The position numbers and the translations under genes were made by a program. From Octopus sinensis (Eukaryota): a stretch of DNA of 64,000 nt. The notes beneath the pieces were generated by a model. It worked only from the letters and a program-made list of their open reading frames with translations. It was not told where the DNA came from and did not search any database. The number at the start of each line of letters is the position of its first letter. Within the stretch, counting starts at the first letter, position 1. The stretch lies in NCBI RefSeq assembly GCF_006345805.1, contig NC_043019.1, forward strand, positions 1,302,001-1,366,000. Reading direction: 5' to 3'. This document shows, piece after piece, positions 1 through 64,000 of this stretch.

Positions 1-25
1 ATTTTGAAATGTTTTTTCTTACGTT

Positions 26-1224
26 ATGGCAAAGAAATTCACTGTGTGGGAATTGACACCTCCCAAAAAATATTTGAATGACCTCGAGGACAAAACCGTG
101 GTGTTGAGGACGTATTCAAAGTCGCTCAACGCCATAATGGTTTTCCCAAAATACACTATTGTTGACGAGCTGGCAGACTATATGCCAGCCGTTAAATACA
201 TTCAACGGGGAGCCAAATACGCAACGATTTGGTTGCTGTTTGGCTCCCCTAAAGATGCTTGCGAGTTTGCAAGCAAGCCCATTGAGGGAAGGAAATCTTG
301 TTTCTCCCCAGTTACAGGGGAGAAAAATTGACAAGACTATGGGTCTGCGGCCTGCCACCCGGCATTGAACCCGAGTGGATAGAAGACTCTATCCGCCGGG
401 GTCTGGGTGACAGGGACGCAAAGATCCTGAACGTCAATATACAGTCTGCGGCTGATTGGGAGGGGTCTAAGGCTACCTTAACCCTATGGACCCAGTCAGC
501 CAAGAGTCTGGTTTTGCCAGACTTTTTGAGAATGGCTGGGTCCAAGTATCCGGTGATACTTGAGGGACGCCCCCCCAAGTGTCACCTGTCTTTGGAGACC
601 GGCCACATCAAGAAGAGCTGCCCCAGGGACCAGAGTAGGATCCTGGAGCGGCTGATATTGGAGCCTCTCTCTGCCTCTTCAATGGAGGGAGAGAAGCAAA
701 GTGAGGAGTAGGAAAAATCCTCCTCCAAAAGAAAGAGAAAGGCGGGGAGCAATGGCGACCCACCAAAGAACCCGAAAGCTGCGGGAGAGGAGAACCCGGT
801 GCGCACAGCTCCGGAACCTCAGCCTCCCGTGGCCCAGGGCCAGAAGAAAAAGAGAAACGGAGCGTCGCAGGCGGATTGCTACACGCAGACGACGGTTCCC
901 GAGTATCCCGGGTCCTCTCAGGCGGGTGTGCCGCCTGAGGGACAATTTGTAGAAGATTGCGTGCTCCTCTTTTTTAGGGGAGAAGCGGTGGAAAACACCG
1001 CACGCAAAGTGAAAAAGAGAGGACGCTGGGAGGGGCTCTGGCCCTGCACGGAAGACCCCGAGTGGCCTTCGCAGTTAGCTGCGGAGGTCGTGGGAATTTC
1101 TGATCTACGCAGGATCATGAGTTCCTTCCCGGCAGACTCCTTCAAGTATATACTTCTGGACACCGGCCTGACCAGCGAGTATTGCCTCAATGAGGCAAGA
1201 GCAATGGTCGGCCGGGTCACTTAG
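26..1224 (+). pseudogene. Tx1/L1-like non-LTR retrotransposon ORF1 (gag-like, zinc knuckle), disrupted
   Basis: ORFs 26-331, 298-711 and 799-1224 join into one ~400-aa frame via one frameshift (~300-330) and one in-frame TAG (709-711). Contains GRPPKCHLSLETGHIKKSCP, a CX2CX4HX4C knuckle with the second C changed to S, after an RRM-like region. GC-rich relative to flanks. Confidence 0.7.
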
Positions 1225-1229
1225 GCGGT

Positions 1230-1365
1230 GTAACATCTTTGTAACATGTGGAAGAGGAGGTTCGTTGCCTCCTCTAAAATATGTAATTTGATATCATGTG
1301 AACATTTTGTAACATTTTGAAGAGGAGGTTTATTGCCTCCTCTAAAATTTGTAATTTGTAATCAT
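1230..1365 (+). repeat. Two ~68-bp tandem units, each with an 8-bp hairpin (3' UTR of the ORF1 element)
   Basis: AGAGGAGG-N7-CCTCCTCT at 1253-1275 and 1321-1343; AATAAA at 1528-1533. Confidence 0.8.
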
Positions 1366-1530
1366 TGTATTAAATGTAATTATTGAACATTGTTTTAGAG
1401 AAGCAAAAGTCGGCGGGCGCTTTCTGACTTCTCCCATCACCATTTTCATCCACCACCACCATCATCCATTAATGTCTTTGTCCAGCCCGTAGCTACTCTG
1501 TGTGCTGCCCTAGTGGCAAATTATTGAAAT

Positions 1531-2055
1531 AAAGTAGCTTGCTAACCAACCACATGGTTCCAGGTTCAGTCCCACTGCGTGGCATCTTGGGCAAGTGTCT
1601 TCTGCTATAGCCCCGGGTCGACCAATGCCTTGTGAGTGGATTTGGTAGACGGAAACTGAAAGAAGCCTGTCGTATAATGTATATATATATATATGTGTGT
1701 GTATGTGTTTGTGTGTCTGTGTTTGTCCCCCTCTTCTTTTAAACGCGCCTATCACCCTAAACACTACGAAATACAGATACATTCAACCATTGCAATATGT
1801 TATTATTTTCATAGGAAACTGAAAGAAGCCTGTCGTATATATGTATATATATGCGTTTGTGTGTTTGTGTGTCTGTGTGTGTGTCCCTAGCATTGCTTGA
1901 CAACCGATGTTGGTATGTTTACGTCCCCGTCACTTAGCGGTGCGGCAAAAGAGACCGATAGAATAAGTACTGGGCTTACAAAGAATAAGTCCAGGGGTCC
2001 ATTTGCTCGACTAAAGGCGGTGCTCCAACATGGCCGCAGTGAAATGACTGAAACA
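1531..2055 (+). mobile_element. SINE family A (tRNA-related, internal TA/TG microsatellite), 5'-truncated, with internal templated insertion
   Basis: Matches >10 other copies in the window (ggttcagtcccactgcgtggc...ggcggtgctccagcatggccgcagtcaaatgactgaaac). Confidence 0.9.
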
Positions 2056-2069
2056 TATATATATATATG

Positions 2070-2410
2070 AGTACAGGACACCACAAAAAAAAAACGTAGA
2101 ACCCAACGAGAAACGAAAACATAAGACATAAATGGAAACGGACTTTTTTTAACAACGAAAAAACAGAGTACAAGACAAACAATACAAGGAATATTCCCCT
2201 TCAGCAGCACCCCTGTTTCGACCTAATGCGTGTTTCGAAGGTAAGGGCAGATCACGATCCAGCCGAAGGAGTCCTTCCTGCAAAATAAATTAAGTAAAAT
2301 TCTTTTGCAGAGGGGTAAAAAAAAGGTGACAAGAACACGACGTATAAGCAATACAAATGAAGAAAAAACAGTACACATACAGAATAAAAACAGGACAAGG
2401 AAACCTATGT
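2070..2410. mobile_element. Non-autonomous (TA)n-inserted repeat, probably Penelope pLTR-derived
   Basis: Begins tatatgagtacaggac like 44655-44760 and shares aaacagagtaca.gacaaacaatacaagga with 21738-21776. Confidence 0.5.
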
Positions 2411-2553
2411 ATGTATGTATGTATGTATGTGTCTATATCATTATATTATTTAGAAACTCACCAATGAGGCAAGGTTGACAATGAAGACAGCAGTCATCTG
2501 CAAAGATGCTGTTATCAACATCATTTTCATGTATGCATTTATGTGTACACATA

Positions 2554-2607
<54 letters not shown>

Positions 2608-2635
2608 GAGTAGCAGAAGTACATGTGTGCGCGTG

Positions 2636-2679
<44 letters not shown>

Positions 2680-3369
2680 GGCGTGCCAGCGCAAAAATAA
2701 AATTAAACGAATACTTTCAACAGGAAAATCAAATTACATACGTTCAACAATCAATATATGTACGAGAGAAAGTACCTACTCAGAAAATAGTGCTATTACA
2801 AAACATTAATTTTATAAACGTGCAGAAAACATTTCTCTGTGTATATGCGAGTATGCTTGTATGCGTGTGTGCGTGCGTGCACGCATGTTGGTGTGTGCAA
2901 AATAATAAACTGAAACACGAATATTTAAGTGAATTACAATATGCATTATAATGCAATAAATTTCGAACTTGATGCGTTAAATATGTGAAACGATGACTTC
3001 TAGTTGTACATGAATACAAATTTGTATGATACAACATAAATGACAAAGAAACACAGCCTCTTCATTAAACCGGAAGATAGAACTTAGAATTTTTTTTAAT
3101 TTCACCTGCAAATTATGTTTCTGTTTCTGTTTTTTTTATATGTATTTTGTTATATTTATGCCATTATTCATATATTTTTGCTTATTTTAGTTATTTGGTT
3201 GCTGTCACGCTAAGGCAGATCTTTCGAGTAATTATCTTATTGAAAACTTTTATCAAATTGCTGCGTCACGTTTGAAATATGAATTAGCACGATGCGATGC
3301 TCCGCCAGGTACAAACGCAGATACTAATATACACACGCACAAATGAAAAGAAATCATATTAAAATCATT

Positions 3370-3528
3370 AGGCGCAGGTGTGACTGTGTAGTAAGAAGCT
3401 TCGTTCCGGGTTCAGTCCCATTGTGCGTTACCTTGGACAAGTGTCTTCTACTATAGATTTGTGCTAACCAAACCCTTATGAGTGTATTTGGTAAATGGAA
3501 ACTGAAATACACCCGTCTTATATATACG

Positions 3529-3561
<33 letters not shown>

Positions 3562-3787
3562 ATGTGTGTGTATGTATATATTTGTGTGTCTGTGTTTGTG
3601 GCCCCACCATCGCATGACAAACAATGTTGCTGTGTTTAATCCCCGCAACTTAGCGGTTCGACAAAGGAGACCGATAGAATAATTACAAGACTTGCAAAGA
3701 ATAAGTCCTACGGCCGATTTGTTCGACTAAAGGCGGTGCTCCAGCATGACACCACTCAAATACCTGAAACAAATAAAATGATAAAAG
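3370..3787 (+). mobile_element. SINE family A, full length, diverged
   Basis: Head aggcgcagg.gtg.ctgtg through 3' gaaacaaataaaa tail. Confidence 0.85.
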
Positions 3788-4249
3788 TATCAAAGAATAT
3801 ATGTGTGGGTATGTGTGCACAGCAAGCTTTGGTATAATTTGTATCTGCCAATTCATTTCTAGCCATTGCTCAATACATAGTTACACCAAATGACCACTTA
3901 GTGTCATCTTATGGAACGTGTCAGTTAGCAGCGATGTTGAACTCAGTATTATACGCTTAAGAATAGAACCGCTTCACCACACAACCTTACTTACGCCTGT
4001 ATTTTTCCATTTATTTTGCTACATTTACAGAGAAATGATCATAAATAGAACTGGATTTCTCATTGTGCTAAAATATATTTTATTTGATATTTTGTGTGTG
4101 CGTATGTATTTAATTTCTGCTTTGTTTTTTTTTTTGTTTTTTTTCTCATTCTTCATAGTTGTCACACATAAATAGACCGGAACACATGACTGAAAGCAAT
4201 ACAGTGAAAAGAAACTAACATACAATTGTACATTGTAAAGTCTGGATAA

Positions 4250-4287
<38 letters not shown>

Positions 4288-4827
4288 GGGAGAGTGGGAG
4301 AATGAAAAATAATAATACACTTAAACACAATGTACTATGAGGTTGAACAAATGATGCAAATAATTTTATGAAGCGTACAATTGTAAATATGAATCGAACA
4401 AATCGATAGATTTTTGTCGTCTTCTAATAGCGATAAATGTTTCAACGACTGTTGCATTGAAAATTAAGTATAAAAAGACGTAGAAAAAAAAATCTTTTCC
4501 CGAAGGAAAATCTACATTCAGTAGGAAAGATTAGAAAGAAAAGAATAGGAATATGATCTGATTTGAATTAGACATACATATATGTTAGTGTGTCAGCACA
4601 GAGTATCAATGAATGGACCAATAATTAATAAACGTTTTGTCTAATTTTCGAGTCGGCATTAACATATATAACGATTTATATTCTTTTCGATGTTATTTGA
4701 GTTTTTGCTCTACTCCAAACACCGTTTTCCTATACTTTAGAATGTGACACAATCAAGAGATTGGCACAGCAACTCAGCGTTAAAAAACAAAGAAAACAAA
4801 TATTGATATCATTATGCATTGTAGGGA

Positions 4828-4935
4828 AGCGAGCTGGCAGAATAATTAGAAAACCGAGTGAATTGAATTGCTTAGCGGCATTTCGTTCGTCTTTACGTTC
4901 TGAATTCAAGTTTCGCGGGGTTCGAACTGTTGCCG
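4828..4935 (+). mobile_element. SINE family C, 5' part
   Basis: gcgagctggcagaat...ttctgaattcaagtt matches 17607, 31258 and 59517 copies. Confidence 0.65.
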
Positions 4936-5409
4936 ATTATGATCCCGGAAATTAATGAGGGACTTCACCAAAGAATTTCAGGCGTCGTTGTGGATTGTCA
5001 ACACGGTGATGCAGGACAAAATTCAATAATAGGTCTATATGTCCTACAATGTTACAATGGCACACGAAAGACATTTAATCGGTGCCAAGCACTTATTTAA
5101 CAGGGCAAGAGAGACTGATGAAGAAACGTACTGTAGTTATTCTCTGATGAGAAAAATTTCGACAAAAACCAAAAGTCATACAGAAAAATATCATGATTAT
5201 ATACTAATTCTTGTAATGATTGCACATTAAGTTTCCATCAACTGTGATGGGTTTAAGAATGGTGAGTAAACCATGTCATGCCACTTTACGTATCAAAATT
5301 AAAATTCCTGCATACGTTGAGGTGCTGGAGCCACCCTGAAGGGATGAAGTAAGCTGTGGAAGGCAACAAACATTGCAACAAGTCACAGCACCTTTTCGCA
5401 ATGTCCACA

Positions 5410-5844
5410 TAGACCAAGGATGTGTGGTCAGAGAATCTTTCCTGTCATGTGACACCAAATTAGTGGTCTTTCAAACTCGCTAGATTTACATAGGATGGAC
5501 TACTACGTTTGGAACATTATTGAGAAGGATACTAATCAACAGTGTCACAATACAAAAGCTTCACACACGACAGCCATTGTGCAGGTGACGCTCAAAATAA
5601 ATAAGGTACATTTAGAGCAGGTTTGTCAAAAACTCCATATCACATTTTGAAAGAGTCATCAAAGCTGAACGTGGATTCATAGAAGAATCTAGTCTGAAGG
5701 CTTATCAAGAACGTGTGTACAAATTTCTATAAAAATACATTTTCCTTTTTTTTCGTTTTATTATTATTATTTTTTTCTTGCTAGATTACATTTGTGTTCT
5801 TTAGTTACCAAATACATCTTCAGTTACCTCTCGGACCCTGCATA
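5410..5844 (+). mobile_element. Tc1/mariner (DD37D/maT-like) transposase C-terminal remnant with 3' TIR
   Basis: Frameshifted translation SNSLDLHRMDYYVWNIIEKDTNQQCHNTK...FERVIKAERGFIEE (degenerate WPPNSPDLNPMDY motif); probable terminus cttcagttacctctcggaccctgcata. Confidence 0.75.
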
Positions 5845-6349
5845 TATCAGGAGAACTATAGTAGTTTTCAAGCCACAAACAATCTTTAAAACAAACATAT
5901 CTCCCTTGGGGCACACCGGGTTAATAACACAGTAAGACAAACATACACACCCACATACAGAGGCAAACAAACATTAAGACAAACAAATTCTCACAGATAC
6001 ACGCACACATGCACACCAACACACACAAACACACAGAGGCATAGACTCATACACAGATGTATGCTACAGTGATTGCAACCTAATTCTTTTGATCTTCTAT
6101 TTATTTCAGTTTAGCATCGCCATCACCTCTATTACCATTCCTGATTGTTACTATGACAATTATTTGTTAACATTAACATTAGCATTATTCATTATATTTG
6201 TATTAACACACTTCCTTATATAAATATTTGTACAAAACGTAACACAATATGAATATTTACCTCCGGATGTGTTTCTAAAAGAAACCGGTTGGCTATTATA
6301 CAAAATCAAAGTGTTTTGTTGTAATTTTTGTGCATTTGAGCGCACACGT

Positions 6350-6745
6350 TCTTATGACTGTGTATGTGTGTGTATGTGTGTGTGTGTGCGCGTATGTGTG
6401 TGTGTCTAGGTGTGCGTGTGTGTGTCTGAGTGTTTGTATGTGTGCCTGCGTGCGTGCCTGCGTGCATGCCTGCGTGTGTGCATGTGTGTGTCGCTGTATG
6501 TCTGTGTGTGCGTGGGTGTGTCTGAGTGTTTGTAGCTGTGTGTGCGTGCGTGCGTGCATGCGTGTATGTATTGTGTCTGTGTGTGTCTGCATGCGCGTGT
6601 GTGTGTCTGAGTATTTGTATGTGTGCCTGCCTGGGTGCGTGCATGCATGTGTGTATGTGTGTGTGTATGTGTGCGCGTGTGTGTGTCTGAGTGTTTGTTT
6701 CTGTGCGTGCGTGCGTGCATGCCTGCATATGTGTGTGTGTCTAAC
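6350..6745. repeat. Complex (TG/TGCG)-rich microsatellite/minisatellite
   Basis: Direct inspection; recurring gtgtgtctgagtgtttgt sub-unit. Confidence 0.9.
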
Positions 6746-7112
6746 ATCGTGAGACGATGATTCTGCACCTTGTGAGATACGATACGGACAGTGCAGTGTC
6801 TAATATCACGATAAAGATCAACGCATGTGTGATAATCATGGTACGTACAATGACTGTACTGTAATGCGCTGTTCGCTTATTTTATCCTGGTGCTGTTTTA
6901 TGCCCCGATTTTTCTTCAGCCGGTGCTCTTGCAATTTTTAAAATTCGTCTACTTCCAGTATCTGACTCACCGATCGTCAGAAGCTTAACCCCATTAGTAT
7001 TATCAACGTCCACTTTCTCGTGACCAGTTTTCTGCCGTAGATTCCTTTTATTCCTATTTCATTCATATGGAGCCTATAACAATTCCATGTTTAAAAAAAA
7101 TATTATATTCTT

Positions 7113-7143
<31 letters not shown>

Positions 7144-7298
7144 TTATTATTATTATATTATTATTATTATTATTATTATTATTTATTATTATTATTATTA
7201 TTAGACATAATACGAAGAGCGCGATGCAATTGTCTATTCACCTTTCTGAGGAGTTACGTCAATCCTTTTGTAATATTATCATTATTATTAATATTCTT

Positions 7299-7329
<31 letters not shown>

Positions 7330-7355
7330 TTATTATTATTATTATTATTATTATT

Positions 7356-8297
7356 CTATGTTTGACTTTTGCTTTATGTCTGTACAAGTTGGCTCCAAGT
7401 CTCACCCAGAGACCTCAAGAGACAACAGGTTGGAAGTTCTGTGCCATATATTTGGGTCTTTTTTTTCTTTTTTCTTTTTTCCTTTTTTTTCTTTCTTTTT
7501 GGTGTTGTACTAGTGAATGTCTAATACATAAACACAAAAAATAAATAAAGTAAAAAAAAATTTTTTTTTAAAGTTTATTTTAAACCTTGGGATTACATAC
7601 AGAGTATTTTGCGTAGGATATGAGCAGTTCCCATGAGCACTATCTTTTGAATTTCTGCCATTTTGGGGTTTCCTGGTATCTGAGTTAGGTAGCAATCAGT
7701 CCCTTTCGCTATCATTCCCAGGGCACCTATGACAACAGGTATTGTTTTAGTCTTCAGCTTCCACATTTTGCTGATTCCTATTTCAAGATCTTTATATTTG
7801 CTCAGTTTTTGGTAGGTCTTGACAGATACGTTTATATCGATTGGGACAGTCATATCAATGAGGAGGCATGTTCTTTGTCTGAAGTCTTTCAATATAATGT
7901 CTGGCCTATTTGCATCTATCTTCCTGTAAGTTTGAATGGTGAAGTTCCAGAGGAGTGAGATGTGGTCATTTTCAAGCACAGGAGGTGGATTGTGTTCCCA
8001 CCAGTTTTTTTTTTCATGGGGCAAATCCAGGTTTTTGCAAATTAACCAGTGAATATATTGTGCAGCTCTATCATGTCTACTGAGGTACTCTGTAAGCGCT
8101 AGAAGACTGCATTTGGAGACAACATGTTCAATGGTTTCATTTTGTTGTCGGCATACACGACATGTTGGGCTACTGCCGTTCTTTAATATGTTGGCCAGGT
8201 AGTTTCTTGTTGGTAGGCATTGATCTTGAGCTGCTATGATAAACCCCTCTGTTTCAGATTTTAAGCCAGAGGCCATTAGCCATTGATGAGTTAGGGC

Positions 8298-8301
<4 letters not shown>
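7356..8301 (-). mobile_element. R4/Dong-clade non-LTR retrotransposon, 5'-truncated (CCHC finger + restriction-like endonuclease + 3' UTR)
   Basis: Open ORF 7593-8276 with CRVC..ETIEHVVSKC and NRPDIIL..DMTVP..K.SKY motifs; both ends abut (TAA)n, the known target type of Dong elements. Confidence 0.9.
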
Positions 8302-8356
<55 letters not shown>

Positions 8357-9860
8357 CATCATCATTATTTTTATTAGTCGTTGTTGTTGCGTATAAAATT
8401 GTTTAAATATTTTGTGTATTGCATAGGTCGGTCGAATTTATTGCACATAAATGTATGGCCAAAGTCCTTGTAAGCATCTCCAATAGTCCACTAGACGGCT
8501 GAAAACCACTGGTATAAAGAGATATTATGGTTTTTAGAATATAATTGAGGAGACTGCTGTATTAACTTGGCAGAAGCCAGGCTCCCATACAACACATCTT
8601 TAGAAATGCTGCCATCTCTCACGCAGTCTACAAGGCCTACCCTGCAGAGGTATATTTCCTGCAGTGCAATAAAGAGACACGTAATTTTCTCGAGAGTCAG
8701 GTCAGCATTATTGGGGACTCAGTTAAACGAACTGACATCTGCCCTCCGACGTGACTGCTTAGTTGAAATGCATTGAAATGTTGCTCTCTACTGGAATAGA
8801 GGCTTTAGGTTTTTCCGTCGTAAAACTGTATCTTCAAGACATAAGCTCTGTAGTATTACAGCATTTGGGTGCAATGACGCATACCTTGGTGGTTACAATC
8901 GTGATGTAGTGATTTCGATTCCTGGACCCGGCTGTGTGTTGTGTTCCTGAGCACGACACTTTATTTCACGTGTTGCATAAAACAGCTTGCTCGGACTTGC
9001 TCTTTGGAGTGTAACTTTCTAGGCGCAGCCCCATTTTCCTTACTCTTTTGTTTTACATTATCCTGCTCCCACATTCTCCTTATTAACCTCGCTGGTGTTG
9101 AGACTTCTCTTCCAGTAGACCGTTTCATACAAAATTTTAGAGGGCGGTTGTCCCATGACGGTTGGGCGAATGTATAAGAATGGGCGTACTACCTCCAGCT
9201 GCCAGTAATGTTAGTGACTTCTCAGCTTCGTTTCCCAGCATATTCGTATCCTCAAACAGATGCTCAAACAGAAGTCTTCACGTGTGCTTTTGAGTCTCTC
9301 TATGACCGAGGGTGGCACCTCTGCATGTGTCACTTACGTCATCTCAACTGCAAACATAATATCTTGGTGACACCTTCGGGTAATTTAATTTTGGTTAGGT
9401 CGGATAATACTCAGCAGATTCTTATTCGATTTTGTGTAAGATTAAACAATATCACTAGATGATCCAAATACTTGCTTCGACATGACTAAAAAGATGCTGA
9501 GGGTTTATGATGCTGCAATATATAGACAGGTGAGAGAAAGCTGTTAGGCAACCTACAGAATATCTACTGCCAAACAACCTCCAGGAGATGTGTGCTATAC
9601 AAATCAATTGCAAAATTACAAGGAGACGTTGGAATACTTATAGACATGTCATACTGAAGCTAGATCTCTACGCGTGAGATAATATATATTTTACTAGAAG
9701 AGAAGGGTTTCCATAAGAGTTGAAATCCTCGTTAGTGCCCTTTCTGCGAGAAGCTTATTACTGAAGCTAGTGAAGAGAAATGGACAGGAGACGCAGAGAG
9801 ACAGACACAGACACAAACATAGACAGAGGGACAGAGAGACAGCGAGACAGACAGTCAGAC

Positions 9861-9895
<35 letters not shown>

Positions 9896-10119
9896 CCAGA
9901 TTTTCTCTATCCAGCCGATTGTGTTCGATGGGCATTTAAAAAATTTCTTAGTGTACGGTCTGACCATTCGAGAAAACCGAATGGTGCCGGATTCTATGAG
10001 CAAATTTCAGTGATAATACAGGTGTAACGTCATGACCACTCTGCAAAAACTGTCAGTCTATCTGTCTATCTAAATATCTAACTATCTAACTATCTATCCA
10101 TCTATCCATCTATCTAGGG

Positions 10120-10300
10120 AGAGTTTACGAAAAAAAACAAAAAAAAACGAAACAAAAGACAAAGACAGGTGGTGTACGAAACAAACAGATGTATTAGTAT
10201 AACACCCAGGAATATAAAAAGTCTTTTACATTTCGAGCATACGCTCTTCTACAGAAAGGGACACAGAAAATAACAGGGACTGAAAAAATGTGCGTAATGG
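10120..10300 (-). mobile_element. Non-autonomous Penelope pLTR-like repeat with HHR-like scaffold (family D)
   Basis: Related copies at 15923-16110, 16400-16500 and 38310-38500; minus strand CTGTAGA-A-GAGCgtatGCTC-GAAATGTA. Confidence 0.6.
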
Positions 10301-10304
10301 CTAC

Positions 10305-10313
10305 CAATCTATC

Positions 10314-10380
<67 letters not shown>

Positions 10381-10384
10381 CATC

Positions 10385-10415
<31 letters not shown>

Positions 10416-10443
10416 CTATCCATCTATTTATCTATCTATCAAT

Positions 10444-10507
<64 letters not shown>

Positions 10508-10555
10508 ATAACTATCTAAGTATCTATCTATCTTCCTCTCTATTGATCGATCGAT
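10305..10555. repeat. (ATCT)n microsatellite
   Basis: Direct inspection. Confidence 0.95.
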
Positions 10556-11225
10556 AAATATGTGTGTGAGAGAGAGAGAGATAGGGAGATTATGTGTGCA
10601 TGAATGTGCGTGTGTTGACGTGTGTGTCTATGTATGTATGAATGTATGTATGTATAACATATCCCTACTTACTCATTCAGAAAATAACGTTCATTTAATT
10701 TCACAGTGATGCCTCCAGTATGGCCGCAGCCATCGAGCTGCCTCTATGAGGTGAATAAAAGAATAATCCCCAATATTTGCTACTACGTGTAATTAGATTT
10801 GATATTAAATACACTGGAAGCAATTATTGTTGAAAAGAAGCATCCTGCCGTTCACTATAATTACATTATACGCTAATTCGAAATGTATTTAACTGTATTG
10901 GGATAATTATATCTTAAAATAGCGTCTCTTAAAAAATAATTGAGCAAACATCATTCCACATAACAATATTTTTAACAGTTCTGCAAACAAATATCAAATA
11001 ATAGTTCATTTCCAGTCCACCCACCAGATTACATTTCATTTCAAAAGAGGAAGGAGGCAGACGAAATACCTATATCTTTACTACCCACAAGGGGCTAAAC
11101 ACATATATATATATATATGTGTGTATATATATAATATATATTATACATATAAATATATACGTATATACGTGCATACATACATATATATATATATATATTA
11201 TATATATATATATATATTATATATA

Positions 11226-11271
<46 letters not shown>

Positions 11272-11288
11272 GTATATATATACATATA

Positions 11289-11683
11289 TCTTATATATAA
11301 AAGTGAGGTTGTGAGCTGTCTGTCTCCTACGATTTAGATTCCTAACTACTCCCACATTTTGCGGTGCATTTTAACCAAAACCGGGTATCTTATAGTCGTG
11401 ATTCATATCGTGCCCTTCTGGGTATTAGCGCGCGTCTACAATGAGTCTACGATTAAAAAAAAAATTACCATAAATTATTCCCATTTTTAATGCATTTTTG
11501 GCATATATAAGGGAAGTAACTCTCTAAAAATTTATTATTAAATCTCAGAACGTAAAAAGCTACAGTAACACCCCCATCTTTGTGGTTAGCCATATTGAGA
11601 TGGCTATTATACATTACATCTCTAAAAATGGTTATATAGTTATTTCCCTTACAAACTCGAGCAACGCTGGGCGATACTGCTAG
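11289..11683 (+). mobile_element. Non-autonomous Helitron
   Basis: 5' TC, 3' CTAG, inserted between A and T, subterminal ctcgagcaacgctggg hairpin-like motif; highly similar to 45248-45642. Confidence 0.85.
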
Positions 11684-11879
11684 TATTATATATATAATAT
11701 ATATATATATTATATATATATATATATATATGTATACGAGAGGTTTTGGTGTACAGAAGAACCAAAATGGCAGGTAAGGCTATGTAAGTGCTAAGGAAGG
11801 ACCGCAGTTAAACTCGCAATTTGATGATAGCATGAGTGAGGATTCTAATGCGAATCGTGTGTCCATCTGAGCACGTCCC

Positions 11880-12140
11880 TCTATATATATAAATCACAGC
11901 ATGTGCGTCTCTCTGTGTGTTTGTCATGTCGTTAAAACTCGAGAACCACCCGACCGATTTTAATGAAATTTTTACAGATGCATTACATAGGGTCCATGGA
12001 GTGTCATGGACAAAAGACATTTCAAATTCTTGCCTAATGTGGGCCCAGGGGCAGATAAACCACATTTTTAAGCACTTTCGCTGCATAAGAGAATCCAATC
12101 GCATTCCTCCAAATATGCATTAAAGAGGGGGGCATCGGAC
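11880..12140 (+). mobile_element. Possible Helitron/Helentron-like 5' fragment
   Basis: tctatatatataaa start and ccgattttaatgaaatt motif similar to the 28668 element; no 3' CTAG end seen. Confidence 0.4.
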
Positions 12141-12142
12141 AG

Positions 12143-12184
<42 letters not shown>

Positions 12185-12273
12185 AGAAGAAGCAATAGCT
12201 AACGTTTTTAGGCTGCTATTTCGAAACTTCGGTATGTGGTAAAGCAAATCTTTGCTGAACCCTAATTATTAAG

Positions 12274-12304
<31 letters not shown>

Positions 12305-12321
12305 ATATATATATATATATT

Positions 12322-12352
<31 letters not shown>

Positions 12353-12357
12353 GTATG

Positions 12358-12419
<62 letters not shown>

Positions 12420-12459
12420 CATGCACACACACATATATATACATTTATATATATACATG

Positions 12460-12516
<57 letters not shown>

Positions 12517-12772
12517 ATATATATATGTATATATTATATATATATATATATAATTCTGTATATCTTACTAAACATAATTTCCTTGTAGAAAGCCGTAGAA
12601 CTGCGTAATACGTATTGAGAAAGCTTTTTAAGTCGCTCTAGACAAATACTTTAGTTTTCTGGTCTTCTATACGATATCCAGATTCAGACATAGAAACTGC
12701 TATTCTGAAACAAAACCGCCTCATTCGCCGATGGTGAGTGCATATGTATTATGAATATATAGTAAATGGTGC

Positions 12773-12811
<39 letters not shown>

Positions 12812-12842
12812 CAAAATAAGCAACAAGTATATGCAAGGTAGA

Positions 12843-12910
12843 GTAGTACAATTGTTTCATGCTACTTCATATTCTTAAACACTGTTGCTCTTCGAGCAAT
12901 CTTCAGCCAC
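12843..12910 (-). ncRNA. Type I hammerhead ribozyme-like motif (extended loop II)
   Basis: GTGG-CTGAAGA-T[TGCT..AGCA]T-GAA-ACAATTGT-A-CTAC; helix I GTGG/CTAC, palindromic helix III. Confidence 0.6.
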
Positions 12911-13094
12911 ATTTAGAGATTTTCCATTTAAACGAACAATGCACATTCTTATCCCTATTTCATTTGCCAAGGTTATAAAGACGGTAGATATATAGACAGA
13001 GAGGTTGATTTCATTCTTAATAACATGATAGTAGTATATTCACTCTTCGTCTGATAAGAATGTGCATTGTCCGTTTAATTGGAAAATTATATAA

Positions 13095-13180
13095 GTGGCT
13101 GAAGATTGCTCGATATTTTAAAACTGATGTAATACTTACAGTGTTTAATAAAATGAAGTAGCATGAAACAATTGTACTAC
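13095..13180 (+). ncRNA. Type I hammerhead ribozyme-like motif (extended loop II)
   Basis: Mirror copy of 12843-12910 with a longer loop II. Confidence 0.55.
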
Positions 13181-13312
13181 TCTACCTTGGATATCCTTGT
13201 CGCGTATTTTGATTATAATCACCCCATTTGATTTATATGGATAATACCATACAAAATTCTGGTGCCTTTAACTTAAGTACCATATTCATCTGAATCTAAA
13301 TTTTGCTCAACT

Positions 13313-13364
<52 letters not shown>

Positions 13365-13467
13365 CGTACTCATACGTACACACACACACATACATACAAA
13401 CAGACACACACACACATATAAATATGAGTTTTTGTAGTAAGCAATGTCAATACTTACAATAATAATG

Positions 13468-13553
<86 letters not shown>

Positions 13554-13561
13554 AAGAAGAA

Positions 13562-14400
13562 GAATGGCACACTCCACCCAAAACGTGACAAAGACAGACT
13601 ATATGTACCAAGAAAAAGAGAGGAAAGAGGACTTATTGGATGCAAACGCAGCATTAGAGCAGAAGAAAACAACATAGCATGGTATGTAAAAAATGCCACA
13701 GAACCGATATTACTAGATGTAAGAAGGCCAGGCTTGTGTTGGATAAATGATTGCAAACATAAAGCACTGTACAAGCAATTGAAAACGAATGAAACTGAAA
13801 ATAGGTGGGAAAGAAAAGAATGCATGGACAATTTTATAGGGATGTTGAAGATAAGACAGACAGAGAAAAAAGATGGCTGTGCATGACTAAAATAGATTTA
13901 AAACCGGAAACGGAGGTTCTAATCTCTGCTGCCCAACAGCAAGCACTACGAACAAACTTCATAAAATATAGAGTAGACAATAAGTGATAAGCACAGAATC
14001 TGTGGACGAAATGGTGAAACAGTATAGTATATTACCAGCCAATGTACAGCACCAACCCAGAATGAATATAAGAGACGCCACGTCAATAAGGCAAGGCTTG
14101 TCTATTGGATGATTTGCAACAAGTATGGTCTTGACAGAAAAACAAATTGGTACAACCACAAACCCGAAGGCATCATCGAAAATGATAATGCAAAGATCCT
14201 GTGGGATTTTATCATTCAGTGCGATATGAGATAGAAAATAGGAAACCAGACATAGTCTTAATTGAGAAAGTAAGCTATTCTGGATTATAGATATAGCATG
14301 CCCAGCTGACAACGAGGTATGCGATAGGGAAGAAAAGTCGATAGGTATGACAGGTTAACTTGGGAGGTAAAGCAGTTGTGGTCGATGAAGAAGGTGGTAT
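13562..14400 (+). pseudogene. R4/Dong-clade retrotransposon remnant (end of RT, CCHC finger, REL endonuclease), multiply disrupted
   Basis: Translates to LHPKRDKDRLYVPRK, MHGQF, LKPETEVLISAAQQQALRTN, ILWDF, RKPDIVLI; starts at an (AAT)n(AAG)n tract. Confidence 0.8.
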
Positions 14401-15727
14401 GGAACCAAATCGTGCAGCCGTTTTCGTGTGAAAAGTCAATACATACAAAGGTATATTTTATATATTAGATATATGTGTGCGTGTGTGTGTGTGTGTTTGT
14501 AAATGTGTTTGTGTGTGTGATTGTATCCGTGGAAGGGAAACGCACAGAAGAGAGAGAGTGAGAGAGAAAAGTATATGGATAGATCGGTATAAATTTATAG
14601 AGGGTCAAGATTTGCTAACAGGGTTAAATATTTTGTTATACACTCACGGATTTCCTCGTTTGAATTCATTGTATGTAATATTGGGAATTGCCTTAATTAT
14701 TATAAAGATCTGGCAGTGCCCCACGCTGGTTCTGCTTCAGAATTACGTTGAAGATACACATATCTGTTCAGAACACAGTATCGAAAAGGCAAATTCACAA
14801 TTCAATGGAACAAAAAATCGATAATATAAGTTATAAAGTTAAATAGGTAATGGAATCTATACGGTCGTATAAAACCCATGAATCTGAAAACCATTATGGC
14901 GGCCGTAAAACGATTGAAACCTGCGAACTAATAAAACTGAATAATGATTATATATATATATATGTTCAATAAGGAGAGATATAATAGGATTTTTTGTAAA
15001 CTTGAGACTTTTTGAGTAATGTTCGTTGAGTAGAATTTAGTTTTCATGTCGTTGGGTGTAACATTTCTCTCTGTCAATTTGCATGTTATCAGCAGGCCAT
15101 TTCGAAAACGATAAATGTTCGCCATGTTGTACATTATTAACGGGGTTATATTTTCTTTAATATATCTTTTATAGGATTGTCAACATTTTATTCAACAAAA
15201 CGAATGGTATCTTATAACATTTCAACATTGATATTGATTTGTGTATATTTAGGAAGATCTCTTTGAAATAAACTAATTTATTATTTCGCTATCGAAATCG
15301 CTTTGCAATTTACCATATCAGAAATATTTCTCACACACAAATTTCACATTAATTTCGGAAAAAATCATTCTCAAATATACGTTCACAAATGAATGGTGAT
15401 ACGACCCACAATTTATATTGCTCATATTACCAAATGCAATCAAATTTTCAGTGAGTTAAAAGCAGCTTATCTTATTTTCCACACACACACATACGCACAC
15501 TCAGAAACACACGCACGCAGACATATGTGTATATATAGATGTGTATGTGTGTGTGTATGTGTATACACATGAGGTACACGTTTGGAGCGTGGTTCAAATC
15601 TCTGTTTCTTACGAGTTGCTTTACAATAGGAGTTTTAATAGGACATTCATTAACGGAAGGTGTTATGAAACAAAGCTACAAAAATATCATGATTAATAAT
15701 GTAAAAATATATTTTTGTACATATATG

Positions 15728-15779
<52 letters not shown>

Positions 15780-15877
15780 TATATATATACATACATACAT
15801 ATATATATACAAAATATATGTATGTATACATACGTATATGTACATACTTACATATTATCGTATATATATATATGTAT

Positions 15878-15922
<45 letters not shown>

Positions 15923-15924
<2 letters not shown>

Positions 15925-16110
15925 GGAGAATTCACAAAAAAAACAAAAGACGAAAAGAGGTAGTGTAGACAACAAACAAATGTATTAGTTTAGCGTTCGG
16001 GAAATGAAAAATACTTTAGCGTTTCGAACTTACGCTATTCCACAGAAAGGAATACAGAAAGAAATAAGGAAAATAAAGAATGTGTAGTGGCTACAAAAAA
16101 ATGTTTATAA
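15923..16110 (-). mobile_element. Family D pLTR-like repeat
   Basis: ggggagaattcac...ccacagaaagg after (TA)n. Confidence 0.6.
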
Positions 16111-16499
16111 AGTACAAATAAGTTAAGAAAAGTTCAAAAGGTTCAAAAATTTCGAACGTCGTGGTGTATTGGAGCCATTTCTCATCAGCTGTAATCCAGT
16201 ATAATCCATGGGTAGGAGAGGTGCAGCTGAAGTGTACGAGAGCAGAAAGTCCAGGTAGAGAATTGAGGTAGAGAATCCAGGTAGAATTATCCAGTGTAGC
16301 AGGTGTAGAAAATCCAAAAGAAGTTCGTTGTGTAATGAGAGGAAACAGGATTAATTGATTCGGTCACGTGAGCGTGTAATATATGAGGAGCATTCAGAAA
16401 AAAATGAGCAAGACAACAAACATATGTATTAGTTTAACGCTCGGAAAGTGGAAAAGTCTTTAACGTTTCAGGCCTGCGCTCTTCCACAGAAAGGAACAC

Positions 16500-16950
<451 letters not shown>

Positions 16951-16967
16951 AAGCCGGCTAGGAAGCT

Positions 16968-17300
16968 TCATTTATTTTATTCTTTTATTTAATTCTGTCA
17001 TTTGACTGCGACGATGCTGGAGCACCACCTTTAGTCGAACGAATGAACCGCAGGACTTATTCTTTGTAAGCTTAGTACTTATTCTATCGTTCCCATTTGC
17101 CGAACTACTAAGGTACGGGCAAGCAAACACGCCAACGTCGGTTCTCATGTTATGGTAGATGGACAAACACAGACACACAAACATACACACGCACACACTC
17201 ACACACACACACAAATATATTCATACGACGGTCTTTCAATTTCCGTGAATCAATTCCATAGTACAAGCCACTTGCCCAAGGTGCCACGCTTAGGCACTGA
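16968..17300 (-). mobile_element. SINE family A, diverged, internally deleted
   Basis: Sequence similarity to other copies. Confidence 0.75.
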
Positions 17301-17606
17301 TGAAATGTTCAGCTATAATAGAAAAAAATTATATTAATCTGATTGGTTACTCTACACCTTTGTAGAATACTTGTTTATTATTCTTACACAAAATTATTGA
17401 GTGCTCAGCAAGATTCAACTTCGATGTCACAGTCACTATCATTTTTCTACAAAGAACAATACATGTGTGTATGTGTGTGCCTGTATTTGCATGTATATCT
17501 ACGTGCAGATAGAGAGGAGGAGAGGGAGAGCAAGAGAGAGAAAGAGAGAGAGAGAGAGGTATTTATTCACACATTAGTGTAAGATGGTATCTTGTACGAA
17601 TTATAA

Positions 17607-17808
17607 GGCGGAGAGCTGGCAGAATCGTTAGGACGGTGGACGAAATGCTCAGCGGTATTTCGTCTGCCTTTGCGTTGTGAGTTCAAATCCCGCCGAGGTC
17701 GACTTAGCCTTTCATCCTTTCAGGGTCGATGTAATCGACTTAATACCTATGTTTGTTCTTGTTTGTCCCCTCTATGTTTAGCCCCTTGTGGGTAATAAAG
17801 AAATAGGT
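17607..17808 (+). mobile_element. SINE family C
   Basis: ggcggagagctggcagaatcgttagg...gtaataaagaaataggt. Confidence 0.85.
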
Positions 17809-18848
17809 ATCATGTACGAATGGCATTAGTATATTCTTACATCTTCTAGAATCATTATTATTACATCTCATCCATTTATCTTTCGAAATACAAAATTAAT
17901 CCTGAATTTGTTGAATACTCAATAGAGAACCGTTTCTTTATCCTAATACCATGGAGGTATCGTTATTTGTATAAGCCATGCGATAATCTTCAGGAATATC
18001 CCATGGTACAACTCTGCTTAATAAATTCTTCTGCGAACCTTTTATGCGTTAACGCTGTATACATGTTTTCTTGTTTCTTTTACCAACCTTAGCAAAATTG
18101 TACAAATGTGTGTTTGCTTGGGATAAATGCAGATGTTTATATCAAGATAATATTTATTTTCGAGACTTATAGCATCTTCATAACCGTAATTAGTTGGGAA
18201 TATCCATAGCATTTAAAAGCCTCATCAGAAACTCCTATTTCGTTACTCCTTCTGTTCCGAAAATTTGGTATTTGGATTAAATTAACCAAAACATCACGTT
18301 TTTATGAGCTATATATAACATGCGTAATATGTACCACTACAAGTATTAAAAATACTACTTAAATAAAATCTGCAAGAAGATGTCATTTTATGAAAAGAGC
18401 CCTTCGTAATATTGTGGAAATAAATGCTCATAATACCCGGGCCAAAACTGGAATCTCTATTTCTTTGCTCCAATGGCTCCAAATAACAAGCAATTATAAA
18501 TTTACACATGATTTTCAAAAGTTATGTAACACTAAATTTGCTGTTAAATTTATATATCAGAAAAACAGACGGGATTGTTATAGTATGCTTTTTATTCTTC
18601 GAATGCTCAATGAGAGTTTTGGAAATAAATGCCTCTCATTCACAAACCATAGAGAGAGTCCTTACAGAGGGAATCACCCGATTTATATAATAGGTAATGA
18701 TTAAATGGTCATATCCCCTAACATATTCAGAAAATAGTATATACGAATCATATTACAAAAGTAGATTCAAGTGTTACAAAGAAGGACGGGATATGTATGG
18801 AAGAAGAATTTGAATGTATGTTCAGTGGACGCTGACCTTGTGCCAAAC

Positions 18849-19155
18849 CAGTGGTTCTCAACCATTTCTTTCATATAGACCCCTTTGACGACTATTTTAT
18901 TCTGGTGGATCTCCATATCCACTGGATATTTTTAATAAACAGTTTTGTTGATACTTATTTCAAAATTTCTATTTTGTGTTTCACACAATAGCTTGCGTAG
19001 GTTTGCAGGCTGGAAACATGTTATGCCATGCAAAACATTTGAGAAAGAAACCTAGCTTTTTCATGCAATAAATATATCTAAAGCAAATTTGCTATTCTTA
19101 CTAAATCTTAAATGGACTCCCCAGGGGTCAGATGCATCCTGGTTGAGAACCACTA
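18849..19155. mobile_element. hAT (Charlie-like) MITE
   Basis: TIRs CAGTGGTTCTCAACC / GGTTGAGAACCACTA; degenerate 8-bp TSD tgccaaac/tgctgaac. Confidence 0.8.
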
Positions 19156-19417
19156 TGCTGAACGACACCAGCTGCACTGAATTATGGACAATATATATTT
19201 TGTTATTCAATCATATTTTCTTGTGAAAAATTTATAGGAATGTATTTCCCACGGCAGAAAATGCAAATCCAGATCATTCTTTTCAGCTCTAGATTATGTA
19301 GTAAATTTATTGTAAAGCCTATTGTTGGCCATGATCGAGAAAGCATATTATGAAAGACACTCCTGTTCTGAACGTTCTCTCATTCAGATAGTGTATAACG
19401 TCTCTTTGTTTATATTA

Positions 19418-19705
19418 GTGGAGGCGCAATGGCCCAGTGGTTAGGGCAGCGAACTCGTGGTCGTAGAATCGCGGTTCCGATTCCCAGACCGAGCATTTGA
19501 GCTCTGTTGTTTATAATTCAAGGACAGAAGGCGGCGAACTGGCAGAAACGTTAGCACACCGGGCGAAAAGCTTAGCGCTATTTCGTCTGTCTTTACGTTC
19601 CGAGTTCAAATTCCGCCGATGTCGACTTCGTCTTTCTTTCTTTCGGGGTCGATAAATTATGTACCAGTTCTGTACTGGAATCGATCAAATCGACAAGTCC
19701 CCTTT
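19418..19705 (+). mobile_element. SINE B tRNA-like head (19418-19500) followed by a SINE C copy (~19530-19705)
   Basis: gtggaggcgcaatggcccagtggttaggg head, then ggcggcgaactggcagaaacgttagc. Confidence 0.75.
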
Positions 19706-20107
19706 TTGCATGATTCGATATGAAAGCAGATTTGAAGATGTGCCGTTGGTTTTATTAAGGATTCATATTTCTTTGGCCGTTTCAAAGGAAGAAATATCTG
19801 CCGCTTTAAACTGCCCGGCGTTTGGTGCAGGCAAATCTTCGGAATTATTTCTAGTCTCTTCTTCTGCCTAGTAACTTAGTCATCAGTGCTCTCATTAAAT
19901 AAAGCTGCTCAGAAAGGATTATAACCAATTCTTCTAACGGCAAAGATGAAAGAAATTAATTTCAAGTTAAATCTCTTGTGGCTTAACGTGCAGCTCTGTT
20001 GCTATGTTTCCGACTGCTTACTTAGCCAATCAACATTATCGATCAGCATTCAAGGACGATTATTGACGGAAGTCGCTATTTTGCTTTACACCTTACAAAA
20101 TAATTCC

Positions 20108-20370
20108 ATGCTCTTTTACTCTTTTACTTGTTTCAGTCATTTGACTGCGGCCATGCTGGAGCACCGCCTTTAATCGAGCAACTCGACCCGGGACTTATTC
20201 TTTTGTAATCCCAGTACTTAATCTATCGGACTCTTTTGCCGAACCGCTAAGTAACGGGGACATAAACACACCAGCATCGGTTGTCAAGCAATGCTAGGGG
20301 TACAAACACAGACACACAAACACACACACGCATATATATACATATATACGACAGGCTTCTTTCAGTTTCC
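20108..20370 (-). mobile_element. SINE family A, 5'-truncated
   Basis: Ends at ttcagtttcc (20370), then unique sequence. Confidence 0.9.
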
Positions 20371-21527
20371 TATGAAAATAATAACATATTGCAATGGTTG
20401 AATGTATCTGTATTTCGTAGTGTTTAGGGTGACATGCGCGTTTAATAGAAGAGATGGAGATTACTAGTGGGATCATCCGTTAGTGTATTATCCCCCACCC
20501 ATTTGTCGCCAACGGAGGCAACGCCAATGTTAGTGATGGCGGGGCTTAAACTCAGGCTTTTTAACATCTTGTAAATGAAGGTTGCGTCTAAAATTAAGAG
20601 TTAATCATTTTCGAGCTGTATAACAACACGGTCGATCGATATACTGAGTTCTTCCCTATACTTATTCATCTCTGCTAACATAATGACATTATACCAAACA
20701 CATCAAGCTTTTAGCGCACTGAGGTAATCCATCTTTGTTTCTATCAACTCTCCTCAATAGATTACCCATGAACAGCGGTCCTCAACTGGAGTCCATCGAC
20801 CTTTAGGGGTCTGCGTATTGTTAGTAGTTAAAATTTATGTGCAAATTAATTTGTTATACTTCTACAATACACATAATATTATGACAATTATTTGTATACA
20901 ATTCCTAATGATATTTGATTATAAAAAATATGTTATTCTTTTTTTATTCAGTATGTAAATGGCTCTGAGGGTCCATCTGAATAAAACAGTAATCAAGAGA
21001 GTCCATCGATACAAAAATATAAACGAGAAACATAGCCCGAAAGGGTGACCCTGCTAGTCGACAAAAGCACTGATATAATACAAGTTATACTGAACTAGTA
21101 ATACAAATAGTACTAATTTGTTACTCAATATACCTGTACATGCATATTATTGAATTAGTACATATACGTGTATAGACGTATACTGACAAAGTACAGTTAT
21201 CAAAAGGTATTTAACCAAATTTCTCTAAGTGTGATGGGAGTGAGACGGCTTGCTCATATTTCATATAACAACACATTGGTTGTTTTGCGTTTCCATTTAA
21301 TTAAAAAGAGAATTATTTGTATAAAGATAACAAAAAGTTGATGGCTAACACACAACGGGCATCGCAAAAGTGATAGTTATCTTGGCTTTGTCCTTGAATT
21401 TTGAATCTAAAGACACTAGTAGAAAATCACATTTCATAATTCCAGCGTTCACGTTTTGTGTAGCAGGTAATCAGCTCTAACCGTTTTATTTTCAATTTTA
21501 TCGTGGCTACCAAATAATTGCCTTTTT

Positions 21528-21773
21528 TTTTTTACTCTTTTTACTTGTTTCAGGCTGGAGCACCGCCTTTAATCGAGCAACTCGACCCCAAGACTTATTC
21601 TTTGTAAGCCCAATACTTATTCTATCAGTCTCTTTTGCCGAACCGCTAGTTGACGGGGACATAAACACCGCAGCATCGGTTGTCAAGCAATGCTAGGGGG
21701 ACAAAAAGAGACACGCACACACACACACACACACACAAACAGAGTACAGGACAAACAATACAAGGAAAATTCC

Positions 21774-21813
<40 letters not shown>

Positions 21814-21899
21814 GGAATTTTCCTTGTATTGTTTGTCCTGTACTCTGTTCTTTCGTTATATATATATATATATGCATATATTTTATTTATTTATTATAT

Positions 21900-21991
<92 letters not shown>

Positions 21992-22156
21992 GCGACGGGC
22001 TTTTTTCAGTTTCTGTCTGCCAAATCCACTCACAAGGCTTTGGTCGGCCTGAGGCTATAGCAGAAGACACTTGCCCAAGGTGCCACGCAGTCGGACTGAA
22101 CCCGGAACCATGTGGTTGGTAAACAAGCTACTTACCACACAGCCACTCCTGCGCCT
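21528..22156 (-). mobile_element. SINE family A interrupted by an inverted-repeat/(TA)n insertion
   Basis: 3' half 21528-21737, 5' half ~21980-22156. Confidence 0.85.
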
Positions 22157-22194
22157 ATTACATATTAGTTTTACAGATACACACACACACACAC

Positions 22195-22278
<84 letters not shown>

Positions 22279-22739
22279 CAGTTCAAAAGGTTTTACTGCT
22301 CCGTGAAATGAAAAGGTATCTGCAGCATTAAACTTACTAATTTCGAGTGCATGCATGGTTTAGGAATCATGTCATTGCCCTTCCCCCTCCTCCTCCTCCT
22401 CCTCTTCCTTCCATTAAGACAGTAACCACTGTTCTCTTTAAAGTAAGCCCTTCAATTACAAGAGACTATATATTATATTTTTAATTGCCAAGATCAAAGA
22501 GAATCATTTTACCATAAATACTTCCTGTTTAATGTGCACGCCTGTAACTATGTTTCCAACTGCCTACTTTGCCAAGCAAACATCAACAATCGACTTTGAA
22601 AGACTGATATGGCTAATAGCTTAATTTTATTTATTTGTTTTATCTCCTGTAGCTATTGGGTCATCCCATAAATTATACGGGGTTTTCAATTGCATGAACT
22701 AAAATTTGGAGCATATTTTGCTTTATAACTTCAATAAAG

Positions 22740-22986
22740 CTCTCCACTTCACACACCTTCCCTAACCGACTCCTCCCCTCATTCAAACGAGCCAACAATC
22801 TACGAGACTTCTTGGTCCACAGCTTCTTCTCTCACCCAACTTCCAAACCCGCTCTTTCTCCTGTTCGCACCCACACTTCCCCTTAACTTTCCAACACCAC
22901 CCTTCTCAAAGGCACACATCATCGACCCTATCATATCACTGACTCCTTCACCTACATTTCTAGCAACGTCACCTATAGCATCTCCT

Positions 22987-23032
<46 letters not shown>

Positions 23033-23164
23033 TCTCTATACATCGGTCAAACGGCTCGCCGCCTGGCCAACCGGTTTCCGGAACACTTCCGAGACATCGG
23101 ACTCGTCAACGGTCTCGCGCCATTTCCGCTCTACCGGTTACTCTTTACAACACCTATCTGTGTT

Positions 23165-23168
<4 letters not shown>
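22740..23168 (+). pseudogene. Penelope-like element GIY-YIG endonuclease remnant
   Basis: Translates to LPSFKRANNLRDFLVHS...SNVTYSISCSL-(CT)n-LYIGQTARRLANRFPEHFRDI...HF; interrupted by (CT)n. Confidence 0.8.
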
Positions 23169-23202
<34 letters not shown>

Positions 23203-23207
<5 letters not shown>

Positions 23208-23908
23208 GGAGTTTAACGCAGGTATAGTTCAAATACTTCCGGCACATGTTTCGAAGATTTCACTGATATTATTCCAAAGGCAAGGAATTCTGACTTCTCT
23301 GTAATTCTGAACTATTTTTCATTATTTTTTTCTAAAAATCCCCTAGTAAATACGGTTATAGAGCGTGCATACCGATGTAAACATTGGCAAAAACACACCT
23401 TTAGTTCATATAAGTAATTTCTATCATTACATATAATATAGACACTAATTTTCTTTTTATATTTAGCATTCACTAAAATAATATCCCTCCTCTTTCTATA
23501 GGCTACTTCTGACGTTATATCATATAATGCTTTTTCAAACAATATTAATAGCGTTCAGTAAATCACTATACATATCCATCAATTTCTATTAAAATGTCTT
23601 ATTAACGAGTTTCAGTTCTTCACTTCCCTGAAGAGGTTACATTGTTTTACACCATTTATTCCTTTCAAATAATATCAGTGAAATCTTCGAAACATGTGTC
23701 GGAAGTAAAAGTATTTAAATTATACCTGTGTTAAACTCCATTTATTTATTCATTTATATTACAGAAAATTCCACGTAAAACCGACGTTTCTACCTTTAAC
23801 AACAAGGAGTTACAACCTCTTTACTTGTGGGATTTTCTGCTACCCTGGTAACTAAATATCTATTTTTTCCGTGTTAATTGTTAACAAGGGAAAAATACAG
23901 TCATCTAT
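23203..23908 (+). mobile_element. 5'-truncated Penelope-like element with inverted 5' pLTR piece
   Basis: C-terminus LVNTVIERAYRCKHWQKHTFSSYK* (same family as 37676-38296); 23203-23290 is the reverse complement of ~23660-23745; degenerate HHR at 23623-23705. Confidence 0.8.
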
Positions 23909-24569
23909 ATATATATACACTTACTACTATACACTCACGTATACATCTATGTATGCATCTATGTGTGTGTATGTATGTTTGTATGTATCTATCTACCTAT
24001 CTACGTACTGAGAGGGAAAAGATACAGCCTTATACATTTGAGAATGAGGAAGGCAAATTTATCTATGATGAGACGCATCTTGTAGAGATGCCATGGAAAC
24101 CTCACCGTCGTGACACTAAAGTGGAGGGGGGGGGGCAAAACTTGAAGCACAAGAAGAGAGTAGTAGACGGAGAGGACATTCACATATAGGGAAATATATA
24201 ACCTTTTAAAGTCTTGTCATTATTAAAATGTAAGCTAAAATGTCTTAATTCTCTTTTTTTTCATATTCTTCAACGTCTTCCATATATTCTTTCTTACGCT
24301 CTGACAAACTCTTAATTTGTTAATAAATCAACGGAAAATAAAACAAGAATTATCTCTCTGTTACACAAAATGTCGACGTACGATTAAAAACGTTGTGCTC
24401 GAATTGCCATGAAATGTAATTTTCTGCCATTATAAGAAGAGATATGTAAAATTTAAGCCAAAATAACTGGCTTTTTGTTTGCTTCGCCTCATTGTTATAC
24501 ATCTACGTTTTGTTGCCTAACTTAAAATTACTATGATCAACACATATTTTCTATCACAAGATTTACCAA

Positions 24570-25480
24570 TGGGTCTTAGTTAATTTTCGGGTGCTTAAAC
24601 CAAATCTCGCATCAGATCTTATGTAACACATCAGATTTTTGAGAAAAAAATCTTCCATGCATGCTGAAAAGCCGCTGTTGTTTAATGCTCATAAGGGAAG
24701 AATTAAACATACCTAGATAAATGTTTAATACACAATGAGTATTTTTGTTATCGAATAAACAAAACACAGACTCGAGGGAGTAAATGCATACTAGCATTTA
24801 AGAATTTAGCTTGGTGGTAACAAAACATGACTACCAAATCTCTTTTCATTATGGTCATTCATTCTGCAAAAGATTCCTTTTTTTTTTTTGATATCTTGTG
24901 CACAGCTTCTAGAATGTTTCTTATGTAGATCCAGCAGTGATCTGCCATCATGTTTCATCCCCATCGTGCTTGGTAGCTTTTCTCCAATACTTTTACGTTT
25001 TCATGAAATTCATCACCTTGTTCTTCACTAAAATAACACACGTTCTCTGGAAACCCAAGTGACTGCCTAAGTAGTACAATTTTATGCTAAATCTAGATCC
25101 AGGGGCTTTCAAACTCAAGAGCAGCTCCACCACAATCTCTTGATATTTAACAACTTTCCTGTTTCCAAGGAAATTGCGCACAACATAAGAGAAGAACTTC
25201 CAAGCTCTACCCTCCGCCGCATTCATTGTTGTAACAAAATGCGGATCCCTGAGGAGTATTTTAATTTGAAGTCCATCAAACATTCCTTCCTTCTTCTCGT
25301 CACAATTTTGGAATGGGTTGTACGTATATATATATACATATATGAAGCAGTCTTCACTGTGAACTTGGAAGAATTGAAGAGCTTTGATGAATTGCTTCAT
25401 CACGCCAAGTTTCAACACAGGTTTTGCAAAGTTTGTGGGGAGCCCAGGTTTTGTCCTGGTCTCCAATCGTTATTTTAAAG
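24570..25480 (-). mobile_element. Chapaev3-type (CMC superfamily) DNA transposon remnant
   Basis: ORF 24993-25466: LKLGVMKQFIKAL...KEGMFDGLQIK.LLRD..F...VVRNFLGNRK...SHL, recognised as the Chapaev3 transposase C-terminal half; subterminal agcacc..aaaatta motif near 24580 and 25840. Confidence 0.75.
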
Positions 25481-26073
25481 TATTCAAAATTATTTAAATG
25501 CATTATTTTAAAGTTATAATTGATGCACCTTTGAGTCTGCAGAGTAAAGTTTCCACAGATATAATAGAAATATCCAGGTCATTACAGCACATCTCTTTGG
25601 TGTTGTATCCATAAGTAGATCAAAGTGGTTCAGCTCACGCCTGAAAAGAAGAGATAGGGTTTTAAAACAAACTCTGCTTCAACGTATTATTCAAAATTAC
25701 TTTCACAATCCAGCCAAAATTCCCGCAAATAGTGGTGCAAAATTAACTTCTGGTGTGATGTGCTTGAGCTAAATAAAAGTATATACTGATGACACAAAAA
25801 TGTGATGTGATAGACCAAATCTGAGGTCGGTTTTTGAATCAGCACCCCAAAATTAGTCTCAGATTTTATACCAGACAAAAAGTTATATTTTGTTGACCAG
25901 GGTTATTATGAATTTTCTTTGTAATAAATTCATAAAGAAAAGATATATTTTCCTATTAGACAAATAAGAGCAAGCGATTGCCATCGCTCTTACTTGCACG
26001 ACCACTATTTCTGTAATCTGTACAGGGTACAGGTAGATCCAAACATCGCAATATATGTTACTTTTCATACATA

Positions 26074-26215
26074 GGTGAGCAGGTAGAATCGTTAGCGCGA
26101 TGGCCGAAATGCTATCAATCATTTTGTCTTTACGTTCTTTGTTCAGTTTCCACAGAGGTCGCTTTTGCCTTCCGTTATTTCGGTGTCGCCTGCATCGATG
26201 TGATTAACTTACTAC
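26074..26215 (+). mobile_element. SINE family C, diverged
   Basis: ggtgagcaggtagaatcgttagcgcg... Confidence 0.6.
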
Positions 26216-26769
26216 CAAAATTACTGCTCTTGTGCCAAAACTTGAAATAAGTATATTTTCATGATTGAACAACTGAACCTCGAAGGTCTGTATAAGGAGG
26301 AACACAATGCCGCTACTTTTATCAATAATGATCGTTCAGAGTGGTTCTATGATGTTTACTTGGCGAAGAATGCAGTTGGAAAAGCAATCACTGAGTTGCA
26401 GATTAAGCAGCAAGAGATATATCTTCAAGACATTTTCTTTGATGTTAGCAGTTGAAGAATTAAGTATAATCCCTTATAACTGAACAGCCGTATTCAACGC
26501 CTTCACACTATGATACTAGAAAGAGAAAATTAGAAATGATTATCAAGCATTATCTGCATCAAAAGCCAGTCGGATGGATGCAGCAAATAAAACTGTTCGT
26601 TTCAAACAAGAACAAGAGAAAAAAATGTTGAAACATTAGAATACGAGCAGCTCGTCTAAGGAGGCGCTGATGGATATGCAAATGTTGTTAGATGATAAGT
26701 AATCTAATCGAGCATGTCTGAGTAACTATTTGCATATATTGGAGCAGATCTTGGTAGATGAAAGAGCAA

Positions 26770-27320
26770 AACTAGTAAGTGTTGTCAATACATGGTTAGG
26801 TAACTGAAATGGGATCGTGCTTGAGTTTCTTTACATAACTTGCGTTATGTAAAGTTCAACTGGCAGATATTGAATCTATGATAAAGGTAAATCTTTTTGT
26901 TCGCTGCTCCGTAACGAAGAATAATTTCTTATCCTGTTCTCGGAGATTTCTCTTCTAAACACGTTTAAAGAACGCCTTTATCGTTGTAAACATTGGCAAA
27001 AACCTACCTTTAGTTCCTTTAAGTAATTTCTATCAATCTAGAAAATTCGACCATTAACTGTCTTCTTACATTTCATTTCCACTCCATATATCTATTTCCA
27101 CGTTTTCAAGTTTCATTCGCTTTCATTTATCACACTATATTTCTCCATTCTAAATGTTTTGTTAATTTCTGTCTTTCTCCTCCTTCTCTGTCTCCAAATT
27201 GCCTTTGACGATAAATCTATTAACGGTTTTACAAATACAAATTGCCTGCGTTCCCCTTCATCGTATACTCTGTAATCACAATCGTTTAAAATGGCTTATT
27301 GGTGAGTTTTGTTTTTCTTT
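26770..27320 (+). pseudogene. Penelope-like element C-terminal remnant
   Basis: KFNWQIL..YDKGKSFCSLL...LLNTFKERLYRCKHWQKPTFSSFK*, homologous to 37676-38296. Confidence 0.7.
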
Positions 27321-27739
27321 TGTTTTTAATTAATTAAATGAAAATTAATAAATATTAGGAATATTACAATATAGAAAGAACAAAAATATAAATGAAGATA
27401 TTTTAGCTTACATTTTCATAAATGCTGCAAAGATCAGCAGTTGTATAGATTTCTTTCTATGTCAATGGTTGTCCATTTGGCACATTGTTTTTCTCGTGGT
27501 TGAAGGAATCACGTGCGTCTCTGTTATCAAATCATTTTAGACTCACTCCGCATCTTGCGCTTCGCATCATAGATAATTTTGTACTTTCAAGTTATATATA
27601 TATATATGTGTGTGTGTATGTGTATGTGTGTGTGTGTATGTACGTATGTATGTATGTATGTATGTATGTATGTATGTATGTATGTATGTATGTATGTATG
27701 TGTATTTTTAAACGTGTACAGATAACACGCAAAAAATAA

Positions 27740-27960
27740 GAGTTACCAGGGAGGCAAAAATTCACATAAGCATCAAGGATGTTAAAGCCTACTTATAAAG
27801 GTAGAAATTCAAGGGTTAAGGGAAATGATATCCTATAACTGAGACAAATTAAGAAATATAGTCAAACGCAGGTGGTATTTAAATCTTTATACTTCCGACA
27901 TATGTTGCGAAGAAAACATTGACATTATTCCGGAGGGAATGAAATAGTGTAAAAGCATCC
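27740..27960 (-). mobile_element. Penelope pLTR fragment, inverted relative to 26770-27320
   Basis: agttaccaggg..caaaaat matches 37250 and the reverse complement of 23790-23855. Confidence 0.65.
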
Positions 27961-28522
27961 GATCATCCATTTCTTAATTCATGTAAATTATACAAAAGCA
28001 TTAAGCTAAGATATCTTCATCTATTTTCTGTTCTTTTTTTAGTCTCTCTTATTTCAAAATTTATAATACTCTTAAAAATTATTTATTTACGATTTAATTA
28101 AATTGAAACAAAACAGTAGCTAGAGGCTATCTCTTTTTAAAAATGTATACGTGCGATTAAACATACTGCGCTCAATTTATAGTGAAAGGTGATTTTAAGC
28201 TTCTGTTTCTATTTTATCTCCAAGACAGTATGTAAAATTTAAGCCAAGATAACTTTCATATTTCTTCCGTGTGTTATACAACTATTTTCTTTTTGTTATC
28301 TGTCTACAAATTACCAATTTTCATATTAATTAAATTGAATCGAAACACAGCAATTTGTTTTTTACTGCTAGTCAAATGATGAAGAAGCCGTTGCCTTGTC
28401 GTAGCTGAAATTTCTGTGCAGATGACATGCGAAATGATAAAGAATAAAATAAGTAGCTTTGGATGTAGGTTAACACATAAAGTTTAAACTGGGTATATAT
28501 ATATATATGTATGTATATATAT

Positions 28523-28573
<51 letters not shown>

Positions 28574-28667
28574 TAGATAGATAGATATAGATATACACAT
28601 ACATACATACATACATATTTATAATAATAAGGGATAAAATCGTAAAATATATTGTCAGCGACTACCA

Positions 28668-29050
28668 TCTCTCTCTATAAACGGCAGTTTGTCTGTGCGT
28701 TTTCTGTGTGTCTCTGTTTTCTCGTACCCTCACTCTGACCACGGCTTTCAACCGATTCTGATGAAACTTGACACACACATAGCCCAATGTCATAGTTCAA
28801 AACTAACGCAGCGAAAATTTTGAAAAGTTCCTCCAGTTCTGAAAAAAATCGATAAATTCGACATGGGGGCGAGAATCAGAACCCCAAACCCCAGACCGTC
28901 TAGGGGACGCAACTCCACCTTTTTAACTCTCAAAAAAATTTACATCATTTTTTTTCCCATTTTTGTTGCTATTTTTTGGCTATAACTCTCTAAAAATGCT
29001 TTATAGTTATTTCCCTTACAAACCTGAGCAACGCCGGGCGATACTGCTAG
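28668..29050 (+). mobile_element. Non-autonomous Helitron (second family)
   Basis: A|TC start, CTAG|T end, cctgagcaacgccggg subterminal motif; shares only the 3' ~70 bp with 11289-11683. Confidence 0.85.
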
Positions 29051-30004
29051 TATGATATAAACCTGTTAAAGTGAATTCACATAGAGAGATTTATAAGAGT
29101 ATAAAATACAATTATAAATAAGGGCATAGAAGAGGTCATGCCTATGCTGAAAATAGAAGCCAAATCGTGAAATCACTTAAAACTATCACTTTTAAAATAC
29201 ACACATGTTGAAATTGAGGGATCTAGCTCACAGAAATTCATAAAATAGTTAACCTTGAATGGATGAATTTCTGGATTAGTCTAATAACTTTTCCTGATTA
29301 GTAAGGCATACTTAGGGAAATAAACATAGGTACGTATAAATATCTCATTTATTGATACATGCCCAGGTTTGTTCGCATAATTAACAATATATTCGTATAT
29401 ACGCTATCTTATTTTGCAACAACTCAGTATTCTCTGCTCCCGCTTGTTACGATCAATTATCTGCTACACTAAACCGCCGGTCTTCTGGTCCAAAAGTTGG
29501 TTGCAAATCATTTCTAGTTTCCTCTATGTAATCAATTATAAATACGTGTTCTCTTTAAAGAATTCTCTTCAGTTACAAGGGATTATAACCAATTTTCTTC
29601 TCACTGCTAAGATCAAATAAAATGCTTTTAAGATAAGTCTCTCGCTGCTTAATCTGAACGTCAGTGATTACATTTCCAAGAAAACATCAACAGCAAGACA
29701 CTTTGAAACACCAGTTGTAAGAAAGGAACCTATGTTGTTTTATACGCTACAAAATAGTCTGATGTTCAGGAGTACCTGTATAAATAATATAATATATTGC
29801 AAGCTGAAAATCTAACTGTAGCTCGTTGAGAATAAGTTGACGTACGCTTCTACAGAGCATAGTCAAGATGATTAATGAGAGTAATCGATCAGCCGTTTTG
29901 TATCAAATTTTCCTTGTCCATACTTTGTCTATACCACCTGTCTTTTTTGTGAATCTCATATATATATATATATATATTTGTGTGGTGTGTCTGTGTGTGT
30001 ATGC

Positions 30005-30066
<62 letters not shown>

Positions 30067-30197
30067 TAAATTAGATATAAAACCACTATTAGGCAATCAA
30101 ACAATGAAAAACTTAAGCCAATACATAAAATTAATTAATTATATTATTTTAAATATATATCAAAAAGTATTAAAAGTTTAATAAATAATGTGTAAAA

Positions 30198-30266
30198 CAC
30201 TACGATCGTTTCATGGCTGTCCAATTCGTAATAATTCGAGTTATGTTTACAGTCAATCTTCAGGTA
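30198..30266 (-). ncRNA. Type I hammerhead ribozyme-like motif in a pLTR-like repeat
   Basis: TAC-CTGAAGA-T[TGACTGT..ACAGCCA]T-GAA-ACGATCGT-A-GTG. Confidence 0.55.
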
Positions 30267-31257
30267 ATTGAAATATCTAAAATATAATCAGAAATATTTA
30301 AACAATATTTTTAAGATATAAATAATATAATAATTTTACTTATAATAAGCTCTATTATCAAACTAGAAACATAGAACTATATATATACATACATGCAAAT
30401 TTGCTACTTGGTACATATACACTGATGCTCGCATAGGGTACTTACCTATGGTTAGGTACCTCTCACTTCAGTGTTACATAGGTTTTAGTTGTTATAGGAA
30501 TGGAAAGGATATTGCATGCTGATATTGTGTCTAACATTGAAATTGCTGTTTATCATTTTGAGTCGGTTACAAAGCAAATTAATCATTTCTAGAAAGACAA
30601 GAAGTCGCTCGCTTGAACATACCCAGAAATAAAAAAGAGTAGCAGTTTTCCTGGCTAAAAAGTTTATATAACTCTGCCTATCTTGAATTTAAAATGTAAA
30701 CAGTGTAGTCTAGGCTCACAGTTCACGATAATTCGAGTGAAGCATTTTTAATCGGAGGGAACATTTTATGTAGCAGATGATACTTGACATTTTGTTTACA
30801 TTAAAATGAAGTAGTTTTGGTGAAGCATTATGTAATATAACTTCAAAGAGATTTGCTGTGTAAGGCCGGAACAATGCGAACAGATATAAAGTAAACAACA
30901 AAAGGAAAGTGAAACAAAGTCGCAGTTTTACTTTGCATTTCTGTATTGCTCAATTGTGTACATCTGAGCAACGACTTTTCCATCCATCGCTTTTTCCAAA
31001 TGTTCTGAAGAAGGGGTCATAAGCCCGAAATATATAAATACAAGGGAAAACTGCAACTTTGTTTTGTTTTGTTCTACTTGTCCTTTTTTTCTTTCTCGCA
31101 TTGTTCCGGCTTAACACAAACACCTTCTTTGAAGTTTTGGTTTTCATTGTATTATAAGGAAAATTAATACTTTGTTGGAGTGTATGAAAAACGAAATGGA
31201 AGCGAGTGAAGAAATAGCAAAAAACTTTTACTTTTTTAATCTTAAGTCTTTACAAAG

Positions 31258-31745
31258 CTGGTGAGCTGGCAGAATCGTTAGCACGCCGGGCGAAATACTT
31301 AGCGTTATTACGTCTGTCGCTACCTTCTGAGTTCAAATTCCGCCGAGGTCGACTTTGCTTTTCATTCTTTCGGGGTCGATTAAATAAGTACCACTTACGC
31401 ACTGGGGTCAATATAATCTACTTAATCCCTTTGTTGTCCTTGTTTGTCCTCTCTGTGTTTAGCCCCTTGTGGGTAATAAAGAAATAGGTATTTCGTCTGT
31501 CGCTACCTTCTGAGTTCAAATTCCGCCGAGGTTGACTTTGCCTTTCATCCTTTCGGGGTCGATTAAATAAGTACCACTTCCGCACTGAGGTCGATATAAT
31601 CTATTAATCCATTTGTTGTCCTTGTTTGTCCTCTCTGTGTTTTTAGCCCCTTGTGGGTAGTAAAGAACTAGGTATTTCACTCGTTACTATGTTCTGCGTT
31701 CAAATTCTGCCGAGGTCGACTTTGTCTTTGAAGCTTTCAGTATCG
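31258..31745 (+). mobile_element. SINE family C with internal tandem re-iteration
   Basis: Body repeated at 31258-31490 and 31490-31675, partial third copy to ~31745. Confidence 0.85.
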
Positions 31746-31831
31746 ATGAAGGAAGTTCCAGTGAAACATTTGCGTCAATATTATCGACCAGTCTATTTTA
31801 TATATACCTTTTCTTCTTCATTTTTTCTCTT

Positions 31832-32194
31832 GAAAAACGCCGCCGCCGTGGTAATCTCATTCTCGCCCACAACATCATAAGCGGAAAGTGTAACCTCTCG
31901 AAAGAGCTGTTCTTCACTCCTGCTGCGGGGTCATTCCGAAAAGCTCTACCTGCGACGATTTCATCTCAATCGAAGGAGAGGAGCTTTCTCCGTCCGGGTT
32001 GCGGATCCGTGGAACAAGCTGCCAGACGAGATGGTGAAGATGCCGACGACTGCTTTGTTCAAAGCCTCCCTGGACCTCAAGTGGCCTGAACTCTTTACAT
32101 GAGCACCACCCTGTACTTAACTCCATGTCCCCCTACATGGCCTTGCTATTTGCTTTTGAGCCAAATTAACTAACTAACTAACTAACTAACTAAC
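31832..32194 (+). mobile_element. CR1-clade LINE 3' end with (TAAC)n tail
   Basis: EKRRRRGNLILAHNII / GHSEKLY...RRRGAFSVRVADPWNKLPDEMV...FKASLD (one frameshift near 31928), stop at 32100-32102, tandem tail. Confidence 0.85.
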
Positions 32195-32807
32195 TTTTCT
32201 CTGATGACCTGACCTCTCTTCCTTTACTCACGACTGCGCAGAATCTGTGTCATTGCCCTTCTATTATTCTTCTCGTCATAGAAATATTTCTCTTTCTCAG
32301 CATTGATCTTTACAACTTACATTATCCCTATTGCTATCAAATTACTTTCTTTCATTTCTAAGTTGTTTACTTTCTCTCTCTCTCTCTCCCTCTCTCTCCA
32401 CCCCTCTCTCTTCTTAAAAAAATTTAAAGACCGTAAGATAGCGCCTTGAAAGGCACAAGTCCAGGCAATTTTGTTTATGGAAGACCAGCAGTCGCCCAAG
32501 CATAGCAGCCTTCCTTCTCCATGCAAAAGTTAAAATCTGATACAGCTTGGTACCAATGACGTAGCAACGTATTTCTGAAGCTGAATGAACTGGAGCAAAG
32601 TGAAATAAAGTAACTTGCCTAAGAACACAACACACAGCTCGGTACGAAATCGAACTCACTGCATCGTTAATGTGAGCTCAACGCTCTAACCACTGCGGCA
32701 TTCCACTTTTCTTTTCTTACTGTTATGTTAATGTCAAATCTTCTTTAAATTTCACCTCCCTCTCTCTCTCTCTCTGTCTTACTGTTGACCCATACTTTCT
32801 TCATTAT

Positions 32808-33182
32808 TGGAAGCACTCCGTCGGTTACGACGACGAGGGTTCCGGTTGATCCGATCAACGGAACAGCCTGCTCGTGAAATTAACGTGTAAGTGGCTGAGC
32901 ACTCCACAGACACGTGTACCCTTAACGTAGTTCTCGGGGATATTCAGCGTGATACAAGGCCGGCCCTTTGAAATACAGGTACAACAGAAACAGGAAGTAA
33001 GAGTGAGAGAAAGTTGTGGTGAAAGAGTACAGCAGGGATCACCACCACCCTCTGCCGGAGCCTCGTGGATCTTTATGTGTTTTCGCTCAATAAACACTCA
33101 CAACGCCCGGTCTGGGAATCGAAACCGCGATCCTATGACCGCGAGTCCGCTGCCCTAACCACTGGGCCATTGCGCCTCCACG
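32808..33182 (-). mobile_element. SINE family B (tRNA-derived), full length
   Basis: A/B-box-like head; 11-bp TSD ttcttcattat at 32797-32807 and 33183-33193. Confidence 0.9.
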
Positions 33183-33999
33183 TTCTTCATTATATATCTC
33201 CCAAATTCTTTGTCCCGTAATTTCTCTTCGTATCTTATTTCTTTCTTAATGCATTTTCCATCCCCGCTATCCATTTCCTTTCATTCTCTATCTTGTATTT
33301 CTTGCTTTCTTTATATCTCTTCCTGTTTTTCAATCTCTTTTGCTTTCTTTCCTTTCAGCTGTTCGCTTGTTCCATTTTTGCATCCAATTCCTTATTTTGT
33401 GCTTTACACATTTTGCTTTCATTCATCTTCTGGCTGTATTTCTCTTTAAAACCACATTTCTTCAAATTACCATTAATTTACAGTGACGTTATTTTATTCT
33501 TTAAATATAAATTTGCATCTTTAAATATACATTTGCTTAAGAACAGAAATTTGCATCTGCTCGTGGCTGTAATTCGAACTCATACACATAAAATTTCATA
33601 CGCCACTTAAAGAAATAACATTCTGGTGAACCTCATAGTCTTTTCGTTGACGAGTGGTGACAGCATAAGTTTCACAACGGAAGCTCAATTTTGTTTTGTA
33701 CGTTCAAGTTCTGATCACGATTTTATGAAATCTTCTTCTTCTTCTTCTAGGAATAACTCCCTAGAAAATAATAGTATACAAATTATGTCCCAAAATTTTA
33801 CAGTTATCAGTTGGCAAGCCAGGACATGCTCTATTTGAAGAACAAAAGATCTGCACGGAGACAAAACTGCAGGATTATGCTACCATGAATGCAGCCCGTA
33901 GAAAACGTCAGAAAAAAAAAGAACACAACACTTTCCCTGAACATTTTACTATCAGACAGCAAGTTGATGCAGGTAGTTTATCCCGTTCCTATATCTCCT

Positions 34000-34088
<89 letters not shown>

Positions 34089-34295
34089 ATATATATATAT
34101 ATATATATATATACATGCGTAGAGGTTAGTCAAAATATGTACGAGACTGACTTCTTCCAGTAACGTTTTCAAAACGTTCTGCTTTCGTGACATTATTACT
34201 TTATTTTCTGCAGAATACCACCATACGCGGTGCTTGTAACTTAGTTTAGAAAATGTTCTCACTTTCCAAATGGTATTATTTAGCATTATGTATAT

Positions 34296-34704
34296 ACTCT
34301 TTTACTCTTTTACTTGTTTCAGTCATTTGACTGCGGCCATGCTGGAGCACCGCCTTTAGTCGAGCAAATCGACCCCGGGACTTATTCTTTGTAAGCCCAG
34401 TACTTATTCTATCGGTTTCTTTTGCCGAACCGCTAAGTGACGGGGACGTAAACACACCAGCATCGGTTGTCAAGCAATGCTGGGGGGACAAACACACACA
34501 CACAAACACACACACATACATATATATATATACATATATACGACAGGCTTCTTTCAGTTTCCGTCTACCAAATCCACTCACAAGACATTGGTCGGCCCGG
34601 GGCTATAGCAAAAGACACTTGCCCAAGATGCCACGCAGTGGGACTGAACCCAGAACCATGTGGTTGGTAAGCAAGGTACTTACCACACAGCCACTCCTGC
34701 GCCT
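34296..34704 (-). mobile_element. SINE family A, full length, young
   Basis: Near-identical to 43466-43880 and 53250-53665. Confidence 0.9.
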
Positions 34705-35272
34705 ATATATATATATATTTTAAAAAACAGATTCTGTTGTCGGGGCTCTCTTATCCTAATGGTTCTGAACACTCAACCGGGTTTCAAGATGTCCAGCACT
34801 TGAAGATGTGCTACCCGCTGTAGAATAGCGGCATTCGCACCGCTTATATGTTTGATTAGAATGCACATACATTTATAATTCATACATCACCATGTGTCTA
34901 TCTGTCAATCTATCTATTTATTTATGGGCATATATATATATATATATATATAGATAGATATATATATATATGTGTGTGTGTGTATGTGTGTGTCTGTGTG
35001 CATATGTGTGTGTTATATATATATTATATATATATATATATATATATTATTTGTGTTGTTAGATTGCAGCCATGATGGAACACCAATTTCAAGACGTTTT
35101 TAGTCAAATGAATCACTTCCTTATCTATTTTTATTAATTCCGGTACTTATATTATTGATATCTTCTGCTGAACCATTACGTTATGTTGTCTTAACTACAC
35201 CAATCTCGGTGGCCATTCGATGGTTCACAAAAATACGTACACACAGTCATACGTACCAATACATACACCCCC

Positions 35273-35357
<85 letters not shown>

Positions 35358-35569
35358 GATAGTGAGAGAGAAGAAAGGATGAAAATAACACAGAAGATTT
35401 GTTTTACGGGATTCATGAGTATATTAGAGCCATGATAATAATATTATACAATTTTGTACAAAATAGAGGTTTGTTCTTTGAACATAATTGAAGTAAGGAC
35501 CGATTTTGCAACGCTCCGCCACCACGTGCGGTTCCCCACTAAATTATTTTCTACCATATATATATATAT

Positions 35570-35630
<61 letters not shown>

Positions 35631-36650
35631 GAGATATAACGGTTTTCCTTTCAATTTCGATCTATACGAAATCCACTCAGAAGTCTTTGGTCTGCTTGGG
35701 GCTATATTAGAATACAACATGTGGTTGGGCGGAAAAGATAAATATATGCATATGTTTGTTTTATTAATTCGTATACACATAAACTCTTACTGCCTCCGTC
35801 TATCGCTTCTTCTCTCTATTTCGCTCTCTCTTTTTCTTTATTTCTCCGTTGCTGTGATTTATTTTATTCATTTTTTACTTCTTACTTTGTTTATTCTCAT
35901 CTTACTTTCTGTGTATCAATATCTCTACAACGGGGAGTATTACCGAGCTGGAGGTAGCTGTTAGTGTTGCGTTTAGCAATATATATATCGGAGGAAGGGG
36001 TGATCAACTGTGTAGTCTGAGATAACCCATCGTTTTGCTTCTCTGAAATGTCATGCATCAACAACAACTTGTATTAATTATAGAAGCGATACGTACATTA
36101 TGATATGTCTGATCAGACTTAAAATGCATGATGATTAATTGACTTCGTAATCAGAAAAATATGGTTCACATGGAAAAAAAAATAACATGGATAATTTCAT
36201 TAAGAAACATTCAATTAATTAACAATATACTACATAATTAAATAGTTGATAATAAGCACCAATAGAAAATGTACAACCTTCAAATAAAAATAAAAAGATT
36301 ATTAGTCTGCTTGTATAATTCTAATAATTTCGCGGTGTAAAATATAAAATTTTCCAGTAACGACATTTTTTAAGCTACACCATTGCCATATTAATTGGCG
36401 ATGATATTTTCCATTTCATAAAAGTAATTAACACTTTGTTGCTGCATTGGTGTTTGATATTAGTGTGGTATATGTATGGCTATAGTTGTAGAGGCGCAGA
36501 CATTGGTGTGTGCTATGACGTTTGATTCACCATTATACGTTCCTGAGTTCATTCCCATTGCTTGGAACCTGGATTAAATGACTTCTAATACAACCGCTCG
36601 ATTACAAAGGCTTCTGAATGGATTTGGTAGACAGAAATTGAAAGCGTTTC

Positions 36651-36699
<49 letters not shown>

Positions 36700-36713
<14 letters not shown>

Positions 36714-38296
36714 CATTTTTTAAGTAATTCCAATAATAGTCTTTATAAAGTTTGTACAGATTTCCAGTCTTATCAGATTGAACCAACATAGTATCCATAG
36801 AATTGATTTCCTTGGTGATGTTGCGAAGATACCTCAGATGTTTATTTCTTAGTGGTGATCTTTGAAATTTTACAATTCTCACAATGGACCAGAGATCATC
36901 TTCAAATTGCTTCAATCTTGGGTTAGGCGGCGGACTATTTTTAGATTTAAATAACTTGTTGAACTCAGATGTTTTATCATTAGTGTGTTGTTGAGTGTCA
37001 TTTTCGTCAAAGAAAAAGGTAAGCCATCTTATTCGGTTGATGAATGAATTAATCTTAATGACAAGTTGTTTAAGGAAAACATTCTTAGGTGGAATAGGAA
37101 TGTCCTTAAGAGATGCGTTTATATTCAATAACTCCATATGCTGTAACTATTCAGTTAGCAGGTTATTAATAAACCTGATTAAAGTATTATAAATAGATGA
37201 GTGTATTTTTACCTTGTTAACAATTAACACAGAAAAAATAAATAAATAGTTACCAGGGCAGCAAAAATCTCACAAGTAAAGGTGTTGTAACTCCTTATTT
37301 ATAAAGGTAGAAACTTCGTGTTTACGTTGAATATTTTCAATAATATGAATAAAAAATGGAGTTAACGCAGGCGTAATCAAATATTTTTACTTTCGACAAA
37401 TGTTTCGAAAATTCCACTGATACTATTCAAAAGAATAAATGGTATAAACAATGCAATCTTCTCCTCAGGAAAGTGAAAAAAACGAAACTCGTCAATAAGA
37501 CATTTTAGCAAAAAATGATGGATTTGTATAGCGATAGACAGAACGCTATTAATATTGTTTAAAAAAACCTTATATGATATAACGTCATAAGTAGCTAACA
37601 GAAAGAGTAAGGATATTAATAGTGAATGTTAAATATAAAGGAAATTAAAGTTTAAATTATATATAACGATAGAGACTACTTATATGCCCTAAATGTATGT
37701 TTTTGCCAATGCTTACATCTGTATGCTCGCTCTATAACCGTGTTTACTAGAGTATTTTTAGAAAAAATAATGAAAAATAGCTCAGAATTACAGAGAAGAC
37801 AGAATTTGTTGCCTTTGTCATATGGTATCGAAATTGAGAGGATCAACCATTCTAAATGAAATTGTTCATTGTGGTCTTTTAAATCCCAAATCAGTTTGCT
37901 GAGACCGGTACTATTCCGAGTACTGATTATACACTGGTATGTAGAATTTTTAATCTTAGAGTTACTTGACATAAACTTAATTCTATTGGAATTGAATTCA
38001 GATACAATAACCTTGTTATTAATATTTCTAGAGGGTTGGATGGTATTAGCTAAATTAATGTTAGTATTAGTAAATGTATTAATATTTAACAGTTTGTTAT
38101 TATGAGAAGATATGATTTGCAAGAGATTTTTTGTGTTTGAAAAACCTATCCTAACCTTATGTGAATTGATTATAGAGTGATATCTATAATTGTTTGGAAA
38201 ATTCCTAGCAATAGCTTGACGAAACAGCAGTGGGAGATTAGATTTAATTTGTCTCCCGTAAAGAATTATTAACCAAATATTTTTACTAGTATTCAT
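36700..38296 (-). mobile_element. Penelope-like (Neptune-type) element, partial-tandem arrangement
   Basis: ORF 37676-38296 is the C-terminal region (AIARNFP..HSIINSHKV, STGLSKLIWDLKD, FCLLCNSE); then a pLTR with HHR; then ORF from 37137 is the N-terminus (SLKDIPIP..FINRIRW..FEDDL..SDKTGNLY) running into (TA)n at ~36700. Confidence 0.85.
37390..37473 (-). ncRNA. Type I hammerhead ribozyme
   Basis: CTTTC-CTGAGGA-GAAGATT-(~41 nt)-AATTTTC-GAA-ACATTTGT-C-GAAAG: 5-bp helix I, 7-bp helix II, GUC cleavage triplet. Confidence 0.8.
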
Positions 38297-38309
38297 AGAG
38301 TAATTATAT

Positions 38310-38500
38310 AGGGAGAATTCACGAAAAAAACAAAGACGAAGAGAAGTGTTGTAGAAAATAAACAGATGTATTAGTATAACGCTCAGGAATTGAAAAAAGT
38401 ATTTTACGTTTCGAGCTTACGCTCATCCACAGAAAGGAGTACAGAAAGGAAGAAGGAGAGAAAAAAAATGTGTGTAGTGTCTAACGATCTATCATGGCGA
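38310..38500 (-). mobile_element. Family D pLTR-like repeat
   Basis: gggagaattcacg...ccacagaaagg. Confidence 0.6.
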
Positions 38501-38541
<41 letters not shown>

Positions 38542-38616
38542 TTAAGGGTAGAAATCAATATTTATCAATTAAAACCAGTGGTCTAACACATTAAAAAAAT
38601 CCGAAGATTAAATATT

Positions 38617-38993
38617 TATATATACCAATTAAGGACTGAACACGAAAAAGTGGACAGTCAACATGCTAGATATAGACGTCAAATCGCCATTCTCCACAAA
38701 AGATTATGTTCTCAGATCAAACTCAACACCAACCCAAGCAATAAACAAGTGAAAATATACGAAAAATAATACTCATCCATGTACTGAATCAGTTTCGACG
38801 GATAATAATAGTCGAAACTGATTCAGTACATGGATGAGTATTATTTTTCGTATATTTTCACTTGTTTATTGCTTGGGTTGGTGTTGAGTTTGATCTGAGA
38901 ACATAATCTTTTGTGGAGAATGGCGATTTGACGTCTATATCTAGCATGTTGACTGTCCACTTTTTCGTGTTCAGTCCTTAATTGGTATATATA
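38617..38993. repeat. Perfect inverted repeat (~183-bp arms, 11-nt spacer), pLTR-derived
   Basis: 38617-38799 is the exact reverse complement of 38811-38993 by inspection. Confidence 0.95.
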
Positions 38994-39010
38994 TATATAT
39001 ATATATATAT

Positions 39011-39049
<39 letters not shown>

Positions 39050-39769
39050 GTGTGTGTGTGTTGTGTGTGTGTGTGTGTGTTGTGTGTGTGTGTGGTGTGT
39101 GTGTGTGTGTGTGTGTGTGCCCGTGTGTGTGGGTGTGTGTGTGTCTTTTAGTTGTGTTTTTACCCAACCAGGACTACTGCTTGACAACCTGTATTGGTTT
39201 GCTTGCGTTCCAGTAGGCTAGTGGTTCGGCAAAAGAGATATAGTTTGTCCATAAGGTAAGTACCAGACTAAGTACCAGGATCTTGTAAAACAATGAGTAC
39301 AGGGGCCGATGGAAAATCTTACGTATTAGTGGAAATTTAAACAACAATATGAGTTTAAACGTTGTTTTCGTGCAAAGAGAATGCTAATAAGACCTCGATT
39401 CCGTATTCGCATCGACCGAGTCTAGTATTATAACACTGATACAATATTTAAATGAGGAAAAAAAAAAAAAAACGTAGTTATTACCTCGCTTAATCTTTTG
39501 AGTAAGAAAATGAAAGCATTCGTAGGCTAGTCATGTAATAAATGCTTATCGCTTTCTACCTAGTTAGACTCAACTCTGCAATACAAGAAATGATGTATGT
39601 TCAGTTCATTAAAAATTCTGTGTATGTGTCAAGATATAGTATGTGCAAAACGCTCACAGCTAACAGTGATAGAATGACCTCTATAAAGTAACTTCCTGCC
39701 ACGTGTAATATAGATTTCAAAGTTATCCGGAATAGAATGTGAAAGAAATCTCTTATAGTAAATACAGAT

Positions 39770-39805
<36 letters not shown>

Positions 39806-39831
39806 ATATATATATATATAATATATATATA

Positions 39832-39863
<32 letters not shown>

Positions 39864-39867
39864 GTAT

Positions 39868-40029
39868 AGGTGCAAGAATGGCTGTGTTGTAAGTAGCTTT
39901 TTACCAACCACATGGTTCCAGGTTCATTTCCACTATGTGGCACCTTCTGCAAGTGTCTTCTACTATAGCTTCGGGTTGACCAAAGCCTTGTGAGTCGATT
40001 TGGTAGAGGGAAACTGAAAGAAGCCCGTC

Positions 40030-40061
<32 letters not shown>

Positions 40062-40286
40062 GTATGTATGTATGTATATGTTTGTGAGCCTTTGTTTGTC
40101 CCTAACATCGTGTGACAACCGATGGTCGTGTGTTTATGTCCCCATGACTTAGCAGTTTGGCAAAAGAGACCGATAGAATATGTACTTGGCTTGCAAAGAA
40201 TAAGTCATGGGGTCGATTTGCTCGACTAAATGTGATGTTCTACCATGGCGGCAGTCAATGACTGAAACACATAAAAGAGTAACGAG
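39868..40286 (+). mobile_element. SINE family A, diverged
   Basis: Sequence similarity to other copies. Confidence 0.85.
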
Positions 40287-40368
<82 letters not shown>

Positions 40369-41399
40369 GTATATGAAACCTGACCAACACATTTTTAACA
40401 TTAGAAGTACTGGACGATTGTCTGCCTTTAAGCACTAGAATGCGTCAATTTATGCAAAGATGTTTTTCAATTTGAAAGGAAACAAAAAGAAGACAGGAAA
40501 AGAAGAAGTAGACAAATCTATCACGATAATACTAGTCGTAATAGTTTGATATTTTGGAAGAAATTTATTCTTATAAAATAGAAATAAATTTATTGAAATT
40601 GTAAACATTCATCGCACACTCTTGCTAGAACTTTTTTTACAGACTCCATACATGTTTGTGATTCTGTTTTGGAATTTTGATTTCACACATGTACATCTGA
40701 CTTTATTTCTGGAGGTGGATATTTTCTCAATTGGGCTTTTAGTAATACATGAACGACGGAATCAGAACAAATTCTTCAGTAAAATTTTAAATATATTCCC
40801 ATTGGCTAAATAACTGAGTTGCAAACGCTTGTGTGTATTACTCAGTTGTTTATAACAGCGACATCCAAAATATTATATAAAACGTGCATTGGCCATCGTC
40901 CTCTGCTTGCTTTCACTGAATAAAATCTTGCTATTTGGTCAAACACGTCTACCTTATTTTCATGATTATGGTGTCAGGCTTTCTCTCGGGGTTATTTTCA
41001 GAAGGAACTTCTACATGTTGATGTAAGGTACTCAAAACAACAAAAGACTTTGATATTTTTTACTGATACGATGTGTGATATTAGGATTGCCTGTGGATTT
41101 CAAAACCATAGTTTCATGGACTGGTTTCATTTGTTTTACTGTTTCTGGTTCCGGGTTGGAGAGGCTTTGCAATTACTGAATATCTAAAACGTTGTCACGT
41201 GTATTTATAAAGAAAAGCAAGTGAAACTTTCAAAAGTTGCGAAAGCGTCAATTGACACCTTCGGAACTTATCAGTAGTATGTGGTTTATATAATATATAT
41301 ATTGTATATAGAAAAGTAACTCTAGGCGAAATGTCATTGCTTGAGAAGAAAATCAATATCCTTGGTTTGATGTGTTTGAATATAAGGTCTACTCCAAAA

Positions 41400-44156
41400 T
41401 TAAAGGATTACTGGTAACAACGACAAGAACATGCACAACACACGCACTCCGTGAAGAGAACTGCTGTTCAGACTTTCAGTGTCTAATGAAAATGACGACA
41501 GGCTAAATGTTAAATTTTTATATCCAGGACCGTTTTAGAAGCAATATAAGTCACCTGGAAAATCAATGCACTGGGCCCTAAATTCTTTATTTATTGACTG
41601 CAGGTATTTATTTATTAACCAGGGGATACATAGATCGGAATTGTTCTTCTGGGTCTGTGAGGCCGTCCTACAACTGTCCAGCGCTTAGGGAGTTTCTGTT
41701 CTTAACATTGAGGATTCCTGGCAGCTAGGCAGTTGTTATTTGATCAGTTCTCAGACGATAGATTCCCCAATGTATATTAACTAAGTTTAATTGATGTGCA
41801 ATCCCTAAGGATATTTTAACGCTAACTGGTTCGTTTAATCTTTTATAAAGATCAAGTTTTATTGAAATTGGAATACTGCTCACACGACAAGAAGGAAGCT
41901 TTTTCTAGAGACACAAATATTCCAGACCACTTGACTGTAATGATTGTCTGCTGAATCACAGACACTCACTATGATATTTAATGCAAACTTTATCTAACGA
42001 ACACCCTGTATAGTTCTCGATGCTGTATCTACTGCAACCACTACAATGACGCCTATTCCACTGCCTACCTTCATTTAACCACATTTAACTGCTTACCTTC
42101 ATCACACAATTCCCATGTAGTTGCCCTGTTCCCTTTACGGATTTCCTTAGAGTGACTTATCCTTAAGACGTCACAATATATACATTACTTAAGATCTCAC
42201 TTAAGACGTCACGATAAATGCGTTACTGAAGTTTGCTTCGCCATACCAAAAACCACCTGGAACCAATTCTTTACTTAGGTCTCCTATGCCTGTTGTCAAA
42301 TGACTGTAGTCTGAACTAAACCTCCACAGTATTTTGGCGACAACGTTAGAAATATCTGCAAATATAATGGATTCCCATCTACCAATGAAATATCGGTCAA
42401 TTAAATATAGTTAAGTTCTATTTACTTGATAGCTTTCCATATTTTACTGTGAGAGTACTACTCTGAAGATTCTGCACAGAGGCTGTCCACATTTCGGGAA
42501 TTTTATTTTCATGTAGTTTCACTATTCTTTATTTTTAACGTTTTATTTCTTATAATGCTTTGGCTGGCCAAGATAAATATTCTCTGAATTGTTGCCGTGC
42601 ATTTATTTACAATAAAGTAGAACTATATTTAAAGCAGTGAGCATTTATTATGCTTTTTATCTGCAGCATTGCATTACATAATATAACGTTAATATGTGTC
42701 CTGGAGCATAGGAAAGAAGACGGCGACAGACTGCAAATATATATGTGCAATTCCAATGCGGTTACATTTTCCTTTTATTCTTTCACTAGAATATATATTG
42801 CTGACAATAGAGAATCGTATTTTTTTTTCAAACGTTTAACACAATGAAAAGCGAGGCGACTTCCAATGCAACGTAACATGTGATGCTTAATGGAGAAGTC
42901 GATATATATATATATACATATATTGAAAAAGCTATGCTGTTTTCTATTCCTATTATGTTTGCCGCCGGGGGTACTATATGCACTGTTTCGTAAAGTTATT
43001 TCTTTGGTCAATATATATTGGTTTCAGATTTATGATTCGTACTATGAACTACTGTGCACTCTCTCTTTAAACAGTCGATAAAAGCAATTGTTGTTGCTTA
43101 GTTCTCCATGTACATATGCGGGTAAAACAGAGTCAATTGCTTAACTTGTCAGTGCTATATATTTATATCCATCAGTGGGTGATGGTGCTTATTTCTGCTT
43201 TGAGGGGAAGAAGTGAAAGCAATTGTGTTAAAAATGCAACGATACGAGAATGCTATTCTTCTTAATCTAGCCTGGTTTATTTAGCGACAAAACCGATTTT
43301 GGCAGTTTTTGAAATGACGAATAAGAATTCTCTGAATACAAGTTTCTCTAATCCACTGCCGAAGGATAAACAATATGATTCTATTCTGAAGTGGAGCATC
43401 ACAAGGTTGAAATCAAATATTAGTGTTCTGTCGGATTTCTCTACACAAACAATATTACAGGGTATCTCTCTTTACTCTCTCTTTTACTTGTTTCAGTCAT
43501 TTGACTGCGGCCATGCTGGAGCACCGCCTTTAGTCGAGCAAATCGACCCCGGGACTTATTCTTTGTAAGCCCAGTACTTATTCTATCGGTCTCTTTTGCC
43601 AAACCGCTAAGTGACGGGGACGTAAACACACCAGCATCGGTTGTCAAGCAATGCTAGGAGGACAAACACAGACACACAAACACACACACACACACATACA
43701 TATATATACATATATACGACAGGCTTCTTTCAGTTTCCATCTACCAAATCCACTCACAATGCATTTGTCGGCCCGGGGCTATAGCAGAAGACACTTGCCC
43801 AAGATGCCACGCAGTGGGACTGAACCCGGAACTATGTGGCTGGTTAGCAAGCTACTTACCACACAGCCTCTCCTGCGCCTATCCCTGAATTTTACTTACA
43901 ATTTTAAAAAAAGAATATTAGAAAAGAATTAGGGTAACTCACCTTACTTTACTGCAAAACGTAGACAAGCAAATACAGTTTTCTTAGAAGTGTCAGAATA
44001 CTTCATCTTGGGCTCCAATAGTCCCATGCATTCTGTTGAATTATCCTTCCTCCATGTACTTTTAAAATTGTAAACGTAGTATGGACACATGCTATTTGCC
44101 GTTGTTATATCTTGCAACAACACCGGTAGACACATAATCAACATTACTGCAGCCAT
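41400..44156 (-). pseudogene. Candidate 3-exon gene or pseudogene for a secreted GPI-anchored protein of unknown family
   Basis: Exon 1 44156-43948 (AAAATGG, signal-peptide-like MAAVMLIMCLPVLLQDITTA, donor GTAAGG); exon 2 ~42730-42097 (acceptor TTTGCAG, donor GAAG|GTAAGC, several frameshifts and stops); exon 3 41482-41400 in matching phase 1, encoding DTESLNSSSLHGVRVLCMFLSLLPVIL*. Confidence 0.45.
43466..43880 (-). mobile_element. SINE family A, full length (in predicted intron 1)
   Basis: Sequence similarity to other copies. Confidence 0.9.
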
Positions 44157-44257
44157 TTTTAAACAACATTCTTCAAAATATACCGGATGTAGCCAGCTAT
44201 TTCTGTTGCTGTAATTGTTCTTGTTATTGCTGCGCTTACAGATTCTTTAAAACCTCC

Positions 44258-44292
<35 letters not shown>

Positions 44293-44511
44293 CGTGTGTA
44301 TCTTTGGCGATTTTTATTTCCTCCGTCTTCCCTTCCTTGAATCTTTGCTTTTCCTATGTTTCTGACGAAGAGCTTCGTTTGAAACGTTAAATCCTCCTTC
44401 TTTCTTTCCTTTCCTGAGCGTCCAATACTACTATACTTGTTCCACGTCCTCGCGTTGTTGTGTTTTCTCTTTGTTTTCATGTTAGGATTAACTTTACATA
44501 TATATGCATGT

Positions 44512-44562
<51 letters not shown>

Positions 44563-45169
44563 TATATATAATATAATATAAATGATATATAAATATATGC
44601 ATATATACATACATATGTGTACATACCTACATATATATGTATATATACATTCATATATGGGTACAGGACATCGAAAAATCGTTGAACACGTTTCGAAGGC
44701 AAGGACAAGACGCCACCTCGTTGAAACAATCCTTTCGGCAAAACAAATTAACTAAAATTTGGAATTTTTTGCGGAGGGTGAAAGTATTTTAACTGTTTTG
44801 TTCTCACTCTCCTGTTCTTGTTACCACTTTCACCATTTTCAAAAAATCGCGTCTTGTCTTTGCCCTCGAACACTGAGTAGTTGAACCAGGGACAACTGAA
44901 GAAGGGGGATATTATTTATGTTTTATGTCTCATCTCTCTGTTTATTTTTTTCATTGCTCGAAAAACTGTTCGTGTATATGTTTTTGTTTTTATGTTTTCG
45001 TTCCCCATTGTGTTCAAAGTTTGTTTGATATCTTGTACCCATATATGCATGCATATATACATATATATATATATGTAGGTTTGTACATGTATGTATGTAT
45101 ATATGCATATATTTATATATCATTTATATTATGATGTGATCGAACGCCACGCAACCTTTTCCGAGTAAG

Positions 45170-45210
<41 letters not shown>

Positions 45211-45247
45211 TATATATATATATATATATTATATATATATATATATA

Positions 45248-45642
45248 TTATATATAAAAGTAAATTTGTGTGCTATCTGTCTCCTACGATTTATATTCCT
45301 AACTACTCCCACATTTTGCGGTGCAGTTTAACCAAAACCGGCCATCTTATAGTCGTGATTCATATCGAGCCCTTCTGGGTATTAGCGCGCATCTACAATG
45401 AGTCTACAATTTAAAAAAAAAATTACCATCAATTTTTCCCATTTTTAATGCATTTTTGGCATATATAAGGGTAGTAACTCTCTAAAAATGTATTATTAAA
45501 TCTCAGAACGTAAAAAGCTACAGTAACCCCCCCCCTTTGTGGTTAGCCATATTGAGATGGCTATTATACTTTACATCTCTCTAAAAATGCTTATACAGTT
45601 AATTCCCTTACAAACTCGACCAACGCCGGGCGATACTGCTAG
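45248..45642 (+). mobile_element. Non-autonomous Helitron
   Basis: Same family as 11289-11683; CTAG end at 45639-45642. Confidence 0.85.
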
Positions 45643-45850
45643 TATATATATATATATATATTATATAAAAGGGTTTAGTAAAATAAATTACTTTGCCGCA
45701 TACTAAACTCATTAGAAATAGCAGCTAAAAAACTTTTTTAAAGCTATTTCTAATACTTAAAGAAAATCTCTCTCATATATAGTGTTTGCTTAATTCAACT
45801 CACAAAAGTTTGGGGGTAAGGACATCGAAAAATCAAATGCTAAGGTTATT

Positions 45851-45902
45851 TGAGAACGTACGTTTCAAGATTAGTCAAAACAACACTTCTATCATCAGCT
45901 CA
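45851..45902 (-). ncRNA. Minimal type I hammerhead ribozyme, array copy 1
   Basis: TGAG-CTGATGA-helix II-GAA-ACGTACGT-T-CTCA. Confidence 0.75.
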
Positions 45903-46394
45903 GAAATTCCTTGGTTTGGATTTGGAAACACTGAAAATAAGAACATACCCTTTCGAAGATCTGCTCGTAACTAACAGTGCCAACAAATTCAAATAAGCAA
46001 GCGAAGAATCTCTGTTCTCCCCTTTCCACCAGCGTGGGTTAAAATCATCAAACACTATGCTTATTTCGGTAAAATCCGAAGCATTAATCAGAGGGAGATT
46101 AATTATAATTTCAACAATTGAGGGCAAAATTAATTAATTATTAATCAATTTCACCAAGTGTTCAGTATGCAAAGGGACCATTCAAGGCGAATTCAAATTA
46201 TTACATTATATAAAAGGGCTTAGTAAAATAAATTACTTTGCCGCATACTAAACTCATTAGAAATAGCAGCTAAAAAACTTTTTTAAAGCTATTTCTAATA
46301 CTTAAGAAAATCCTCTCTCATATATAGTGTTTGCTTAATTCAACTCACAAAAGTTTGGGGGTAAGGACATCGAAAAATCAATGCTAAGGTTATT

Positions 46395-46447
46395 TGAAGA
46401 ACGTACGTTTCAAGATTAGTCAAAACAACACTTCTATCATCAGCTCA
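46395..46447 (-). ncRNA. Minimal type I hammerhead ribozyme, array copy 2
   Basis: As copy 1; 1-nt insertion in helix I (possible sequencing error). Confidence 0.6.
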
Positions 46448-46936
46448 GAAATTCCTTTTTGCATTTGGAAACACTGAAAATAAGAACATACCCTTTCGAA
46501 GATCTTCTCGTAACTAACAGTGCCAACAATTCAAATAAGCAGCGAAGAATCTCTGTTCTCCCCTTTCCACCAGCGTGGGTTAAAATCATCAAACACTATG
46601 CTTATTTCTCGGTAAAAATCCGAAGCATTAATCAGAGGGAGATTAATTATAATTTCAACAATTGAGGGCAAAATTAATTAATTATTAATCAATTTCACCA
46701 AGTGTTCAGTATGCAAAGGGACCATTCAAGGCGAATTCAAATATTACATTATATAAAAGGGCTTAGTAAAATAATTACTTTGCCGCATACTAAACTCATT
46801 AGAAATCGCAGCTAAAAAACTTTTTTAAAGCTATTTCAATACTTAAAGAAAATCTCTCTCATATATAGTGTTTGCTTAATTCAACTCACAAAAGTTTGGG
46901 GGTAAGGACATCGAAAAATCAAATGCTAAGGTTATT

Positions 46937-46987
46937 TGAGAACGTACGTTTCAAGATAGTCAAAACAACACTTCTATCATCAGCTCA
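46937..46987 (-). ncRNA. Minimal type I hammerhead ribozyme, array copy 3
   Basis: As copy 1; 1-nt deletion in the helix II bulge. Confidence 0.7.
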
Positions 46988-47831
46988 GAAATTCCTTGGT
47001 TTGGATTTGGAAACACTGAAAATAAGAACATACCTTTCGAAGATCTGCTCGTAACTAACAGTGCCAACAAATCAAATAAGCAAGCGAGAATCTCTGTTCT
47101 CCCCTTTCCACCAGGTGGGTTAAAATCATTCAACACTATGCTTATTTCGGTAAAATCCGAAGCATTAATCAGAGGGAGATTAATTATAATTTCAACCATG
47201 TGAGGGCAAAATTAATTAATTATTAATCAATTTCACCAAGTGTTCATTTGCAAAGGGACCATTAAGCAAACACTATATATGAAGAGAATTTTCTTTAAGT
47301 ATTAGAAATAGCTTTAAAAAAGTTTTTTAGCTGCTATTTCTAATGAGTTTAGTATGCGCAAGTAATTTATTTTACTAAGCCTTTTATATAATGTAAAATT
47401 TTGAATTCGCCTTGAATGGTCCCTTTGCATACTAACACTTGGTGAAATTGATTAAAAGTTTTTTAAGCTGCTATTTCTAATGAGTTTAGTATGCGGCAAA
47501 GTAATTTATTTTACTAAGCCCTTTTATATAATGTAATAATTTGAATTCGCCTTGAATGGTCCCTTTGCATACTGAACACTTGGTGAAATTGATTAATAAT
47601 TAATTAATTTTGCCCTCAATTGTTGAAATTATAATTAATCTCCCTCTGATTAATGCTTCGGATTTTACCGAAATAAGCATAGTGTTTGATGATTTTAACC
47701 CACGCTGGTGGAAAGGGGAGAACAGAGATTCTTCGCTGCTTTATTGAATTTGTTGGCACTGTTAGTTACGAGCAGATCTTCGAAAGGTATGTTCTTATTT
47801 TCAGTGTTTCCAATCCAAACCAAGGAATTTC

Positions 47832-47882
47832 TGAGCTGATGATAGAAGTGTTGTTTTGACTATCTTGAAACGTACGTTCTCA
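47832..47882 (+). ncRNA. Minimal type I hammerhead ribozyme, array copy 4
   Basis: As copy 3, on the opposite strand. Confidence 0.7.
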
Positions 47883-48373
47883 AATAACCTTAGCATTTGA
47901 TTTTTCGATGTCCTTACCCCCAAACTTTTGTGAGTTGAATTAAGCAAACACTATATATGAGAGAGATTTTCTTTAAGTATTAGAAATAGCTTTAAAAAAG
48001 TTTTTTAGCTGCTATTTCTAATGAGTTTAGTATGCGGCAAAGTATTTATTTTACTAAGCCCTTTTATATAATGTAATAATTTGAATTCGCCTTGAATGGT
48101 CCCTTTGCATACTGAACACTTGGTGAAATTGATTAATAATTAATTAATTTTGCCCTCAATTGTTGAAATTATAATTAATCTCCCTCTGATTAATGCTTCG
48201 GATTTTACCGAAATAAGCATAGTGTTTGATGATTTTAACCCACGCTGGTGGAAAGGGAGAGACAGAGATTCTTCGCTTGCTTATTTGAATTTGTTGGCAC
48301 TGTTAGTTACGAGCAGATCTTCGAAAGGGTATGTTCTTATTTTCATGTTTCCAAATCCAAACCAAGGAATTTC

Positions 48374-48425
48374 TGAGCTGATGATAGAAGTGTTGTTTTG
48401 ACTAATCTTGAAACGTACGTTCTCA
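48374..48425 (+). ncRNA. Minimal type I hammerhead ribozyme, array copy 5
   Basis: TGAG CTGATGA TAGAAGTGTTGTTTTGACTAATCTT GAA ACGTACGT T CTCA; predicted cleavage 3' of 48421. Confidence 0.75.
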
Positions 48426-48918
48426 AATAACCTTAGCATTTGATTTTTCGATGTCCTTACCCCCAAACTTTTGTGAGTTGAATTAAGCAAACACTATATA
48501 TGAGAGAGATTTTCTTTAAGTATTAGAAATAGCTTTAAAAAAGTTTTTTAGCTGCTATTTCTAATGAGTTTAGTATGCGGCAAAGTAATTTATTTTACTA
48601 AGCCCTTTTATATAATGTAATAATTTGAATTCGCCTTGAATGGTCCCTTTGCATACTGAACACTTGGTGAATTGATTAATAATTAATTAATTTTGCCCTC
48701 AATTGTTGAAATTATAATTAATCTCCCTCTGATTAATGCTTCGGATTTTACCGAAATAAGCATAGTGTTTGATGATTTTAACCCACGCTGGTGGAAAGGG
48801 GAGAACAGAGATTCTTCTTCGCTTGCTTATTTGAATTGTTGGCACTGTTAGTTACGAGCAGATCTTCGAAAGGGTATGTCTTATTTTCAGTGTTTCCAAA
48901 TCCAAACCAAGGAATTTC

Positions 48919-48970
48919 TGAGCTGATGATAGAAGTGTTGTTTTGACTAATCTTGAAACGTACGTTCTCA
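48919..48970 (+). ncRNA. Minimal type I hammerhead ribozyme, array copy 6
   Basis: Identical to copy 5, 545 nt downstream. Confidence 0.75.
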
Positions 48971-49254
48971 AATAACCTTAGCATTTGATTTTTCGATGTC
49001 CTTACCCCCAAACTTTTGTGAGTTGAATTAAGCAAACACTATATATGAGAGAGATTTTCTTTAAGTATTAGAAATAGCTTTAAAAAAGTTTTTTAGCTGC
49101 TATTTCTAATGAGTTTAGTATGCGGCAAAGTAATTTATTTTACTAAGCCCTTTTATATAATGTAATAATTTGAATTCGCCTTGAATGGTCCCTTTGCATA
49201 CTGAACACTTGGTGAAATTGATTAATAATTAATTAATTTTGCCCTCAATTGTTG

Positions 49255-49294
<40 letters not shown>

Positions 49295-50086
49295 CATACA
49301 TACATGTGTGAGTGTGTAGACCTAACTTCAAAACTTTTCCAATCATGACCAACCTCGTTTTTCATCTTTTACAGATGTCGTTTTCAGAGTAGGCGCTTCA
49401 CATTTGTAATGATAAATGGTGTAATTTCAACAAATTTGGTTATGTTTATGAGATAAAGCAAGAACTTTATTTCCTCATTTGCTTATCATTAAAATTATCC
49501 CTCGTTCACCTGTGTTTCACTATATATGTGTATGTGTGTTTGTGTGTGCTTGTATGTGTGTGTGTGTGTATAAATACTCAAGAAATGGTTAAGTCCATTA
49601 TATATTATAGTGTAAATCCAGCACCTGGCAGAGACTCACATATTTAGAAATGATTTAATAGCAAAGTTATTATGGATTGTTACGTCTGAACTTTTAAGTT
49701 ACGACTTGCTGTGTGCCATTACTTATTTCATGTTACCGGATTAACATTTAGTCTCAGAAATGAGTAAATACGTAATCAAACTACAAAAGTTTTCATCTGG
49801 TCGACAGAAGAAAACGGCTAGTGAAATATCGACGGGCAGCTGATACATAAAAATAAGGAACGAGTAGTTACGTTAGCTGTAGACGTATTGATGATGAGAG
49901 CAATATATTTAACAATATATATCTTCATTAATAAATATATAGCCTGTATTGATGAATTAAAATAACCATCTACATGATTAATCCCAGGATTTGAATTAGG
50001 GAAAATTGCTGCTAAACAGAATGCTTTGGTGACTGAGTATAATATTCGAAAGTATATTTGAAGACCAACACAAACAACGCCTATAT

Positions 50087-50500
50087 AGGCGCAGGGGTGG
50101 CTGTGTGGTAAATAGCTTGCTTACCAACCACATGGTTCTGGGTTCAGTCCCATTGCGTGGTACTTCGGGCAAGTGTCTTCTAATATAGTCCCGGGCCGAC
50201 CAAAGCCTTGTGAGTGGATTTGGTAGACGGAGTCTGAAAGAAGCCCGTCGTATACATGTATATGTGTATATGTATGTGTGTTTGTGTGTCTGTGTTTGTC
50301 CCCCCAACATCACTTGACAACGGATGCTGGTGTATTTATGTCCCCGTAACTTAGCAGTTCGGCAAAAGAGACCGAAAGAATAAGTACTAGGCTTACAAAG
50401 AATAAGTCCTGAGGTCGATTTGCTCGACTATAAGGCGGTGCTCCAGCATGGCCGCAGTCAAATGACTGAAACAAATAAAAGAGTAAAAAGTGTAAAGAGT
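50087..50500 (+). mobile_element. SINE family A, full length
   Basis: Sequence similarity to other copies. Confidence 0.9.
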
Positions 50501-50689
50501 ATATATTTACATGAGCGTGTGTAACATGTGCGTTTAAATACGTTGATAATTTGATAGATGGACATATTGATAGAAAGGTAGTGATCAATATATATATATA
50601 TATAATATATATATATATAATATATATATATATATATAATATATATATATATGTATAATTAGATAGATCGAGATACATACATACGTATA

Positions 50690-50900
50690 ATACGAGGGAA
50701 TGCTGAAACGCTCCTGGCTTCGGGTAAAAGAAAGTACAAGAAGATCAGCGAATTAAGATTTCATTCAACACATTGACCTCTCAGATTCACACACTTATTG
50801 CAGTGGTCCTTCATTTATCCTGGGTGTTGTAAAACTCGGAAAGTTGGCACTTCAACTAAGCCTTTTGCGATACACTTAAAGTCAGAAACTTCTCAATCTC
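50690..50900. mobile_element. mariner-type MITE fragment
   Basis: TACGAGGGAATGCTGAAA terminus shared with 54722-54926. Confidence 0.55.
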
Positions 50901-51021
50901 TCCCACTTATATGATAAACATGTTTGTTTGTATCTGTGTGTATATGTAAGTATGCATGTTGCATGTATGTACTACGTATCTATGTGTCTGTGTACGTATG
51001 CATCCATGCATATATATATAT

Positions 51022-51322
51022 ATAATCAAATTAAGCAACAAGGATATCCAGAGGTGATGCAGTACGATCGTTTTACGCAACTCCACTTAATTGAACAATA
51101 CAACAATTACATCAATTTAAATGCAGAGCAATCCCAGATGCACAAAGACATAGAATGAAAATTAAATTAAATTAAAAATTGCATTACCTCTGAATATCCT
51201 TGTTGCTTATTTTGATTTTAATCACCTTATTTTGAAATTGTATGGATAACACCGTACTAAATTCTGGTGCCTCAACTTAAGCACCATATTCATCTGAATC
51301 TAAATGTTTGCTGAACTCATCT
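51022..51322. mobile_element. Penelope pLTR-derived imperfect palindrome (same family as 12807-13316)
   Basis: Arms 51022-51060 and 51180-51220; shared 3' segment aaattctggtgcc..aacttaag.accatattcatctgaatctaaa. Confidence 0.7.
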
Positions 51323-51420
51323 ACATATAGGTAGAAGGTTGAACAGAAACACACGAGTTGATATATATACGGGAAAAAGCCAAGGTAGAAAATGCTAAAA
51401 TAATTTTATAAAAAACATTT

Positions 51421-51456
51421 CAGTACTGGTTTCGGTCATTAAGACTTTTTCAACTG
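51421..51456 (-). ncRNA. Hammerhead-like motif with U3-A8 core variant
   Basis: CAG-TTGAAAA-A[GTC ttaat GAC]C-GAA-ACCAGT-A-CTG. Confidence 0.45.
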
Positions 51457-53249
51457 TGTGTATGGAAAACAATTAAATTTTGGAGAAATTAAATGAACAG
51501 TTTCTAAAAGAATATTTGTATAGTATTCAAGTACAAGGGGTATTTTCCTTGTTTCTGCTTGTCTCTGTTTCACTTGTTTTCTCTTGTGGATTTGAGGTCG
51601 TCGAGATTTCTTGTTATATGAAAGGCGATGATGGATTCTACTAAAATACTGGAGAATCCCGCTGCAATTTAGTGAATGTACACCTATCTACATATCTAAA
51701 TTCACGGGATATAAGATGTCGAAAGTATGTTAAGAGTCAATGCAGCAATGGATATTAAACAATTGAATAATAATTCTCTTTATGTTACATTGGAAACGTC
51801 TATTTCGAACGATCAACATTTTAAATACACGAGCTATATGAATATTATATGTTGTTGCTGGACCTGCTCAAAACAGCAGCTAATCCCTCTCAAATAACCT
51901 CAACCGTCTTCAACATGAAGGATGCGTGAAATATTTGTGGTGGAGTCACAGCCGGTACTCTTATAGTGTTAGCTGTACTCTGATCTCAAGAACGACAAGA
52001 GAGAGCAGCTACATCTCATCTTGCCAAACAACTTGCTCGCCTTAAAGTTAAGGAAGAAGATATAAAACCTCGTGAAGTATATAATTTCTAAATAGATTAA
52101 GATGAGAAAACTTGTGGGTTAAGCAGCAGCAATGACGAATGTATGCTATACAACGAGAGAAAACTCTGGATGGTCACTCATCTTGTAGGAAATATCAAAA
52201 ACATTTTCCGCAAACCAAACTTTACTACCTTCAAGGAAGAAAGCGTTTGTGAACTATTGAGTGGAAGATCACAAGTGGATACATTTAATCATCACCATTC
52301 TTTGATCAGTGAAGGCTTGCGACTAACAACAAGAAAAAAAACATATATATGTTACAGTATAAAGGTGAGTTGTGTTTAAATGTCGTTTATAGGTAATGGA
52401 AGAGGATTTATACCGGAGAGACTATTACTATTATGCCAGTATTATTTAATGCCTGATCACTTTTCATTGATCAGTTGACTGTTCTTGATCAAAGGCAGCT
52501 TATCGCTCACTATCATCGTTTTTGTAAAAACATTTCCAGAACTACAAACATAGAACATCAAGGAACTTTACATATGATTTATTTACGTAGTCTTTTATAT
52601 TTATTTGAATTTTTGCATGATCGCACATTGTAAAGTCCGTAGCTGCTCGGAATATATAGGAGTGAATAAAATCTACCAAAGGAATTATATACTTTGTTCA
52701 AGTATGCGTTTTGCAATACCTATGTTCATCCATCGGAGCGATGAGAGCCACCAAATCATACATAAGGATAACTGACGACTTGCTCGGTACTTCGTTTAAA
52801 ATTAATAAAATTTGCGCACCGCCGACTTGAATCTCTCACCATCTTCAATCCTGAGGCGAGACTAAATCAAGAAGACTGGGAACGTAGACTTCTGCTAAAC
52901 TCAATCAATGTTTTTTGAGACTAATGTGTTGGTTGAATACTAATCGATGATACGTGCACACAGATATACACCTATCTGCCAGACAGTAGTTTGTGTTAAG
53001 TCATAAGTGAAGAGCTTTCAGTCTTGTTAGATTCACATAGTAATATCAATTGTTATATAACCAAAATTGTTTTATGCTGCTAAAAAAATCTTTATTTTAT
53101 CAGTTCATTTTGTGTGGTTTCATTTACACTGCAAAACTCCACCAGATCTCATGAAAGATATATAAAGTTTGACTGAAGTTTGTGAATGTTTCTGATATCC
53201 TTACTGTCAATACCACTTCATCAGCTACAATATATTTTTAATGAATATC

Positions 53250-53665
53250 CAGGAGTGGCTGTGTGGTACGTAGCTTGTTAACCAACCACATGGTTCTGGG
53301 TTCAGTCCCACTGCGTGGCATCTTGGGCAAGTGTCTTCTGCTATAGCCCCGGGCCGACCAATGCCTTGTGAGTGGATTTGGTAGACGGAAACTGAAAGAA
53401 GCCTGTCGTATATATGTATATATGTATATGTGTGTATGTGTGTATGTTTGTGTGTGTGTGTTTGTTCCCCTAGCATTGCTTGACAACCGATGCTGGTGTG
53501 TTTACGTCCCCGTCACTTAGCGGTTCGGCAATAGAGACCGATAGAATAAGTACTGGGCTTACAAAGAATAAGTCCCGGGGTCGATTTGCTCGACTAAAGG
53601 CCGTGCTCCAGCATGGCCGCAGTCAAATGACTGAAACAAGTAAAAGAGTAAAAGAGTGAAAGAGT
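53250..53665 (+). mobile_element. SINE family A, near full length
   Basis: Sequence similarity; (AGTAAAAG)-type tail. Confidence 0.9.
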
Positions 53666-54023
53666 ATCCAATTATATTAAGATCTTGCTGTGGAAATGCA
53701 CTCAATTTCAAATACATCTGTTTGGTTGAAAGCAAGGTAGTATAAATGAGACTCAGACAAGCTAAAATATATTTGTCATATTTTTTTACTTCTAAAAGCA
53801 AATTCACTGCAATTTACCGTGGAAAAATATTCTCAGGGTAAAACATATATAATCTGCCCAGTCGTTTTCCCTATCGGATTCCCAGATATGCGTTTCAAGC
53901 TCTATAGTCTTCTTTTGCTATATTTATCTCGACAAGGTTGTCCACAGATGTTGACTGTTTTTTAGTTAAGGCCACAGCTTTGAATGTGCTCACCGTTATC
54001 TTTCCTCGTTACTTCCCATTGAA

Positions 54024-54411
54024 GTGGAGGCGCAATGGCCCAGTGGTTAGGGCAGTGGACTCGCGGTCGTAGGATCGCGGTTTCGATTCCCAGACCGGGC
54101 GTTGTGAGTGTTTATTGAGCGAAAACGCCTAAAGCTCCACGAGGCTGCGGCAGGGGATGGCGGTGATCCTTGGTGTACTCTTTCACCACAACTTTCTCTC
54201 ACTCTTACTTCCTGTTTCTGTTGTACCTGTATTTCAAGGGGCCGGCATTGTCACTCTGTGTGTCACGCTGAATATCCCCGAGAACTACATTAAGGGTGCA
54301 CGTGTCTGTGGAGTGCTCAGCCACTTACACGTTAATTTCACGAGCAGGCTGTTCCGTTGATTCGGATCAACTGGAACCCTCATCGTCGTAACCGACGGAG
54401 TGCTTCCACAC
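54024..54411 (+). mobile_element. SINE family B (tRNA-derived), full length
   Basis: 13-bp TSD acttcccattgaa at 54011-54023 and 54412-54424. Confidence 0.9.
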
Positions 54412-54721
54412 ACTTCCCATTGAAATATGCTATATTGCCAGAAATGCGGGTCTGGGAATCCGACTGAGGGAAGCACTGGGCATATATGGTGCTTTTACAT
54501 ATTTTACCATAAGGAAAGCTTTTCTTTCTCCAGGGTAACTGCAATGATTTAGGCTTAGAAATTTAAAATATTTCACAACGACGCGCAATGATGAACAAAA
54601 AGCAGAGTAAGAGCAAGCAAACGAGGGCTGATGGGCTTGGGAGAGGTTTCGAAACCTGAATTCTGACTCCAATTTTTCAAACGTAAGAAATTTAATATAC
54701 GTATATATACTGATATAGATA

Positions 54722-54926
54722 TACGAGGAATGCTGAAAATTTCCTGGATTTAAGGGTGTCACAAAAGGCCTGGTCGGAGGACCAACCTTCCGAGTTCTGA
54801 AAAACCGAAGGACCACTGCAGTAAATGTGAAAATCTGACAGGTGAATATGCTGAATAAAATCATGATTAACTGATCCTTCTGTTTATTCTTTAACCCAAA
54901 GCCAGGAACTATTCAGCACCCTCGTA
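54722..54926. mobile_element. mariner-type MITE
   Basis: TA TSD; TIRs CGAGGAATGCTGAAAATTTCCTGG / CCAGGAACTATTCAGCACCCTCG. Confidence 0.8.
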
Positions 54927-55308
54927 TGCAAACGGAGCTAGTATTACTGCCGCGGCTAGCTCTAGAGATCCCTTCGATGAGTTCTTTTTAGGGGAATTCA
55001 AGTGTACTATTCCCAATGGTGGGGGTCTTCACAAGATTGATCACCTCAATGTAGTGCTGGTAGGTGTATAACAAAAATAATTACTATATTTATCCCGACC
55101 AGGTGACCCAGCAGTGCAACTCCGAACATGTCAGTTTGTGCAAGTTTATTCAACCAGGTCTTACTATTTCTTGTCTCCACATCATCTCATCTATATTTTG
55201 TTTTTACTTTAGTGATTGCTCAAAAGTTACACCTGGTCCTGCCTTTCTATACCAAGTCTTCATTAGATATTACTATCTGTGGTTTTTTTTTTGTTTTTTC
55301 TTTTGCTT

Positions 55309-55742
55309 GGATCTTTTCGGTTTGAACGGCAGTTTTTAACATAATTTCTAGATAACTAAAAAATCTTAAACTTCGTATACTGGTAGAAAGTGTTTATAAA
55401 ACATCTTTTTCTCTTGGCTTCATTGAGAAAATTCTATACTTTGTAAGATAGTTGTTTTTTGTTTCTTCAATTTCTGCAATTTCAACCAATGAAATACGTC
55501 TATTAATGTAAAAAAACATTATGTGCCGTATGAATATGTCCCTCGTTTAAGAAACAGATTGGGTTTATTTACATTTCTGAAGTAAAAAAAGATACCCTTC
55601 CCCCCCACCCTAACCCTAACCCTAACTAACCCTAACCCTAAAACAGAGAGAAAGGCAATAGATCGATACTAGGGTCATAATTATGGGTGACAACTTCATA
55701 TGACACCGCTAGAAAAAACTGCCGTTCAAACCGAAAAGATCC
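55309..55742. mobile_element. MITE with 28-bp perfect TIRs and internal (CCCTAA)n, Merlin-like
   Basis: GGATCTTTTCGGTTTGAACGGCAGTTTT at 55309-55336 and its reverse complement at 55715-55742; flanks ttttgctt/ttttgcag (6/8 TSD match). Confidence 0.8.
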
Positions 55743-56854
55743 TTTTGCAGCCCCTGGAGATATAAATATCAAAATATCAAAGAGGAATGTTAAACGCAGC
55801 GATCTTCTCTACCATTGACTGCGGGATATGTTCCCAGTATCACCGGGACTCTCTATAATGCACACTGAAACACTATAAAAAAAAAAAACATGCGTGTGTA
55901 TATGTGCGTGCGTGCGCGTGTAGGGGCGGGGAATAATAATCCCGTCGAAACGTTTTGTTGGAGAAAAACAAAGGCTCAAACGAACGAGGCAGATGATTAT
56001 ATTCTATCCCCGTACAATGATTTAGTTATCTGCACACTCGTTACTTCCACCTAACTCGTTTTTACTTTAATACTATATTTCAATAGTGAGTATCTCGTCT
56101 AAGCCATCATCAATCTACTTTCAGTATCGCCGATAATTTGTTGTATGAATTCGGAGATAGAATTTGAAGGGAAATGAGAAAACGTAATAGGACCTTATCA
56201 TATTTTGTTTTCGCTACAGAAAAGGGTATATATTTATTCAAGAAGTTATTTTCAGATAATCTCATTCAGCTATGCAACCCGTATCCTCGGTATGATTATC
56301 TCAGCATAATCAGGAGAATTTATCTGGCCTCAAATAAATAACGTAAGCACGTGCCGATACTAAGGTTTTGCTTACTATTTATTAATATTTTATATGTAAT
56401 TTTTTTTCATATTTAATTATTTTATTTTTTGTATCTTTTATTTTTCTATTTTTATTCATTCATTTTTTGGGAAGCAATAAAACTGAACAAGACCTTCGTT
56501 ATTCTGTTGAAGGAAGGCGGTGAGCTGACAAAACCGTTCTGAGTTCAAATTACACCAAGGTTGATATTGATTTCCACATTTGGTTTCGATAAATTAAGAA
56601 CTAACCAAGTATTGAAGTCGATGTAATCGAATTCCACAAAAGCAGCTGGCCATGTGCCAGAATTTGTAACCACGATTTTAGTGGGATGTTTAACCAACAA
56701 ATGTACCTCTACGTGGTCACATCACCTGCCACAAACAGGTATCTTCTGAGTTAAGTTACGTTGATGGAAGCTGTATACTCTTAGAGTTCCGCTATGATTC
56801 CAAACTTACAACCGAATTATATCATTTGTGCTGCTGATACTACGAGTGAATCAT

Positions 56855-57280
56855 ATAAGAGGCAGGCTTCCCAAACACATATTTCCAGGTTCAGTCCCAC
56901 TTCGTGGCACATCGGCCAAGTGTCTTTTATTCTAGCCTCGGGCCGATCGTAGTCTTGAGATTGGGTTTGGCAGACAGGAATTGGAAGAAGACCGCCATGT
57001 ATATATATATATATATATATATAAATGTGTGTGTGTTAGTGTTTAAATGTGTGTGTAAGTGTTTGTGTGTGTGTGTTTGTGTCCTACCATCATCTGAGAA
57101 CCGAGATTTGTGTATTTACGTCCCCGCATCTCATTGCCTTCGCGAAAATGACCGAGAGGACGGACAAGTAAGTACCAGGCTTTACAAATATAAGTACTGT
57201 TCTCGATTCATTTGACTAAAGCTCGTCAAGACGATACCCAAGTACGACCGTAGTGTAATCGCTGAAGCAAGTAAATAGTA
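56855..57280 (+). mobile_element. SINE family A, strongly diverged
   Basis: ccaggttcagtcccacttcgtggcac... Confidence 0.7.
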
Positions 57281-57551
57281 AGGTCAGGGGTCGGGTCGAA
57301 AAGTAAACTCTGTTCGCAATACAAATAGAGCAATACATACGCGGACTGGAAGCTATTCTGTTATTATACAAATAACTGTACCCAACTGTCTACTTGACTT
57401 TTGGATGCCTTTGAATGCTTAGGTTTAGGCATCCACCTGATGAAAAGGGTTGCTCTCTAATGATGTAATGTCTCCATGAATCAGTTAAAAATTCGTTGGA
57501 AACAGCTGTAGTGTATTGACTCATTAACCATCATCTGTGATATGTATATAT

Positions 57552-57594
<43 letters not shown>

Positions 57595-57629
57595 GCGCAT
57601 ACAAACACGCACACATACACACACACACT

Positions 57630-57684
<55 letters not shown>

Positions 57685-58479
57685 ATGGATAGATAGATAG
57701 AGAGAGAGAGATGGATAGATATATAGATAGATAGATAGATTGATTGATAGCTAGATAGATGAGTTAGAAGTAAACAGAGCTTTCGACTTCTTTGTTTTCG
57801 CTTGTATTTTTGAGAAATTTTCCGGATATGTAGATTAAAAAAGCGTATGATTTAATATATAAAAAATTTCAAATTTTTTTTCAGTATGTGAGAAAACTAA
57901 CAGCCGAAACTTCATCTTGAACTTCAAATTATTTTGTTCGAATTATGTTTTATATACAGATGATTACAAATTTTGTTAAGAAAATTTCTTTCAATTTTCT
58001 ATTTCCTGTTCTCTTTTCATCAAATCAATCGTACGCACCACATAATTATTTTTTTGTAATAACCGCGCTTTCGACGATGAATAACTATTTAGTTCATCAA
58101 TTGTACATATGTGTGTGTATACATATATGTGCGTGTGTGCCTGTATATATACATATATATATACATATGCACACACAGATACACACATGTACACGTCTCT
58201 CTCTCTCTTATTATATATATATACATATATATATATAATTATATATATATAGAGAGAGAGAGACGTATAAACCTACATACACGCATATATATGCATGTGT
58301 GTATGTGCGTAGACATATGAATTCTGACTTTATAACTTTGTTTTCAGTCTTCAGAAAACTTCTTTGGATTTCCATGGACTACGCATTAGCGCCGTTCAAA
58401 AAAATTATAATAAATTGCATTTTTTTGTTTCTATGTTTGTTAAATTATATTTTCAGCATGAATAATTGTTCATAATAAT

Positions 58480-58600
58480 AATAATAATGACAATAATAAC
58501 ACCACCACCAACAACAACAACAACAATATAAAAATCCTAATAATAATAATAATAATAATAATTATAACAATAACAATAATAATAATAATAATAATAATTA

Positions 58601-58655
<55 letters not shown>

Positions 58656-58657
58656 AC

Positions 58658-58698
<41 letters not shown>

Positions 58699-58725
58699 TA
58701 ATAATAATAATAAAAATTTAATAAT

Positions 58726-58771
<46 letters not shown>

Positions 58772-58882
58772 GCAACAACAATAATAATGATATTCGTATT
58801 AATAATAATGATGTTGATGATGATGATAATGATGTTGAAATAATAATAGCAACAATAATAATAATAATAATAACAATGATAG

Positions 58883-58919
<37 letters not shown>

Positions 58920-58985
58920 AATATTAATAATAATAATAATAAGAAGAAGAAGAAGAAGAAGAAGAATGATAATAATAATATAGTA
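58480..58985. repeat. Compound (AAT)n/(TTA)n/(AAG)n microsatellite
   Basis: Direct inspection. Confidence 0.95.
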
Positions 58986-59516
58986 ATTTGCAAATTATTA
59001 TTAGTATTTCCTTTGTGGCTAGTCTTCCTCTATCTTTTTACGCAACGGCTGTATCAGATTATGAACCGACGCAGGCCTTTAACTTCTGTGCAACGCATTA
59101 AATATAAAATCAGATATTGAAATTTATGATTTACAAAGAAGAAATTTAGAAATTATTAAAGCGAATTCCATTTTTTGAATTTATTTTATTTTATTTTATT
59201 TTATTTATTTTTCAAAGAGAAAACTTTCGGTGCGAAATATCTGAACCAAAAAATTAAATTCATGTGAATTGCAAACTAAAAGTATTAATAGCGTATTTAA
59301 ATTCTGCTAGAAATTTTTTTTCTGAGTTTGCGGAGCTAAGTCCTCGAGTCAAACACTAAAGTTAATTATGTATTGGAAAATAGTTTCTAATACAGACACA
59401 AGGCCTGGACTTCGCTGATACTTAGTTTTGATCGAGGATGAAAGGATGAAGATTTAGTCGATTTTGGTTTGATTTCAACTCAGAACATAAAGAGTGGCAA
59501 GCGGTCACTAAGAAAG

Positions 59517-59748
59517 ACGGCGAGCTGGCAGAAACGTTAGCACGCCGGACGACATGCTTAGCGGTATTTCCATCTGCGGTTACGTTCTGAGTTCAAATTC
59601 CGCCGAGGTCGACTTTGCCTTTCATCCTTTCGGGCTCGATTAGATAAGTACCACTTACGAACTGGAGTCGATATAATCGACTTAATCCGTTTGTCTGTCA
59701 TTGTTTTCCCCCTCTATGTTTATCCCCTTGTGGGCAATAAAGAAATAA
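59517..59748 (+). mobile_element. SINE family C, full length
   Basis: Sequence similarity to 17607 and 31258 copies. Confidence 0.85.
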
Positions 59749-61353
59749 GAGGTCACTAAGCAAGTTTTCCGACAAGCTAAGTTTCTGCCCAGTCGCGGCC
59801 TTAATATGCATTCAATAATGGCCATATTAGTCTAATACATTTTCACTATTTATGATAAAAGTAATGTGATTAGTTAAAGTCTTAGTAGCATTGTCATTCA
59901 CTCTCTAAAATCTGCCTACTTGCAACGTTGGTGATGGTGAAATTTATATTTTCTCTCTCTAGAAAGCATCCAAGATTTTATGGTTTGTTTGTTTTTTCAG
60001 AATACCCCATAAATAGATAAATTTTGTTTTTGTTCTTCTGATTTTTGGAGATACTAGGTGTTACGAAATGGCTACACCACGAATAAAATATCAAAAGCAA
60101 ATTAGCACCTAAAACTGCTATTCAGTTGATAAGTTGTGTGTTTATGATTATATACTACAATAATCACAGAGATAACTTCATGATGTTAGCAGCTGCTTCC
60201 TGTTATAAAATATAGTCATAGTTCAGAGCAACACATTTTGAGGATATGAAGACGATAATGTGTGTCTTATTTCAAATAGCTTTTCATATTCCATGTGAAG
60301 TCTCAGTAACATGTTCTATTTACAATGCTGACCAAATCTTCAGGAGTTTCTTTTCAATATCAAAAACCAAATCCAACACTTTCAGGTGGTCAACTTTTAC
60401 GATAATAGTAACAAATTGTATTTTCGTTAGCGGATTAAATAACAATTATTTTAAGGTAGGTGTTAAAATTATTGATTACCCGAATCAATCACACTTTACC
60501 GAAGTGTGACCAAACGGCAATAGATTACAAATAAAAACAAGCAGAACGTGGGCAAGCTGTCATTCGCATCACTCCATGAATTAGTTAAACGTGACGTGAT
60601 TTAATTTGTTCAAGTAAAATCAATGGGCGGTATCTGAAGAATATTCAAAGTGAACGTATAAAATGATTGTCTTTTCTTCGCGGAGTAGGGGGATCTGAGT
60701 CTTGTTCTGAGTCTTGTTCTCGCTACTGTCTAATGAAATTATTCTCCTAGTACCAACCTCAGCGGAGATATCAAGCGAAAACATTTGATTTTCTACTGAT
60801 TTATTATCTTCATAGGTTCACAAAATCTTGTTTTATATCGATGAAGTTATACATGATTCCTGTAATTTTTGGAACATTTTACTCGCTTCTCTTCGGACGT
60901 AATGATAATCATTAATTAGAAGACAACTACAACTGACGGTATGAAGTGGCCACATATGGATAATGCATAGCATAGTGATACTTACTATGTGAAAAATCAT
61001 AAATATAATAACATACTTTTGAACTGTATTGTTGACAAGTAATTTGTAGTGTTGCTCCACAATATTTAATCTATAGCATTATCTGAAACTGTAACATGTG
61101 AAAAGAAGTTTTATTTGAAGATATCTTCGTATAGTTGTATTCATCATTTCGAGTCCCTTCGAAATTTGGAAACTGGAGGAAGAGAAAGAAATAGTAAAAA
61201 TTTGAAGTAAGTGAATTCTATGCATATTTATCCTTACAATTCTTTCATTTTAAAATCAAATTTCTAATGTGCCAAATATGAGGAAGAAACAACAGGAAAC
61301 TAACACATGAATTCGAAACGATCCCATTAAGCACTATGCTTCCAGAGATGATC

Positions 61354-61401
<48 letters not shown>

Positions 61402-61496
61402 GTATATATGTATATGTATAAATGAGCATATACATATATATATAAATACACACACACAATATATATATATATAGATATATATATATATAAATACAC

Positions 61497-61528
<32 letters not shown>

Positions 61529-61583
61529 ATATATATATATATATATTATATATATAATATATATATATAATATATATAAATAC

Positions 61584-61636
<53 letters not shown>

Positions 61637-61644
61637 CACATATA

Positions 61645-61720
<76 letters not shown>

Positions 61721-61807
61721 TATTAGAGACAAAACCACTATTTTGCAAAACAAACAAGGAAAGACTTAATCAATACATAAAATTTTAATAAATAGTCAAA
61801 AAAACCG

Positions 61808-61850
61808 CCACTACAATTGTTTCTTGTCTTCATCGACAATCTTCAGGTGG
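61808..61850 (-). ncRNA. Canonical minimal type I hammerhead ribozyme
   Basis: CCAC-CTGAAGA-TTGTC gatgaa GACAA-GAA-ACAATTGT-A-GTGG. Confidence 0.85.
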
Positions 61851-61897
61851 ACTTCCAATAAGTCAGTTTCAAATTACGAAACTGACTTATTGGAAGT

Positions 61898-61939
61898 CCA
61901 CCTGAAGATTGTCGATCAGACAAGAAACAATTGTAGTGG
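61898..61939 (+). ncRNA. Canonical minimal type I hammerhead ribozyme
   Basis: CCAC-CTGAAGA-TTGTC gatca GACAA-GAA-ACAATTGT-A-GTGG; predicted cleavage 3' of 61935. Confidence 0.85.
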
Positions 61940-62113
61940 CGGTTTTTTGACTATTTATTAAAATTTTATGTATTGATTAAGTCTTTCCTTGTTTGTTTTG
62001 CAAAATAGTGGTTTTGTCTCTAATAATATTTTATAATATTTTACTATAAAATTGGATTTAATCCTAAATCTGATTTTTTCCCTGTAAATTTGGATTTATT
62101 CCCTAATATTTAT

Positions 62114-62185
<72 letters not shown>

Positions 62186-62325
62186 GAACGAGCATCTCTG
62201 TAAGCATAGCGCTTAATGGGATCGTTTCGAATTCACGTGTAGTTTCCTGTTGTTTCTTCCTCATATTTGGCACATTAGAAATTTGAATTTAAAATGAAAG
62301 AATTATAAGGATAAATATGCATAGT

Positions 62326-62432
62326 TACGGTGAAAGAGTACAGCAGGGTTCGCCACCATCCCCTGTAGGAACTCGTGGAGCTTTAGGTGTTTTCACCCAA
62401 TAAGCTCCCTCAACGCGCAATGTGGGAATCAG
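62326..62432 (-). mobile_element. SINE family B fragment
   Basis: ggtgaaagagtacagcaggg...gtggagctttaggtgtttt. Confidence 0.65.
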
Positions 62433-63149
62433 AACACAGGTACGCAAACACAGATGCATTCACACACACACACACACACACATAAGCTCAATGTCTCATA
62501 AACTATTGACACCCACATCTTCATAAATATAAATTGAGAATGCGTAATCAAGAAGGCCTACGCACCAGGTGCAGATCTGGAGCAGAGAAGTAATGTTCTT
62601 GAGGAGGTGGAGAACAACTTCCAATATTTGTGGACTGGCATATTAGCTTGGCGATATCTATTAATATCCAGTACTGCTGACTTGAGAGATACTTAGAAAT
62701 ATTAATATTCATATATATATATATATATTATATATATAATCAGCAACAACATTTAACATCCATATTTCTTCAGCTTACTATGTCATAAACTCACTATTTA
62801 CACCCACATCTTCATAAATATAAATTGAGAATCTATATTTATGGGTTATGTGTATGGATGTATATACACACACATGCATACATACTTATATATATATGCA
62901 TATAATTTTATATATATGCACATAAGTATATATATATACATATATGTATATAAGCATATATATATGTGTGTGTGTTGTGTGAGTGCATGTGAATGTAAAT
63001 ATACATATACACATATATGTGTATGTGTGTGTATTTTTTTGTACTTTCAGTTCAGAGCTGTGGCCATGCTGGAGCACCGCCGTTTTGCTACACTATTATT
63101 ACTGAGTGCTTCCTCTAAAACCTGGCACTTGGTGAAGAATGGAGTTTGA

Positions 63150-63775
63150 CGTGGCTACCCGCATTTGCACCTCTTGCCTTGAAGTAGGTTCATCTGGACT
63201 CTCGACTGGCACACGTCCAGTTTCGATTTGAAAACACCTACATCAACCTTGTGCAGGTCCCTAAGGTTCTTTGAGGGAATATTAAAAAGTTGTGGCCCCC
63301 TGAAACCCAGGCTGTTCCAGTCACATCGCAATGACATTGCTGGGATGTTTGGCACGGTGCAGTTTCAACCCTTTATGGCATTGGTGTAGCTTTCAATGCC
63401 AAAATTTGGTACAATTCTTTCCCGGATTTTCCAGATGTATATGCTGCATACCTCTCCCGCCTTCGCTCCATGGACCAGAGTCTTAACTGTTTCAGCCTTT
63501 CCCTGTAGCTGAACTGTTGCAATGAAACGATCTTCTTTGTGAAGCTTCGTTGGAATACTTCAAGGTCAACTGTTAAATATACACTGTTGGGTGACCATAG
63601 CTGGGATCAGTAATCTAGGCAGCTCTGGTTCTGAACGTTCTCAGGATAACATCGTGCGAGTCGTCTGCACATTGTCGCCATCCTGGTAATGTGCACTTGG
63701 AAAGAGGTATCATCACATATGTCGATACCCAGGTCTCTCTCTGATTTAGGCTCTCGGATGGAGTCCACACTGTAT
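63150..63775 (-). pseudogene. CR1/L2-clade LINE RT C-terminal remnant
   Basis: Frameshifted ERDLGID..SF.VHI, SQLWSP, RERLKQLRLWSMERRRERY..IWKI, NSLGFRGPQLFN..FKSKLD. Confidence 0.8.
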
Positions 63776-63940
63776 TATCTGTATATATATTATTGTGTCT
63801 TGTGGGGGATACTTTTTAGAGTGAATTGATATCTACTTGGACTTGTCTCCCTACTTCTTATATATATACATATATATACACACACACACACACATATATA
63901 TACATATGAATACACACACACAACACACACATATATATAT

Positions 63941-63988
<48 letters not shown>

Positions 63989-64000
63989 TGGCGGCGAGCT

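What the first reader, a model, noticed from the sequence alone, without database searches (positions are those of the whole stretch)
45661..49262. Hammerhead-ribozyme tandem array: candidate cephalopod retrozyme / circular-RNA element
Seen: ~545-bp units (HHR-to-HHR spacing 542-545 nt) with no credible ORF. Each unit carries TGAG-CUGAUGA-helix II-GAA-ACGUACGU-U/CUCA, with a 4-bp helix I, a palindromic helix III (ACGTACGT) and a GUU cleavage triplet, plus a 12-bp hairpin (ATTAGAAATAGC/GCTATTTCTAAT, e.g. 48522-48565). There are six HHR copies and the array sits in a (TA)n tract. Established: minimal type I HHRs with palindromic helix III are typical of Penelope-like elements and cleave as dimers. 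Non-coding tandem repeats with one HHR per unit (newt satellite 2, schistosome SMalpha, animal non-LTR retrozymes) yield monomeric and circular RNAs. Inference: this is a non-autonomous ribozyme retroelement whose multimeric transcripts self-process into ~545-nt monomers or circles and are copied by a Penelope RT, remnants of which occur in this window. I do not know of a description of this family and cannot search for one.
Basis: partly seen in the sequence, partly recalled or inferred. Interest (0 to 1): 0.92.

Follow-up and report, generated by a model that had tools for sequence, protein, structure and literature searches.

The report
Octopus hammerhead-ribozyme repeat, inverted double array
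A non-coding ~544-bp repeat carrying a minimal hammerhead-ribozyme motif sits in a (TA)n microsatellite as two head-to-head arrays, which makes it a probable cephalopod example of the already described Penelope-dependent "retrozyme" class, not a new kind of element.

Summary
The repeat is real, but it is not one tandem array. There are 3.0 units on the minus strand (45660-47263) and 3.3 units plus a partial unit on the plus strand (47264-49262). The 5' ends of the two arms meet at 47261-47263, and both 3' ends run into (TA)n.

Each unit carries a complete hammerhead core in type I order, with a 4-bp helix I, the palindrome ACGUACGU as helix III, and a GUU cleavage site. This matches the published minimal hammerhead of Penelope-like elements (PLEs). 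My descriptor expects 0.007 chance hits per 64 kb.

Three results weaken the ribozyme claim. No Rfam hammerhead model matches. The monomer fold is not stable. Helix II starts with U·U instead of G-C.

Tandem plus inverted 5'-truncated copies in an AT-rich microsatellite is the documented PLE insertion signature. The locus also meets the operational definition of an animal non-LTR retrozyme.

No RT or GIY-YIG remnant was found in the window. No relatives could be retrieved from outside it. Cleavage, circular RNA and mobilisation remain untested.

Verdict: a new member of a known kind, of moderate interest.

The parts
45641..45660 (.). Left (TA)n target remnant. It abuts the 3' end of the minus-strand arm.
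   Evidence: Sequence read. Further (TA)n at 45171-45256 is separated from it by an unrelated 389-bp repeat.
45661..47263 (-). Left arm: 3.0 units of the ~544-bp repeat, with the hammerhead strand on minus. In RNA sense its 3' end is at 45661 (unit position ~199) and its 5'-truncated end is at 47263 (unit position 219).
   Evidence: TRF period 541, 3.0 copies, 96% matches.
45851..45902 (-). Hammerhead-like motif, intact: TGAG-CTGATGA-helix II-GAA-ACGTACGT-T|CTCA.
46395..46447 (-). Hammerhead-like motif with a 1-nt insertion after the cleavage site (CTTCA for CTCA). Helix I is broken, so it fails the descriptor.
46937..46987 (-). Hammerhead-like motif of the innermost left unit. One A is missing from the helix II bulge.
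47261..47263 (.). Centre junction where the 5' ends of the two arms meet. The overlap is 3 nt (ATT).
   Evidence: unit 219-545 maps to 47263-46941 (minus) and unit 62-271 maps to 47261-47466 (plus).
47264..47466 (+). Partial plus-strand unit (unit positions ~64-263). It is followed by a jump back to unit position ~118, which gives a 140-bp direct duplication (47318-47596) that lacks the hammerhead.
   Evidence: (TRF period 140, 2.0 copies).
47454..49262 (+). Right arm: 3.3 units with the hammerhead strand on plus. Its 3' end at 49262 (unit position 297) runs into (TA)n.
   Evidence: TRF period 545, 3.3 copies, 98% matches.
47832..47882 (+). Hammerhead-like motif of the innermost right unit, with the same missing A in the helix II bulge as 46937-46987.
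48374..48425 (+). Hammerhead-like motif, intact. The predicted cleavage is 3' of 48421.
48919..48970 (+). Hammerhead-like motif, intact. The predicted cleavage is 3' of 48966.
48522..48565 (.). 44-nt hairpin: a 12-bp outer stem plus an inner A6/U6 stem, at unit positions 101-144. Further copies lie at 45711-45754, 46256-46299, 46798-46837 (2 changes), 47301-47344, 47979-48022 and 49067-49110.
   Evidence: (coordinates from the chance CRISPR-DR50 hairpin matches).
49259..49290 (.). Right (TA)n target remnant.
12188..12280 (+). Diverged (~68%) 5'-truncated relative of the unit, covering the hairpin to position ~200. It lies inside another (TA)n and ends within a few nt of the left arm's 3' terminus.
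   Evidence: (nhmmer E=0.005), (alignment A4).

Best explanation
The locus is one multimeric insertion, or a very young array, of a non-coding ~544-nt retroelement that carries a PLE-type minimal type I hammerhead. In the literature's terms it is an animal non-LTR retrozyme, that is, a non-autonomous PLE derivative.

Proposed mechanism:
1. A multimeric RNA serves as template. This is either a read-through transcript of a donor array or a monomer circle made by hammerhead cleavage and ligation.
2. A PLE RT/GIY-YIG protein supplied in trans cuts an AT-rich (TA)n target on both strands and extends both nicks.
3. This produces two cDNA arms whose RNA-sense 3' ends lie at the two target junctions (unit positions ~199 and 297, both A/U-rich and internal to the unit).
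4. The 5' ends are joined in the middle with microhomology and one template jump.

Shown here: the anatomy, the motif, the target, the junctions and the lack of coding capacity.
Inferred: transcription, dimer-mode self-cleavage at GUU|C, circularisation, and the identity of the mobilising enzyme.
For: Motif:
- Every conserved core position is present (C3 U4 G5 A6 N7 G8 A9, G12 A13 A14, A15.1-U16.1, H17=U). The order is type I and helix I is 4 bp.
- There is an unpaired nucleotide between A9 and helix II, and helix III is the 8-nt palindrome ACGUACGU. These are the traits listed for PLE minimal hammerheads in PMC4209133.
- My descriptor finds 5 of the 6 copies, against 0.007 expected per 64 kb.
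- A U·U at the base of helix II has a precedent in the axolotl retrozyme HHR_Amex2 (PMC7229834).

Architecture:
- PLE insertions are partial tandems with an adjacent inverted 5'-truncated copy and a microsatellite bias, including (TA)n (PMC8557442).
- A purified PLE protein cleaves and extends both target strands, prefers AT-rich DNA, and starts reverse transcription inside the RNA near a stem-loop ~90 nt 3' of the hammerhead cut (PMC11167929).
- Here both 3' ends face (TA)n and the 5' ends meet with a 3-nt overlap.
- A hairpin lies 101-144 nt 3' of the cut.
- An independent diverged copy at 12188-12280 ends at the same unit position as the left arm.
- The immediate flanks of the array are not inverted repeats, and the arms are not mirror images.
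- Three other head-to-head pairs of minimal-hammerhead or related short elements lie next to TA-rich tracts in the window.

Operational retrozyme definition (10.64898/2026.07.22.740005):
- TRF array, at least 2 consecutive units with a complete minimal or canonical type I hammerhead, and hammerhead MFE below -5 kcal/mol. All are met.
- Unit length and copy number fall in the published ranges of 51-972 bp and mostly <=7 units.
- GC is 33%.

Other:
- Units are 97-99% identical.
- Putatively active PLE families are annotated in Octopus vulgaris (PMC13282606).
Against: - No Rfam hammerhead model scores, even at E<=10 in a 111-nt search.
- The hammerhead fold of the monomer evaluates at +0.6 kcal/mol. 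The local MFE is a different fold and is no better than shuffles (z=+1.08). The homodimer is also no better than shuffles.
- The G10.1-C11.1 pair, highly conserved in PLE minimal hammerheads, is replaced by U·U.
- Published metazoan minimal hammerheads cleave poorly in vitro, and one needed its protein. In that system cleavage was dispensable for insertion.
- No RT or EN remnant lies within 64 kb.
- No relatives could be retrieved outside the window, so copy number, an autonomous partner and conservation are unknown.
- The excess self-pairing of the unit is equal on both strands (z=-3.4 and -3.0). It therefore reflects DNA-level inverted repeats and is not evidence for a selected RNA strand.
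- The two innermost units share three private variants. This fits DNA-level copying or gene conversion at the palindrome centre at least as well as two independent cDNAs.
- A TSD cannot be read in (TA)n.
Confidence: 0.62

Rival explanations
1. The ~544-bp unit is simply the pseudo-LTR / terminal non-coding region of an autonomous PLE that exists elsewhere in the genome. On this reading the locus is a stack of 5'-truncated PLE tails, not an independent non-autonomous family.
For: In PLEs the hammerhead lies in the pLTR, and insertions are heavily 5'-truncated, tandem and inverted. Xenopus retrozyme consensuses match PLE termini. The AUG inside CUGAUGA opens only a 6-codon frame here, as expected if an ORF that once began at the hammerhead, as in the Anolis element, has been lost.
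Against: Each unit is a complete head-to-tail repeat from cleavage site to cleavage site, with no trace of an ORF between hammerheads. No RT or EN remnant lies within 64 kb. The two readings differ only in whether a full-length parent exists, which these tools cannot test.
Confidence: 0.2
2. This is an ordinary tandem repeat or palindrome built by DNA-level processes at a fragile (TA)n tract: unequal exchange, fold-back replication and gene conversion. The hammerhead-like motif is an inactive relic or plays no part.
For: (TA)n is itself palindromic. The two innermost units share three private variants, and divergence is highest near the centre. A second palindrome at 61218-62324 includes its non-element flanks, so DNA-level inverted duplication does occur in this region. 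The hammerhead is thermodynamically weak and unrecognised by Rfam.
Against: The arms end at different unit positions, have different copy numbers and carry private variants. The flanks are unique. A diverged 5'-truncated copy shares the 3' terminus. The motif is far beyond chance and recurs in other families in the window. This rival explains how the array grew but not how the unit reached two separate (TA)n tracts.
Confidence: 0.12
3. The head-to-head arrangement is an assembly artefact, from fold-back or missed-adapter long reads or from mis-joining of two arrays. The real locus would be a single array.
For: Most differences between units are single-base indels in short homopolymer runs, which is typical of unpolished long-read sequence. 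PLE tandem/inverted structures are known to trouble assemblies.
Against: The arms are asymmetric: 3.0 versus 3.3 units, different termini, and a 140-bp duplication on one side only. Both outer flanks are unique sequence. Inverted pairs recur at three other hammerhead loci in the window.
Confidence: 0.05

Closest known systems
Animal non-LTR retrozymes (Cervera & de la Pena 2020, PMC7229834; Li, Clavereau & Pollet 2026 preprint 10.64898/2026.07.22.740005)
   Same: Non-coding, low-GC tandem repeats with one type I hammerhead per unit and only on one polarity. There are no LTR, PBS or PPT features. They co-occur with PLEs in the host lineage. Unit length and copy number are within the published ranges. 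The palindromic helix III implies dimer-mode cleavage, as in newt and axolotl repeats.
   Different: The hammerhead is the minimal PLE-type variant. It lacks recognisable loop 1 / loop 2 tertiary contacts, has a 4-bp helix I and a U·U at the base of helix II. The canonical, efficiently cleaving type I motif of coral and mussel retrozymes is not present. The unit (544 nt) is longer than the 170-400 nt invertebrate circles described in 2020. The locus is two inverted arrays. Expression and circularity are untested. The host is a cephalopod, a group not covered in those papers.
Pseudo-LTRs and insertion structures of EN+ Penelope-like elements (Cervera & de la Pena 2014, PMC4209133; Craig et al. 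2021, PMC8557442; Frangieh et al. 2024, PMC11167929)
   Same: A minimal hammerhead with an extra nucleotide after A9 and a palindromic helix III. Partial tandems plus an adjacent inverted 5'-truncated copy. An AT-rich or microsatellite target. 3' junctions internal to the repeat and downstream of a stem-loop. Two alternative 3' termini.
   Different: There is no RT/GIY-YIG ORF between the repeats or anywhere in the window. The two termini differ by ~98 nt, whereas the PLE 'tail' is 30-40 bp. G10.1-C11.1 is not kept.
Newt satellite 2 and Schistosoma SMalpha hammerhead repeats
   Same: Tandem or dispersed short non-coding repeats with a type I hammerhead whose weak helix III has a palindromic loop.
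   Different: Those carry canonical helices I and II with loop-loop contacts and are matched by the Rfam type I model. This motif is not. SMalpha is SINE-like, not (TA)n-targeted.

Membership tests
Hammerhead ribozyme, type I (catalytic core) | Conserved core C3 U4 G5 A6 N7 G8 A9 / G12 A13 A14 / A15.1-U16.1 / H17, in the order helix I - core - helix II - GAA - helix III - cleavage site - helix I | tested here: met
   All positions are present in all six copies. H17 = U and the triplet is GUU.
Hammerhead ribozyme, type I (catalytic core) | Recognised by the curated Rfam hammerhead covariance models | tested here: not met
   No hammerhead hit at gathering score, at E<=10 over 4.1 kb, or in a 111-nt search.
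Hammerhead ribozyme, type I (catalytic core) | Mg2+-dependent self-cleavage at H17 | not testable with these tools
   This needs in vitro transcription of monomer and dimer constructs. The computed hammerhead fold of the monomer is +0.6 kcal/mol, and neither monomer nor dimer beats shuffles.
PLE-type minimal hammerhead (Cervera & de la Pena 2014) | [quoted passage not shown] | tested here: met
   UGAG/CUCA is 4 bp. It is followed by an internal loop and a possible distal AAGG/CCUU stem.
PLE-type minimal hammerhead (Cervera & de la Pena 2014) | An unpaired nucleotide between A9 and 10.1 | tested here: met
   The sequence reads CUGAUGA-U-AGA.... The feature is listed.
PLE-type minimal hammerhead (Cervera & de la Pena 2014) | Highly conserved G10.1-C11.1 pair | tested here: not met
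   The base of helix II is U·U followed by A-U, G-C, A-U. A U·U base is reported for axolotl HHR_Amex2.
PLE-type minimal hammerhead (Cervera & de la Pena 2014) | Palindromic 15.2-16.2 / loop 3, allowing a dimeric helix III | tested here: met
   ACGUACGU is a perfect 8-nt palindrome in all six copies.
PLE-type minimal hammerhead (Cervera & de la Pena 2014) | Family-wide covariation in the helices | not testable with these tools
   The six copies are near-identical, and no relatives that retain the hammerhead were retrievable.
Animal non-LTR retrozyme (operational definition of Li et al. 2026) | Tandem repeat detected by TRF (2 7 7 80 10 50 1000) | tested here: met
   Two arrays, 3.0 x 541 and 3.3 x 545.
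Animal non-LTR retrozyme (operational definition of Li et al. 2026) | At least two consecutive units, each with a complete canonical or minimal type I hammerhead whose MFE is below -5 kcal/mol | tested here: met
   There are three consecutive complete motifs in the right arm. The MFE of the 67-nt segment is -6.6 kcal/mol, although that MFE is not the hammerhead fold.
Animal non-LTR retrozyme (Cervera & de la Pena 2020) | Non-coding, low GC (<45-50%), no LTR/PBS/PPT | tested here: met
   GC is 33%. There is no consistent ORF. The units are plain head-to-tail repeats.
Animal non-LTR retrozyme (Cervera & de la Pena 2020) | Expressed as monomeric linear and circular RNAs | not testable with these tools
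   No transcriptome or read data are available here.
Animal non-LTR retrozyme (Cervera & de la Pena 2020) | Highly self-paired RNA | tested here: inconclusive
   The unit folds better than shuffles (z=-3.4), but so does its complement (z=-3.0). Only 64% of bases are paired, against 61% in random sequence.
Penelope-like element (autonomous) | ORF with a telomerase-like RT and a GIY-YIG endonuclease between pLTRs | tested here: not met
   No RVT or GIY-YIG Pfam hit in any of 351 stop-free stretches of >=55 aa across the window.
Penelope-like element (insertion signature) | Partial tandem plus an adjacent inverted 5'-truncated copy, and an AT-rich or microsatellite target | tested here: met
   for the structure, for (TA)n, and for the published signature.

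The most novel reading that the evidence does not exclude
This is an active cephalopod retrozyme family built on a PLE-type minimal hammerhead instead of a canonical one. Its ~544-nt RNA is circularised and copied by rolling-circle reverse transcription primed from both strands of a cut (TA)n tract. Initiation would occur at fixed internal A/U-rich sites (unit positions ~199 and ~297) downstream of a 44-nt hairpin that serves as the RT-binding element. If so, this one locus would be a natural record of the both-strand, internally initiated integration so far seen only in vitro for an Anolis PLE.
Probability: 0.2. Interest if true: 0.6.

Novelty: new member of a known kind. Interest (0 to 1): 0.4.

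Why it matters
If the family is confirmed genome-wide, it would extend hammerhead-bearing non-autonomous retroelements to cephalopods. In the library searched, octopus repeat annotations list PLEs but no ribozyme elements.

The locus would also be a compact natural test case for three open points about PLE-type integration: whether both target strands prime cDNA synthesis in vivo, where on the RNA synthesis starts, and whether minimal hammerheads that barely cleave in vitro still delimit unit-length RNAs.

It does not open a new category. The class, its tandem organisation and its proposed dependence on PLEs are already published.

Tried and rejected
Searches that found nothing:
- Rfam at gathering score and at E<=10 gave no hammerhead. 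The only hits were chance matches of the hairpin to CRISPR-DR50, of (TA)n to miRNAs, and of UGAUGA/CUGA to C/D snoRNAs.
- The hammerhead pattern in viral and metagenome contigs, and a hairpin/3'-module pattern in metagenome contigs, gave 0 matches.
- Using the longest spurious ORF of the unit to fish for other copies among 5.8 billion predicted proteins gave no candidate.
- I did not scan genome contigs, because that collection holds only bacteria and archaea.
- The Pfam screen of all stop-free stretches of >=55 aa found no PLE RT or EN.

Ideas I withdrew or rejected:
- Strand-specific RNA structure. I first read the circular-fold energies (-132 versus -105 kcal/mol) as support for a selected hammerhead strand. 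Proper dinucleotide shuffles give equal z-scores for both strands, so I withdrew this.
- A larger palindrome including the flanks. I rejected this for the array, because the only flank matches are dispersed 425-bp SINE-like copies. It does hold for the separate locus at 61218-62324.
- The 389-bp repeat next to the array as part of the element. I rejected this. It is an independent family with its own copies at 11300-11686 and 28932-29053, and it has no similarity to the unit.
- A possible further relative at 44659-44680 rests on a 22-nt match only (E=0.1). I do not rely on it.
Full report
**What is there**

Between two (TA)n remnants (45641-45660 and 49259-49290) lies 3.6 kb made of one ~544-bp unit. 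It is not one.

Repeat finding, a unit alignment and BLAST of the consensus show two arms:
- A left arm, 45661-47263, in which the unit lies on the minus strand (3.0 copies).
- A right arm, 47264-49262, on the plus strand. It has a partial unit followed by 3.3 copies.

TRF run with the parameters used in the retrozyme literature returns exactly these two arrays: 45660-47263 (period 541) and 47454-49262 (period 545).

In the sense of the hammerhead strand, the arms are head-to-head. Their 5'-truncated ends meet at 47261-47263 with a 3-nt overlap. Their 3' ends run into (TA)n at different unit positions, ~199 on the left and 297 on the right. Next to the centre, the right arm has a jump from unit position ~263 back to ~118, which produces a 140-bp duplication.

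Units are 97-99% identical. Most differences are single-base indels private to one unit. The two innermost units alone share three variants. There is no ATG-initiated ORF, and reading frames are not kept between units.

**The ribozyme motif**

Six copies of TGAG-CTGATGA-(24-25 nt)-GAA-ACGTACGT-T|CTCA are present, three per strand. Spacing between cleavage sites is 541-545 nt.

Features consistent with a minimal PLE-type hammerhead:
- All conserved core positions are present, in type I order.
- Helix I is 4 bp.
- One unpaired U follows A9.
- Helix III plus its loop is a perfect 8-nt palindrome.
- The cleavage triplet is GUU.

These are the traits Cervera and de la Pena listed for the minimal hammerheads of Penelope-like elements: a short helix I, an extra nucleotide between 9 and 10.1, and a palindromic 15.2-16.2/loop 3 (PMC4209133). 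A descriptor I wrote along those lines finds five of the six copies. The sixth has a 1-nt insertion in helix I. The descriptor expects 0.007 hits per 64 kb of composition-matched random sequence.

Several results count against a working ribozyme:
- The conserved G10.1-C11.1 pair is replaced by U·U. A U·U base is known in one axolotl retrozyme hammerhead.
- No Rfam hammerhead model scores, even in a 111-nt search at E<=10.
- The monomer's hammerhead fold evaluates at +0.6 kcal/mol.
- Neither the local MFE (z=+1.08) nor the homodimer beats shuffles.

This weakness is typical of published metazoan minimal hammerheads. They cleave poorly in vitro and, in one case, only with the element's protein. 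Even so, catalytic competence here is an inference.

**Other features of the unit**

A 44-nt hairpin (a 12-bp outer stem plus an A6/U6 inner stem) lies 101-144 nt 3' of the predicted cut in every unit.

The whole unit folds better than dinucleotide shuffles, but equally on both strands (z=-3.4 and -3.0). This reflects DNA-level inverted repeats. It is not evidence for selection on one RNA strand, and I withdrew an earlier reading to that effect.

**Context in the window**

- The window is from an octopod-like genome. The only RT-related coding remnant, 7596-8402 minus, is a LINE-type zf-RVT C-terminus. Its best named relative is an Octopus bimaculoides protein at 75% identity.
- None of 351 stop-free stretches of >=55 aa hits an RT or GIY-YIG domain. 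The claimed Penelope RT remnants were therefore not found.
- The window does contain further minimal-hammerhead motifs of other sequence families: 31005-31036, 12847-12906, and a head-to-head pair at 61812-61846 / 61902-61935.
- Short related elements form head-to-head pairs beside TA-rich tracts at 12812-13211, 51027-51214 and 61697-62115.
- A diverged (~68%) 5'-truncated relative of the 544-nt unit lies in another (TA)n at 12188-12280. It keeps the hairpin and passes into (TA)n within a few nucleotides of the left arm's terminus.
- The array's own flanks are unique, apart from dispersed SINE-like copies.

**How it most likely arose and works**

The published PLE insertion signature has three parts: a partial tandem, an adjacent inverted 5'-truncated copy, and a bias for microsatellites including (TA)n (PMC8557442). 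Biochemistry of an Anolis PLE adds four points (PMC11167929):
- The protein cleaves AT-rich DNA on both strands.
- It extends both nicks.
- Reverse transcription starts inside the RNA near a stem-loop ~90 nt downstream of the hammerhead cut.
- Alternative start sites explain the 'tail' seen at one end of genomic copies.

The locus fits this point for point, but with an ORF-less unit. My best explanation (0.62) is a multimeric RNA of a non-autonomous hammerhead element, copied from both nicks of a cut (TA)n tract by a PLE enzyme supplied in trans, with the two cDNAs joined in the middle.

Whether the template was a read-through multimer or a rolling circle made by hammerhead cleavage and ligation cannot be told from this sequence. 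I put circles at roughly one in three.

**Rivals**

- The unit is simply the pLTR of an autonomous PLE present elsewhere (0.2).
- The structure grew by DNA-level palindrome or satellite formation at a fragile (TA)n (0.12). This is supported by the shared variants of the innermost units and by a flank-inclusive palindrome at 61218-62324.
- The inverted arrangement is an assembly artefact (0.05).

**Comparison with what is known**

The class is described. Animal non-LTR retrozymes, including in a mussel, were reported in 2020, with PLEs proposed as the mobilising partner (PMC7229834). A 2026 preprint argues they derive from PLE pLTRs and gives an operational definition. This locus meets that definition.

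It differs in four ways:
- It carries the minimal hammerhead, not the canonical one.
- The unit is longer than the invertebrate circles first described.
- It is arranged as two inverted arrays.
- The host is a cephalopod.

Searches of the held literature found PLE annotations for octopus, including putatively active families, but no hammerhead or retrozyme report.

**Limits**

No tool here searches eukaryotic genomes or transcriptomes. Scans of viral and metagenome contigs and of the protein collection found nothing. Copy number, the autonomous partner, conservation, expression, cleavage and circularity are all open.

**Verdict**

This is a new member of a known kind, with interest 0.4.

Noticed in passing
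window 61218-62324: A ~1.1-kb palindrome. Inverted non-element flanks (61218-61350 / 62193-62324, 95-98%) enclose (TA)n tracts of very unequal length and a head-to-head pair of a different minimal-hammerhead element: CCAC-CTGAAGA-TTGTC..GACAA-GAA-ACAATTGT-A-GTGG at 61812-61846 (minus) and 61902-61935 (plus). The right arm extends ~85 nt further than the left. Here, unlike at the 544-bp array, the inverted repeat includes flanking DNA.
   Followed up: partly
window 12812-13211 and 51027-51214: Two more head-to-head pairs of a related ACAATTGT-palindrome hammerhead family. Each arm ends in ...TTATTTTGAT next to (TA)n or TA-rich sequence. The two loci also share their right-hand flank (13212-13300 resembles 51217-51300), so the pair may be part of a larger repeated unit.
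   Followed up: partly
window 31005-31036 (+), within palindrome 30857-31118: A minimal hammerhead motif with the canonical extra A and G10.1-C11.1 (CTGAAGA-A-GGG..CCC-GAA-ATATAT-A), sitting inside a 65%-self-complementary 260-bp stretch.
   Followed up: no
window 44362-44388 (+) and 44659-44680 (-): A weak descriptor hit (CTGACGA..GAA-ACGT-T) lies ~1.3 kb upstream of the array. A 22-nt match to unit positions 22-42 abuts the (TA)n at 44498-44658. These may be older relatives, but the evidence is thin.
   Followed up: partly
window 45257-45645, 11300-11686, 28932-29053: A separate 389-bp repeat family (92.8% between the two full copies) ending ...GGGCGATACTGCTAG and inserted in (TA)n. One copy lies immediately left of the array and another ~500 bp left of the diverged unit fragment at 12188. 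It has no similarity to the 544-bp unit.
   Followed up: partly
window 43451-43875 (+), 50085-50499 (-), 53250-53678 (-): Three copies (87-93%) of a ~425-bp dispersed repeat. Its 5' part looks tRNA-derived by eye (e.g. 50090-50165), but ARAGORN calls no tRNA in the window. It is probably an octopus SINE.
   Followed up: no
window 7596-8402 (-): A 269-aa stop-free stretch that is the C-terminal zf-RVT part of a LINE-type reverse transcriptase. It has hundreds of relatives in marine invertebrates. The best named one is from Octopus bimaculoides (75% identity).
   Followed up: yes
window 46941-47263 and 47456-47878: The two innermost units of the opposite arms share three variants found in no other unit: loss of one A in the helix II bulge, loss of one G in GAAAGGG, and one A-to-T. 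Sequence divergence is highest next to the centre. No explanation so far accounts for this cleanly. Candidates are a common template unit, gene conversion between close inverted repeats, and assembly behaviour at the palindrome centre.
   Followed up: partly
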